Shown here one piece after another: positions 1 to 64,000 of a DNA stretch of 64,000 nt (position 1 is its first letter; the number at the start of each line of letters is the position of its first letter). A model generated the notes under the pieces. The model searched no databases, had not been told where the DNA came from, and saw only the letters and a list, made by a program, of their open reading frames with translations. A program made the position numbers and the translations under genes. Source of the DNA: the human T2T-CHM13v2.0 reference genome, Homo sapiens; the NCBI RefSeq assembly GCF_009914755.1, contig NC_060944.1; one strand, given 5' to 3'.

Positions 1-1589
1 TGAGTAGCAAGTTTCCAAAACACAGACTCTTTGGGGTAAACAAGAACAATGGTTTCAGTGAATTGAGATAGAATGAAGATGACTAGAAAGCAAGCTTTGG
101 GAGATTGGTACAAGAATGGTGATAGGCTTTGATTCACGATTTTGCTTTGACCGGCCCCATTTGTCATTTATTTGAAGAAAATTTGAAGAAACAATTGTTT
201 TGCATGGTGTTGAAATCTCTGTTGATACAAGCTCCTTTTCTGCATTCACCAAGTTCTCTGTGCTCACCACCTTTGGGTTTGATTTGCCAATGGGAGGACA
301 CTTTTAAGCTCTAAGGCAGAATGTTACCTTTCCATATATTTGCTCCAAATTTACATTCTCACATTTGAGTGAAAAATAAAAAGAAAAAACTCTAATTATT
401 TCATTTACTCCAGTAATGTCTAATATATTGCAGTCTTTGGAGTGCCAACATTTTATATGGGATTTCAATTGATTCTTCTCACCTTGTCTTTTGATTTTAG
501 GCAACCTGGGTTCATTTAAAGGCACAAACCCTATCTCAAGTTTTTCATTTAAGATACTGGCTTTAACTCTGTTCCTTCGCTCCTATCATTGTCATAATAC
601 CATTGTTTTTATATTAATAGCTTTACCAACTTGAACTGTAGATAGATATTCTAAGGTTTTGCTCTTCAAGAACAGATATAATAATTTATTAATATCTTCT
701 TTCCCCAACACCTCTCTTTATGATTTCCTAAACTGATTTTAATCATAATGTCTGAAATTTTCCCTTTTGGACATTTATTTCAGGAGTATACAGAACAAAG
801 AAAATTAGCCACAATTGGGTTTAAATGAACTTAATCAGATGATTTTTTAATGAGCAATGAGGGGTTGTCTCCCTCTTATTTCTCTTTTTCCCATAGAGTC
901 GGACCATGCAAAAAATGCACACAGAATCTGTAGCCAAAAGAGAAGCAAATCACAAGGTTGTTAATTTCTGGAACTTAAGTTTTGGATAATTTAATCCCAT
1001 ATTTAAGTAATATCTGAGCTGCTTTTAGTTCTGGGGCCAATGGGTGTTGTCACCCATCTCTTACTCAGAATCTAAATGATATAATTTGGCATTTTTACTT
1101 CTTTCTGCAATGAAGTGATTCTGATACCTCCTCTCCAGTAGGTCACGTGGACAAGGATGGTCCTTCTCTCTGGAAAGCAGGCCTAGGGCCCCTGCAGATA
1201 TGCTCACAGCACGGTGTCAAGTAGAATGAGCTTCCTGGTGATCAGGAAGTAAAAGAGAATGGGTGAGACTTTACACACTGCCTTTTATAAATTCTCATGC
1301 CCACAATATCTGATCAAATGTTTCATACTTTGATACATCTGATTGTCAACTCCTTCTGTGGAAGAAATAAGTAACAGAGCGGAAAGAGACCAGAAAGTCC
1401 TTTGTGGGCATTCCTTTTGAGTGGGAAGAAGGGGAAGAAATTACCTTGGGGTGGGCCAGTAAGGCTAAACGAGAACTGGAGTCTGTCATCCTTCACTTGC
1501 ACCATCTTCCTAGACTCTATTTCCTCTTATCCAATTATGTTTAACAGCTGGGTCAATAGTTGAATTCGATTGTGGCTGATATTTCAGGA

Positions 1590-1985
1590 CAAGTATATCA
1601 AGCCTAGTGGTTTAAAATAATAACCATTCATTGTCTCTTGTGAATCTCAAGGTCAGTGTGGTGGTTCTGGTGATCTTGGCTGGGATCATTCATGCATCTG
1701 CAGTCAACTGCTGGGTCAGCTAGAGCCCAGCTGGTCAGGATGACCTCAAATGGGATGACGCTACTTTCTTCCCTATATGTCTCAGCTGTCTCCATCAGAT
1801 AGCATGGGCATGTCTTCATGGTTACTGCCAGGGCAAGAAAGTCTCTGCATGCATCCCATTTCTTCTTGTTTCATTGGCCAAAGCAAGTCACACAACTAAG
1901 CCCAGATTCAAACTGGGAAGAGAATACACAGTTATAGAACAGGGAGAATTCAGGGATCCTATTAGTTGGGACTACGAATGCAATC
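1590..1985 (-). mobile_element. Old MaLR LTR (MLT1 family)
   Basis: Antisense MLT1 motifs: cctagtggtttaaaataata, tcatgcatctgcagtcaactg, tcattggccaaagcaagtcaca...aagcccagattcaa. Confidence 0.65.
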
Positions 1986-2039
1986 AAGAGAAGCAATGTA
2001 TCAGGAGAGTCATGGTATTAACTTCTTGATTCTGATGTC

Positions 2040-2210
2040 ACCCCCAAAGAAGTTTCTGTAATAATGAAAATGTTCTGTACCTATGTTGTTCAATATGGTA
2101 GCCACTAGCTACCTGTGACAACTTAAATTTAACTTTAATTTAAATAAAAGTGAGAAAATGAGTTTCTTAGTCACAATAGCTGCATTTTAAGCCTTAATAG
2201 CTAGCAGTAT
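2040..2210 (+). mobile_element. MER3-like hAT-Charlie MITE remnant
   Basis: aatgaaaatgttctgtacctatgttgttcaatatggtagccactagctac matches the MER3 core. Confidence 0.7.
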
Positions 2211-2587
2211 ACTAATAACTTTTTCTAATATTTTACCTTAAATCAGTGAGGTGAAAAATTATTCACCTACAAGTCTCTATAGTAGGTTAAAATGGGACAT
2301 TAATTTGCTATATTTTAGGCATTTTTGTGTCCTATTGGGAAGTGATTTAAATTGATTAGGTCATGCTCAGCCAGTTTATTCTTCTGGGGAACCTTTAGCA
2401 GCTTACTGTAATGGAGAAGGTGATATATCTGCTCTCCACAGACCTGCTAAAACATTACAGTGAAGCCAAGTTTCAGACATTGCTCTGTCTCACCTGTAGA
2501 CATTTATTGGCAAACAGGCTTGAGTCTGTTTGAGACATACCCTGCTCTGCAGGATCAATCAAGACACTGTCTCTACTTTTAGGCATG

Positions 2588-3048
2588 TTTTTCAGCTTCA
2601 CTGAATTGTAATTCTATATATTCAAGGCATACAATGTGATGTTTTGATATACATATATATTTTGAAATTATTGTACCAATCAAACTAAATTAACATAGCC
2701 ATCACCTCACATAATTACCTTTTGGTATGAATATGTGCTGAGAATGCTTAAGATCTACTCTCTTAGCAAATATCAAGTATATTATATATTAACTATAGTC
2801 ACTGTGCTTTATATTATGTCTCCAGGACTTACGTATCATGCAACTGACCAATGTCTGTCTATTTTCCCCATCCCTAGACCCTGGTAACCATCTTTTTAGT
2901 CTTTGTTTCTGTGAGTTCAACTTCTTTAGATTACTCATGTAAGTGAGGACATGCTATGCTTGCCTTTTTGTCCCTGGCTTATTTTACTTAGCAAAATGTC
3001 TTTCAGGTTTCAGGTTCATCTATGTTGTTACAAACAATAGAATTTCCT
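2588..3048 (-). mobile_element. L1M (L1MA/L1MB) 3' UTR fragment
   Basis: atattcaaggcatacaatgtgatgttttgat...taagatctactctcttagcaaat...ctggcttattttacttagca are antisense L1M 3' end motifs. Confidence 0.85.
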
Positions 3049-3052
3049 TTTA

Positions 3053-3171
3053 GTTTTTTGAGAGAGCGACAAAGGTCTCACTATATTGCCCAGGCTGGTC
3101 TGGAATCAAGCTATCCTCCTACTTTATCCTCACAAGTAGCTGAGACTACAGGCATGGCACTGTATCTGGCT
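3053..3171 (-). mobile_element. Alu monomer (FLAM-like)
   Basis: ggtctcactatattgcccaggctggtc...caagtagctgagactacaggcatg; single arm. Confidence 0.85.
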
Positions 3172-3289
3172 TTTTATTTTATGACAAAATTTATGTTTTC
3201 CAAAAGTCTGTTATATTTCTATTTTGTTTAAAGTTTTTCTAGCAATTTTTAGTTTTAAAACATAAATGCTAGAACATGCAGCAAATGTA

Positions 3290-4510
3290 ATTTTTGTTAA
3301 TAAGAAATTGTAATCTTTTGTGGATGGTAATGCATGATCAATTTTTGTAAAGATGTTAAGAAAAATTAGGAAAAAGATATATTTTTTGTTTACAGATTAT
3401 ATATTTCCCTACAAATTCCAGCTTTTATTTTATATTATTTAAACTATGCATTTATTTATCTTTGTGTTCCTCATCTATCAAAGGCTGAAAACTAATGAAG
3501 GCTTCTTCATTGGTTGCAATTTTGTCCATTTCATCTTTAAAGTTTTTAATTTATGCATTTGGCAAGCTGTGATTTTATGCATGCCATTTTATGACTGCTA
3601 AATTTACATTGTGAGTGTATATTTTAACAATAAAACATGACATTTTAATTTGAATCATCCTTCACTCGGAAAGAATGTAAACTTTTGGTAATGTACTATT
3701 AATATTATTCAGAAAGGGTACAGGATTGATATAATTTCTTAAGACTTGCATACTTAAGACCTTATTTTTCTTCTGTCCAAAGAATGCCGATTTGACTGTG
3801 TAGGAAATTACTGGATTACAATCCTTTTTTGTTTTTTTCTTGACTCTGCTTCATTATCTCCTGACATTTCTTTCCTTTTTTTTTTTTTTTGAAGTAATTT
3901 GTGTTTTCTTACCATGTCACTGTTGGATTTTGTTTTCTGTGTTTTGCTAATTCAAAAATGCATCCAGTAGTTGTCAAGTTGTAATGTTTTTTCTTATTGT
4001 TTTTGTTTGGTTGTCTGTTGGAATGTGTGAGCTTTTTTAACCAGCATACTTGAGTACTTTCTTGAACTCTTTTCTCTTTTTCAAAACTTAGATCATTATT
4101 GTCTTTGGTTCTGATTTTCCTTGTTTTGTCTCATCAGGTATGCCTATAAGTCTTAAGCTAAATTTTTATCCCCTAACTCTTTGTATTTAATTTTATACCA
4201 TATTGTTTTTGTCTCTTTATCTTTTTCCTTTCAGTTCTGAGAAAAATATCTCAATTCTGACCTTCACAGTCTCTGCCCCATCATGAACTAGATTTTCAGC
4301 AATGCTGCATCTGTTTTATCTTAGCTCTAGTGAGGACTTTAATTGGATTTTACAACGTCAGTGTCCTTAAAACCCTTCCCTATCTCCTCAGTCACCTTCA
4401 TCTCAGCTCACTGTTTTGTACCTTACCCTGAGGTTATATAATCATCTTCGTTATTTTTTCTTATACCTTTCTGTTTCTATTTTATATAGATGAAGACGTG
4501 TCTTCTGTAT
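3290..4510 (-). mobile_element. Highly decayed old L1 (L1ME-like), tentative
   Basis: Strongly T-rich strand with residual antisense L1M-like words (tgatcaatttttgtaaa); no diagnostic block. Confidence 0.4.
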
Positions 4511-4525
4511 TAATAGGACTCAGAC

Positions 4526-4815
4526 TTTCAATCAACGGTGTTTGCTGAACATCTATTTTGTGCTCAGGGACACCTTTATTAGGCACAGACATTATACAAA
4601 ATAATCACCCAAACAATTGTATACTGAAAAAATCATAGGGTGCCCTGAGAGGATGTAACAGGAGGCCCACTTTAATCTGGGGGGTGAGGAAGGGACTCCT
4701 TGAGCAGCTACCATTTGAACTAAAACCTGAATAAAGAGCAGAGGGAGCCAGTTACGGAGAGGTGGGGGAGAGGCTGGATGCTCAGCAAAGCATGCAGCAT
4801 GGCCCAGGAAGCCAA
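4526..4815 (-). mobile_element. L2 3' fragment
   Basis: ttcaatcaac...tgctgaacatctattttgtgc, then tgaactaaaacctgaataaagagcagagg. Confidence 0.65.
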
Positions 4816-5516
4816 AAATGCTGCCTCCTTCCATGTACTCATTGCCAAGATTTCATGAAATCATCTTTCCCTTAATCTGTACAGTTTTTTAAATTTTATT
4901 ATTATTTTTTGTTTTTTAAGGGGATCCTGTATTGCTGTTTTCTTCTTAGGTTGAGAGGAGTTTTTCTCTGGACCCTAATCAGGGCACAGGCCCTGTGGAT
5001 AAGCCAGAGCTCATCTGCCAACTTTGGTGACAGTGGAAATCCTCTCTCATGTCAAAGCTGAACTGAGTTAGTGCCAATGTGTGTAGTTTCCAGTGCATCA
5101 TGCTATCGAAGCGTGTTCATCTAGTATGACATTGCTGGACTAGGCGATGTCTTCTGCTATGCAAATTGCCTGATGTGCCTCTCTTACTAAAGAACACCCA
5201 GGCACGGAAGGGCTGCCAGCTTTCCTCGTAGGGAGGGGAAGTTTAGATACCAAATTCTGAGTCAGTGTCAAATTGGTGGAAGGCATTTTTGTCTTCATGT
5301 TTCCCAGCCAATAGAGCTGCTTTGTCTCATGAACAAGGACTTCATAGAGAGAGGACATTCCTTCCAAATTCTGAAACTAGATTACTCAGCACTCCTTGTT
5401 TTTGGGTGATGTGATCAGCTTGTTTTATTTTAGTTGTTTTATCGTCTGTTCATTTACATATGTTTTAGTGGTATGTAAGAAGTTGTAACAAGATGCTATT
5501 TTAAACTAGAAGTCTT

Positions 5517-6047
5517 ATAACTGAGAACATGTGGTATTTGGCTTTCTGTTCCTACATTAGTTTGCTAAGACTAATCGCCTCCAGCTCCACTCATGTCCCT
5601 GCAAAGTACATGATATCATTCTTTTTTTATGGCTGCAAAGTATGTTGTATATGTACCACATTTTCTTTATCCAGTCTATCACTGATGGACATTTAGGTTG
5701 ACTCCATGTCTTTGCTCTTGTGAACAGTGCTGCAATGAACATAGACATGCACGTGTCTTTATAATAGAACAATTCGTACCCCTTTGGGTATACAACCAAA
5801 GTAATGGGATTGCTGGTCAGCTAAATGATAAGACCACATGGACACATAGAGGGGAACAACACAAACTGGAACCTATCAGAGGGCGGAAGGTGGGAGGAGA
5901 GAGAAGATCAGAAAAAATGACTATTGGGTACTAGGTTTAATACCTGTGTGATGAAATAATCTGTACAACAAACCCCCATGACACACATTTACCTATGTAA
6001 CAAACCTGCACATGTACCCATGAACTTAAAATAAAAGTTAAACAAGT
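5517..6047 (+). mobile_element. 5'-inverted, truncated L1PA (older L1PA, twin-priming structure) with 14 bp TSD
   Basis: 5517-5819 antisense L1 ORF2 end/3' UTR; 5820-6047 sense 3' UTR ending cttaaaataaaagttaaa; flanks aaactagaagtctt (5503-5516) and aaaatagaagtctt (6048-6061). Confidence 0.92.
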
Positions 6048-6399
6048 AAAATAGAAGTCTTTTATGTGTTTTTGCTCTGTGAAAGTTCCTGGAACTAGTT
6101 GATTTTAAAACCAGTCTTTTGGCAAGTGAAAATTTCTTTTAACAGCAGAAAGGAAAAGCATGCATGAAGGTCAGGTCAGTATTCTTTATTAACCAGTTCT
6201 TTTATTGTCTAGTATGAACTTGCGGGGATTTGGGTAATGTAGAAAGATGGCGAAGAGAGAGCATTGATCTGTGTATGAGGATTCCCAGCTCTGACATTAA
6301 ATGTGACCTCCCTGGAGTCACGTTCCCTCTTTGCCAATGGAAGAACTCAGACAAGTCCATCTTTTTCAAGTTGTTCTGTAATATCCTAAGTCCTTGCCA

Positions 6400-6552
6400 C
6401 TCCAAGTGTACTCCTGCACCAGCGGCATCATATCACTTGAGAGCTAGTGAGAAATCCAGATTTCAGGCCCCACTTTAGAGCTATTGAATCTGAACCCGAG
6501 TTTTTAACAAGACTCAGTGATTCCTATACTTGTTAAGGTTTGAGGAGCGCTG
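6400..6552 (+). mobile_element. MER5A hAT-Charlie MITE
   Basis: accagcggcatcatatcacttgagagctagtgagaaatccagatttcaggcccc...tttaacaag...aaggtttgaggagcgctg. Confidence 0.8.
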
Positions 6553-7269
6553 ATTCTGCATGAGTCTATGATGCTAGAGGGCCCCTCATGGGAAAGCCAG
6601 GGGATGTGGCAGAGGGAAAAAGCAGGGTGTTGGAAGAGGATCTTTCTTCACTGTACTCTCTCCAAACTGCTTCAAACAGGGAAACCTCTTTTTTGCCTTT
6701 CTTTTCTTTTTAATAGATTAGCAGTGCTCATATATTTCCTTTCGGGAAAGACAGGTCCTTCTGCAAATAAGAAAATTCTTTGGCTAGGGTATCATCAACA
6801 TTATTTCAGCCCAAAAGCTTCACAAATACACTTTCAAAGGCAAGAGGAAGGAAGGCAAATTGATTATAGCTTCAGAGGAAAATAATTAATACAATACTAA
6901 GCATACAGACTTGTTTTCTTGGAGCTCGTGTGGGATTAGACTGTTGCAGGGCTGTTGGAAATTCAGGAAAGGTTACCTTGATTTCTGCAGGAGGGAAGAA
7001 ACTGGTCCTATACTACCACCAAGGCCCAGGAGAAACCCCATACCTGGATGCTCACAGAGCTCAGAGTAGGGGCAAGACAGCTCTCCCAATATTTCTAGCC
7101 TCCGAGCAAATTTTAAGGAATGTCAGATTTTTGGCATAAAGCATAGAATGGTCAAATGGCATATTATTTCTGCAATGGCAAGATTTATTTATATTCATTT
7201 GACAAGATGCATTATTAATTTCTGTTTGGCCAAAAAATGTTCATATGTCCACCTTCTATAATCTTCCCT

Positions 7270-7745
7270 TTCTCCCAGCTATCACCACAATAATTCTGCA
7301 CAATTACCTCCAACATAATGTCTTAAAGCATGAAGTATTTTGTTTTGTTCTGTTTTTCTCGCAAATCTGCAGGTTGACTGAGAGACTGGCTGGCCTGGGC
7401 CAGGCTTGGCTGATCAGGGCTGGGCTTGCATCTGAGTCTGAAATGTGCTGGCAGAATGACTGGAGCTGGCTGGTTTGCCATAGGCTCCACTGAGATAACT
7501 CAGGTCTCCTCCCCGAATCATCCACATCTCTCTACTATGCTAACCTGTAGCTGTTATCACAAGAAATTGCAGAAAAGCAAGAGAGAAAGCAGAAATGCAA
7601 AGATGCAAAGATGCTTTTTAAGCCTTTACTTTCCTCCCATTTGCTAACTTCCCATTGACTTGAAGAAGTCCCATGGGCACCTCCAGGGTAGAAAGCCTCA
7701 GGGTAAAGGGTGTGAATACATGGAGGGCATTCATTAAACAAACTT
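7270..7745 (-). mobile_element. Old MaLR LTR (MLT1 family)
   Basis: caaatctgcaggttgactg...cttggctgatcagggctgggcttgcat...tttgctaacttcccattgac. Confidence 0.6.
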
Positions 7746-7864
7746 GATTGGATTTAAATCAATTAAATTGAATATCAAGCTGACACATATGATCTTAAAA
7801 CAGGAATTGGCAGGAAACCAGCTTAAGAAATGCTAAAAAGTTGAGTGACTTAGGAATAAAGTCT

Positions 7865-8195
7865 AAGTTCATGCCCTTTGCAGGGACATGGATGAAGCTG
7901 GAAACCATCATTCTCAGCAAACTAACACAGGAACAGAAAACCAAACGCCATGTGTTCTCAGTCATAAGTGAGAGTTGAACAATGAGACCACATGGACACA
8001 GGGACGGGAACATCACACACCAGGGCCTATCGGGGGTGGGGGGTAAGGGGAGAGATAGCATGAGGAGAAATATCTAATGTAGATGATGGGTTGATGGGTG
8101 CAGCAAATCACCATGGCAGTTGTATACCTATGTAACAAACCTGCACATTCTGCACATGTATCCCAGAACTTAAAGTATGATCATAAATAAATAAA
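7865..8195 (+). mobile_element. L1PA (about L1PA6-8) 3' end
   Basis: cctttgcagggacatggatgaagctggaaaccatcattctcagcaaactaacacaggaacagaaaacc...cccagaacttaaagtat plus (taaa)n tail. Confidence 0.95.
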
Positions 8196-10036
8196 TTCTC
8201 AGAACATGGCTACCTCAGACAGATGGGGTTTGTTGCATTACAATAAGAAATAGGCACAGGTACAAAGTGAAGAGATTGACGACTTTTCAATCAGCCAGTT
8301 AGATTAAAATAACATGAGGAAAGGCCTATGGCAAGTATTCTATTTTTTCCTGTTTCTGGTTTGGGAGATACCATGCCCTGTCTTGCGTATTAACTCTCTA
8401 AACAAAGGCATGGTGTACTGCTGCCCAATTGATTTATGACTAATTCAACTTTACACGGTACTAATGTGATATTTACATGTGACCAATCATCTCTGCCAAG
8501 TACTTCTTCCATGGTCGACTTAGGCCCTCCTGTCAGGCACTGCCTTTAAAGTGCTTTTATGTAAGCATTTAATAAAGCCATGTGGCTGGCAATTACTGCA
8601 AGAAATGTTTATCTCCTGAATCTTAGATAGTCAGAAATAAGCTATGTGACTGACATACTCCTTTATCTCAGAACAAGCTTTGCTGGAGATGTCCAAACCT
8701 GGGAGGAAAACTCAGACTGAAATCTGTGAACTATCCTAAGTATATCAGGAATAACCCAGACTAATTTGAGTCTTGTTTTCCCTCCTACTGGGGACAGGAG
8801 CATGTGGGGTGGGAAGGTTAATGTAGTGCAGCCTTATCGCCTTTGGGCAATTCTGCCAACTTGGAATAGTTTTGTGTCTCTTCTCTGAAAAGGAAATGTG
8901 CTTTGCCATAGTGATAAGGAGGATAGTAAAGAGGTCAATCCAGGGAGATGAGGATGCCTACCAATGCTCCCTGTTCTACCCGGGATTATTATGAATCTAG
9001 GAAGTGAGAGGCTACAGTTAATTTTAGTTCTGAGTAATTCAGTCTCTAAGGGCTTTCTTTGAGAAATACAAATAACTCAACAGAACCTTGACAAAAAGGC
9101 CACATTCTATGCACCCAGGGCGAGGGCCCACATTTGATTTTTACACAGGAGTCAACTCAGACCTAATTCAACAAAGACAAAAATAAGATTTCTATACTTT
9201 TCAAGAATCTGTTATGCTCATCTTCCATGCCTTTGCTAAATAGAATAATTTTGCTCTATGGCTCAGGAAAAAAAGAGCAGGAATTGGTAATAACTTCCTT
9301 CTAATCATTATATCATTTTTTTTATGGCAAAGGAGAAATTTTCAAGGCCTTGAATACTAATAAGGTGCCATACTGCTGACAGGAACCATGTATAGTGAGA
9401 GGAGTTCATACCTAACTTCTGGGCAAACTTTCCTAAAAAAGCCACACTCTTCCATATGCATGAGAAAAGAGGAGGAGGAAACTCTTAGATACAACCTGAA
9501 TATTGGTCCCTGTCTCCTGCTTTCATAACTCTTCTCTCTCCTTTCATGGACCTCTTTTCTATTTTCTCTCAGTAGCTCAGAATACCATCTACCTTCCTAT
9601 TTAAAACCTATCTTGCTCACCTCTTATCTTCCAACTCTATACTTAAGTCAAGAAGATTTTTAGGATATTCTGGAGGTGCAAACCTTAGGCCTCCAAAAGA
9701 GCAAAATAATCTAAATAAGTGAATGAGTGGATGCATGGGTGAATCAATAAATGGATGAATAAATGAATAAATAAAATATGTTCCACTCTCTCTTCAGCCA
9801 ATCCCAACAAAACAGAAATAATACAATAAACTTTCATTCACCTTCAGTACGACGGAGTTCCCAGGTCAATTAAGGTTGAGACTTCTCCCAGAATTATGGG
9901 AACCACAATCATGTCATTAAATAGGTGCATTTTCAGATTATTGGCATCTCAGGAAAGCTCAGAACTCCCTTTTCTCCATAGTTCCTCTGCCCCCACCACT
10001 TATACTGCCAGACTGTGGGGAGAGAAGTCATTCCAG

Positions 10037-10775
10037 AGCAATGCTATCCAATAGAAAATTACTGTGAGCTACACATATAATTTTACATCTTCTGGTAGTC
10101 ATTTTTAAAGAAAAGTAGACAGTGTTTTATGTGTTGAGTCCCAGCAAAAAGTTATGTTGGAGTTCCAATCCCTGATACCTCAGAACGTGATCTTATTTGG
10201 AAATGGGGTCTTTACAGAAGTTAGGAAATTAAACTGAGGACATTAGTGTGGGCCTTAATCCAATATGACTGATGTTCTTATAAAAAGGGAAAATTTGGAC
10301 ACAGAAACCAAAATGCATAGAGGGCAGGTAAGGGGAATAGACACAGAGAGAAGACAGCCTTCTGCAAGCCAAGGAGAGAAGCCTGGACAGATGTTTCCCT
10401 CACAGCCCTCCAAAGGAACCCACCCTGTTGACACCTCGATTTTAGACTTCTAGCCTCCAGAATAGTCAGACAATAAATAATCAGTTGTTTAAGCCGTCTA
10501 GTTTCTGGTACTTGGTTAATGGTAACTCTAACAAACTCACAGCACAAAACCTAACACAGTGAAAAGATATTGTAATAATATGTTTTATTTAACCTATTTG
10601 ATAATATTTAATATATCAAAATTATTATTATTCCACATGAAATCAACATAAAAATAGTTTACATTCTTCCAAATCCAGTGTGGGTTTGACTTTTACAGCA
10701 CATCTCAATGTGGACTCACCGCATCTCAAGTGCTCAGTAACCATGTGCGGCTTGTTCCCCATCGGACAGCACAAG
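10037..10775 (+). mobile_element. MER33 hAT MITE split by a nested MLT1B-like LTR
   Basis: Left half tgctatccaatagaaa (10037-10124); right half resumes at 10557 and ends cacatctcaatgtggactcaccgcatctcaagtgctc...ggacagcac. Confidence 0.85.
10125..10556 (+). mobile_element. MLT1B-like MaLR solo LTR with 5 bp TSD cagtg
   Basis: tacctcagaacgtgatcttatttggaaatggggtctttacaga...ccctcacagccctccaaaggaacc...ctaaca; cagtg at 10120-10124 and 10557-10561. Confidence 0.9.
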
Positions 10776-11689
10776 TCTAAGATGAGCTGAGTCATGCGGG
10801 AAGGGCCCTGCTCCCCACTTCCCCAAGAAGAATAAGTGCACATCCACTGCCCCAGGGAACTGTACAGTTGGGAGCATCTGGGGACTTTAACTTCATGTCA
10901 GAGGATACTACATTTTTTAAAAAAGCATTCCATGTTTTTCCATTCATATGGCTTCTGTTTTTAAAGGTTCATGTATTTCGAAACCTGACAATAGGGTGCA
11001 TTTCCTGCTTGGGCAAATGGACCGATTCAGTGTTATTACTTTCATTATACAAATGCAAACTTTACAAGCAATTTACCATAGAAACTGAGAAAAAAACCCA
11101 CCTTCTTCCAACTAAAAATATAACAGTCTCTATATAAATATGCACAACCATATGATGAACAATTTCTGGGGCAGAGAGCTCCATTTTATTTCCCTTAAAG
11201 AAGTCAGTGTGGTGGATCTTGAGTGCTATGTGCAGGCACGGATTCCTCATCCACATGCCCACCACAGGCGGGCGGGCAGTGCCTTCATCCTTGGGTTGGC
11301 CCTTCAACTCTGACTCTTCTATCTGTTGCATGGCACCAGAAGAAAAGAGCAGAGGGAGAAGACATTTCTCATATTGGTCAACTTTCTTTTTATAGCTTAA
11401 AAAATAAACATTCACAAATAAATATGGTTTATCTTGCCAAATACCTTTTCCAAGAAAAATAAGCACTGCCTGGAAAAGCTGGCACAAACTACTAATAAAT
11501 GGGAGAGTTATCCAGGTAGATTCTAGTAGGGGAGAGAAAACGGAGTCCTGTAAAATTATGAGGAAAATGGGAGCATGAAAAGTATGAGACTGTGTTGAGA
11601 AAGGCACTGAGGCTGGCATTAGTCTGGGCCCGGGAGGGCCCTCCTCTATTTGTCTGCTTTTCATCTTTTTCCTTATGACTCTGTCCTCT

Positions 11690-12300
11690 CTTTGGTGTGA
11701 CATCACCCATTACCACGGCTTCACTTGCCATATGTATTTCACTGATGGTCTCTAAGCCACTCACCGGCCCGGACCAAACTCTGACCCTCCAGAACCTTCT
11801 TTTTGCCTACTGTCCATCCTCATTCCCGGTTTCTCCAGCAGACCAAACTCCAGGTAGCAACAGCCTCAGCTTTTCCTCCTGAGCTTCTCCTCTTCTTGGC
11901 TTTCCTCCTGGCATAATGCACACCATTTATCACCTGAACGCTAAGGATCACACGTGACTCCTTTCTCCTCCTCATTCTCCACCTCCAGTCAGCCCCTGAG
12001 CCTCATGCCTGTTGCTGCTTAAAAACCACTTGAATCTCTGCTTCTCTTCGATCACTGGCACTGCACTGCCCACCTCAGGCCAAGCCACTGTCATTTCCCA
12101 CCTGGACCATGAGGCAGCTTCCTCATGGGAAGCTACTTTCCATGATTCTGTTCCTTCCAGTTTGTCCTCCAAGCTTTAGATGGAGGGATTTCCAAAACAG
12201 GCAGATGTGATTAAGTGCTTGCTGGTTTTCATGCTTCTGTGGTTCCTCATTTCCCTGAGATTAAAGTCTCCATGTTCCTGCATGTTCCAGCAGCTGCCCC
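11690..12300 (+). mobile_element. L2 fragment (continues at 13395-13660)
   Basis: gactcctttctcctcctcattctccacctccagtcag...caggccaagccactgtcatttcccacctggac typical of the L2 3' region. Confidence 0.65.
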
Positions 12301-12324
12301 ATCACTTTCCTCTCTCTGTTGGGT

Positions 12325-12508
12325 TCTACAGTGAATCTGAAGGTGAGGTGCCAATTGAGCAGCCTGACTCTCCTGGGAAGTTGTTAGAAAGGCAAATGCC
12401 AGGGTCCTCCATGACTTAGTTAATCTGAACCTTTGGGGCAGTGGTCAACATCTGTGTTTTTTAACAAGGCCTCCAGGGGATTCTGGTACATGGTCAAGTT
12501 TAAGAACT
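12325..12508 (+). mobile_element. MER5A MITE
   Basis: ctcctgggaagttgttagaaaggcaaatg...tctgtgttttttaacaaggcctccaggggattctg...caagtttaagaac. Confidence 0.8.
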
Positions 12509-12771
12509 CTGGCCAACATGGTGAAACCCCATTTCTACAAAAATACAAAACAAAACAAAACACACAAACAAACAAAAATTAGCCTGGCATGACGGCGGGT
12601 GCCTGTAATCCCAGCTACTCAGGAGGCTGAGCCTGGAAAATCACTTGAACCCAGGAGGCGGAGGTTGTGGCGAGCTGAGATTGCGCCATTGCACTCCAGC
12701 CCAGGCAACAAGAGTGAAACTCAGTCTCAAACAAACAAACAAACAAACAAAAAAACAACAAACAAAAAAAA
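12509..12771 (+). mobile_element. 5'-truncated AluS (Sq/Sp-like)
   Basis: Starts at ctggccaacatggtgaaacccc; ggcaacaagagtgaaact; (caaa)n in linker and tail. Confidence 0.95.
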
Positions 12772-12794
12772 CTACCAGTGCCCATGCTCAGCCA

Positions 12795-13395
12795 TGTCAA
12801 GTAAAAAACACATCAGGACTCAGGAAGGGAGGGACTTCACTGGAAAGGAGCATTATAAGGGTACAGGGAAAGACTATTAGAATAAGAGGAATGCTCTGAC
12901 CGCAAGATCTGCAAGCTTCTCAAGAGTTAGGCAAAAATCATTTTTCTTTTATGGAGGGTGAGCAAGGTTAGAAAGAGCCTAGTGTGACTCAGAAGTAGGA
13001 TGGAAGAGTGTGGGATGATGTGACAGTGGTTTCAGAAGTGGCCTCTTCTCAGGAGCTGCTGTTGAAGAAGGTCTGCATGCTGGCTTGGGCTGAAGAAGGA
13101 CCAAAGTACAGGGACCTGGGGAAAGGAGAGAAAATCTTCAGGTTTGATTAACAGACATTTTGTTACAACTGGTGGGTGAGGACAAACAGTTCAGCTAATC
13201 ATTTATAAGGCAAAGCATAAGAATTTGGAGGGCCTGTGTCTATGCCTAGCTTTGTCACGGGTCATCCTTGAGTCTTCTCTATGTCCTATGGAGAAGGGAA
13301 GTTCCTTGTAGCAGACTGTTCTGAACACAAAAGACTAAGGGATTACTGAACCTTCGCTGTTGCCCAGGAGCAGAGGATTCAGGTAAAATGTAGCA
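12795..13395 (-). mobile_element. ERV1 solo LTR (MER67/MER31-like), tentative subfamily
   Basis: tgtcaa start; gaatgctctgaccgcaagatctgcaagc; ttcagctaatcatttat; gaatttggagggcctgtgtc; ~600 bp interrupting the L2. Confidence 0.55.
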
Positions 13396-13660
13396 GTGTC
13401 GGTCACTTGCACCTGCTGTGTCCCCTCTCACCTGTGGCCCTTTACACTTGCTCTCCCCTCTGCCTGAAGCACTCCTGCCCAGTTCTCCACTTCTCCTCTT
13501 CATTACATGCTCTTCCAGACAGTTCAGGTCCTGGTGTCATTTAGAGTCTGCTCTCCCATGCCAGACTCTATGTATGTCACCTTCACTCTGCATCTTCAGC
13601 TCTGACCCAGCACCTGACAACTAGATGGAGTCCATAAATACTGGGGAAATGAAGGAAAGT
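13395..13660 (+). mobile_element. L2 3' terminal fragment
   Basis: ggccctttacacttgctctcccctctgcctgaa...cccagcacctgacaactagatggagtccataaatac...gaaatgaa. Confidence 0.65.
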
Positions 13661-15056
13661 AAAAAGTTCTTGGAAGTTTTGTCAATTTAAGAAACGCTCC
13701 ATGATTATCAACAATAATCCCTCAATAACTTTTTTCTTCTCTGCAGTTAGAAGGCAGCCTGAAATTTTGCATTTTCCCCCTGAGAGCTCCTCCACACTGC
13801 TCCTGAAATGGCTGTCATTCTACTTATTCACTGGGGTTCTCTTTTTCCAGGCTCAACTACCTGGTGGGGTTTTTTTTGTTGCCATTGTTGTTTTTTTTTG
13901 TCTTTTTAAACAACTTCTCTCGTTTTCCAGGGCAAGTTAGAGGTGTTAAGTTCCCTAATGTGCTACTAGGCTGCAAATGAAGAATTTAACAGCCCATGGG
14001 AGGACCAATTAGAATCAATTATGACATAATTGAACTGCCTTGTATTCCTTGTCGGTATAGAACTTCTTTCTGGAAGGAAGATTGTGCCTTTCTTCACACT
14101 ATGATGGAGTAGCTGCATGAGTTCACAGGCAATGGTTCTGACCTAATCAATTCTAGAATAGAGTTTCGTGGAGCTAGCATGCCTTGTGATATCAGGGCCA
14201 GAGAAGCTCAGCTCAAGGAAGCCCTGACTTTCTCATTTCTGCCCTCCACCCCCCAGTTTTTTTTCCTTTCTTAAGAAAGCTGCTAAATTCTTACAAAGTA
14301 TATAAAATACCTTACATGGGCCTCTGGAAAGTCAGGACACTCCACCTATTGAAGAAGTGAGAAGGAAAGATTGAGTCTGAGGTCACCATCCATTTCCCTC
14401 CATTTTCTTCATTATTGGGCGTGAGAGATCAGACAACCATGAGAAGATCAACTCTGTCCACTTTTCCCAGTAACCGTCCTCTGGAATCTGGCCTTTGGGC
14501 CATTGGTGATGGGAGCCAGTAGTTGCATGATTTCCTCTTTCTTGCTACACCCAGCCTCATCAGTCCTGGGTTGTAGCTTATATGGCTTCCAAAGGCTTCA
14601 GTCCATGATTAAGTAATCGGTCTCCCCAGCAGCAGCCGTCTCTATAACGCAGGCTCTTTTCAACTTCCTTTCTTGACTCTTCCTGTTTTTCATTCTTCCT
14701 CCCTGGAAATCTATACCCTAATAAAATAAAATAAGGTAAGCCCTCAATTTCACCCTCAGCTTTGTAATGAACCCAGGGAAGACCAATTAAACTTGTGAAA
14801 ATGGTAAAACGAGAACAGGTTTTGACTTATTTGCATATTTTTGAATATTAGCAAATAGTTGAAGAGATCTAGTGACCAGTTCCTGACACAGGACTCTAAA
14901 GTAATAGAAGGAAAACTACTCTATGGCTCCGAATTTTGTGTTGTTTGAATATCCATGTCCAGTCACGTATCTGTTATATGCCTTCCTAGTTCCATTCAAC
15001 TTCCTTTTTTATATCCTGGAGCAATTTCCTCCATCACTTACTCTCTATACAGAGCT

Positions 15057-15515
15057 TGTTTTGGTTTGGATCCCTCAGAAACAGATCCTGAGATAAGGAT
15101 GTATGTGCAAGTAGTTTATTCTGGAAGTGATCCAAGGAGATGCTTGGATTCAGTGATCCAAGTTAGAGGAGTGGGGAGGTGAGGGGGAGAGAAAAGCAGG
15201 GAATAAAATATATGTCAATGTGGAACCCAATCCTGCTGGGGAAACTTCAGGAGACAATGTAGAACACAATTTGGAATTATCCCACTAGAAGGGCAAGGGA
15301 GCTGGAGTATTTACACACCAACTCCTATCAGTTGTATTGGTTGAGGGCTGCTCCTCGGGACAGATGGGATTAATTCTCTGTCACCTCCAGCCTGCCCTGT
15401 ATGTAGGCAGAGAGGTTTGGGAAGCCAGAAAGAGTCCTAGGGCATCTGGAAATCAAGCCATTGTTCTCTATGACAGTAAAGCTGATAGGATATTGGTGGG
15501 ATACAAGAATGCTAT
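15057..15515 (-). mobile_element. LTR33 (ERVL) solo LTR
   Basis: cagaaacagatcctgagataaggat...gtgcaagtagtttatt...ggagctggagtatttacacaccaactcc...attggttgagggctgctcc. Confidence 0.85.
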
Positions 15516-15689
15516 CAAGTTTACCTCCCTTAAGTCAAGAGAGCAAAGAGGAGCTCTATGTCTAGTGGTCTCTGGGAGTTCCAGCTTTCAGTAATCATCA
15601 GTTCTGGCTTCAGAATAAAACCACCTAGGAAACTTTTAAAAAATGCTATCACCCAGACACCTCACCAGAAAACTAATACAAGTGAAAAA

Positions 15690-16615
15690 TAAGCGTATAA
15701 AAGAGTACTCAACATCATATGCTATCAAGGAATTGCAAATTAAAACAATAGACTATCACTACATTCCTATTAGAATGGCTGAAGTTCAAAACACTGACCA
15801 TAACAAATGCTGGTGAAGATGTGGAATAACAGGAACCCTCATTCATTGCTGGTGGGAAAGCAAAATGGTACAGCCACCTTGGAAGAGAGCCTGGCAGTTT
15901 CTTACAAACTAAACATAGTCTCACCATATGATCCAGCAATAGTGCTTCTTGGTATTTACCCGAATGATTTAAAAACATATGTCCACACAAAAACCCCTCC
16001 ACAGAAATGTTTATAGCAGCTTTATCCATAATTGCCAAATGTGGAGGCTTCAATGGAAAACGTCCTTCCATAGTTGAATAGATGAACAAACATACAAATG
16101 TGCATCTATATGCATATATACAATGAACTATTCAGCAATAAAAGGAATGAGCTATCAAGCCATAGAAACGTATGGAAGAAATGTAAGTGCATACTGCTAA
16201 GTGGAAAAGAAAAACTCAGAAAAGCCTACTATATGACGTTCTCTAAAGGGTAAAAAGCTACAGGCACCAAAAAGATCAGGGATTTCTAGGAATTTGGAGG
16301 AAAGAGTGGAGAGATGAACAGGTGGAACACATGGGGATTATTAGGGCAATGAAATGGTGGATGTATGACATTATGGATTTGGCTAAACCCATAGAACAGT
16401 ATAACACAAACAGTAAATCTTATTGTAAACTATGCACTTTAGCTAACAATGATGTATCAGTTTTGGCTCACTTGTAACAAATGTACCATGCCAAAGCAAA
16501 ATGAAAATAATAGGGGCAACTGTGTGAAGGCGGGGAGAGAGTATATGAAAAGTCTGTGCTTTCTGTTTAATTTTTCTGGAAATCTAAAACTGCCCTAAGA
16601 GATAAAGTCTAATTT
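15690..16615 (+). mobile_element. L1MC (L1MC1/2-like) 3' fragment
   Basis: ORF2 C-terminal remnant (15807 ORF ...PYDPAIVLLGIYP...) and 3' UTR ttgtaacaaatgtacca...ataaagtcta. Confidence 0.9.
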
Positions 16616-16979
16616 TATATAGAACATACTCCATAAATTAAAATTTCCAGGGGTGAAAACCAAACATTAGTATCTTTTGCATGATCCCTGGGAAACCCTA
16701 ATGTGCAGGGAGAGTTCAGTTGCACTGGGGTAAGTGTACAGAAGAGTTGAATCTCTCCTGGTTGTCTTTGTGCAAAGGTCTTTCCCTTGGAGGCAGTTGG
16801 TCTCAGTAGCATGCTGTTTAGGGAACAAGAGAATTTAAAAATTAGTGTAGAATCTGCAATTTTTAATTCTAAGGAGCCCATACATGCAAAACAGGTCACA
16901 TACAGTTATGAATCATTAATAGTTTAACTACTTATTAAAATATATGCCTGTAATTTCATTAAGGTAAAAAATGTAGCCT

Positions 16980-17155
16980 TTGCTGTTCCAGAATGCTCCT
17001 CCAATCAGTATCACCTGGGAGCTTGTTAGCAATGCTCTTTCCTGGGTTCCCTCTCATTCTATGGAATCAGAAACTGTAGGGGATGAGGCCCAGGAATCTG
17101 GGTGTTGTCAGCCTTTCCAAGTGAAACTTAAGTGCCAATTCGTGAAAGTCGCTGT
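16980..17155 (+). mobile_element. MER5A MITE
   Basis: atcagtatcacctgggagcttgttagcaatgc...gaatcagaaactgtaggggatgaggcccaggaatctg. Confidence 0.85.
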
Positions 17156-17181
17156 TTTGAACAGAGGACGAAAGTGTAAAG

Positions 17182-17394
17182 CAGTGGTTCTAAAACTTGG
17201 CTGTACAATAAAATGACCTGGGAAGATTTAAAAAAACAGCAATGTTAAACATATAGTGATGTTTAAAAAATATTGACATTTTGGTTCTATTTCCCCAAAT
17301 TGTGATTTAATTGGTCTGCAGTATGTTTTGGGCAATGGGATTTTCAAAAACTCCCCAAGTGAGTCTAATGCGTAGGCAATCTGAGAAAAACTGG
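17182..17394 (+). mobile_element. MER5B MITE
   Basis: cagtggttctaaaacttggctgtacaataaaatgacctggg...aaaaactccccaagtgagtctaatg...tgagaaaaactg. Confidence 0.8.
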
Positions 17395-17796
17395 TGCAAA
17401 GACAATAATCAGCAAATTCTGGGCCTGCTGTCACCAACAGGTTGATCTCCAAAACTCACTTCCTTGAAACCCTCTCAGGAAACTTCTCCCAACCCGGAAT
17501 ATTTCCATCTTCCCCTGCCTCCATGCTCTCCAATTCATTATTACTAATACCACATTTTTGCCTCTGGTTCTTTTTCTCTTTCATGGTCTTAGGAAATGCA
17601 AAGTGCATCATCAGGGAAGTGTTAATAATGCCCATTTATTTTGTGATTCTGCCCCAAAAGACTTTCCTGCAGCCCAGTTATATAGTGCATATTACAAGAA
17701 CTCACCCTGTAAAGAGAGGTGAGTTTAAGCGCTTTAAAGAGAGTTACTGTAATATGCACTAATGCTAATAAAAAACATTTAAATGGTGCTGGAATA

Positions 17797-19922
17797 TTTT
17801 CTTTTGCTAACTTTTATTTTAAGTTCAGGGGTACAGGTGCAGGTTTTTTACTTGTGTCATGAGGGATTTTGTGTAGAATATTTCATCACCCAGGTATTAA
17901 GCTTAGTACCCATCAGTTGGTTTTCTTGGGACTCTCCCTCCTCCCACCTTCCATCCTCCAAAAGGCCCCAGTGTGTGTTGTTCCCCTCTATGTGTCCATG
18001 TGTTCTCATTGTTTACCTCCCACTTACAAGTGAGAACATGTGGTGTTTGGTTTTCTGTTCCTGTGTTAGTTTGCTAAGGATAATGACCTCCAGCTCCATC
18101 CATATCCCTGCAAAGGACATGAGCTCATTCTTTTTCATGACTGCATAGTATTCCATATTGTATATATACCACATTTTCTTTATCCAGACTATCATTGGTG
18201 GGCATTTAGGTTGACTCCATGTCTTTGCTATTGTGAATAGTGCTTCAGTGAACATTTGCATGCATGTGTCTTTATAATAGAGCAATTTATATTCCTTTGG
18301 GTATATACTCAGTAATGGGATTACTGGATCGACTGGTATTTCTGCCTCCAGGTCTTTCAGGAATTGCCACACTGTCTTCCACAATGGTTGAACTAATTTA
18401 CACTCCCACCAACAGTGTATAAGTGTTCATTTTTCTTCACAACCTCGCCAGCATCTGTTATTTGACTTTTTATTAATAGCCATTCTGCCTGGTGTGAGAT
18501 GGTATCTCATTGTGGTTTTGATTTGCATTTCTCTAATGATTAGTGATGCTGAGCTTTCTTTTCCATATAATTGTTGGCCACATGTATGTCCTCTTTTGTA
18601 AAGTGTCTGTTTATGTCCTTTGCCTACTTTTTTATGGAGTTGTTTGGTTTTTTCTTGTAAATTTAAGTTCCTTATACATGCTGGATATTAGACCTTTGTT
18701 AGATGCATAGATTACAAAAATTTTCTCCCATTTTGTAGGTTGTCAGTTTACTCTGTTGATAGTTGTTTTCACTGTGCAGAAGCTCTTTAGTTTGATTAGA
18801 TCCCATTTGTCAATTCTTGCTTTTGTTGCAATTGCTTTTGGCATCTTCATCATGAAATCTTTGCCCGTGCCTATTTCCTGAATGGTTTTGCCTAGGCTGT
18901 CATCCAGGGTTTTTATAGTTTTGGATTTTACACTTAAATCTTTAATCCATTTTGAGTTATTTTTTTGTATATGGTGTAAGGAAGAGGTCCAGTTTCATTC
19001 AGTCTTCTGCATATGGCTAGCCAGTTATCCTAGCACCATTTATTGAATAGGAAATTCTTTCCTCGTTGCTTGTTTTTGTCAGGTTTGTTGGATATCAGAT
19101 AGTTGTAGGTGTGCAATCTTATTATTGGGTTCTCTGTTCTGTTCCATTTGGTCTTTGTGTCTTTCTTGTACAGTACCACGATGTTTTGGTTACAGTAGCC
19201 CTGTAGTATACATTGAAGTCAGGTAGCATGATGCCTCCAGCTTTATTCTTTTTGTTTAGGATGGCCTTGGCTATTTGGGCTCCTATTTGGTTCCCTATAA
19301 ATTTTAAAACAGTTTTTTTCTAATCCTATGAAGAATGTCAGTGGTAGTTTAATGGGAATAGCATTGAATCTTTATATTGCTTTGGGCAGTAGGGCCATTT
19401 TAACAATGTTTATTCTTCCTATCAATGAGCATGGAATGTTTTTCCATTTGTTTGTGTCATCTCTGATTTTTTTGAGCAGTGGTTTGTAGTTCTCTTTGGA
19501 GAAATCTTTAACCTCCCTAGTTAGCTGTATTCATAGGTGCTTTATTTTTTTGTGGCAATTGTGAATGGGAATTCATTCCTGATTTGGCTCTCTGCTTGAC
19601 TGTTGTTGGTGTATAGGAATGCTAGTGATTATGGCACATTGATTTTGTATCCTGAGACTTTGCTGAAGTTGTTTATCAGCTTAGAAAGCTTTTGAGCTGA
19701 GATGATGGGGTTATGTCATCTAGATATAGGATCATGTCATCTGCAAACAGGGATAGTTTGACTTTCTCTCTTCCTATTTGAATGCCACTTATTTATTTAT
19801 CTTGCCTGATTGCCCTGGCCAGAACTTCCAATACTATGTTAAATAGGAGTGGTGAGAGAGGGCATCCCTTTCTTGTGCCTATTTTCAAGAGGAATGCTTC
19901 CAGCTTGTGCCCATTCCGTATA
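17797..19922 (-). mobile_element. 5'-truncated older L1PA (about L1PA13-16), 2.1 kb
   Basis: Continuous antisense 3' UTR and ORF2 (123 aa remnant MWKTVWQFLKDLEAEIP...); truncates at tgcccattccgtat. Confidence 0.95.
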
Positions 19923-20878
19923 ACAGCACTGTATTTTCTACAAGCTGGAGATGTTCTTATAACATTTCTCTTCTCTTTTTTTCTCCTTCCAAAAATTGAT
20001 AAGAATAGGGCTTTGGGGTTTTGTGTTCAAGGAGAAAAACTTTACTAGGGATTCCAAAGAGGAAGATGATCAGGGAAGAATAATAGGACCCAGAATCTCA
20101 TAGCAGGCTGTCATGGAAATAAGAGTTGTTTTGGAGAGGGGGCATGATGGGAATGGATCTCTGAGTCAGATAAAAAAAAGAAGTTTTGAGGGTTTTCTGT
20201 GTCTGGCAGAGACCCAGGCTGGCTTGCATACGGAAGACGAAGACCCAGGCTGGCTCGCATATGGAAGACGAGGCTGGTTTGCATACCAAAGACGAAGGAA
20301 TTGACCCTGGTGGCTAAAGGTGGCTGAAAACATGCATTGTGGCCTTGAGAGCATTGGAGGGGAATTCTGTCAGCAGGTCCGCTGTCAGTGGAATAGACCA
20401 TGTGTGGCGTGCCTCTGAGTATGTTAGTTCCCTATTGCTTGTAACAAATTGCCATAAATTTAGCAGCATAAAACAACACACAGTTAATATCTCATGGTGG
20501 ATTCCGTGGGTAGGGAGTACATTATGGCTCAGTTGAGTGCTCTACCCAGGGTCTTACTGGCTGCAATCAAGATGTCAGCTAACAATAATGTTTTAGAATT
20601 GGCTCTTTTGTAGCAAATGTACCACAGCCAAAGCAAGATGTTATAATAGGGGCAACCCTTCTTTCCAAACAACTCATTTTTCCAAGACAGCCTCCTAAGG
20701 GCTTCTATTAATTATTCTTCCCTGATCATCTTCGTCTTTGGAACTCCTAGTAAGTTTTTTTTTTTCCTTGAACACCAAACCTGAAAGCCCTATTTTTACG
20801 AAATTTTGGAAGGAGGAGGGAAAAAGAGAAGAGAAATGTTCTAAGGACAGCTCCAGCTTTTAGGAAATACACTGTTGT
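19923..20878. repeat. Inverted repeat, ~220 bp arms (19923-20141 / 20656-20878)
   Basis: aacatttctcttctcttttt vs aaaaagagaagagaaatgtt; gaagatgatcagggaagaataat vs attattcttccctgatcatcttc; about 80-85% identity by eye. Confidence 0.95.
20210..20296 (+). repeat. 31 bp tandem repeat, ~2.8 copies
   Basis: agacccaggctggcttgcatacggaagacga / agacccaggctggctcgcatatggaagacga / ggctggtttgcataccaaagacga. Confidence 0.95.
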
Positions 20879-21328
20879 GTTCCATTCTGGAGCTTGGGGT
20901 CTTCTTCCAAGATCACATGGTGTTTGGCAAAATGCAGTTTCTCCTGGTTTTCTTGCTGCTGTCAGGTGGGTCCACTCTTATCTCCTATGTGCCACCTGCA
21001 GTTCTTTACCACATGATCCTTTTAAAATGTGACAACTGACTTCTTCAAGGCAGCGGAACAATCTTTTGCCTCAGAGATGGCTTAGTCCCCCTTTATATGG
21101 GCTTTCACCTCATCATTATAGGCCCACCCTGGAATATCTTTCTTTACTCAAAATCAGCTCGCTTGGGATTTGAATTACCTCTGCCAAAATCACTTTACCT
21201 TTGCAATATTGTAATGGCTAGAGGCAAGTTGCAGATCTCAGCCACACTTAAGAGGAGGGGATTACATGAATGCGGGGATACCAGGAAGTGGTAGTCATTG
21301 GGAGTTAGCCTAGGGTCTGTCCCTCACA
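20420..21328 (-). mobile_element. MLT1E-like MaLR solo LTR interrupted by a ~300 bp insert (20581-20877)
   Basis: tatgttagttccctattgcttgtaacaaattgccataaatttagcagc...ctagggtctgtccctcaca; TSD ctgag (20415-20419) / ccgag (21329-21333). Confidence 0.85.
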
Positions 21329-21783
21329 CCGAGGTAATGCAAGGTACAGGCCAGAAATGACATTAGAATTAGGTCACAGGGGAGCACTGGTAAAGTCAAT
21401 GACGTAGTGGGCCAAAGGCCTGGCCCTTTTCCTATTTCATAGCTTCTAAAAGACCCGCAATTCTTGCATGAGGCCATCAACAGAGACAGAGGGCCTCAGT
21501 AATGATGAGCATTAACAAAAATCATTCCAAACTTGGATGTAAGATCAAAGGTGAAAGGCTGGATTATTCAGTGTCATACAGGAATAAAGAGTCCACCCAG
21601 GGATTAGGCAATACATGTTGTTTAACTAATTGTTCCCTATGGATTAGAAGTCCCAGACGTAGTGAAGCTACTTTGTATCTTGCAAATTTTTGTTCAGTGT
21701 ACAGATGCAAATTATTTCTACAGTGGAGCAGATAACTTCAAAGGGTATGATTTATCACCCTGGTAGGCATTAACACATTTTGT

Positions 21784-22117
21784 ATCTAACCCAGCAATAT
21801 CCTAACCTGCCTTTATTACCTCACCTGTAATAGAGACTTGAATTACAAGTCTTGAATTGCAAAACAGCAACAAGAAAACCATGAGAAACTGAATTTTGCC
21901 AAATACCATGTGATCTTGGAAGAAAACTCCACGATCCAGAACAGAACACAGCCCAGCTGACACCTGGATTGGAGCCTGCGAGGCCCTCAGCAGAGCACCC
22001 AACTGAGCCATAATGGACTCCCTGACCCACAGGAACCATTACAGGTGGTTTCTTTATGAACTCACTATAACAGGTGAGTTAATAAAGGCAGGTTAGGATA
22101 AGATTGCTGGGCTGGAT
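21784..22117. repeat. ~55 bp inverted repeats (21784-21838 / 22060-22117) enclosing an inverted copy of the upstream MLT1 (21864-22038)
   Basis: cccagcaatatcctaacctgcctttattacctcacctgtaatag vs ctataacaggtgagttaataaaggcaggttaggataagattgctggg; interior is the reverse complement of 20498-20580 + 20876-20962. Confidence 0.95.
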
Positions 22118-22739
22118 TTAACATCATACTGTTTCTCTCAGTAATTAGTAAGTTGAATAAATCTTTGACCCATGTTCATTTTATATTTACCTGATAATTA
22201 TTTTATCCTCTTGAAAATTATATTTTAACAATGGGAAGGAATTCTCCATCAACCAGGCAGGAGAATACAGTTTATTTGATTTTGAAAAATAAAGAAAAAT
22301 GATTTCTTTTTAACCCAATGGGGTAGGGGTACAATTCATCCTCTGCAAAATCCTCTCAAATTCTAAGAGGAAATAATGTTCTTTTGAAGGAAGGAAGGAA
22401 ATAAATCCTCCAATAGCCACATAACTTTTTCCCTGTAGACTTATAAAAGCCTCATCTGTGGTTTGCAGGCTTAAGACAATAATACTTAACCACCAGATCT
22501 GGTAGTGATTGTAGCCCTGGCAAAACATTGAGACCCAAGTCAAAGATTCATTGTGAGGGTAAAGCATGCAGGTTAGAGCCTCTGTCAGAAATGCTCTGCT
22601 GAAAATATCTCAGACTGAGCACTCGCTGATATGACAGATTTCTAGCTAAATCTTTTCATTTTTTTCAAGCATGGTTTGACCTGGTTCTTGGCATATATAG
22701 TGTAATCCAATTAAATAAAAATTTAATCTGTTAAATTTA

Positions 22740-22840
22740 TTTATAAATATATATATATCCTTCATTATGTATAGTTTATTTTATTCATTTTATATACATG
22801 TATACACACATGTGTGTATGCATGTGCATATACATGTGTT
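22740..22840. repeat. (TA)n/(RY)n low-complexity tract
   Basis: atatatatatat and tatacatgtatacacacatgtgtgtatgcatgtgcatatacatgtg. Confidence 0.8.
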
Positions 22841-23054
22841 ATGGTAATTTTGACTTCATGCTATTTTCATCTCTTACATTTACTTTACAACATAATGCTT
22901 GGATAAGACATGCCACCACTGCATATGGACCCAAGCCTGGCGTTGGATGCCACTTCACAAATGCTTGGTCTGTGTTGCATAACATATTTTCACAGAAGTT
23001 CAGGAAAGAACTGAGTCTTAGGCTGAGCCCTACTTGGACTTCTGAGTAGACCTT

Positions 23055-23500
23055 GTGGTGCCACCCAGAGTCCGTTTATAGGGCTGATACATGCATTGCT
23101 CAGCTACCATGGATGTTGCTTCTTAAAGGCACATAGCTGTCCTCCGTTTGTCTTCCTGAGAGAATCATCTTAATCAACAGAAGCTGTCTTTCCCAGAAAT
23201 ACTTGGAGATTATTCCCTTTAACCCTCAAAGTTGGGGCAGCCTGGACCCAATGATTGACTGATATCAAGGTGCAGAGCTGGCCCCATTTGATTCATAGGG
23301 TGGTCACTCAGTGACACTCTGGAGCTTTCTGTGGGCCAGGCTGAGACTGGATTTTAGCTGACATCACATCCTTACTTGGCTCCTTCACTGTCCTATCCCA
23401 CATCACTCATTCTCCTTCTCCTCAGAGTGCCCCACCCAATGGTCACTTTGCACAAGAATCCCCATCTCAGGCTCTGCATTTGGGGAGTGCAGCATAAAAC
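23055..23500 (+). mobile_element. LTR16 (C-like, ERVL) solo LTR
   Basis: ggggcagcctggacccaatgattgactga...gggccaggctgagactggattttagctga...cacaagaatccccatctcaggctctgc. Confidence 0.8.
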
Positions 23501-23719
23501 TTTCTGAGACAAAAACCTTCTGAGCTGATTTTCCTACTGCAAGTAATCCCAGAATGTTGACAGTGTGTCAAAGGAAGTACAGTTCCTTTCCTAGTAGTGA
23601 TACTTCCTGTATTTAAGAGGGTAATAGTACCTTCCATATAACTACATTTCTACCTCTTTAATCCCTGACACTATCTTATCCATAGACATTTTTGGAAACT
23701 AATTCTATTACATCAGCGA

Positions 23720-23935
23720 AGTGGGAAATTCTTTGGACATGAAAGCAGTGGACTTTGTTTCTCAGCCAAACTCTACGGCAGACTTGCCATGTGGATGCCG
23801 CAGGACCCTACAATGGCGGCTCATTTTCACCATTGATGAAATGGGAATTGTCCAGCTGTCCAGACCACTTTGCAGATTACTGGGAGTGGCTAATATGAAT
23901 GGATGGTGAATATAAAAGTATTTTGAGAACTTCCA
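23720..23935 (+). mobile_element. MIR remnant
   Basis: tggacatgaaagcagtggact...ctcattttcaccattgatgaaatgggaat...tataaaagtattttgagaact. Confidence 0.55.
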
Positions 23936-23939
23936 AGTA

Positions 23940-24510
23940 TGTTAGGATAAAGTACTTTTGTTTGTAAGAGAATATAGTATAATTGCAACTGACTTGAGGG
24001 AAAAAAAGTGACTATAAAAGCTTGTCTGTCTAAGAAGTTCACAGATTGAAACTGAGATCAGATTTAGGAGCTGTCATCAATGGAATTTTTCTTTACTTTT
24101 ATCTTTGGGTAATTCTTACTTCTTTTTAGTTTTATTCTCAGGCACAGGGAAGTAAATGGCTTTAGTTAGCACATCTCCATCCCCCCACCACCACTACTCA
24201 GGCATAAGAATATCCTTAGAACTTATGACTCAGGGGAAAAGAGAACAATTTTCTGAGTAACTCTGGCAAAAATCATGGGAAAAACTCCCATGGGACAGGA
24301 TTGTATCACATGCCTATCCCTGAACCAATCACTGTGGCCAGGGATGGTAATATACGAATTGGCTCAAACTTGGCTTACTGACCTATTCTAGGGTCATGGG
24401 ATCTAAATCCACTATGCCATATGGAATAAGCAGGAAGGCTGTGGAGTAAGAAGTGATGATTTTCCCCCCCAAAATAGATACTAGATCAATAACCATATGT
24501 CCAGTGTTGT
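23940..24510 (-). mobile_element. Old MaLR LTR (MLT1J/K-like)
   Basis: tcacatgcctatccctgaaccaatcactgtggccagggatg; tacttttgtttgtaagaga start; strand tentative. Confidence 0.6.
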
Positions 24511-25239
24511 ACACATTGCAAGGTATAATAATTATTAAACAGATAATATCAAATGTTGGTTGCTCTCAAGACCATAGATAACTAATTAGTCCTTGTGGTA
24601 TATTACTCTATTGTGATAATTCATATGATAGGTAAAGTTGTTAGTATCACCAAATTGTCCTAGACTCTTAAGCATTGTTAAATATTTGCATCTGTATTAT
24701 TCTGAAGTTTTTCTGTTTTCCTCTTGTCCATTATTGAAATTTTAATATGCTTTAAGTGTCCCTTCCACCCATTCTACCATGGACCAAGATTCTAGACATT
24801 TATGTTGAGATAGAACTTTGTTTAAATGAGAATATGTAGTTTTGAGAGAGACTCTCTCCTCTAAGAAAAGTTCACAGGTATTGAGACATCTTATTTTAGT
24901 GCTTAGAAGATTTTTATTCTCTGCTGATTTCTGATTTGTGACTTTTTGTCTCAAGAAGAAAAATAGTCCATTCTACCTCAAAAGATAGCTCTGTTAAGGA
25001 ATCTGGATTGGATATCTAGAGTTTAGAGGGTTTTCTTGTTTTTCATTTTTTTCACTAATGAGAGAGCAGGCAATTGTGGCATGTGCTACAACTTCAGAAT
25101 GGTAAGACTTTGATTATATTTCTGAGTCTTCCACTTACAGGTTAATCAAGTTAGTTCAATCTTCATTATTAAAGCACTTTTTAAATTACAGGCACAGTTA
25201 TAGATACTACAGATATAATAAGGGTTATAGTAAATAGCT

Positions 25240-25670
25240 TTTCAGTTATCTATTGCTATAGAACCATTCACCTCAAAACGTATTGGCCTAAAGTAATAAT
25301 CATTTTATTTTCTCCTGATTCTGTAATCTGCACTGGACTTGGCTATGTGGTTCTTCTGCTGGTGTCACTTGAAGTCTCCATGGGGCTGTAGTAATTTTGA
25401 TGATAATCTGGTCCTGGCGGATCCAGGAGGGCTTCACTTACAAATCTGGCATCTTAATGCTCCTCTTCATGGTCTCTCTTTTCACATAGACTGATCATAC
25501 AGTGACCTAGTCCAAGCTTTGTTACAGCATGGCAATTGGTTCAAAGTGTGAGTACCCCAAGAAGATAATGCCCCGTTGGCCATTCACATGACCAAGTCTC
25601 TACCCAGTGCTGGAGGGGAATGCACAGCAGTGAGTTTCACTGGGTACTATCAAAGTAATGGCCTACTACA
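25240..25670 (-). mobile_element. MLT1 (G/H-like) LTR
   Basis: tcagttatctattgctata...cacctcaaaac...gtggttcttctgctgg...gggcttcacttacaaatctggc. Confidence 0.7.
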
Positions 25671-25702
25671 AGTGGTTCTAACTAAACCTGTGATTTTCAA
25701 AG

Positions 25703-26140
25703 TGTATATCTTAATTTGTTTTCTGTTGCCTACAGCAGGATACATGAAACTGGGTAATTTATAAAAAAAGAAGTTATTTCTTGCAGTAATGGAAGTTGAG
25801 AAGTACAGAGTTGAGGGACACATCCAGTAAGACCCTTCTTGCTGGTGAGGATTCTCTGCAGAGTCCTGAAGTGGTTCAGGGCATCACATAGTCAGGGGGC
25901 TGAGCATCCTAACTCAGATTTCTTTTCCTTTTCTTATAAAGCCACTGGTCCCACTCCTATGATAATCCATCAATCCATTAGCCCATTAACCTTCTAATCC
26001 ATAAGTGGATTAATCCATTCATGAGGGCAGAGTCCTCATGACCCAATTGCTTCTTAAAAGTCCCACCTCTCAATACTTTCACATTGGGAATTAAATTTCA
26101 ATATGAATTTGGGAGGGGAACAAATATTTAAACCATAACT
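25703..26140 (-). mobile_element. MST (MSTC-like) MaLR solo LTR
   Basis: gaaactgggtaatttataaaaaaagaa...ttaatccattcatgagggcagagtcctcatgaccc...aaatatttaaaccataac. Confidence 0.9.
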
Positions 26141-26744
26141 GTGTTCTTTCACATCCCTAGAATTCCAAACAACACTTCAGAGTGAAGTAGATAAGCCTCA
26201 ATTCAACAGTAAGAATTTCACTTACAAGTATTAGGCATTAGCAGTGAAGATTTCTATTGAGGAAACTGTTCCACTGCTAAGAGTATATATATTTTAGAAT
26301 CATCGAACTATATGATTTCTTTTAAGTTAAACATTTTGTGATTTTATGACTCAAGGAGTTCTCGGGCCACTTAGTTGATCTGTCCTCAGATGATAACACA
26401 TATTCTTATCTACTCTACTGGATAGTTTCCAAATGGATGCAATAATGTCTCCACACTGCTTAGAAGACCTCAACAGCAACACTGAATGCGCCCATTGGTT
26501 TTCAATTCATTTTCTGCATCACATCCTGCATGGGAAATACCTCTGCTATTTAGAGAGTTAATATCCGTAATTATGAGCACTTATGAATTTACAGGCAGGT
26601 GTTAACATTAAGGAAGTCAGTACTGTGAACATATATTCATTTGAAATGTACTGTCCTGTATATGTGACCATGATATCATCATTCCCTGTGAACAGCACAC
26701 ACACTATTTTATTTCTAAAATTGTAAGTATTTTTCAAGTAGCAA

Positions 26745-26995
26745 CTATAACAGCTATCATATATTGAATCCTTATTGTATGCCAGTCACTGTGCTAGGTG
26801 CTTCTCATATCTCCCCCTAAATACTTTCAAAACCTCTTCAAAGTTGGTGCTAGTATTATTCCCATTGAATGAACAAAGAAGGAAATGGAAACTTAGTAAG
26901 TGATCCAATTCCATGCAGCTAAGAAGAGAGTGCCAGAGCTGAAATGTGAATCCAGACTTTTCTGGATTCACAAAACCAGTCGTCTTTCTCTCCAG
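26745..26995 (-). mobile_element. MIR
   Basis: tattgaatccttattgtatgccagtcactgtgctagg...tattattcccatt...agtgccagagctgaaatgtgaatccag. Confidence 0.8.
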
Positions 26996-27129
26996 CATGT
27001 TTCGGTCCTCCCATACCTCACCCCATTCCTCTTGTGATTAAGGACATAAGCTAAGGTGTGAGGCTTTGGCATATGGAAAAGGAACATACTTGTCAAGACA
27101 GGGCTGGACTCTGGCTATTGCCAGCAGCG

Positions 27130-27301
27130 TGGATGGGTTCTCAACTTTAGCTGCACATTGAAATAATCCTAGGGGCATTTAAAAAATCCTGATGCCTGGG
27201 TTCCGCTTTTTGAATCCCTGATTGAAATTAGTCCTGGTGCAGCATAGGCATTGGAGTTTTCCAAGTAGTTCTAGCAATGCAGCCAGGGCTGAGAAGCCCT
27301 G
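27130..27301 (+). mobile_element. MER5B MITE
   Basis: ggttctcaactttagctgcacattgaaat...aaaaatcctgatgcctggg...aatgcagccagggctgagaa. Confidence 0.8.
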
Positions 27302-27391
27302 ACATAGAGGAACCACATTTAAGTGCCTCCAAGATGTAATGAGCTACTTGCCAGTATCCCCTCTTTCATGTCATTGCATGTAATAATGTAA

Positions 27392-27714
<323 letters not shown>

Positions 27715-28440
27715 CATTGCATGTAATGCTCCTATATGGAATGCTCTTACTTTGTTTTTCCTTGAGAAACTCCTAATCATGCTTCAAAACCCAGACCCAG
27801 TGAACAAAAAGGAAATAATCAAGGGGAACCAAAAAGTGTGCAAACATTCAGACCAACATTTTAAAAATATCCAGGTTAATGATCACTACCTCCCAAAGTT
27901 TCTTAGCACATTCCCTCAACATACTGACTGATTCTACCTAAAGAATTTCTGCTTCTTAATTCTTAGACTCCACCATCTGCCCCATCTCTTTTTAGTCCTC
28001 TCACTTTTGGAAGAGATGCCCCAATCACTCCTGGTTCTGTGAATCAACTGGGAGCTAGCTGGGGAGGAGGAAATGATGCCAGTACTCCAGTTTTACCTTT
28101 TTAAAATCTCTTCTGATTATAGAAAAGTCTTGTGAGGATGCACAGTGGGCTGCAGGGCTGTTGAGCTCATAGAATCAGTGAGAGTCACATGCGGCTTTCT
28201 CTCATGGGAGGGTAAAATGTGTTTACTCATTCAGCTTAGTGCAGTTTACTATCATCACTTTATCCTACACAATTAGTTGGATTTGAGGGGGCATGAAAAA
28301 GATGAGAAAAATGTTGAAAATGGAAAACACTATAGGGAAAATAACAACTCTTAACACGCTTGAGACATATCTCAAGCAAGGCTATTGGACTATGGGTAAA
28401 ATTCTCCCAAGGTCTACGTTGTTTATTAAAACCTATTGTG

Positions 28441-28779
28441 GGCTGAGTACGGTGACTCACACCTGTAATCCCAGCACTTGGGGGGGCTGAGCCAGGTGGA
28501 TCACTTGAATCCAGGAGTTTGAGACCCAGCCTGGGCAACACAATGAGACCCCATCTCTTAAAAAAAATGTATAAATGAGGCAGGTGTGGTATTGTGCATT
28601 TATAGTCCTAGCTACTTGGGAGGCCAACGTGGGATCACTTGAGTCCAGGAGGAGTTCAAGGATGCAGTGAGCTATGATCATACCACTACACTCCAGCCTG
28701 AGTGACAGAGTGACACCCTGTCTCGGAAAAACAAAAACAACAGCAAAAATACAAACCAAAAAACAGAAAACAAAAACCC
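28441..28779 (+). mobile_element. Full-length AluJ
   Basis: Both arms, diverged; TSD aacctattgtg (28430-28440 / 28780-28790). Confidence 0.95.
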
Positions 28780-28959
28780 AACCTATTGTGTCTAATTTTT
28801 TAAAGATCTCTCAACCTTGCTTAAGTGACCAACACTTAAATCTTCTCTAATTGTTTAGTTTACATTTATTTCACCTCACAAAATAAATTGCAAGATTCTT
28901 AAGAACTATATTTGTCACTGCATGATTATACCATCATCATCATAGTCATCGTATCATTC

Positions 28960-29230
28960 TTATCTTCATAGCTAACAGTTGTATAGAACTTACCATTTGC
29001 TGAATACTCTTCTAAGAACATTAAGCATATAAACTAATTTACATATTTTATGGTTCACAACATCTCTATGAAAAGTTACAATATCCCTATTTTACATATT
29101 AGAAAACTGAAGCATAGAAACATTAATTGATTTCATTTTCTAATGTACACTCAGTTGATAAATGGGAAATACTCTGATGACCCCAGAAATCTAATTCTGA
29201 GGTCTAGATTCTTAATCTCTATATGTTACC
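28960..29230 (-). mobile_element. MIR
   Basis: atagctaacagttgtatagaacttaccattt...atccctattttacatattagaaaactgaagcatagaa. Confidence 0.75.
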
Positions 29231-29633
29231 ATTTTCTGGCATATTCGTAAAAGGAAAATAAGTTATTGTTATTATGAACAGGTAACATATGGTTCTCTTT
29301 ATTTAATGTACTCAGGAATGATAGAGAGAGTCACTGCTAAGGTTTCAAAAAGACAGTCTAGGGAAAGTACCTCCCTTAAATATGCATGTGCAATCTGTAC
29401 ATCTATACATGAAAATGAAATGTCAATGGCATACATCAAAATGTTAGCAGTGGATATTTGGGATGGTGGGATTTTGGGTGGCATTTTTTTCTTTCTTTGT
29501 GTTGTTTTGAACTTTTACAAATATTTGCTACATTGAATATTAGATATTGCTATATAGTATATATTATATTTATTATCCAGAAGGAAAGAGGCAGCTTATG
29601 AGAGTGTCAGCAAAGTATAAACTGTATCCTTTC

Positions 29634-29720
29634 CCTAGAAGAATCAGAAAACAAAGCCTAGAAGAATCAGAAAACCCTAAAGGAATCAGAAAACAAGCGT
29701 AGAAAGCCATAGAAGAAGAA
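29634..29720 (+). repeat. Imperfect ~23 bp tandem repeat, 3-4 copies
   Basis: cctagaagaatcagaaaacaaag cctagaagaatcagaaaac cctaaaggaatcagaaaacaag cgtagaa. Confidence 0.85.
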
Positions 29721-29994
29721 ATTGGAACAGAAAAGAAATTTTCTCATGTTCCCCTCCTTCCTCCATGGTAGCCTTATGCTAGCAGCAGGCTGCAGCCCAG
29801 GTAGGAAGGCTGACCAAAACTGAATCATGTTGGAGCTTTGACATTTACAAGAACTAGACATTTTAATTACTTTTCTGATTTAAACTCATGGAGAATTTTT
29901 ATCACATACTTGTCATGGGATAAGTCATAGGACCTGCTAAGCTTTTTTTCAGGGCAAAGAAAAAACAACCAAGGAGCAGATTTAAAAAGAATTA

Positions 29995-30324
<330 letters not shown>

Positions 30325-30829
30325 GTAACGTTAGTTACAGGATTAACCCACCCCCACCAGGAGTCCTGCCTCGTTTACTATCCATCAGGAGTCCTTCAGT
30401 GTTTACCATTTGTTTGCATATACAAATATTTATGAAGAAAGAGAGGCAGAGAGAGGAAAAGGAGAGAAAAAGATAAAATGATTTTATCATATTTTGTATA
30501 AAGTTTAATAAATATATTTCACCTTTGGCCTTTTTTAAAGAGCCTGCTAAAAGATTTTAGCTACTTTTCTACAATTTCTGAACATAAAACTCACTGATGT
30601 TTCTTCTGATTTTAACAAAACGTTGAGATAGACCTTGAGGGGGGGCTCTGGATTATGCAGGTACGTATGTAAATGTGTTATGGGGGAAGGAGAATACACT
30701 CGACTAGCTTTGCTATCACCAAAAAAAAAAAAGGCTCTTCATGCTAGGGATAAGCTTTCAACTTGGCCTTGAAGGATAAATAGAGAGGTAGTATAGCACA
30801 GTATTTACATGCAAGAACTTAAGAGTTAG

Positions 30830-31204
<375 letters not shown>

Positions 31205-31471
31205 AATGCTCAGTTCTTATTAATTGAGGGACCTGGGATAATCTTTCCAAGCTAAGTTGTGAAATAAGAATTATTATTTAATCACATTTTGTTGTATCTT
31301 TCATTTTATATTAACTTAATTAAACATAATCAGATAACATAGTATTATTGATTATAGATGTATAATAATAATAATGCAGGTGTCTTTCTCCGGATTTATG
31401 ATTATTATACAGTCTAACTCTGAATATGCCAAGCATAGTGCCTATTAGGAGGTATTCAAAAAATGGCAGCA

Positions 31472-31793
31472 GGCCAGCCGTAGTGGCTCACGCCTATAAT
31501 CCCAGAACTTCGGGATGCCAAGGTGGGAAGATTATTTGAGCCCAGGAATTTGAGACCAATCTGAGTAAGGTACTGAGACCCTATTTCTACAATAAATATA
31601 CAATTAAAAATATTATCTGGGTGTGTTGGTGCACATCTGTAGTCCAAGCTACTCAGCAGGCTGAGGTGGGAGGATCACTTGAGCCTGGGAGGCTGAGGCT
31701 TCAGTGAGCCCTTGTTGCACCACTGCACTCCAGCCTGGGCAACAGAGTGAGACCTGGTCTCAAAAAAAAAAAAATAATAAAATAAAAAAAAAA
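31472..31793 (+). mobile_element. Full-length AluJ
   Basis: Both arms and poly(A); TSD-like aaaaatggcagca / aaaggtgacagca. Confidence 0.95.
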
Positions 31794-32464
31794 AGGTGAC
31801 AGCAGCTACTACCACCATCAGAAATTGGCTAGATCCTCAAATAGGGGGATGAGCTCCCAGGCAGAAGGAAGAATGCACGTAGGTGTGTTTAGAACATGCT
31901 GATTATGCTACAGAGAACCCAAGAATGAGGAAGCTGCTTTAAGATTATCTGGAAAATGGAAATGGAAACCTGTATAAGCGGAAATAGGAATGTCAGAAGT
32001 GAAAGGAGACTGTGGCATCTTCATCTGGGTCCCTTCAGCCTCCTCTTTGGTTTCATTTGCATCCCTCCAGCCCCGGAATAACCCCCTCTGACAGCACATT
32101 ATAAAGCTTTCAAGAGCAGGCGAGAGAAGGCACAAGGAAATGGAATGACCGCACTAACAAGTAATGAGTGGTTCCCACACAGCCTTTTACAAGGGAATTA
32201 ATCTTTTATTAAGAGAGGAAAGTATGCCCAAATGCTTCAGGGTCTTTTTGCTCATGATTACACGTGCCATGGGAAGTTCAAATTCCTCCTGAGAGCCTCC
32301 GTCAAAAGCAATCTTCTAACGTCTCCTTTGGAAGCTGAAACTCTCCAGGGATTAGTATCGTTTTTCTTTTTTGATCTTGTGTGAATGAGGAGTTTAAGGA
32401 CAAAATATACTGTTGGCTGCTTACTAAATACCTCCTTTCTGTACAGGATGCTGAGAGAAATTCA

Positions 32465-33300
<836 letters not shown>

Positions 33301-33439
33301 ACCTCTCCTGCAGGAGTGAAGAGCTCATAAATGGGAACAAGGCTTCTGGGCCTACAGGAAATGCTAACTATAAAACCTGGAGAGAATTAAATGTTACCTA
33401 GAATGCCATTTTAGAAATGAAACATGGCACACATAAGAA

Positions 33440-33675
33440 GACAGGTCTGTGTAGCGGTTGAAAGCACTAAGTCGGGAGATAAATAGAAACACAACACCTA
33501 ATGCTGTCATTTCTTAGCTGGTTGGCCTTGGGCATGTTTCTCAAACTCCCTTTGCAAAAAGGCTAATTGTCACTTTCATTTAGGTGGCAAGATTTCAATG
33601 AGATTGTCCCTGGAAGTACTTTGTACGTTATCTGGCTCATGGTAAATATGCAAAAGATTTGACTGTATCATTATT
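33440..33675 (+). mobile_element. MIR
   Basis: gtgtagcggttgaaagcac...cttagctggttggccttgggcatgtttct...tctggctcatggtaaatatgc. Confidence 0.75.
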
Positions 33676-33959
33676 GCCAGGCCAGCTCCTCTTCCTTGCG
33701 AAGATAAAGTCCCTAAATAATAAAAATATAGCTAATATATAAGCCCTAAAAATAATGTTCCAGATCTAACTTGCAACCGTGGAGTTTTTGGAGACGTTTG
33801 AAAACTGTGGAAGGAGAGAAATGGAGACTTCAATGCAATTAGGAAAAAGAGTCCCAAAAGCCAAGTATGCTCATTCTTATAGTATTTGAGCAGATAACTG
33901 CATGGAGACTCAAAGGGAATAGAGTTTTGTACAGCATTAATACAACTTTTCAATAGCAA

Positions 33960-34172
33960 GGATTAAAAAAAGAAAGGAATGGAGGAAGGAAACAAGGCGG
34001 GTAATAAAGAGGAATGAAGGAATAAAGGAGACAAGAAAGGGAGATGTTGAAGGAAGGCAAGGAGGGAAGGGGAAGAAGAGAGAGCAGGGAGAGAATGAGG
34101 AGAGGGAGTGAAGTTAGGAGGACGGAAAAAAAAGGAAGAGGGAAAGGAAGAAAAGAAGAAAGGAAGAAAAGC
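33960..34172 (+). repeat. GA-rich polypurine low-complexity tract
   Basis: ~210 bp of mostly G/A (ggaaggaa, gaaaagaagaaaggaagaaaag). Confidence 0.9.
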
Positions 34173-36339
34173 AGTACTGGTCCTGTAGGGGAATGAGATT
34201 CTGACAAATGACCCTATCTACACTTTCCCCCAGAAGTATTCAAGCCAAGAATAAATGCTTATGAGGGATTCCTGCATGAGTGGGTTCCTGCAAGATTTTT
34301 AAAGGCCTTTCTAAGTCCATTTTTAGATGAAACTTTGGATTTTGAATACTGCAGATGATGGGATAATGCAAATACGTAAAACAAACCCCTTGTGACTGTT
34401 TTCTTGCAGCTATGCTTTCAAATCCCAAAGAGCAAAACTAAAATTTTTTCCAAAGTCATTATATGCATAAAATGTGAGCTATCATTACTGCATGTCCAAG
34501 GCTGGCAGATACCTTGCTCTTTCACTCAAATTTGTAGAAGTGCATGACATTTATGATCTAATTCCTCTGGAGTCCAACCCTCATTAAACATTCAGAAGTA
34601 GTTTCTTTATCCAAATTAGCAACCAAATGACATTTTTTCACTTAGGGCAACTCAGTGCTGCAACATTTGCTCATGAATACTTATTTTTTAGTGGAATTTA
34701 AGAAAAAGGGCCCTTGTCCTTACAAATCTAGACCTTTCTAAGAAAGCATATGTGACCAATGTCACCTTTGATTTTACAGAATTTGACTTTTCCCCACTTA
34801 AAAGAGCATCTTTGACTTCTACCAAGGATTCAGGTCTTGCGTATGCTATTAATTTGACTGTTGAAATGTATTATTATTACACTATTGTCTTGGATTGAAC
34901 TTGCATTTGCCACCTTAATTCAACCTTGAAGACAACATGCACTATTGATCCTCTTGAATGGGTTTATTTAGAGAAGCATAGCTCAGCTCTCTGTACCAAC
35001 TGGGGGTTTGAACACCTGCTGTGTCTAGATTCTGCTATCGACTACACAGATCTGGGAACACTTATAGGCACTGATGTTTACTGTCATTTTTAAGTATCTG
35101 AGATTGTGTTTTATTTATTTCTGGATACAATGGCTAAGGTTTGCGTAAGCTGCTACCTCTGAAGCTTTGTAGCAGCTCTGTATTCTGAATAAAAAGTTTT
35201 TCCTTAGGCATGGTTTATTCTGTTATCAATCAGCACATTTTCTCACAAGTATGACTTTTTATTTAAAAATATTATACAATGGGAAATAATAAATGTTGTA
35301 TAACACTGACTTAAGGGTATTTATTCATGTAGGTAGAAAGCCAAGACACGACACAGAAGAACTTCCTGCACAAAGGGACAGCATGTCTGAATTTTCATGT
35401 TATGAAAAGTCATGAGGTGAAGAATTTCCACTAGATGTTTATTTAAAAGAGCTACATGGTACCTAATTTCAAGCAAATAAAAAACAATGTTGTCATTTTA
35501 CGGGCCTTGCAAATGGGAAATGACCTTTAATAGGAGGAATAAACTTCAGCCACGCTAGTTTAAAGACAGAAGGTGGCATATCAGAAAGATTCTTGGTTCA
35601 TAAAACAAAGCTTGGGATTTTTTTTTTCTGATCAGAGATTGTATGAGAAGCTTGTCAGTATCCTCAAGCTCAGTCTCCTTACTTTTAGAGAAGACAAAAC
35701 TGACGCTTAGAGAGGAGAAATGTTCAGGAAATGCCCTAGTGGAAGATTACCAACTAGAACCTTGGCTTCCTGAAACTTGGCTCAGTTACCTCAGCCCAAC
35801 TGATGTAGAGGAACTCCCCTACAAATTCAGTATGTGCCAGGACCCTCCCAATTTCAACCTGGATCAGCTGGAGTGGCCTCCTTGACCAGTAGAGTAGGCA
35901 AGGTGGGACCACGCATGAGGGCTAACCCTTGCTATTAAGGGAATGCTGCTCAGTTCTGACTTAGGCTAGGGGACCACACTTGATGAGTTCTGGAATGTCC
36001 TCTCTGGCCCTGATGCTGTGAGTGCCTAACAGGGTGCTGAGTATATAGTTGGCATTTAATAAATATGTTTTAAATGGCTGCATGCTTGCCCATCTTGCTA
36101 TACTCTTCTATAATAATCTTAATAAATCAGTGCTCTTATTATATACTATGACCATATTAATCTTCACAATACCTCATTCTTTACGGGGTCAAGTTCAAAC
36201 TCCCATTATTCTGCTTGGAATAATATTATATTCCTTAGCCTCTTATCTATCTCAATTAAGACAATCTTCCTAGCTGTATATGAAAATCTTGCCTCTTGTG
36301 TGAAACCTTCTTTGATTAGCCTAAATTTATCTCATCTTT

Positions 36340-36698
36340 CTCTGAAAGCACATTATGTACAGCCCACAATCAGGGCAGCCAGAATGTGCTGTGGAATTAA
36401 CCCCTTCAGGAGTCATCGTCATACAGTAAGGAAATGGGAACCAGTGGTGCAGTTGTGTGTTCATTCTTCAAAAAGTCACTGATGGCATTGAGTCCCATTT
36501 GCCCAAAGTGGTGACCTGCTGTACAAGGGGTTTTACTACATACAGTTCACAATTTATTTTGAGTGAATCTTTTCCTCCCTCCCCATCTCACTTTCCCTAC
36601 ACCCTCATTTGTGCTTCCTGGGGCCACCTCATAGATATACTACTCGCACCTTAGTCTTTGTTTCAAGGCTTGCATTTAAAGAAACTCAAAGTAAGACA
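36340..36698 (+). mobile_element. LTR33-family (ERVL) LTR
   Basis: ggcattgagtcccatttgcccaaagtggtgacctgc...gtgcttcctgggccacctc...aaactcaaagtaagaca. Confidence 0.7.
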
Positions 36699-36959
36699 CC
36701 ATATATTAAAAGGCTTAGAAAACCACAAAGTGCCTAGTGTAGAGCAATGCACATTATATAAGCTAAAATTATACAGATTAAATAAGTGGATGAATGGAAA
36801 CTAAGTAAAAAATATGCCCTATGTCAAAATATGTTTGGTGGTTTTTTTTTTTTTTTTTTTTGTCTCCCGTGAAGCTGTCAGATTGTACGAAGTTCCGAAT
36901 TCATGATTAGTAATATGGATGCATCAGAGTTTCTGTTTACTCCTATCATGCTCCTATTA

Positions 36960-37375
36960 TAGACCTCTTTTTGCCCTGGCAACCTCTCCTTTCCTGGCTA
37001 GTGCACCCATTCCCCAGCTGTTGAGCTGGCCATTAGAGAATTGCCCTAAGCCAAGCAGAGCGACTTCATTCAGGAGGTCACGTCCACCCTCCAGAGGCAG
37101 CCAAAGACTGACTGGTATGATGGGGTCACTAAAGGCGATTCCCTTCACCTCAAAGGGGGGTTCTGCAGTAAAATTCATGATACAGAGCTCCTGTGGGATC
37201 AGGCTGAAGCTAGAATCTAGCTGATATCACATCAGCTCATCTCACATTGCTCAACTCCTTTCCCTCCCTTTTCATGTTTTCCTCACTCCCCTTTCCCTGA
37301 GAGCCCTCTTTCAATATATCACATGGATCTGAATTCCTATCTCAGGGTTTGATTGTAGAGAACCTGATTTAAGAC
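36960..37375 (+). mobile_element. LTR16 (C-like) solo LTR
   Basis: cagccaaagactgactggtatg...agagctcctgtgggatcaggctgaagctaga...tctcagggttt...agagaacctgatttaagaca. Confidence 0.8.
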
Positions 37376-37929
37376 ACCTCTTGCTATGCATTGATCTTAA
37401 CCTCCAGGTTAAGACCCTTTGACCACCTACTATTATATTTCTCATATAATGTGGCAATTCATTTATTTAAATATATTGCAGAAATTTCACCCACGCAAAA
37501 AGGTAAGACCTGCTGCTCCTTATTACCATTTCCATCTCTCCCTATGAAAAGACTAAGAATACTATTTGGCATCTCTTTGTAGAAGCAGCCAAGGAAGGTA
37601 TAGACTCCATTCAGCACACGGAATAAGAAAGCGATAAATTTCTTTGCAAAGCATAAATTAACTTTCTTTGAAGAAAAAACATGCTTTTTCTGTTTCTGGC
37701 CATAGAAATTTTACTGACACATCATGTATAATGATATTTAGTATAGCTCAGCTAATAATTTACAAGAGGCCACTCTGAGGTTAGAATATTTTAACTGCCC
37801 TATTGCTTTTGCAATTGAAGGGACCAGAGCAGCTAGAAAGACCAAAAACAACCTTTTAAATTCCCTAAAGCCTTGTTTAATGGAGTGTATACAGTCAAAC
37901 TTCAACAATTCATGGCTAGATTATCTATG

Positions 37930-38095
37930 ACAGTGTTTCTCAGACTTTAATGTGCAGGGGAGTCACCCTGGGATCTTGCTTAAATGCATATACTCTGATT
38001 CAGTCACTAGGGTAGTGGCGGAGAGTGTACATATCTGAAAAATCTCTTCTAAGATGATGATCCCGAGATAGATTTCACTCTAAGTAGCAAGGTCT
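37930..38095 (+). mobile_element. MER5A-like MITE
   Basis: cagtgtttctcagactttaatgtgca...gagtcaccctgggatcttgcttaaatgca...tctgattcagt...cactctaagtagcaagg. Confidence 0.75.
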
Positions 38096-38164
38096 TATAT
38101 TTTTGTATTTTTTTTTGTTCTTCTGTTACTATATGGATAATGCAATCTAAAGATAAGATTTAAA

Positions 38165-38585
38165 GTTTTCTTTTCTTGTTTTGCATTGCTATAAAGAATA
38201 CCTGAGGCTGGGTAATTTGTAATAAAAAAAAAGATTATTTGTCTCATGATTCTGATGGCTGGTAAGTTCACGATTGGGTATCTGCATCTGGTGAGAACCT
38301 CAGGCTGCTTCCACTAATGGTGGAAGGTGAAGGGGAGCCAGTGTGTGCTCCCTTTCCTTTGATGAGAGAGGGCGCAAGAGAGTGGGGAGTTGCTAGGCTC
38401 GTTTTAACAACCAGGTCTCACCCAAACTAATAGCGTGAGAACTCATTTATCCCTAAGGGATGGCATTAATCTGTTCCTGAGGGATCCACTCCCACTAGGC
38501 TCCACCTTCTAATACCAACACAGTGGGAATCAAATTTTAACATGAGATTTGCTGGGGACAGACAAACCATATCCAAACCATACTA
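38165..38585 (-). mobile_element. MSTB-like MaLR solo LTR
   Basis: ttgcattgctataaagaatacctgaggctgggtaattt...tctggtgagaacctcaggctgcttccact...acatgagatttgctggggacagacaaaccatatccaaaccata. Confidence 0.9.
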
Positions 38586-39024
38586 AAAGTCTAACATTGA
38601 GGCCCTTCCTGACTGTGCCAAATTGACCTCCTTGACCATGATGATAAAGTCTTACTCCAGGAACATATAATGGTCTTGCACACGGTATGGAATAAAACAC
38701 AGGCTGGTTTTTGGTCAATTAATTTTCTAGAAAGAATTGGGCTGAGATTGGACTTCTCCTAAATACACATCTTCACCTAGATTTTAGAAAAGGCTATCAC
38801 CTTAAGTGATAACAAAAGAAAAATAAACACAGTCAATACAAAGACCATGAGAAATCTGGTTTATAACAATAAAGTTCTGATAGTATTCTACCTTTCTTGT
38901 TCTTTGGAGCTACCACTTCATAACTGGAAATTTTACTTAGTTTTTCAATGCCTCACAAAGGTCCAGTCTTTATCTTCAACATGAACCATTTAAATTAAGG
39001 CCTATTTTTACAGTAATTCAAAAT

Positions 39025-40063
39025 TTTCTTTTTTTTTTTTTACTTTTTTACTTTCAACTTTTAGATTCAGGGGTACATGTGCAGGATGTGCAGGTATGTT
39101 ACATAGGCAAATGTGTATGATGGTGTTTTGCTGCACAGATTATTCCATCACCCAGGTATTAAGCCCAACATTCATTAGCTATCCTTCTTGATCCTCTCCC
39201 TCCTCCCACCCTCCACTCTCTGACAGGCCCCAGTGTGTTGTTCCCCCAGTGTGTCCATGTGTTCTCATCATTTAGCTCCCACTTAATAAGAGAGAATATG
39301 TGGTATTTGGTTTTCTGTTCCTGTGTTAGTTTGCTAAGGATAATGGCCTCCAGTTCCATTCATGTCCCTGCAAAGGACATGATCTCGTTTCTTTTAATGG
39401 TTGCATAGTATTCCATGGTGTATATGTACCACATTTTCTTTATCCAGACTATCACTGACGGGCATTTAGGTTGATGCCATGTCTTTGCTATTGTGAATAG
39501 TGGTGGAATGAACATATGTGTGCATGTGTCTTTATAATAGAACAATTTGTATTTCTTTAGTTATATACCCAGTAATGGGATTGCTAGGTCAAATGGTATT
39601 TCTGCCTCTAGGCCTTTAAGGAATCATCACACTGTCTTCCACAATAGTTGAACTAATTTACACTCTGACTAACAGTGTAAAATCATTCCTTTTTCTCCAT
39701 AACCTTGCCAGCATTTGTTTTTTGACTTTTTAATAATAGCCATTATGCCTGGTGTGAGACGGTATCTCGTTGTGGTTTTGATTTGCATTTCTCTAATGAT
39801 CAATGACGTTGAGCATTTTTTCATATGATTGTTGGCCACATGTATGTCTTCTTTTGAGATATGTCTGTTTGTGTCCTTTGCCCACTTTTTAGCAGGGTTT
39901 TTTTCTTGAAAATTTGTTTAAGTTTCTTATAGATGCTGGATAATAGACCTTTATCGGATAGATAGATTGAAAACATTTTCTCTCATTCTGGAGATTGTCT
40001 GTTACTCTGTTGATAGTTGTTTTTGCTGTACAGAAGCTCTTTTGTTTAATTAGATCCCATTTG
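39025..40063 (-). mobile_element. Older L1PA (about L1PA13) 3' end
   Basis: Poly(T), antisense 3' UTR and ORF2 C-terminus, collinear with 17797-18809. Confidence 0.95.
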
Positions 40064-40387
40064 GGGGATCAGCCATTTCAGCCTGCAGTCTTTGGAGAGT
40101 CCAAGCTGACTAGGGCAGAGGCAGCTCCCCAGCACGGCATGGCTGTTTTGTCAAGGCGTGGCCAGACTGATTAAAGCGGGACCTCAATACATTCCTCCTC
40201 ACTAAGTAGGACCTCCCAGCCAGAGCCTCCAGCCACCCTCACTCACCCATATTCTATGGAGACAGCTCTGATCTTTCCCTGGGATGGAGTGTCTGACAGG
40301 AGGGGCAGGCTGTCACCTTGGTTGTTAGGACAACTCAGCCATTCCAGCCTGTGGCCTTTAGAGGCAGAGGAGGTTCCCATCACAGCA
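40064..40387 (+). mobile_element. L1PA13-16-type 5' UTR fragment in opposite orientation (inverted 5' part of the adjacent L1)
   Basis: tcagccatttcagcctgcagtctttggagagtccaagc...ggacctcccagccagagcctccagccacc; monomer restarts at ctcagccattccagcctgtgg (~40335). Confidence 0.75.
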
Positions 40388-41068
40388 GGGCAGAGTCCCC
40401 AGCCCATGAAACCACTTTTTCCTCCTGGGCCTCTGGGCTTGTGATGGGAGAGGCTGCTATGAAGTTCTCTGACATGGCCTGGAGAAATTTTCCCTATGGC
40501 CTTGGAGATTAACATTAGGCTTCCTGCTACTTATGCAAATTTCTGCAGCCAGCTTGAATTTCTCCCCAGAAAATGGGTTTTTCTTTTCTACTGCATCATC
40601 AGGTTACAAATTTTCTGAGCTTTTATGCTCTTTTCCCTTTTAAAACAGAATGCTTTTAACAGCCCCCAAGTCACCTTTTGAAGGCTTTGCTGCTTAGAAA
40701 TTTCTTTTGCCAGATATCCTGAATCATCTCTCTCAGGTTCAAAGTTCCACAAATCTCTGGGGCAGAGGCAAAATGCCACCAGTCTCTGCTAAAACATAAC
40801 AAAAGTCACCTTTGCACCAGTTCCCAACAAGCTCCTCATCTCCATTTGAGACCACCTCAGCCTGGACCTTATTGTCCATGTCGCTATCAGGCTTTTGGTC
40901 AGAGCCACTCAACAAGCCTCTAGGAAGTTCCAAACTTTCCCACATCTTCCTATCTTCTTCTGAGCCCTCCAAACTGTTCTAACCTCTGCCTGTTACCCAG
41001 TTCCAAAGTTGCTTCCATATTTTTGGGTATCTTTTCAGCAACACCCCACTCTACTTGTACTAATTTAC
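40388..41068 (-). mobile_element. THE1 internal region, 5' ~680 bp only
   Basis: tgctacttatgcaaatttctgcagccagcttgaattt...caccccactctacttgtactaatttac; ORF remnants MEGSEEDRKMWESLELPR... Confidence 0.92.
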
Positions 41069-41423
41069 TGTATTACTCCATTTTTACACTGCTGCTAAAG
41101 ACATACATGAGACTGGGAAGAAAAGGAGGGTTTAATTTGACTTACAGTTCCACATGGCTGGGGATGTCTCATAATCTTGGTGGAGGGTGAAAGGCACTTC
41201 TTACATAGCGGCAGCAAGAGAGAATGAGGAAGAAGCAAAAGTGGAAACCCCTGGTAAACCCATTAGATCTCATGAGACTTATTCCCTATCATGAGAATAG
41301 CATTGGAAAGACCAGCCCCCATGATTCAATTACCTCCCCCTGGGTCCCTCCCACAACATGTGGGAATTCTGGAAGATACAATTCAAGTTGAGATTTGGGT
41401 GGGGGCACAGCCAAACCATATCA
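41069..41423 (-). mobile_element. THE1 (C-like) 5' LTR
   Basis: tgtatta...aaagacatacatgagactgggaagaaaagg...gagatttgggtgggggcacagccaaaccatatca. Confidence 0.95.
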
Positions 41424-42841
41424 GTAGCCTAGTCTTTAGCTTTAAGAAACTTTCTAGTTTCTAGAAAAAGAAGATAAAACCTAATGCAAGTAGAAGGAAA
41501 GAAATAATAAGCATTACAAAATATATTAATGAAATAGTAAATAGAAAAATGGTAGAGAAAATTAAACACACCAAATGTTGGTTCTTTACAATAATCAATA
41601 AAACAGATATACTTTTAGAAAGACTAACCAGGTAAAAAGTGAGAAGGCTCAAATTATTAAAATTATAAATGAAAGAGATGATATTACTACTTACCTAACC
41701 AAAATAAAAAGGGTCAAAAGGGAACAAAATGAATGATTTTATGCCAATAAATTATCAACCTGGAGAAAATTGACAACTTTCTAGAAAGGCATAAAGTAGG
41801 AAACTTATTTAAGAATTAATAGAAATTTTGAATAGACCTATAACAAGTAAAGAGAATAATTAATTAAAAAAAGCTTTTTTTAAAACTTTTTTTAACTTTT
41901 TAAAACAAATTTTAGAAAACTTTTTTTAACTTTTTAAAACAAATTTTAGAAAACTTTAACTTTTAAAACAATTTTTAAAAACTTTTTTTTTAACTTTAAA
42001 AAAATTTTTTTAAAACTTTTTTTAACTTTTTAAAAAAGATTTTTAAAACCTTTTTTTTTTTAAAAAAAATGCTGAGGATCAGATGGCTTCCCTGGTGAAT
42101 TCTTTCCAAGTTTAAAGTAGAATTAACAATAATTTCTCACAAACTCTTCCAAAATGTAGAAGAGGAAAAACTTTCCAACCATTAGCTCAGGCTAGTATTA
42201 TCCTTATGCCAACCTCAAACAAAGTCATTACAAGAACAAATACCTACAATTAATATATTTTATGAATATAAATGCAAAAATTCTCAACAAAACACTAAGA
42301 AAGCAAATCTAGCAACATATAAAAAGAATTACACATTGTAATCAAGTAGGATTTGTTCCAGAATGTAAGACTGGCTCAACATACAAAAATCAATCAATGT
42401 AACATACCGTATTAATAGAACAAAAAACAAAAATACATGCTCATCTCAACACACACAGAAAAATCATTTGACATAATCTGACATACTGTCATAAAAATAT
42501 TCAACATGTACAGAAGCAAATATTCATAAAAAAGAAAAATAATATAAACAAAAAATACTCAACATATAAAGAATGTAAAATACTTTAATAAAAGGTATCT
42601 ACAAAAAATCCCACAGATAACCTTACATTTAATGACAAAAGTCTGAAACTTTTTCTTCTAAGATAAGGAACATGACAAAGGCATGTGTTCTTGGCATTTC
42701 TATTCAACATAGTAATGGAGATTCTAGGCTGAGCAATTAGGCAAGAACAAGAAATAATAAAAGGCATACAGAGTATAAAGAACAAATAAAACTGTCTGTA
42801 TTTGTAGATGGCATGATCTTTTACATAGAAAATAACAAGGA
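41424..42841 (+). mobile_element. Old L1M ORF2 fragment (host of the full-length L1MA; resumes at ~50596-50680)
   Basis: aatagacctataacaagtaaagag, gatggcttccctggtgaattct, atgcaaaaattctcaacaaaa, RT motif remnant tttgtagatggcatgatc. Confidence 0.9.
41865..42069. repeat. A/T-run minisatellite, ~34 bp unit, ~6 copies
   Basis: aaaactttttttaactttttaaaacaaattttag repeated with variable run lengths. Confidence 0.9.
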
Positions 42842-45800
42842 GAGGAGGCAGATCAAGATAACCAAATAGAACCCTCAAGAGATCTTCCCCCACTCAGGAA
42901 CACAAAATTGAAACAGACAAAAAAACATAAAAGAAAGTTCTCCACACAAGAAAGCACCTTCATAAGAACAAAAAACCAGGTGAATGATCACAGTATCTTG
43001 TTTTAAAATCATATTAATAAAAGGAGCATTGAAGAGGATAGGAAAAACTGTCTTGAATTGCCTATATTATTCCTCCCACATCCCCAAGCAGCACTGTGTG
43101 GTGGGAGAGAAAATCTGTGTGTTTGGGGCAAGAAGAGTACAATTATTGTAGGACTTTGCTTTGGAACTCAATGCTGCCCTGTCCCAGCATAAAGCAACAC
43201 AGGGCAGAATTCAGCTAGTGTCCTCGGAGGGAGCATTTAGACCATCCCTAGTCAGAGGAAAATTGCCCATCCCCAGAGGTCAGAGTCTGAGTTCTGGCTA
43301 GCCCCACTACCATGGGCTAAAAGGCTCTGGGGTCCTAATTAAACTAGAAAGGCAGGAAAGGCCACAAGGACTGCAATTCCTGGGCAAGTCCTGGTGCTGC
43401 GATGAGCTCAGAGCCAGTGGACTTGGGGTGCATGCAACCCAGTGAGACAACAGCTGGGGCTGCCAAGGAAGTGGTTTTTTTGCCCCTCCCCCCAACTTCA
43501 GGTAGCACAACTCACAGCTCTAAGAGGAAAGGAAAAAGTGAAGAGGACTTTGTCTTGCAGCCTGGATACCAGCTCAGCCACAGTGAAATAAGGCACCAAG
43601 CAGAGTCCTGATGTCCCTGTTCTAGGTTACATCTAGGGCATTTCTAGACCCATCCTGGGCCAGAAGGAAATCAACTGCCCTGAAGGAAAGGACCTAGTCC
43701 TGGAAGAATTTACCACCTGCTGACTAAGGAGCCCTTGGGCCTTGAGTAATCATCAGCAGGAGCCAGGCAGCAGTTGCCACAGGCCTTAGGCAAGGCCCAC
43801 TACTGTGCTGGCTTCAAGTGTGACCCAGCACATTTCCAGCTGTGGTGGCCATGGGAAGAGACTCCTGCTTGAAGTGAGGAGAAAAGAGTAAAAAGAACTT
43901 TGTCTTGCAATTTGGGTGCCAGCTCATCCACAGTAAAAAAAGCATGAAGCAGGTTCCTAAAGGTCCCCATTCCAGGCCTTAGGTTCTAGAGGGCATTTCT
44001 AGACCTGCCTTAAATCCTGAGTGAGTTTCAAAGAAGGAAACCCACTGCTATGAAGGAAGGAGGCCCAAGCCTGGTAGAACTCACTACCTGTTGACTAAAG
44101 AGTCCTTGATCCTTGAATAATCATCAGCAGTAGCCAGACAGTAGTCACCATGGGCCTGGGGCAGTGGTGGCCATGGGGAAAAACTCCCTCTTCTTGAGGA
44201 AAGGAGAGGAACAAGTAAACAATACTTTGTTTTGCAACCTGAGTATCAGCTCACCCCTAGTAAAACAAAGCACCAAGTAGATATATAAAGCCCTCAATCC
44301 TATGCCCTAGCTACTGGGTGGCATTTCTAGGCCCCCCATATACCAGAAGCAAACCTGCAGCACTGAAGGGAAAGACCCATTCATGACAGGATTCACCAAC
44401 TGCTGACTAAAGAGCCCCTGGGCCTTGAATAAAAATCAGCAATGTCCAAGCAGTACTTGCTGTGGGCCTTAGGTGAGATTCAGTACTATGCTGGCTTCAG
44501 GTGTGACCCGGCACAGTTCCAGCAGTGGCGGCCATGGGAGTGTTTGCATCACCCACCTCCAGGCTGCTCGCACAGAGATAGACACCATTTGTGGTGGTAA
44601 TCCAGGGAAATTTCCCAGATCTTACCCAAGACCACCAAGGCAATACCTCTATGAGACTGCAAGAGTCACAGTGTTTGGCATGCCTTCAAATGCACATGCA
44701 GCTGCAGTGAACAAAGACAGATCTCAACACTAAATTCCCTTTGAATACTTGGAAAGTCTTCTTAAGAAGGACAGGAACAAGCAAGCCAGACAGTGAATAT
44801 CAGAGTAAGTACCTAGCTCTTCAGTGCCCAGACATTGATAAAAATCCACAATCATCAACATTGTCCAGAAACACATGACCTCACCAAACAAACTAAATAA
44901 GATACCAGTAACCAGTTCTAGAGTGACAGAAATATGTGACATTTCAGATAATTCAAAATAATTGTTTTGAGGAAGCTTAATGAAATCCAAGATAACGCAG
45001 AGAAGAAGTTCAGAATCCTATTGAATACATTTAACAAGGAGATTGAAATAATTAAAAATAATCAGGCAGAAATTCTGGGGGTGAAGAATTTAATTCACAA
45101 ACTGAAGAGTGCATCAGAGTCTCTCAACAGCAGAACTGATGAAGAAGAATAAAAGATTAGTAAGCTTGAAGACAGGCTATTTGAAAATACACACAGGAGT
45201 TAACAGAAAAAAGAATAAAAAATAATGAAGCATACCTACAGGATCTAAAGAATAGCCTCAAAAGGGCAAAGCTAAGAATTATTGGAGGTAGGGGTAGAAA
45301 GTTTATTCCAAGGTATAATAACAAAGAACTTTCCAAACCTAGAGAAAGATATCAATATTCAATTACAGAAGGTTATATAACACCAAGCAGATTTAACCCA
45401 AATAAGACTGTCACAAAACATTTAATAGTCAAACTCTTAAAGGTCAAGAATTAAGAAGGGCTTCTAAAAGCAGCAAAAGAAATAACGTAGCATATAAAGG
45501 AGTGCCAATACAGCTGGCAGCAGATTTCTTAGTGGATCTTTACAGGCGAGGAAAAGTGGCATGATATATTTAAAGTGCCGAAGGGGGAAAAGAAAACTTT
45601 TATACTAGAATAATGTTTCTAGTGAAAATATCCTTCAAACATGAAGGAAATACAAAGACTTTCCTAGACAAACAAAAGCTGAGGAATTTTGTCAACACCA
45701 GACCTGTCATTCAAGAGATGCTAAAGAGAGTTCTTCAATCTGAAGAAAAAAGATATTAACAAGCAATAAGATATCATCTGAATATGCAAAACTCACTTGC

Positions 45801-46304
45801 TATTCGCAAACCTCATGGTAACCTCAAGTCAAATATCTTAAAACTGTTACATGATAAATATAAAGCAAGAAATTAAAATATAATGCTAGACAAAATAACT
45901 TTTACAAAAAGGAAGATAAGATGAAAGAAAGGAAGGGAGAGAGGAAGAAAAAACAACCAGAAAACAACAAAATGGCAGGAGTAAGTTCTCACTTACCAAT
46001 AGAAACATTAAATATAAATAAACTAAATTCTTTAATCAAAAGACATAGTGGTTGAATGGGTAAAAAAACCCCGTAAGATTCATTGGTCCGTTGCCTACAA
46101 TAAACACACTTCATCTATAAAGACACACATAGACTGAAAATAAAGGGCTGGAAAAAGATATTCCATGCAAAGGGAAATCAAAGGAGAGCAGGAGTAGCTA
46201 TACTGAGATCAGATAAAATAGATTTCTATAAAAACTACAAAAAAAAGACAAGGAAGGTCATTATACAATGATAAAGGAATCAATTCAGCAAGAGGATGTA
46301 ACAA

Positions 46305-46305
46305 T

Positions 46306-46364
<59 letters not shown>

Positions 46365-46366
46365 TA
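46305..46366. repeat. Compound (TA)n(TG)n(TA)n microsatellite in the L1 endonuclease region
   Basis: tatatatat gtgtgt...gtgt atatatatatattatatatatat. Confidence 0.95.
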
Positions 46367-49300
46367 TTTCCAACACTGGAGCACCCAGATATATAAAGCA
46401 AATATTATTAAGCTAAAGAGAGGTAGAGAGGTAGACTCCAATACAAAAATAGCTTGAGGCTTTAACACCCCACTTTCAGCATTGGAAAGATCATCCAGAC
46501 AAAAAATAATCAAAGAAACATCATAATTAATCTGGACTATAGACCAAATGGACCTAATAGATATTCACAGAACATTACATCCCCTGGTTGCAGAATACAC
46601 ATTCTTCTCTTCAACTTATGGATCATCTTCAAGAATAAGCCATACATTAGGCCACAAAACAAGTCTTTAAAAATTAAAAAAAGAAATTATATCAAGTATT
46701 TTCTCTGGCAACAATGGAATAGAACTAGAAATCAGTAACAAGAGGAACTTTGGAAACTATACATGGAAATTAGACAATATGCTCCTGAATTACCAGTGGG
46801 TCAATGAAGAATTAAGCAGAAAATTTAAAAATTATTTGAAACAAATGATAATGGAAACACAACATACCAAAATCTATAGGATATAGTAGAAACAGGACTA
46901 AGAAGAAAGTTTATAGCAATAAGCAACATCAAAAATGTAGAAAATCTTCAATTAAACAACACAACAATAAATATTAAATAACTAGAAAAGCAAGAGCAAA
47001 CCAAATTCGAAATTATTTATTGAAAGAGAATAATAAATATATGAGCAGAAATAAGTGAAATTGAAACTAAAAAATATAAAAGATCAATGAAATGAAAAGT
47101 TGGTTTCTTGAAGGGATAAACAAAATTGACAAACCTTTAGCCACACTAGAGAAAGAGAGAAGACCAAAAGAAATGAAATCAGACATGAAAAGGAGATATT
47201 AGAACTGATACCACAGAAATTCAAAGGATAATTAGAGACTACTGTGAGCAACTGTATGCCAATGAATTGGAAAAGCTAGAAGAAATGAATAATTTCCTAG
47301 ACACATACAATCTATCAAGCTTGAATCATGAAGAAATTCTAAGCCTGAATAGACCAATAACAAGTGATGAGATTGAAGCCATAATCAAATGAATCCAAGC
47401 AAAGCAAAGCACAGGACCCTATAGCTTCACTGCTGAATTCTACCAAATTTTTAAAGAGCTAATTTCAACCCTACTCAAGATATTCCAAAAAATAGAGGAG
47501 GAAGGAATACTTCCGAACTACTTCTATGAGGCCAATATTACCCTGATGTCAAAATGAGACAAAGACAAAATCGAAAAAAGAAAATAGGACCATGTCTCTG
47601 ATGAACCCTGATGCAAAAGTCCTCAACAAAATGCTAGCAACCTGAATTCAATAGCACATTAAAAAGATAATTTATCATGACCAAGTGGGATTTATTCCAG
47701 GGATAAAAGCATGATTCAATATATGCAAATCAATCAATGTGATAAGTCACATTAACATAATAAAAGGCAAAAACCATGTGATCATTTCAATTGATGCTGA
47801 AAAAGCATTTGATAAAATTTAACATCCTTTCATTATAAAAACCCTCAAACAACTAAGTATAGAAGGAACATACCTCAACACAGCAACAGCTGTATATGAC
47901 AGACCCACAGCTAGTATCATACTAGATGGGAAAAAATAATGGAAAGCCTTTCCTCTAAGATTAAGAAACAAGACAAGGATGTCCACTTTCACCGTTGTTA
48001 TCCCACATAGTCCCAGATGTTCTAACTAAAGTAATCAGTCAAGAAAAAGAAATAAGGGGCATCCAAATTAAAAAGGAAGAAGTCAAATTATTCTCCTTTG
48101 CAGGTAATATGATCTTATATTTAGAAACCTAAAAAAACTATTAGAATGGATAAACAAATTTAATAAAGTTACAGGATACAAAGTCAACATACAAAAGTCA
48201 GTAGCATATCTATATGCCAACAGCAAACAATGTGAAAAAGAAATTAAGCAAGTGATCCCATTTACAATAGCTACAAGTAAAACAAGATACCAAGGTGCAA
48301 ACTTATTTAAAGAAGTTGAAGAGCTCTACAATGAAAATTATAAAACACTGATGCAAGCAATTGAAGAAAACACACACAAATTTGAAAAATATTTCATGTT
48401 AATGGGTTAGAAGAATCAATATTGTGTAAATGCCCATACTACTCAAAGCAATCTATAGATTCAATGCAATTCCTATCAAAATACCAATTACATTCTTCAC
48501 AGAAATAGAAAAAATAATCCTAGAATGTACATGAAACCACAAAAGACCTAGACTAGCCAAAATCATCCTGAGGAAAAGGAACAAAACCAGAAGAATCAGG
48601 TTACCTGACATCAAATTATGCTACAGCACTATAGTAACCAAAGCAGCATGTGTACTGGCAAACAAACAGACACACAGACCAATAGAACAAGGTGGAGAAT
48701 GCAGAAATAGATCCATACATCTACAGTTAACTCATTTGTGTCAAAGTTGCTAAGAACATACACTGGGGAAAAGACAGTCTCTTCAATAAGTGGTGCTGGG
48801 AAAACTGAATATTCATATGCAGAAGAATGAAACTAGACCCCTATCTGTCACCATACACAAAAGTCAAATCAAAATGGATTAAAGACTTAAATCTAAGACT
48901 TCAAGCTATGAAACTACTAAAAGAAAACATTGGGGAAACCCTCCAGGGCATTGGTCTAGGGAAAAATTCCTTGAGTAATGCCCCCCAAAAAAGTCAACCA
49001 AATAAAAAATGGACAAATGAGATTAATCATATCAAATTAAAAAGCTTCTGCACAGTAAAAAACAAACAAAACAAAACAAAACAAAACAAAAAACCCACCA
49101 AAAATCCAAAAAACACAAAAGAAAACCGTAAAACAGTCAACAAAATGAAGAGACAACTCACAGAATGAGAGACAACAGTTGCAAGCTATCCATCTGACAA
49201 GGGATTAAAAACCGGAATATGTAAGGAGTTCACACAACTCAACAGGAAAAAAGATCTAATAATTCAATTTAAAAATGGGCAAAAGATATAAATCGGCATT

Positions 49301-49784
49301 TCTCGAAAGAAGACAGACAAATTGCAAAAAAGTATGTGAAAAGTGCTCAACATCACTGATCAGAGAAATGCAAATCAAAACTACAATGAGATATCCTGTC
49401 ATCACAGTTAAAATGGCTTTTATCCAAAAGACAGGCAATAACGAATACTGGTGAGGATGTGAAGAAATAGGAACCCTAGTACACGGTTGGGGGAAATGTA
49501 AATTAGTACAGCCACTATGGAGAATAGTATGGAGGTCCCTCAAAAAACTAAACATAGAGCTATTATGTGATGCAGAAATCGCACTTCTAGGTATATACTC
49601 AAAAGAAAGGAAATCAGTATATGAAAGAGATATCTGCACTCCCACACTTATTGTAGCACCATTCACCATAGTCGAGATTTGGAGTCAACCTAAGTATCCA
49701 TCAACAGAGGAATGGATAAAAAAAAATGTGGTAAATATACACAATGGAGTACTAATTCTGTCATTAAAAAAAAAAAAAAAATGA

Positions 49785-50118
<334 letters not shown>

Positions 50119-51139
50119 TTATGTTAAGTGAAGTAAGGCAGGCACAGAAAGACAAACATTGCGTGTTATCACTCATTTGTGGGAACTAAAAGTTGAAAGA
50201 ATTGAACTCATGGAGATAGAGAGTAAAATCATGGTTAACAGAGGTTAGGAAGGGTAGTCGGGTAAGGAGAAGAGTAGGGATGATTAATGAGTACAAAAAT
50301 ATAGTTAGATACAATGAATAAGATATAGTATTTGATAGTACAACAGAGTGACTACAGTCGGCAATAATTTGTTGTACATTTTAAAACAACCAAGGGAGTA
50401 CAAATTGAAAGTTCGTAACAGTGAGATGATGAATACTTGGGGTGATGGATACCTCATTTATCCTGGTGTGATTATTACACATTGTATGCCTATATCAAAA
50501 TATCTCATGTACCCCATAAATATATATACCTGTTATAAATTAAAATATGTATTACAATTTACCATAAAATATGCCCATAAAAATTAAAATTTAAAATAAA
50601 AAAAGGAATCTAGAAAAATGTATCAAAGCAAATAAAATTCAGCGAGAATTCAGATCAACAAATAAAAATCAATCAACTGTGAAAACAAGTTTATCTCCTT
50701 CATGCATGGAAAGTACTTCAATAAATTGTATTTCAATAAGTGACCTTGTGAATGGCAACATTTGAATGACTAGTACTCCCACCTATAAGGAATTATGGCC
50801 ATCTCTATAATGGGTTAAAAAGGTTAAAAAAAAAATACAATGTCTCATCAGGGGCTTTTGACTTACAAACAAACATCACAGAGTCCACCATACTTCACTC
50901 CCTGAACTGCCACTTAGAAACTTATCTCACTGAGGAAGAACAGAACCTAGTGAGGTCTCTCTTCCTGGGCCTACGACAGAAAAATGCGGGTAGGACTAAC
51001 CTGCTCACTTGATGTTGAGCCTCTTGAAGATAGAGCGTTAAGTCACCAGTACTCAAAGTAGTCATTCTATAACATTTACTGAACACCTACTGTGTCCTCT
51101 AGCACTATGATAATTTATTCAACCATCATAATAAGAAAG

Positions 51140-51255
51140 AAACATGCTCCTTGAGAACAAGGACTTTACCTGGATCAATCAACATTTTACTTCTAGCAGC
51201 TGGAATGATGCTTGGCCCATAGTGGGCATAAAATATATTAGTTGATTGACTCAAT
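51140..51255 (+). mobile_element. L2 3' end
   Basis: gctccttgagaacaaggact...gaatgatgcttggcccatagtgggc...atattagttgattga. Confidence 0.7.
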
Positions 51256-51419
51256 GACCTGTTAAAGTCTAGTCTTTCTTTGTAGCAAAACTACATATCA
51301 GAATAAAATGCATGAGAGAAAATCCAGCCTAATTTCTATCAAAATAGGTTATTCACAAAATATAGTAAGAAATTACCAGGAGCACAGCAGTGTATCCTGT
51401 GGCTGAGAACTACTATGCC

Positions 51420-51605
51420 TAGGGTTGCCAAATATAGCAAATACAAATACAACATGCCTAGTTATACTTGAATTTTAGATAAACACCGAACAATATTTCA
51501 ACATAAACATAATGCAATATTTGGAACACATTTATGCAAAAAATTGTTTGTTGTTCTTCTAAAATTTGTTTAACTGGGTATCTGGTATTTTACCTGGCAA
51601 TCCTA
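51420..51605. mobile_element. MER53 hAT MITE
   Basis: TIRs tagggttgcca / tggcaatccta; 186 bp; degenerate 8 bp TSD actatgcc / actgtact. Confidence 0.9.
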
Positions 51606-51821
51606 ACTGTACTAGATAATGCCCCATACCCAACACAATACCAGGATCCAATAGGTATTGGTTGAATGGATAAATGAATGGATGAATAGATAAATAAATA
51701 AACAAGTGTTTGCTTACAATCTCTACTTCTCTTTTTTGGGCACAATATTTAGGCAAATGTCAGCATATGTCCTATTTTATATCATCTGCAACATCATCTT
51801 CTGCCCTTGGAATCAGAGCTT

Positions 51822-52087
51822 ATCACTGAGGGTCAAGAGGGTCATTTGGCCTGGGCTACACAGTTTCAAAGGGTTTTTATTTTAGATTTTTCAAAATTAT
51901 CTTTAGATTACATTACTTATGGGGATGGCATTGGGGTATAAAAGTGAAAGAAAATCACTGAGGGCCAAGAGGGTCATTTGGCCTGGGCTACACAGTCTCA
52001 GAGGGTTTTTATTTTAGATTTTTCAAAATTATCTTTAGATTGCATTACTTATGGGGTTGGCATTGGGGTATAGAAGTGAAAGAAAAT
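51822..52087 (+). repeat. 132 bp tandem duplication of unique sequence
   Basis: Copies start at 51822 and 51954; 6 substitutions counted, no indels. Confidence 0.98.
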
Positions 52088-52139
52088 GTCTATCAAACAA
52101 CTTTAAAATTAACTGATTAATAGACCACACCACCAGCCT

Positions 52140-52612
52140 TGCATTAGTTTACTACTGCCACTCTAACAATTTACCACAAACTCTGTGGCTTAAAACACCA
52201 CAAGTGTATTATCTTACAAGTCTGACCATCAGAAGTTTGAAAATGTGTCTTAGAGGGCTAAATCAAGGTGTTGGCAGGGCTGCATCCCTTTTGGAGGCTC
52301 TAGAGGAAAATCCATCCCTTGCCTTTTCCAGCTTAGAAAGGCATGCATCTCTCTTCCAACAGTGGCATTTCTCTAACCTCTGCTCCTATCTTCACATCTC
52401 CTTTTCTGACTCGGAAACTCGGGACTCCTTTTTATAAGGATCCTTGTGATTACATTGGGCTCACTCAGATAATCCAGCATAATATCCCCTCCTCTCAGGA
52501 TCCTTAATTTAATTACGCCTGCAAAGTCCCACCTATCATGTAAGGTACTGTACTCACAGGTCCCAGCAATTAGGACATGGAACTCCTTTGGAGCCATTTT
52601 TTGGCCTACAAG
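52140..52612 (-). mobile_element. MLT1C/D-like MaLR solo LTR
   Basis: ttaccacaaactctgtggcttaaaacacc...atcaaggtgttggcagggctgc...ccttgtgattacattgggc...ttaggacatgga. Confidence 0.9.
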
Positions 52613-52827
52613 AAGCACTGTAAGTTAATTGTAATATATTGCATGGTGCCCTTTACAAGTGTTCACTGGTTAAATGTAAACTTTAAAAAATTCACACATT
52701 TTTATAATTTGTGTTCTTTTTTTAATTTTTTAATATTTTTGGAGGCTCTTTTGCCTTCTGAGAGGTCCTCCTTGAAGCAACATGATTTCTTATCTCAATA
52801 ATGGAAGAATTGTTTGTTACACCAAAC

Positions 52828-52998
52828 CAGTGGTTCTCAATCTTGGCTACCCATTAGAGTCAACTTTTTTGTTGAGTTCCTATGTTAAGGCTGCACACCA
52901 AATTAATTAAATCAGGATCCCTGTGGAATGGACCAGAATTCAATATTTTTAAAAGGTACTGAAGTGATTCCAGTGGGTGTCTGAAACTGAGGGCCACT
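52828..52998 (+). mobile_element. MER5B MITE
   Basis: cagtggttctcaatcttggctacccattagagtca...ttaattaaatcaggatc...agtgattcca. Confidence 0.75.
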
Positions 52999-53115
52999 TC
53001 ATTCAGTTTATCCTTCCTCTGCTTACCTAACCTGCTTTTCTCTTCTTCTACTCCTTCCCTATCTTCTCTTCTGGCCCCTTTTTTCCTGTTATCTGTAAGT
53101 TTGTCTCTCTCCCTT

Positions 53116-53198
53116 ATATACTCCAATACAATATATTGGAGTATATTATTTTATACTCCAATACAATATATTGGAGTATATTATTTTATACTCCAATA
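53116..53198. repeat. 35 bp palindromic tandem repeat, 2.3 copies
   Basis: tatactccaata-caata-tattggagtata-ttattt repeated; units start at 53117, 53152, 53187. Confidence 0.98.
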
Positions 53199-53534
53199 AG
53201 TATAAAGTATATTTTATTTTAATTATGTCATATTCAATAAGAAAAAATGTATAGATGCTCTCAAAACAATCAATATGGTATGGCTTAGTGTGTATAGACA
53301 GAACTGTTCTGGGAACAAAATAATGCTTCACTTTACCAAGAAGCTTCATGTCTGCAAATTCCACACCTCTCTGATCCTGTTTTCTCCTCCGTAGAATGAA
53401 GCGTTTAGAAAAAAAATTCTCTATGTTCTCTTCTAATTTATAAACTCCACAATTCTAAATATAGAAAAAAGATCATGTTCTTATGGAAGGAGTTCTGGAC
53501 CCCAATATCAGAATAGATCTGATTTAAAGACAAA

Positions 53535-53985
53535 TGATTTGGCTTAGTTTTGCTTCCCCCAGAAGAAGAATCATAGGCAAGGATTTGCAGGTGGGTTATT
53601 TAGGAGATAATCCCAAGAAGCACCAGGACATCAAAGCAGGTGATGTAGGGTGGATCGTCAAGAGTGATGCCACTGTGTGCCACTGGAATTTAACGCTTTG
53701 GGTAACTCTGGGGGCCAGTAGAGAATATGGGCCTCAGAGTTATCCCGCCAGAGGCAAGAAGGAGCTGGAGGTGGGAAACTGATTTTTGATTTTTTTCAGT
53801 CATTGGTTGATGACTACTCCTGGAAAACTTAATTCTCCAGCCCTTTCTGCCTGCTGTGCACAAAGGCAGAGAAGTATGGTAGCAAGAGAAGCCCTCAGGC
53901 AATGAGATGCAAATGTTGACATTCAGATGTCAGGTCAATGTGCACCACGGGGTTGAGGCCAAAGATATAAGCAGATGCCAATGCA
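53535..53985 (-). mobile_element. LTR33 (ERVL) solo LTR
   Basis: ttcccccagaag...caaggatttgca...ttatttaggagataatcccaagaagcacc...cctcagagttatcccgcc...cagtcattggttga. Confidence 0.8.
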
Positions 53986-54653
53986 GTTCTTTTTAAAAAA
54001 TGGCAGTAAATTCTTTCTCCTTATAGATTTAATAAAGACATTTGAGAAGTAAATGAATTAGCATTTCTGAAACACATTGAGGGCCCTTCCACAGCACCTT
54101 TGAGTAAGTGACTATAGGCAGAGTACTGAGGTAAGTGTATTCTCTCTGTTTAAAAGGCTTTTTAGGATTCCTTTAGACAGCACATAAACAATTTCAGCTT
54201 ATTTGGGCACCATTTAGTTAGATTCTGTTTCAGACCACTAAGTGGCAACTTTTTCAAATATTGGGAGGTTAAGGAATTAGATTTTCATACTGAAAGTAAA
54301 TGAAAATAAATGTTACTTTCAGATACTGACAAATTATATTGCAGGTGTAAAGAAGAAAAGGTGCTGCTGGTATACTGTGAATCTCCTGCTTAAGCCCAAA
54401 AGGAGAAAGGTGGACAAAGTACTGATATTTGTCCTTTTCATACCTGTGCCAGAGCCTGCAGATGCGTAACAGGACCATGTAGATTTGTTTTCTCCCTAAT
54501 GAATAAAAAATGTCACCACTGTTGTTCAGGCTCATCATGGCGATGTTCTCCTAAGACTATGGACTCTTTCTGTGTCTTACTGTAACATACTGAACAAGCT
54601 GTGTTGATCTCTTCTTGACCTAAACATTCCAGAACATTCCTGATGCTAAGGGA

Positions 54654-54777
54654 TTTTTTTAAGAGGCAGGGTATTACTATGTTGCCCAGGCTGGCCTTGA
54701 CCTCCTAGGTTCAAGTGATCCTCCCAACTCAGTTTCCCAAGTAGCTGGACTATAGGTACTCACCACCACACTCAGCT
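54654..54777 (-). mobile_element. Alu monomer (FLAM)
   Basis: actatgttgcccaggctggccttgacctcctaggttcaagtgatcctccc...; short TSD gggat. Confidence 0.9.
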
Positions 54778-54983
54778 GGGATAATCTATTTTAAGGTTGG
54801 GTAAGTGGGATAGACTTATCTCTAATTTTAATATCTCACTTAGAATTTCTTCACTGTGGCAAAAGATAAATGTTTTTTCTTCAGACCCATTACTCTTATC
54901 TCTCTTGATATCATTCGAGGGCATCAGAGACTTCCCCATGGCACTCATGGAAAAGCAAAATCAATGAACCAGATCCCACCTAG

Positions 54984-55571
54984 TGTCAGAAAGTTTCAAA
55001 CCAGAGCCACTTTATTTTGAATAGGGGCTGAGTAAAATGAGGCTGAGACCTGCTGGGCTGCATTCCCAGAAAGTTAGGCATTCTTAGTCACAAGAAGTTT
55101 ATGGTTAAGGGAACAGGTTAATCATGTTTACTGAACAGACGCAGGACTTACTAGATCCAGGACTTAACAGACCCAGGAAATGCCCTGATGTTCCCATATC
55201 TCAGGAACAAAAGCATTCTTAGTTTAAGCATAAGTTTCATGTTAACAATAATAATATAGATTCTTGCAGTAGACAGTAGTTACACAAAGATTAACAATCA
55301 TTTGTCATGAGCCTTTGTAATAGAACACATCTCCGCATGATTTTTTGCTTTGTAATCTTATACGTAAACAAGCATTGTACCTAAGGTGGATGTGTTCCTC
55401 CTCTTGCTTTCAGGAACATCGTTCTCTGTCTATGGTGTAACCATTCTTGTATTCCTTTACTTTCTTAATAAACTTGCTTTCACTTTATTCTGGATTCACC
55501 TTGGATTCTTTCTTGCTCAAGATCCAAGAACCTTCCCTTGGGATCTGAATTGGGACCCCTTTTCAATAACA
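54984..55571 (+). mobile_element. MER41 (C/D-like, ERV1) solo LTR, 588 bp, 4 bp TSD ctag
   Basis: tgtcaga...ttgaataggggctgagtaaaatgaggctgagacctgctgggctgcattcccag...cttaataaacttgctttcactt...aataaca; ctag at 54980-54983 and 55572-55575. Confidence 0.93.
55063..55071. promoter_or_regulatory. Consensus GAS (STAT) motif TTCCCAGAA within MER41
   Basis: TTC-N3-GAA match; function not demonstrated. Confidence 0.35.
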
Positions 55572-55678
55572 CTAGTGCAGAGTAAAAGAAATGCAGGAGT
55601 GTAGACTCAGAAATGGAGATAGTGCAATCGGGGTGGGGGAGGATGTGCCCCAATATGAATGAATCTATGGGTTTAGAC

Positions 55679-55909
55679 CAGGGGAGTCCAATTGTTTGGC
55701 TCCCCTGGGTCTCGTTGGAAGAAGAATTGTCTCGGGCCACACATAAAATATACTAACACTAATAATCCATGATGAGCTAATTTTTAAAAAAATAGGGTCC
55801 ATGCATAAATCTCGTAATGTTTTAGGAAAGTTTATGAATTTGTATTGGGCCACATTCAAAGCTGTCCTGGGCTGCATGTGGCCCATGGACTGCGGGATAG
55901 ATAAGCTTG
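55679..55909 (+). mobile_element. MER30 hAT-Charlie MITE
   Basis: caggggagtccaat...ggaagaagaattgtctcgggccacacataaaata...gggccacattcaaagctgtcctgggc...aagcttg; TSD gtttagac / ctttagat. Confidence 0.93.
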
Positions 55910-55939
55910 CTTTAGATTGTCTCTAAAACAGAAGCATAT

Positions 55940-56140
55940 ATTTGAAGCCACCCACCCCCATTTGAGCTGCCAGATGACCCAAGCTGCATAAGTGACCCCA
56001 GACTAGACCAACAGAAGAATCGCTTAGTTAAGCACAGTTCAAATTGTTCTTCCACTGAATCATGAGTATATAAAATGGTTATTGTCTTCAATCACTGAGT
56101 CTGTGGTGGTTGGTTACGCATAAATAAATAATTAATATAG
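55940..56140 (+). mobile_element. MLT1 LTR 3' fragment
   Basis: gaccaacagaagaatcgcttagttaagc...gaatcatgag...tcactgagtctgtggtggttggttacgca. Confidence 0.7.
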
Positions 56141-56299
56141 TAATTTAAGCAACAACCAGTGATTGCTTAATAAGGGAAGACGTTGACATTTCAAAAATAT
56201 TTGAAAGATTATTTAGCCCTGGTTAAAATATCTCAAGATTTTATTGTAAACTCTTTGTTGCAGGTAGGCCCACTGTGCATCAGATATATCTCGTAAACT

Positions 56300-56605
56300 C
56301 CCTTCTGTGCCGTTGCTTATGCATCCCCTAAGCGTGGGATGCCTTCTCTGCTCCTCTCAGCCTGCCTACAGAAAGCTGCTCTCCAAAATAAACCTCCTCC
56401 ATAATGTTTGCCTTGCAAACATTATTATTAAGACCAGCCTGCTTCTCAATAATTTATTCAGTCACTAAACCCATATAACCCTAATAAAATTCACTTATTT
56501 GGCACTATATCAACCAATTCGAAAGCCTTATCTCCCATCTGGACTACAAGCTTCTTGAAGGAAATATGCCTGCACCTAGTATGGTATCTGTGACATGGCT
56601 CAAGA
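56300..56605 (+). mobile_element. L2 remnant
   Basis: cttatctcccatctggactacaagcttcttgaagg...gcacctagtatggtatctg. Confidence 0.55.
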
Positions 56606-57699
56606 TGTGTGACAGCCCACCCACTAAAGTAGGTGACTTTGTGTTTGCCTACTGTTCTCTGAGTTAACACATGGCAGGAGGGGAAGAATCAGAACACGAT
56701 GAAAGCTTCTAAGTGCTTGGATCTTAGCTCTTTAAATATGAAACTGTTGACTTTTTTATGAACCTTCACTTTTTAGTTCCAAATATATTTTACAAATATG
56801 GAAAAATACCAGGAGAGTGTTATCCTCAGAGTCATTGCTGAGTATTGTTGCTGTGGATGTGGTTGTAGGAGTTATAGTGCGGTTCACACGGGAGGTGGCA
56901 GGGGTACTTCCTCACGGCAACAAAGTGAGTAAACACGGAAGTCCTTCAATACATTTGTGGTACCAAATTCCACTGAATGAGCCTCATCTCCACTTCCTTA
57001 TGTTTCTTTCTGTTCTTCCTCTTTACAACACACTTGGGAGGCAGATTGAACCTCTGGTCCTGATTTTAGTCAATAAGGTCAACCCTACACAGAAGGATTT
57101 CCTTTCAATTTAGTGATTCTGTTTTTTGAACTTCAAGAAGGTCAAGTTTTAGAGATATTACATTTCTGGTGGATGCGCCTTTATTCTTGATGATAATTTT
57201 AAATCTCGCTCCCTAAGGGAGAATGACTGGCAGCTATCAACAGGAACTGTAAGAAGGTCTAAGCCACACAAGCATAAAAATGCAAAAGAAGAGTCAGCTC
57301 AAGCTTTTCTCTATGGAATGTAATGTAAAACCCAGAAACATTTACAGAGTTGACCTAGGAGAGAATCTGAAAACAAAGACAGAATTTCCTGGGACTGTTT
57401 TAACCTAGAGGTTGAAATGGATGCCTCTGGAAATAAATACTAAAGGATCCCCTTTCATACCTTCTTGGTTTCAAGTTCAAGGGTTCAAGGGTAGTGTGCT
57501 TCTTCACTCTATTTCTAATTCATTTTAGAATTTGAGTCACCCAGAAGAACTTAGGTACCAAATGACCTGGAGTATAAGCATGCCACTTATGTGATAGAGA
57601 TTTTAAAGGAAAATAATCAAGCCCATGTCTCCTGTTTCAAGGGCCTGCTTTGGCTAAATACGTGAAGCAACTTGCTCAATTTCTTCAATAGTAGTGACA

Positions 57700-58240
57700 G
57701 TCATTATTATAAACAACCTAGCACACACTACGTTCTTCCTTTGCACTAGGCACATTTTGCTAAGTGTTTTAAAAACAAAATTTATAATTCAAATAGCTCG
57801 GCAATATTGATATCATTCTTAATTTACAAGTGCAGATGTGAGCCTTAACTAATAACTGATCGGTACTGAAGTAAGAAAGATCAGCTTATTTGCCTTGAGG
57901 TAGGACCAACTGTGGGTATAATTTATACTCTAGAGCTTCCTTTGGGATCAAGCTGAGATTGGAATTCACATTCATTCTCCTTCCTGCTTTGGTTCTTTCC
58001 TTTCTATTAGCTTCCCTCACTATTCCTGAGAGCAATTCCTTAATAAATCATTTGCTCATGAATCTTCATCTCAGGGGTAGCTTACTTAGGACACTAATCC
58101 AGAAGGATGTTCTTATTTATTATAGGACTAAAGAAAGGTCGATGATACAACTTGTTCCAAATCACAAGGTTAGTAAAGATGGGAGCCCACATTTGAACTC
58201 AGGTCTGGCTCCTTCTCAAAGTCATATTGTAAACCTCACC
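57700..58240 (-). mobile_element. MIR interrupted by a partial LTR16 (~57840-58110, + strand)
   Basis: MIR: ctaggcacattttgctaagtgtttt, aaatcacaaggttagtaaagatgggagcc...tttgaactcagg; LTR16: agagcttcctttgggatcaagctgag, atgaatcttcatctcaggg. Confidence 0.65.
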
Positions 58241-59399
58241 TTATACTTTCTTTCTTAGACTGAAGAGGACACAGCAACTAAGGTATAATTCAATAGATAA
58301 CCTGATAGTGTCATGACCCTCATCATGCCCAGCTCATCACCCTCAGCCTCCTCTAACTCAAGAACAACTATCTCTTCACAGATGTTGAAGATATGAGGTT
58401 CTCCGATATTGAGATATAGAGGACAGGAAGCAAACCTCCCTCCCCTGCTAGTACATTGATGTAGCCTGAGAAGTTTTGTTTTCCTCAGTTTTTGTCTCTT
58501 AATTTGAGAAAATGCTTTAGACACAGTCACAATTTGAGAAGGGAGGGATATGGATTAAAGGCAGATATAAAAGGACAACTAGATGCTATTGGAAAATGTA
58601 GGCGATGAAATAAAGCCCTTTGTTCTCTGAATTCTGGACTTTGTTTGTAGGGGGTGCACAGCTTTGCAGGCCAGTTGCATTCATTCCACTGACTCAATCT
58701 GTTCTGTAAAACATCTCCAGTTGCATGACTATGACCTGACCTAAAACTTGACCTAACTGTGGCACCAAAGCAATTTGGTTTTTTTTTTTCCCCAATACCT
58801 GCCTAAATGCTGTATTTCCAAACGGTGCAGGAAGCAGTCTTATCACTTTTTGCCATGTAATCATAAAAGTATCCGAGTTTTCCTCATGAGTGGACTACAC
58901 ACACATGTTACTTGTGTGGAGGTAGCTCCTATAAGCTTTAATCATTAGACAAATGTTGATATATTATTGTTTATCTTACATTGATTCATTATACAATTTA
59001 CAGATACACAATATACGCACAAGATAAACAATAAAAGTATTTTTCAGCTAGAGTTGCCTAGAAAAAGTCACAGACTAAGATTGCAAGAGGTACGAGAGAA
59101 GGTGAAGACAAAGGAAAGAGAGGCAGAGAAGGGTGGAAAACAAGGTCACAGGATATTGTACTAGTTATTATTTCATGATGATCTGTGCATAGATAATAGT
59201 ACGTTGTCTGGCAGGAGCTTAGCCCCATGTAATGTTTCTGGACAGGTGTTGCAAAGACATTGCCCACAGAGCAGTCCATGAAAGGAAATATGATGAGGAC
59301 ATTTATTTATTTACTTGCCTGATCCCTCCTGTGTCCTATTTTCTACTGCTCAAAGGTGATCTCCTAGTGGATTGACTCCTAGCATTTCCAGTTTTGTAT

Positions 59400-60292
59400 C
59401 ACCTAGTATTTAGCAGCTTCTCTTATAAAGACAGACACTGGGTTCCTAAGCATGGCATTTACGTTAGTCAGATCTCGTAGGATGAACCAGAAACTCAGCT
59501 GTGTGGTAAGCCTGACATTCCCGCAGGAAGCAACTGGTGGCCCAGTTGCACAGGTCCAGTCACTGTTGGTCATTGCCCAGCACCTAAGAGCATGGGACTG
59601 AGAATCTGGAGAGGTTGGCATCACTCTTTCTTGGACCTTCTGCCACCAGGAGAACAAGCATGAAGAAGCCCGCTGAAGGTTGAGCGATGACATGGAGCAC
59701 AGATGAACCATCCCAGCTGAGGCCATCCTTGACCAATGCTATGGTTTGAAAGTTTGTGTCTCCCCCAAATTCACATGTTGAAATCCTAACATTCAATGTG
59801 TTGGTTTTAGGAGATGAGGCCTTTGGGAGGTGATTAGGCCATGAGGGTGGGACCCTCATAAATGAGATTAGTGCCCTCACATAAGAGACCCCCAAAACTC
59901 CCTGTCCCTTCCACCATGTGAGGACACCGTAGGAAACTGGCTGCCTGCAAATGGGAAAGGGTCCCTCAACAGAAACTGACCATACTGGCATGCTGATCTC
60001 AGGCCTAGCCTGCAGAACTATGAGAAATAAATTTCCATGGTTTTAAGCCACCCAGTTAATTGTATTTTGTTATAGCAGCATAAATAAGATAATCAGCGAG
60101 ATCTGATTTACCAACGAACTCACCCAACATACATAAGCAAGCTAGCCAGAGTCAGGCGAGACCAGGCCAGATGTGTAGGACCTCCCAGCCAATCCACAGA
60201 TTCATAAACAAGAATGCATGTTTATTACTGTAAGGCACAAAGCTTTTGTACATTTTTAAGCAGCATTATTGTGGCCATAGATTACCAATCAA
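59400..60292 (+). mobile_element. MLT1G/H-like LTR split by a nested MLT1A
   Basis: ggagcacagatgaaccatcccagctgaggccatcct | insert | ...cagccaatccacagattcataa...tgtttattactgtaag...gcagcattattgtggccatagat. Confidence 0.75.
59737..60091 (+). mobile_element. MLT1A-like MaLR solo LTR
   Basis: tgctatggtttgaaagtttgtgtctcccccaaattcacatgttgaaatcc...gaactatgagaaataaattt...gttatagcagc; degenerate TSD accaa / atcag. Confidence 0.9.
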
Positions 60293-60820
60293 AATCTTAA
60301 CAACAATCCTACAAGGTAGACATGACTTTTTTTGTTTAAATGTCAACCAATATGGAAGCAGAAATGTTAAACGATTTGGCCAACATCTCACATTACACTT
60401 TTGATTGGAACCTAGGGATTCCTAATTCCGTGGTTTTAATTGCTATAATTTACAGCTTAATTTTCCTTAGATCCTTGATATTTATTATTTATTGACTAGT
60501 GACATTTAGTGGATAATTTGATCATGTTGTCTTCCTCCTTAAGGTACTATATCTTGTTTAAATTTTATGTTTTCAGAGCCTGGAGTTTTGTAATTAAGTA
60601 AATATTAAGGATATGGAACATAAAGTAGAGAGAAAATATCAGAAAGAGCGACAGATAAAATATACTAAAGGAAAGACAGTTAAGTACATATTTTTACCGT
60701 AAGGGAGAGAAGACAGGTGAGGCTTGGGGTGGAGTGATGTGCACAGTGAACTCATAAGGGGATTGCTGGTTTCCTAGGTAGCTTGAGCATGATGCATGCA
60801 TAGATCTCTGTGGTTCAAGA

Positions 60821-61008
60821 TTTTTTTTTTTTTTTTTTGAGACAAGAGTCTCGCTCTGTCGCCCCTCAGCCTCCCAAGTAGCTGGGACTACAGGCGCCCA
60901 CCACCATGCCTGGCTAATTTTTTTGTATTTTTAGTAGAGATGGGGTTTCACCATGTTAGCCAGGATGGTCTAGATCTCCTGACCTCATGATCCGCCCACC
61001 TCGGCCTC
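60821..61008 (-). mobile_element. AluY/Sc-like, 5'-truncated with an internal deletion
   Basis: Poly(T), gtctcgctctgtcgccc joined directly to ctcagcctcccaagtagc; TSD tcaagatttt / tcaggatttt. Confidence 0.93.
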
Positions 61009-62754
61009 AGGATTTTATAACTTATTTCTAGAAAAACTGAATCTCTGATTTGCTTTGTCTGTTTTTTGAAAGATGTAATCATAGATGAGTTGTACAGACG
61101 TGGCTTATGGAATCAGTTTCATGCGTTCATTTACAGCCATACCCTATAAACTACTGCTGCCAGAGTGAAGACCTGGTATCTATATTCAATCACGGGTTCT
61201 CTGCCCTATTTATCTAGCTGGATTTGAAAACCAAAGCAAACTACATGCAGGGTGAGGCCAGTCAGAAAGTCTGGACTGCCTGAGGCGCCAGCATTTATAC
61301 GTCTGCCCCATCAGTGTGATAGGGAGAGATAGCCCTCATTCCCATTAGTGTTAATGGAGCCAATCATAGGAATCCACCACATATCAATGTGTATCCTCTC
61401 ATGTTTTGATATCTTAATGCACAAAATTTCATCTCTAGGGAAAGGCTTGTCTCCTCTTAAGTGCTCTAAATTCCCATTAATACTAATGGAACAAAGATAC
61501 ATACACCCACTGATGCTCAGAAAAGTGGGCAAAATATAGGAGATGATTAGGTTTTAGGAGTGCCATAAGAGATTCACGGAAGCTGCAGGGATTGTCTAAA
61601 ATGATCCATCTTTCCAAGCTTATTTAAGCAGTTTCATATACAGAGCCAATTTTTTTTTCTCAGAATCATCAACAGATAATTGGCCACATTCCGCTCTCCA
61701 GGAGGAAGAAGCTGAATCAATATATGTTTGAGAACACCCTAATATCCTTTGGGATGCTGGGTGTATTTATAAAAAAAGAGAGTGGAGAGGGTTCTAGAAG
61801 AACCCCAGATTTTTCCAGGAGAGAACACAGAGGTAGGTCAGCCCAGAGGAAGGAGGAGAAGCAGAGAGTGTGGGGGCTTCTTTTAGCGGGTTTCTCCAGG
61901 CAGCGGGAAGAACTGACACAATCTCTGCAGGCTGCTCTGTGCTGCAGAAGTGCGGTGTGAGCTAGTAAACTGCCCATTATTCCTCTGCCTGCATTTTCTT
62001 TTAAAAGATGCTGTTTTAACTTATAGGACATGCAAGATAAGCAATGCTGGCCTTACCCTACCCCTTCACTTTGTAGAGAGGGTAACTGATGCAGGTTCTT
62101 ACATGGTCTGAAGTTATTAAAGAGATAAAATTATACAACTTAGAGATAAGGCTATGTGAGCAGAATATAAATGGACATGATAATAAGCCAACCTTTATTT
62201 GACCTCTCAACAAGTTTGGCTGGTTTTTCTCCTGTTGAATTAGAATTGTGTCCTTTTAGCGATCTTCCGTAGTTTAAAGAAGAGGCTTGTCTGGATCAGC
62301 CACACCCGTAGGCAGCCTCAGATCATCACTTGTTGGTGGGATTAGAGAGGTGCTGGGAGGGACCCCTAAGTGATTTAAATCCAGGGACCACAGTGTCCAA
62401 AACTCTTACAGAATTAGTTTTTGGCTGAAGCCTTACTTTTTTGTGTGTGTTTTAAATGTAGAACAAAAGAATTGTTGTGAGAAATAAACTATCATTACAT
62501 CCTGCTATTAATACCTTTGAGACAATAATTTCACCAGAGAGTACCTGGACATAATTCAGAGGACAAGGATGCTTCAAGGGGAAGGAGAAAGTGAAAAAAA
62601 GAAATAGAAGATGGAAAGAAATCAAGATGAGCTTTGCCTACACTGTCTTTACAGACTTTGAGAGGATGAAAAGAGTAAATGTATCATGGAGTTGGGTGCA
62701 CACTATAGGAGGTATGCTTCCTATACACAGTCTTCCTTACCTTTTTAAGGATGA

Positions 62755-62910
62755 GTGTTACAGATCTATTCTGATATCCTGATGAAAGCTACAGACCTTC
62801 TTGTAAAAAAAAATGTGTACACACACACACACACATGCATACATGGTTTCAGGGAATTTGGGATGTTCACACGTCCCTTGATGTCCATTCACAGACCCCC
62901 ACTTCAGGGA
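62755..62910. mobile_element. Old hAT-Charlie MITE remnant (MER112/113-like) with (CA)n
   Basis: ctgatgaaagctacagacc...aaaaatgtgtacacacac...tttcaggg...gtccattcacagaccc. Confidence 0.5.
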
Positions 62911-63054
62911 AACGGCCTAACATGTAGAAGAGTTCAAGGTCAGAACTAGGATGGCGACGGATTTTACATTACAAAGAACAATGATCTTGGGTCTCTCATT
63001 TCTAACAATCTCATACGGAGGATGAAGTTTTTGGTAAAAGTGGACATTTATTGA

Positions 63055-64000
63055 AGATTTTTGTGCTTTTACTGATACATAATATTTATACATATTTATG
63101 GGCTACATGTCATATTTTGTTACATACATAAAATGTAATGATCAAGTTACAGTATTAGGGTATCTATCACCTTGTGTATTTATCATTTCTATGTGTTGGG
63201 AACATTTCAAATCCTCTCTTCTAACTATTTTGAAATATACAATACATTGTTGTTAGGTATAGCCACCCTACTCTGCTATTAAATATTAAAACATATTCCT
63301 TCTATTTCACTGTATGTATATGTTCATTAACCAATCTCTCTTCATTCCCACACCCCGCTACCTGAACCTTCCCAGCCTCTGGTATCTACTATTCTATTCT
63401 CTACCTCCATAAGATCAACTTTTTTAGCTCCTACATACGAATGAGAATATACAATATTTGTCTTTCTGTACCTGGCTTATTTCACTTAGCATAATGACCT
63501 GCAATTCCATCCATGTAGTTGCAAATGACATGATTTCATTTGTTCATGTTTTTACTTTTCTAGTTCCTTGAGATACATTGTTACATTTTTTATCTGAAAT
63601 CTTTCTGCTTTTTAACTGTGAGCATTTTTTGCTATAAACATCCTTCTTAACACTGCCTTTGCTGTATCTCATTGGTTTTAGTATGTTGTGTTTCAATCTT
63701 CACTGGTTTCAAGAAACTTTTTGATTCTCTCCTTAATTTCTTCCTTGACCCAATGTCATTCAGGAACATGGTGATTAATTTCCATGTATTTATATTGTTT
63801 CTAAAGTTCCTCTTGTTAGTGATGTCTACATTTATTCCATTGCATTCTGACAAGATAGCTGATATAATTTCAATTTTTTAAAAAATAGGGATTTTTTTTT
63901 TGTGTCCTAACATATAGTCTATCCTGAAGAATGTTCCATATGAGAAGAATGTGTGTTCTGTAGCCGTTTGATGAGATGTTCTGTAAATGTCTGTTAGGGC
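63055..64000 (-). mobile_element. L1MA (about L1MA3-4) 3' UTR joined to mid-ORF2; runs off the window
   Basis: Antisense L1MA 3' UTR 63055-63540, then antisense post-endonuclease ORF2 (ORF ...NKRNFRNNINTWKL...). Confidence 0.92.

What the first reader, a model, noticed from the sequence alone, without database searches (positions are those of the whole stretch)
19923..22117. Cluster of ancient locally templated copies: fossil multi-switch repair locus
Seen: in 2.2 kb there are four copies of nearby DNA: (x) 20577-20656 = direct copy of 16441-16520; (A') 20656-20878 = inverted 19923-20141; (M') 21864-22038 = inverted MLT1 20498-20962 lacking the x+A' insert; (D') 22060-22117 = inverted 21784-21838. 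Pairs are similarly diverged (roughly 80-90% by eye). Established: serial template switching (FoSTeS/MMBIR, polymerase-theta templated insertion) makes short, often inverted, locally templated patchworks with microhomology. Inference: one or two such germline events were fixed tens of millions of years ago. Repeat masking would hide this by labelling the pieces as independent L1MC/MLT fragments.
Basis: partly seen in the sequence, partly recalled or inferred. Interest (0 to 1): 0.8.

Follow-up and report, generated by a model that had tools for sequence, protein, structure and literature searches.

The report
Fossil patchwork of locally copied DNA
Two small insertions in a human chr20 gene desert are stitched together from copies of DNA lying within about 4 kb, an old scar of error-prone break or fork repair rather than separate transposon fragments; it is a clear but functionally ordinary example of a known mutation type.

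Summary
All four local copies exist at the stated coordinates to within 5 bases.

Evidence that the partners are local:
- A/A' and D/D' are each other's only match in the whole T2T genome.
- M' and the local LTR M are reciprocal best hits genome-wide. They are 82% identical against at most 69% to 27 other family copies, and they are sisters on a tree.
- x is an 80-bp internal piece of a dispersed element. It shares a 3-bp deletion with its source 4 kb away, but substitution support is weak.

The five aligned pieces are equally diverged: 68 mismatches in 514 sites, homogeneity P = 0.90.

Insert 1 (x+A') sits in M between 4-nt and 3-nt microhomologies. Insert 2 is M'+D' with two short spacers that carry micro-repeats.

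Best reading: polymerase template-switch repair of the MMBIR/FoSTeS type, fixed very roughly 30-60 Myr ago, as one event or a short cascade.

New here: the template segments are the ends of the two fragments bounded by the three junctions of the cluster. One of those junctions is the 5' end of a similarly aged L1 with no detectable target-site duplication.

This is a new member of a known kind, and interest is modest.

The parts
15656..16626 (+). Dispersed roughly 1-kb element (L1M-type 3' end by recollection) that contains the x source
   Evidence: 16 of 16 other family loci align to various parts of 15656-16626. The family name was not verified by any tool.
16441..16520 (+). x source (template of the direct copy)
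   Evidence: 12/79 mismatches to 20577-20656. Shares a 3-bp deletion with the copy that 16 of 16 other members lack.
17795..19922 (-). 5'-truncated L1, with its 3' terminus at 17795 and its 5' truncation at 19922, abutting A
   Evidence: Collinear with other L1 copies in the window. Genome hits cover the query up to 19921-19922. No TSD detected. Best genomic relatives are 81-89% identical.
19923..20138 (+). A source, unique sequence
   Evidence: Its only genome-wide hits are itself and A'. 28/210 mismatches to A'.
20418..20580 (+).
   Evidence: Family homology runs from about 20418 to 20580 and resumes at about 20876.
20577..20656 (+). x copy, first piece of insert 1; 20577-20580 (AGCT) is shared with M, a 4-nt microhomology
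   Evidence: Family homology is confined to 20577-20656.
20657..20878 (-). A', inverted copy of A and second piece of insert 1; 20876-20878 (TGT) is shared with M-right, a 3-nt microhomology; 20657-20660 is unassigned
20876..21290 (+). M, right part of the LTR-like element; 20876-20962 is the M-right template
   Evidence: Its best non-self hit genome-wide is M'.
21784..21839 (+). D, unique sequence, partner of D'; its right edge is the left junction of insert 2
   Evidence: The only genome-wide partner is 22059-22117. 6/56 mismatches. Which of D and D' is the original cannot be told from this sequence.
21840..21863 (.). Spacer 1, with a 7-nt hairpin and an 8-nt direct micro-repeat involving the end of D
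   Evidence: Both features together appear in 0.0004 of 5000 shuffles (post hoc).
21864..22038 (-). M', inverted copy of M 20498-20962 without insert 1; keeps 4 bases (21951-21954) missing from M
   Evidence: Sister of M, FastTree support 0.977.
22039..22058 (.). Spacer 2; a 10-mer at 22038-22047, starting on the last base of M', is the exact reverse complement of D 21822-21831
   Evidence: P about 0.014 for such a match in the local 335 nt (post hoc).
22059..22117 (-). D', inverted partner of D and last piece of insert 2
   Evidence: D-M'-D' folds as a DNA hairpin, -74.2 kcal/mol, z = -10.4.

Best explanation
The locus carries two patchwork insertions made by a DNA polymerase that repeatedly left its template and copied short stretches of nearby DNA during repair of a broken chromosome or collapsed fork. 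This is template-switch repair of the MMBIR/FoSTeS type, with Pol-theta-like micro-steps at some joints.

Insert 1 (20581-20875, about 295 bp) lies inside an old LTR (M). It consists of an 80-bp direct copy of DNA from 4.1 kb upstream (x) followed by a roughly 220-bp inverted copy of DNA from 0.5-0.95 kb upstream (A').

Insert 2 (about 21840-22117, 278 bp) lies 1 kb downstream. It consists of a 24-nt spacer, a 175-bp inverted copy of the uninterrupted LTR segment (M'), a 20-nt spacer and a 59-bp inverted copy of the sequence just left of the insertion (D').

Shown: the local origin of A', M' and D' (x probable), equal divergence, and microhomology at the two outer joints of insert 1.

Inferred:
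- The polymerase mechanism.
- That the two inserts arose in one event or a short cascade (my odds about 0.5-0.6).
- The date, very roughly 30-60 Myr, from K2P about 0.146 between partners and a recalled primate neutral rate.

The structure has no sign of function.
For: Local origin:
- A and D have no other match in 3.1 Gb.
- M and M' are reciprocal best hits genome-wide. They are 140/170 identical, against at most 69% to 27 other family copies, with 23 shared derived columns against 14 and 11 private ones.
- M and M' were reciprocal nearest neighbours in 100% of 1000 bootstraps, and are FastTree sisters with support 0.977 and equal branches of 0.107.
- x is an internal 80-bp piece of a roughly 1-kb element, so it is not a retrotransposition product. 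Its top-scoring hit genome-wide is the copy 4 kb away, 77 bits against 67 for the next. The two share a 3-bp deletion absent from 16 of 16 other members.

Junctions and order:
- Microhomology AGCT at M|x and TGT at A'|M.
- The copies are not collinear with one inverted segment. The sources run A, M, D and the inverted copies run A', M', D', so several switches are needed.

Timing:
- Equal divergence: 12/79, 28/210, 22/169 and 6/56, chi-square P = 0.90, pooled 68/514.
- Derived changes are symmetric between copies and sources, 19 against 19. The divergence is therefore mostly later drift, not copying error.

Fine structure:
- Spacer micro-repeats resemble snap-back re-priming.

Precedent:
- Germline MMBIR-type templated insertions with up to five templates are reported in PMC8421209 (passages read).
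Against: - No outgroup sequence was available, so insertion polarity for D/D' and the one-event claim rest on inference.
- x is weakly supported by substitutions alone: reciprocal nearest neighbour in 22% of bootstraps, and L005 is as similar to the x copy as the local source is.
- The x|A' joint shows no clear microhomology, and 4 nt are unassigned.
- The tracts (56-216 nt, from 0.2-4 kb away) are longer and more distant than the templated insertions catalogued in the papers I read. Those were templates within 100 bp and tens of bp.
- ts:tv is 33:35, lower than the 165:78 in similarly diverged L1 pairs (P = 0.004, post-hoc choice of controls). Against all six L1 controls it is P = 0.09. This is unexplained.
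Confidence: 0.8

Rival explanations
1. One event triggered by L1 integration. The L1 endonuclease nick, or the TPRT intermediate at 19922/19923, gave a DNA end. Replication or repair from it was unstable over the next 2 kb and produced both inserts, and the copy of A ends by run-off at that nick.
For: - The L1 5' junction lies within 1 nt of A's left edge (about 0.002 for a uniform breakpoint in 4 kb, post hoc).
- The L1 has no detectable TSD, although a 12-16-nt TSD would have been seen in 76-93% of simulations.
- L1 identity to its best genomic relatives (81-89%) is about the same as that of the duplicated pairs (81-88.5%).
- A, M-left, M-right and D are exactly the four termini of the fragments bounded by the three junctions.
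- L1 ORF2p-made ends are reported to give local deletions, inversions and inverted duplications at the target site (PMC11702581, section 13 read).
Against: - The age match is crude. The best-of-many hits are biased, and the subfamily was not identified.
- The coincidences were noticed after the fact.
- M' is contiguous across the insert-1 site, so at least that template was intact.
- An L1 that landed later next to A by chance is not excluded.
- The L1 lacks a visible poly(A) remnant, which says little either way.
Confidence: 0.3
2. Two or more separate template-switch events at the same fragile spot. Insert 2 came first, and its new inverted repeats (M/M', D/D') destabilised replication and provoked the later break in M that gave insert 1.
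For: - M' lacks insert 1, so insert 2 cannot be the later of two separate events.
- Insert 1 lies inside the segment homologous to M', splitting it 83|87.
- D-M'-D' is a strong hairpin former.
- The divergence of the two inserts, 40/289 against 28/225, leaves room for a gap of several Myr.
Against: - No divergence difference was detected (P = 0.74).
- A single nascent strand copying intact parental templates also explains an insert-free M'.
Confidence: 0.3
3. The pieces are independent fragments of dispersed repeats (LTR and L1 families) that landed near each other, as a repeat-masker table would list them.
For: x and M/M' do belong to dispersed families: 18 and 40 genomic matches listed.
Against: - A and D are single-pair sequences.
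- M' is far closer to M than to any other copy.
- x and M' are internal fragments without element ends.
Confidence: 0.02
4. One larger inverted segmental duplication (a palindrome) later eroded by deletions or flipped by recombination between its arms; or D-M'-D' is a relic DNA transposon with terminal inverted repeats.
For: Three of the four copies are inverted. D/D' flank M' like terminal repeats.
Against: - The order A', M', D' is the same as A, M, D rather than mirrored.
- A' sits inside M.
- D/D' have no other copy in the genome.
Confidence: 0.03

Closest known systems
MMBIR/FoSTeS templated insertions (germline 'MMB-TI', Osia et al. 2021, PMC8421209; passages read)
   Same: Insertions copied from nearby DNA, often inverted, flanked by microhomology, sometimes from several templates (up to five reported), present as inherited variants.
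   Different: That catalogue covers inserts from 10 bp to read length with templates within 100 bp. Here the tracts are 56-216 nt, the templates lie 0.2-4.1 kb away, there are two inserts 1 kb apart, and the event is tens of Myr old and fixed.
Short-range template switches, four-point model (Loytynoja and Goldman 2017, PMC5453318; passages read)
   Same: A switch to the opposite strand and back creates an inverted repeat next to its source, as in D/D'.
   Different: The model covers one switch-and-return over tens of bp. The authors state that they do not model long-range or multiple successive switches, which is what this locus shows.
Polymerase-theta end joining with snap-back or in-trans templated extension (Kent et al. 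2016, PMC4912351; search listing and abstract start only)
   Same: Micro-repeats in spacers 1 and 2 (a 7-nt hairpin, an 8-nt direct repeat, a 10-nt re-copy of D) and 3-4-nt microhomologies.
   Different: The long tracts copied from kilobases away exceed what I recall as typical for this pathway. No test of the enzyme is possible from sequence.
Local rearrangements at L1 ORF2p-generated ends (Mendez-Dorantes et al. 2024 preprint, PMC11702581; section 13 and passages read)
   Same: An L1 insertion whose junction coincides with an inverted duplication of target-side DNA, and no canonical TSD.
   Different: Those are de novo events in cultured cells. Here the link to the L1 is inferred only from geometry and similar divergence, and the copies lie 0.7-2 kb from the L1.

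Membership tests
MMBIR/FoSTeS-type templated insertion | Inserted DNA is a copy of nearby sequence, not of a dispersed source | tested here: met
   A and D are unique pairs genome-wide. M/M' are reciprocal best hits and sisters. x is probable: shared 3-bp deletion, top bit score, but bootstrap 0.22.
MMBIR/FoSTeS-type templated insertion | Microhomology at the switch points | tested here: met
   AGCT (4 nt) at M|x and TGT (3 nt, possibly 4) at A'|M. None is clear at x|A'. So 2 of 3 joints of insert 1. The joints of insert 2 are occupied by spacers.
MMBIR/FoSTeS-type templated insertion | Several templates, both orientations, in one event | tested here: inconclusive
   Several templates and both orientations are shown. 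A single event is only compatible with the data: equal divergence, P = 0.90.
MMBIR/FoSTeS-type templated insertion | Arises during replication or break-induced replication | not testable with these tools
   Sequence alone cannot show this.
Polymerase-theta-mediated end joining | Short templated stretches copied from the immediate flanks (snap-back or in trans) | tested here: inconclusive
   The spacers show such micro-repeats. The main tracts are 56-216 nt and come from up to 4.1 kb away.
Four-point short template switch | One switch-and-return, inverted fragment of tens of bp within the same fork | tested here: not met
   At least 7 long-range switches, or three breaks, are needed. The authors exclude multi-round and long-range cases.
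Independent dispersed-repeat fragments | Each piece is no closer to its neighbour than to other family members | tested here: not met
   M/M' are 82% identical against at most 69% to others. A and D have no family at all.
L1-integration-associated target rearrangement | Rearranged or duplicated target DNA directly at an L1 junction, of the same age as the L1 | tested here: inconclusive
   Junction coincidence within 1 nt, no TSD, similar identity ranges. No outgroup was available to show co-occurrence.
DNA transposon with terminal inverted repeats (for D-M'-D') | Other copies of the element or of its termini in the genome | tested here: not met
   D has only D' as a partner in 3.1 Gb.

The most novel reading that the evidence does not exclude
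The whole cluster is the germline fossil of one catastrophe started by an L1 integration. The L1 nick at 19922/19923 collapsed a fork or left a broken end, and the ensuing unstable repair synthesis switched templates at least seven times within 2 kb, using the broken ends themselves as templates. It would be a natural, fixed example of the L1-induced local rearrangements so far seen mainly in cell culture and tumours, at base-pair resolution.
Probability: 0.3. Interest if true: 0.5.

Novelty: new member of a known kind. Interest (0 to 1): 0.3.

Why it matters
It is a clean, fully resolved old example showing that kilobase-range, multi-template switching leaves fixed scars in primate genomes. 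A repeat table would list such scars as unrelated transposon fragments or unique DNA. If the link to the neighbouring L1 holds, the same search logic could be run genome-wide to measure how often L1 integration caused local patchwork rearrangements in the germline. That logic is: unique local inverted pairs with one edge on a TSD-less L1 junction. The locus itself lies in a gene desert and shows no sign of function.

Tried and rejected
I used the listed identities only.
- L1 target-site duplication: none found. The first try included L1 sequence and gave an 8-nt match inside the L1 itself. The corrected test scored 6, reached by 1239 of 2000 shuffles.
- Further cryptic templated pieces: exact 13-mers between 19880-22200 and 15000-24000 gave only the 31-bp tandem array and one chance-level match, 7 hits against a mean of 2.3 in shuffles.
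- Known RNA families in 15500-23000: none.
- Error-prone copying as the source of divergence: derived changes are 19 in copies against 19 in sources, so rejected. The low ts:tv ratio remains unexplained.
- The first global alignments of x and D failed because of my scoring choice and were redone locally.
- Orthologous primate loci: no collection available here holds them.
- Repeat family names: no repeat library was available.

Full report
**Setting.** The window is T2T-CHM13 chr20:12276001-12340000, and the whole assembly could be searched. The finding lies in a gene desert, and no known RNA family lies in 15500-23000. No repeat library was available.

- The repeat finder and a gapped self-comparison recover every claimed pair.
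- Local alignment gives these coordinates, with mismatches over ungapped sites:
  - x: 16441-16520 to 20577-20656, direct, 12/79.
  - A: 19923-20138 to 20878-20661, inverted, 28/210.
  - M-left: 20498-20580 to 22038-21955, inverted, 12/82.
  - M-right: 20876-20962 to 21950-21864, inverted, 10/87.
  - D: 21784-21839 to 22117-22059, inverted, 6/56.
- E-values against the 64-kb window run from 1.8e-11 to 1.2e-51.
- In a self-comparison of the whole window, 27 pairs lie closer than 6 kb. Apart from multi-copy dispersed repeats and tandem arrays, only these five pieces and one weak 66% pair remain. The cluster is therefore exceptional within its own 64 kb.

- A and D, searched against 3.1 Gb, find only themselves and their local partners.
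- M is a dispersed LTR-like element spanning about 20418-21290, interrupted at 20581-20875.
- M' carries family homology only in 21864-22039.
- M' finds the local M as its best hit genome-wide, and M finds M'.
- In an alignment with the 27 other family copies retrieved as most similar to M' (a conservative sample), M and M' are 140/170 identical, against at most 69% to any other copy. They share 23 derived columns, against 14 and 11 private ones.
- M and M' were reciprocal nearest neighbours in all 1000 bootstraps. They are FastTree sisters with support 0.977 and equal branches.
- The x source lies inside a roughly 1-kb dispersed element at 15656-16626, whereas the copy holds only an internal 80 bp of it. 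That is not what retrotransposition produces.
- The x copy's top-scoring genomic hit is the source 4 kb away. The two share a 3-bp deletion absent from 16 of 16 other members, plus 7 derived columns.
- On substitutions alone the x pair is weak: FastTree support 0.83, bootstrap 0.22, and one other locus is equally similar. I rate x as probably local, helped by its position directly beside A'.

**Anatomy of insert 1.**
- Insert 1 (20581-20875) is x followed by A', inside M.
- The bases AGCT at 20577-20580 belong both to the M/M' alignment and to the x alignment.
- TGT at 20876-20878 belongs both to A' and to M-right.
- These give 4-nt and 3-nt microhomologies.
- The x|A' joint has 4 unassigned bases and no clear microhomology.
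- M' keeps 4 bases (21951-21954) that M lacks at the insertion point.

**Anatomy of insert 2.**
- Taking D as the original, insert 2 is spacer 1 (21840-21863), M', spacer 2 (22039-22058) and D'.
- Spacer 1, together with the end of D, holds a 7-nt hairpin and an 8-nt direct repeat. Both features appear together in 0.0004 of 5000 shuffles.
- A 10-mer at 22038-22047, which starts on the last base of M' and runs into spacer 2, is the exact reverse complement of D 21822-21831. P is about 0.014 locally.
- Both spacer tests are post hoc.
- D-M'-D' folds as a strong DNA hairpin.
- No further cryptic copies of 13 nt or more were found.

**Timing.**
- The pairs are equally diverged, chi-square P = 0.90. 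Insert 1 against insert 2 is 40/289 against 28/225, P = 0.74. Pooled, 68/514 = 0.132.
- From the pooled 33 transitions and 35 transversions I compute K2P of about 0.146, or about 0.073 per lineage.
- With a recalled primate neutral rate of 1.2-2.2e-9 per site per year, this is roughly 30-60 Myr. That figure is an inference, not a measurement.
- Derived changes are symmetric between copies and sources, 19 against 19. The divergence is therefore later drift rather than copying error.
- The ts:tv ratio is 33:35. It is low against the four L1 pairs of similar divergence (165:78, P = 0.004, post-hoc choice of controls) and not significant against all six controls (P = 0.09). I leave this unexplained.
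- M' lacks insert 1. So either insert 2 is older, or both arose in one event in which intact parental DNA served as template.

**Mechanism.**
- The sources lie in the order A, M, D and the inverted copies lie in the order A', M', D'. One inverted segmental duplication cannot explain this.
- The shortest description is a single nascent strand that made these steps:
  1. It left M at 20580.
  2. It copied x.
  3. It switched strands and copied A leftward to 19923.
  4. It returned to M 4 nt beyond where it had left.
  5. It ran on to 21839.
  6. It made micro-switches.
  7. It copied M leftward from 20962 to 20498 on the other strand.
  8. It re-primed briefly on D.
  9. It copied D leftward from 21839.
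  10. It then resumed normal copying.
- This is the logic of MMBIR/FoSTeS. Germline templated insertions with up to five templates are on record, though shorter and with templates within 100 bp (PMC8421209, passages).
- The four-point model of short template switches explicitly leaves out multi-round and long-range cases (PMC5453318, passages).

**New geometry.**
- The left edge of A is, to the base, the 5' truncation point of a minus-strand L1 at 17795-19922.
- Insert 1 splits the segment copied into M' into 83 and 87 nt.
- The right edge of D is the left joint of insert 2.
- So A, M-left, M-right and D are the four termini of the two fragments bounded by the three junctions 19922/3, 20580/20876 and 21839/40.
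- For uniformly placed breakpoints in 4 kb, each of the first two coincidences has a probability of about 0.002. Both were noticed after the fact.
- The L1 has no detectable target-site duplication, although a 12-16-nt one would have been detected in 76-93% of simulations.
- The L1's identity to its best genomic relatives (81-89%) matches that of the duplicated pairs (81-88.5%).
- L1 ORF2p-made ends are reported to cause local deletions, inversions and inverted duplications at target sites (PMC11702581, section 13).
- I therefore give about 0.3 to the reading that an L1 integration intermediate started the whole event, with the copy of A ending by run-off at the L1 nick.
- An L1 that landed beside A by chance, or a cascade in which the inverted repeats of insert 2 provoked the later break in M, remain open.

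**Verdict.** This is a well-resolved, old, fixed example of a known mutational process with no sign of function, so interest is modest. The possible L1 trigger is the one lead worth testing, and comparison with other primate genomes would settle it.

Noticed in passing
window 20210-20295: A tandem array of about three copies of a 31-bp unit (copies 1 and 2 are 94% alike, the third 77%). It lies between A and the LTR M, inside the fragment bounded by the L1 junction and insert 1. It looks younger than the inverted copies.
   Followed up: partly
window 17795-19922: A minus-strand, 5'-truncated L1 with no detectable target-site duplication and no poly-T run before its 3' terminus. A second in-window copy (5819-6053) starts its homology at the same base and also lacks a tail.
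   Followed up: partly
window 51822-52087: A head-to-tail duplication of 134 bp at 95.5% identity, much younger than the cluster studied here.
   Followed up: no
window 43525-44539: Tandemly repeated block of about 340 bp at 65-73% identity.
   Followed up: no
window 21681-21733: Two copies of a 26-bp unit at 82% match, about 50 bp left of D. Possibly another small local duplication near the insert-2 junction.
   Followed up: no
window, the five duplicated pairs: Transitions and transversions are about equal (33:35), whereas L1 pairs of similar divergence in the same window give 165:78. The cause is unknown, and copy-specific error is not supported.
   Followed up: partly
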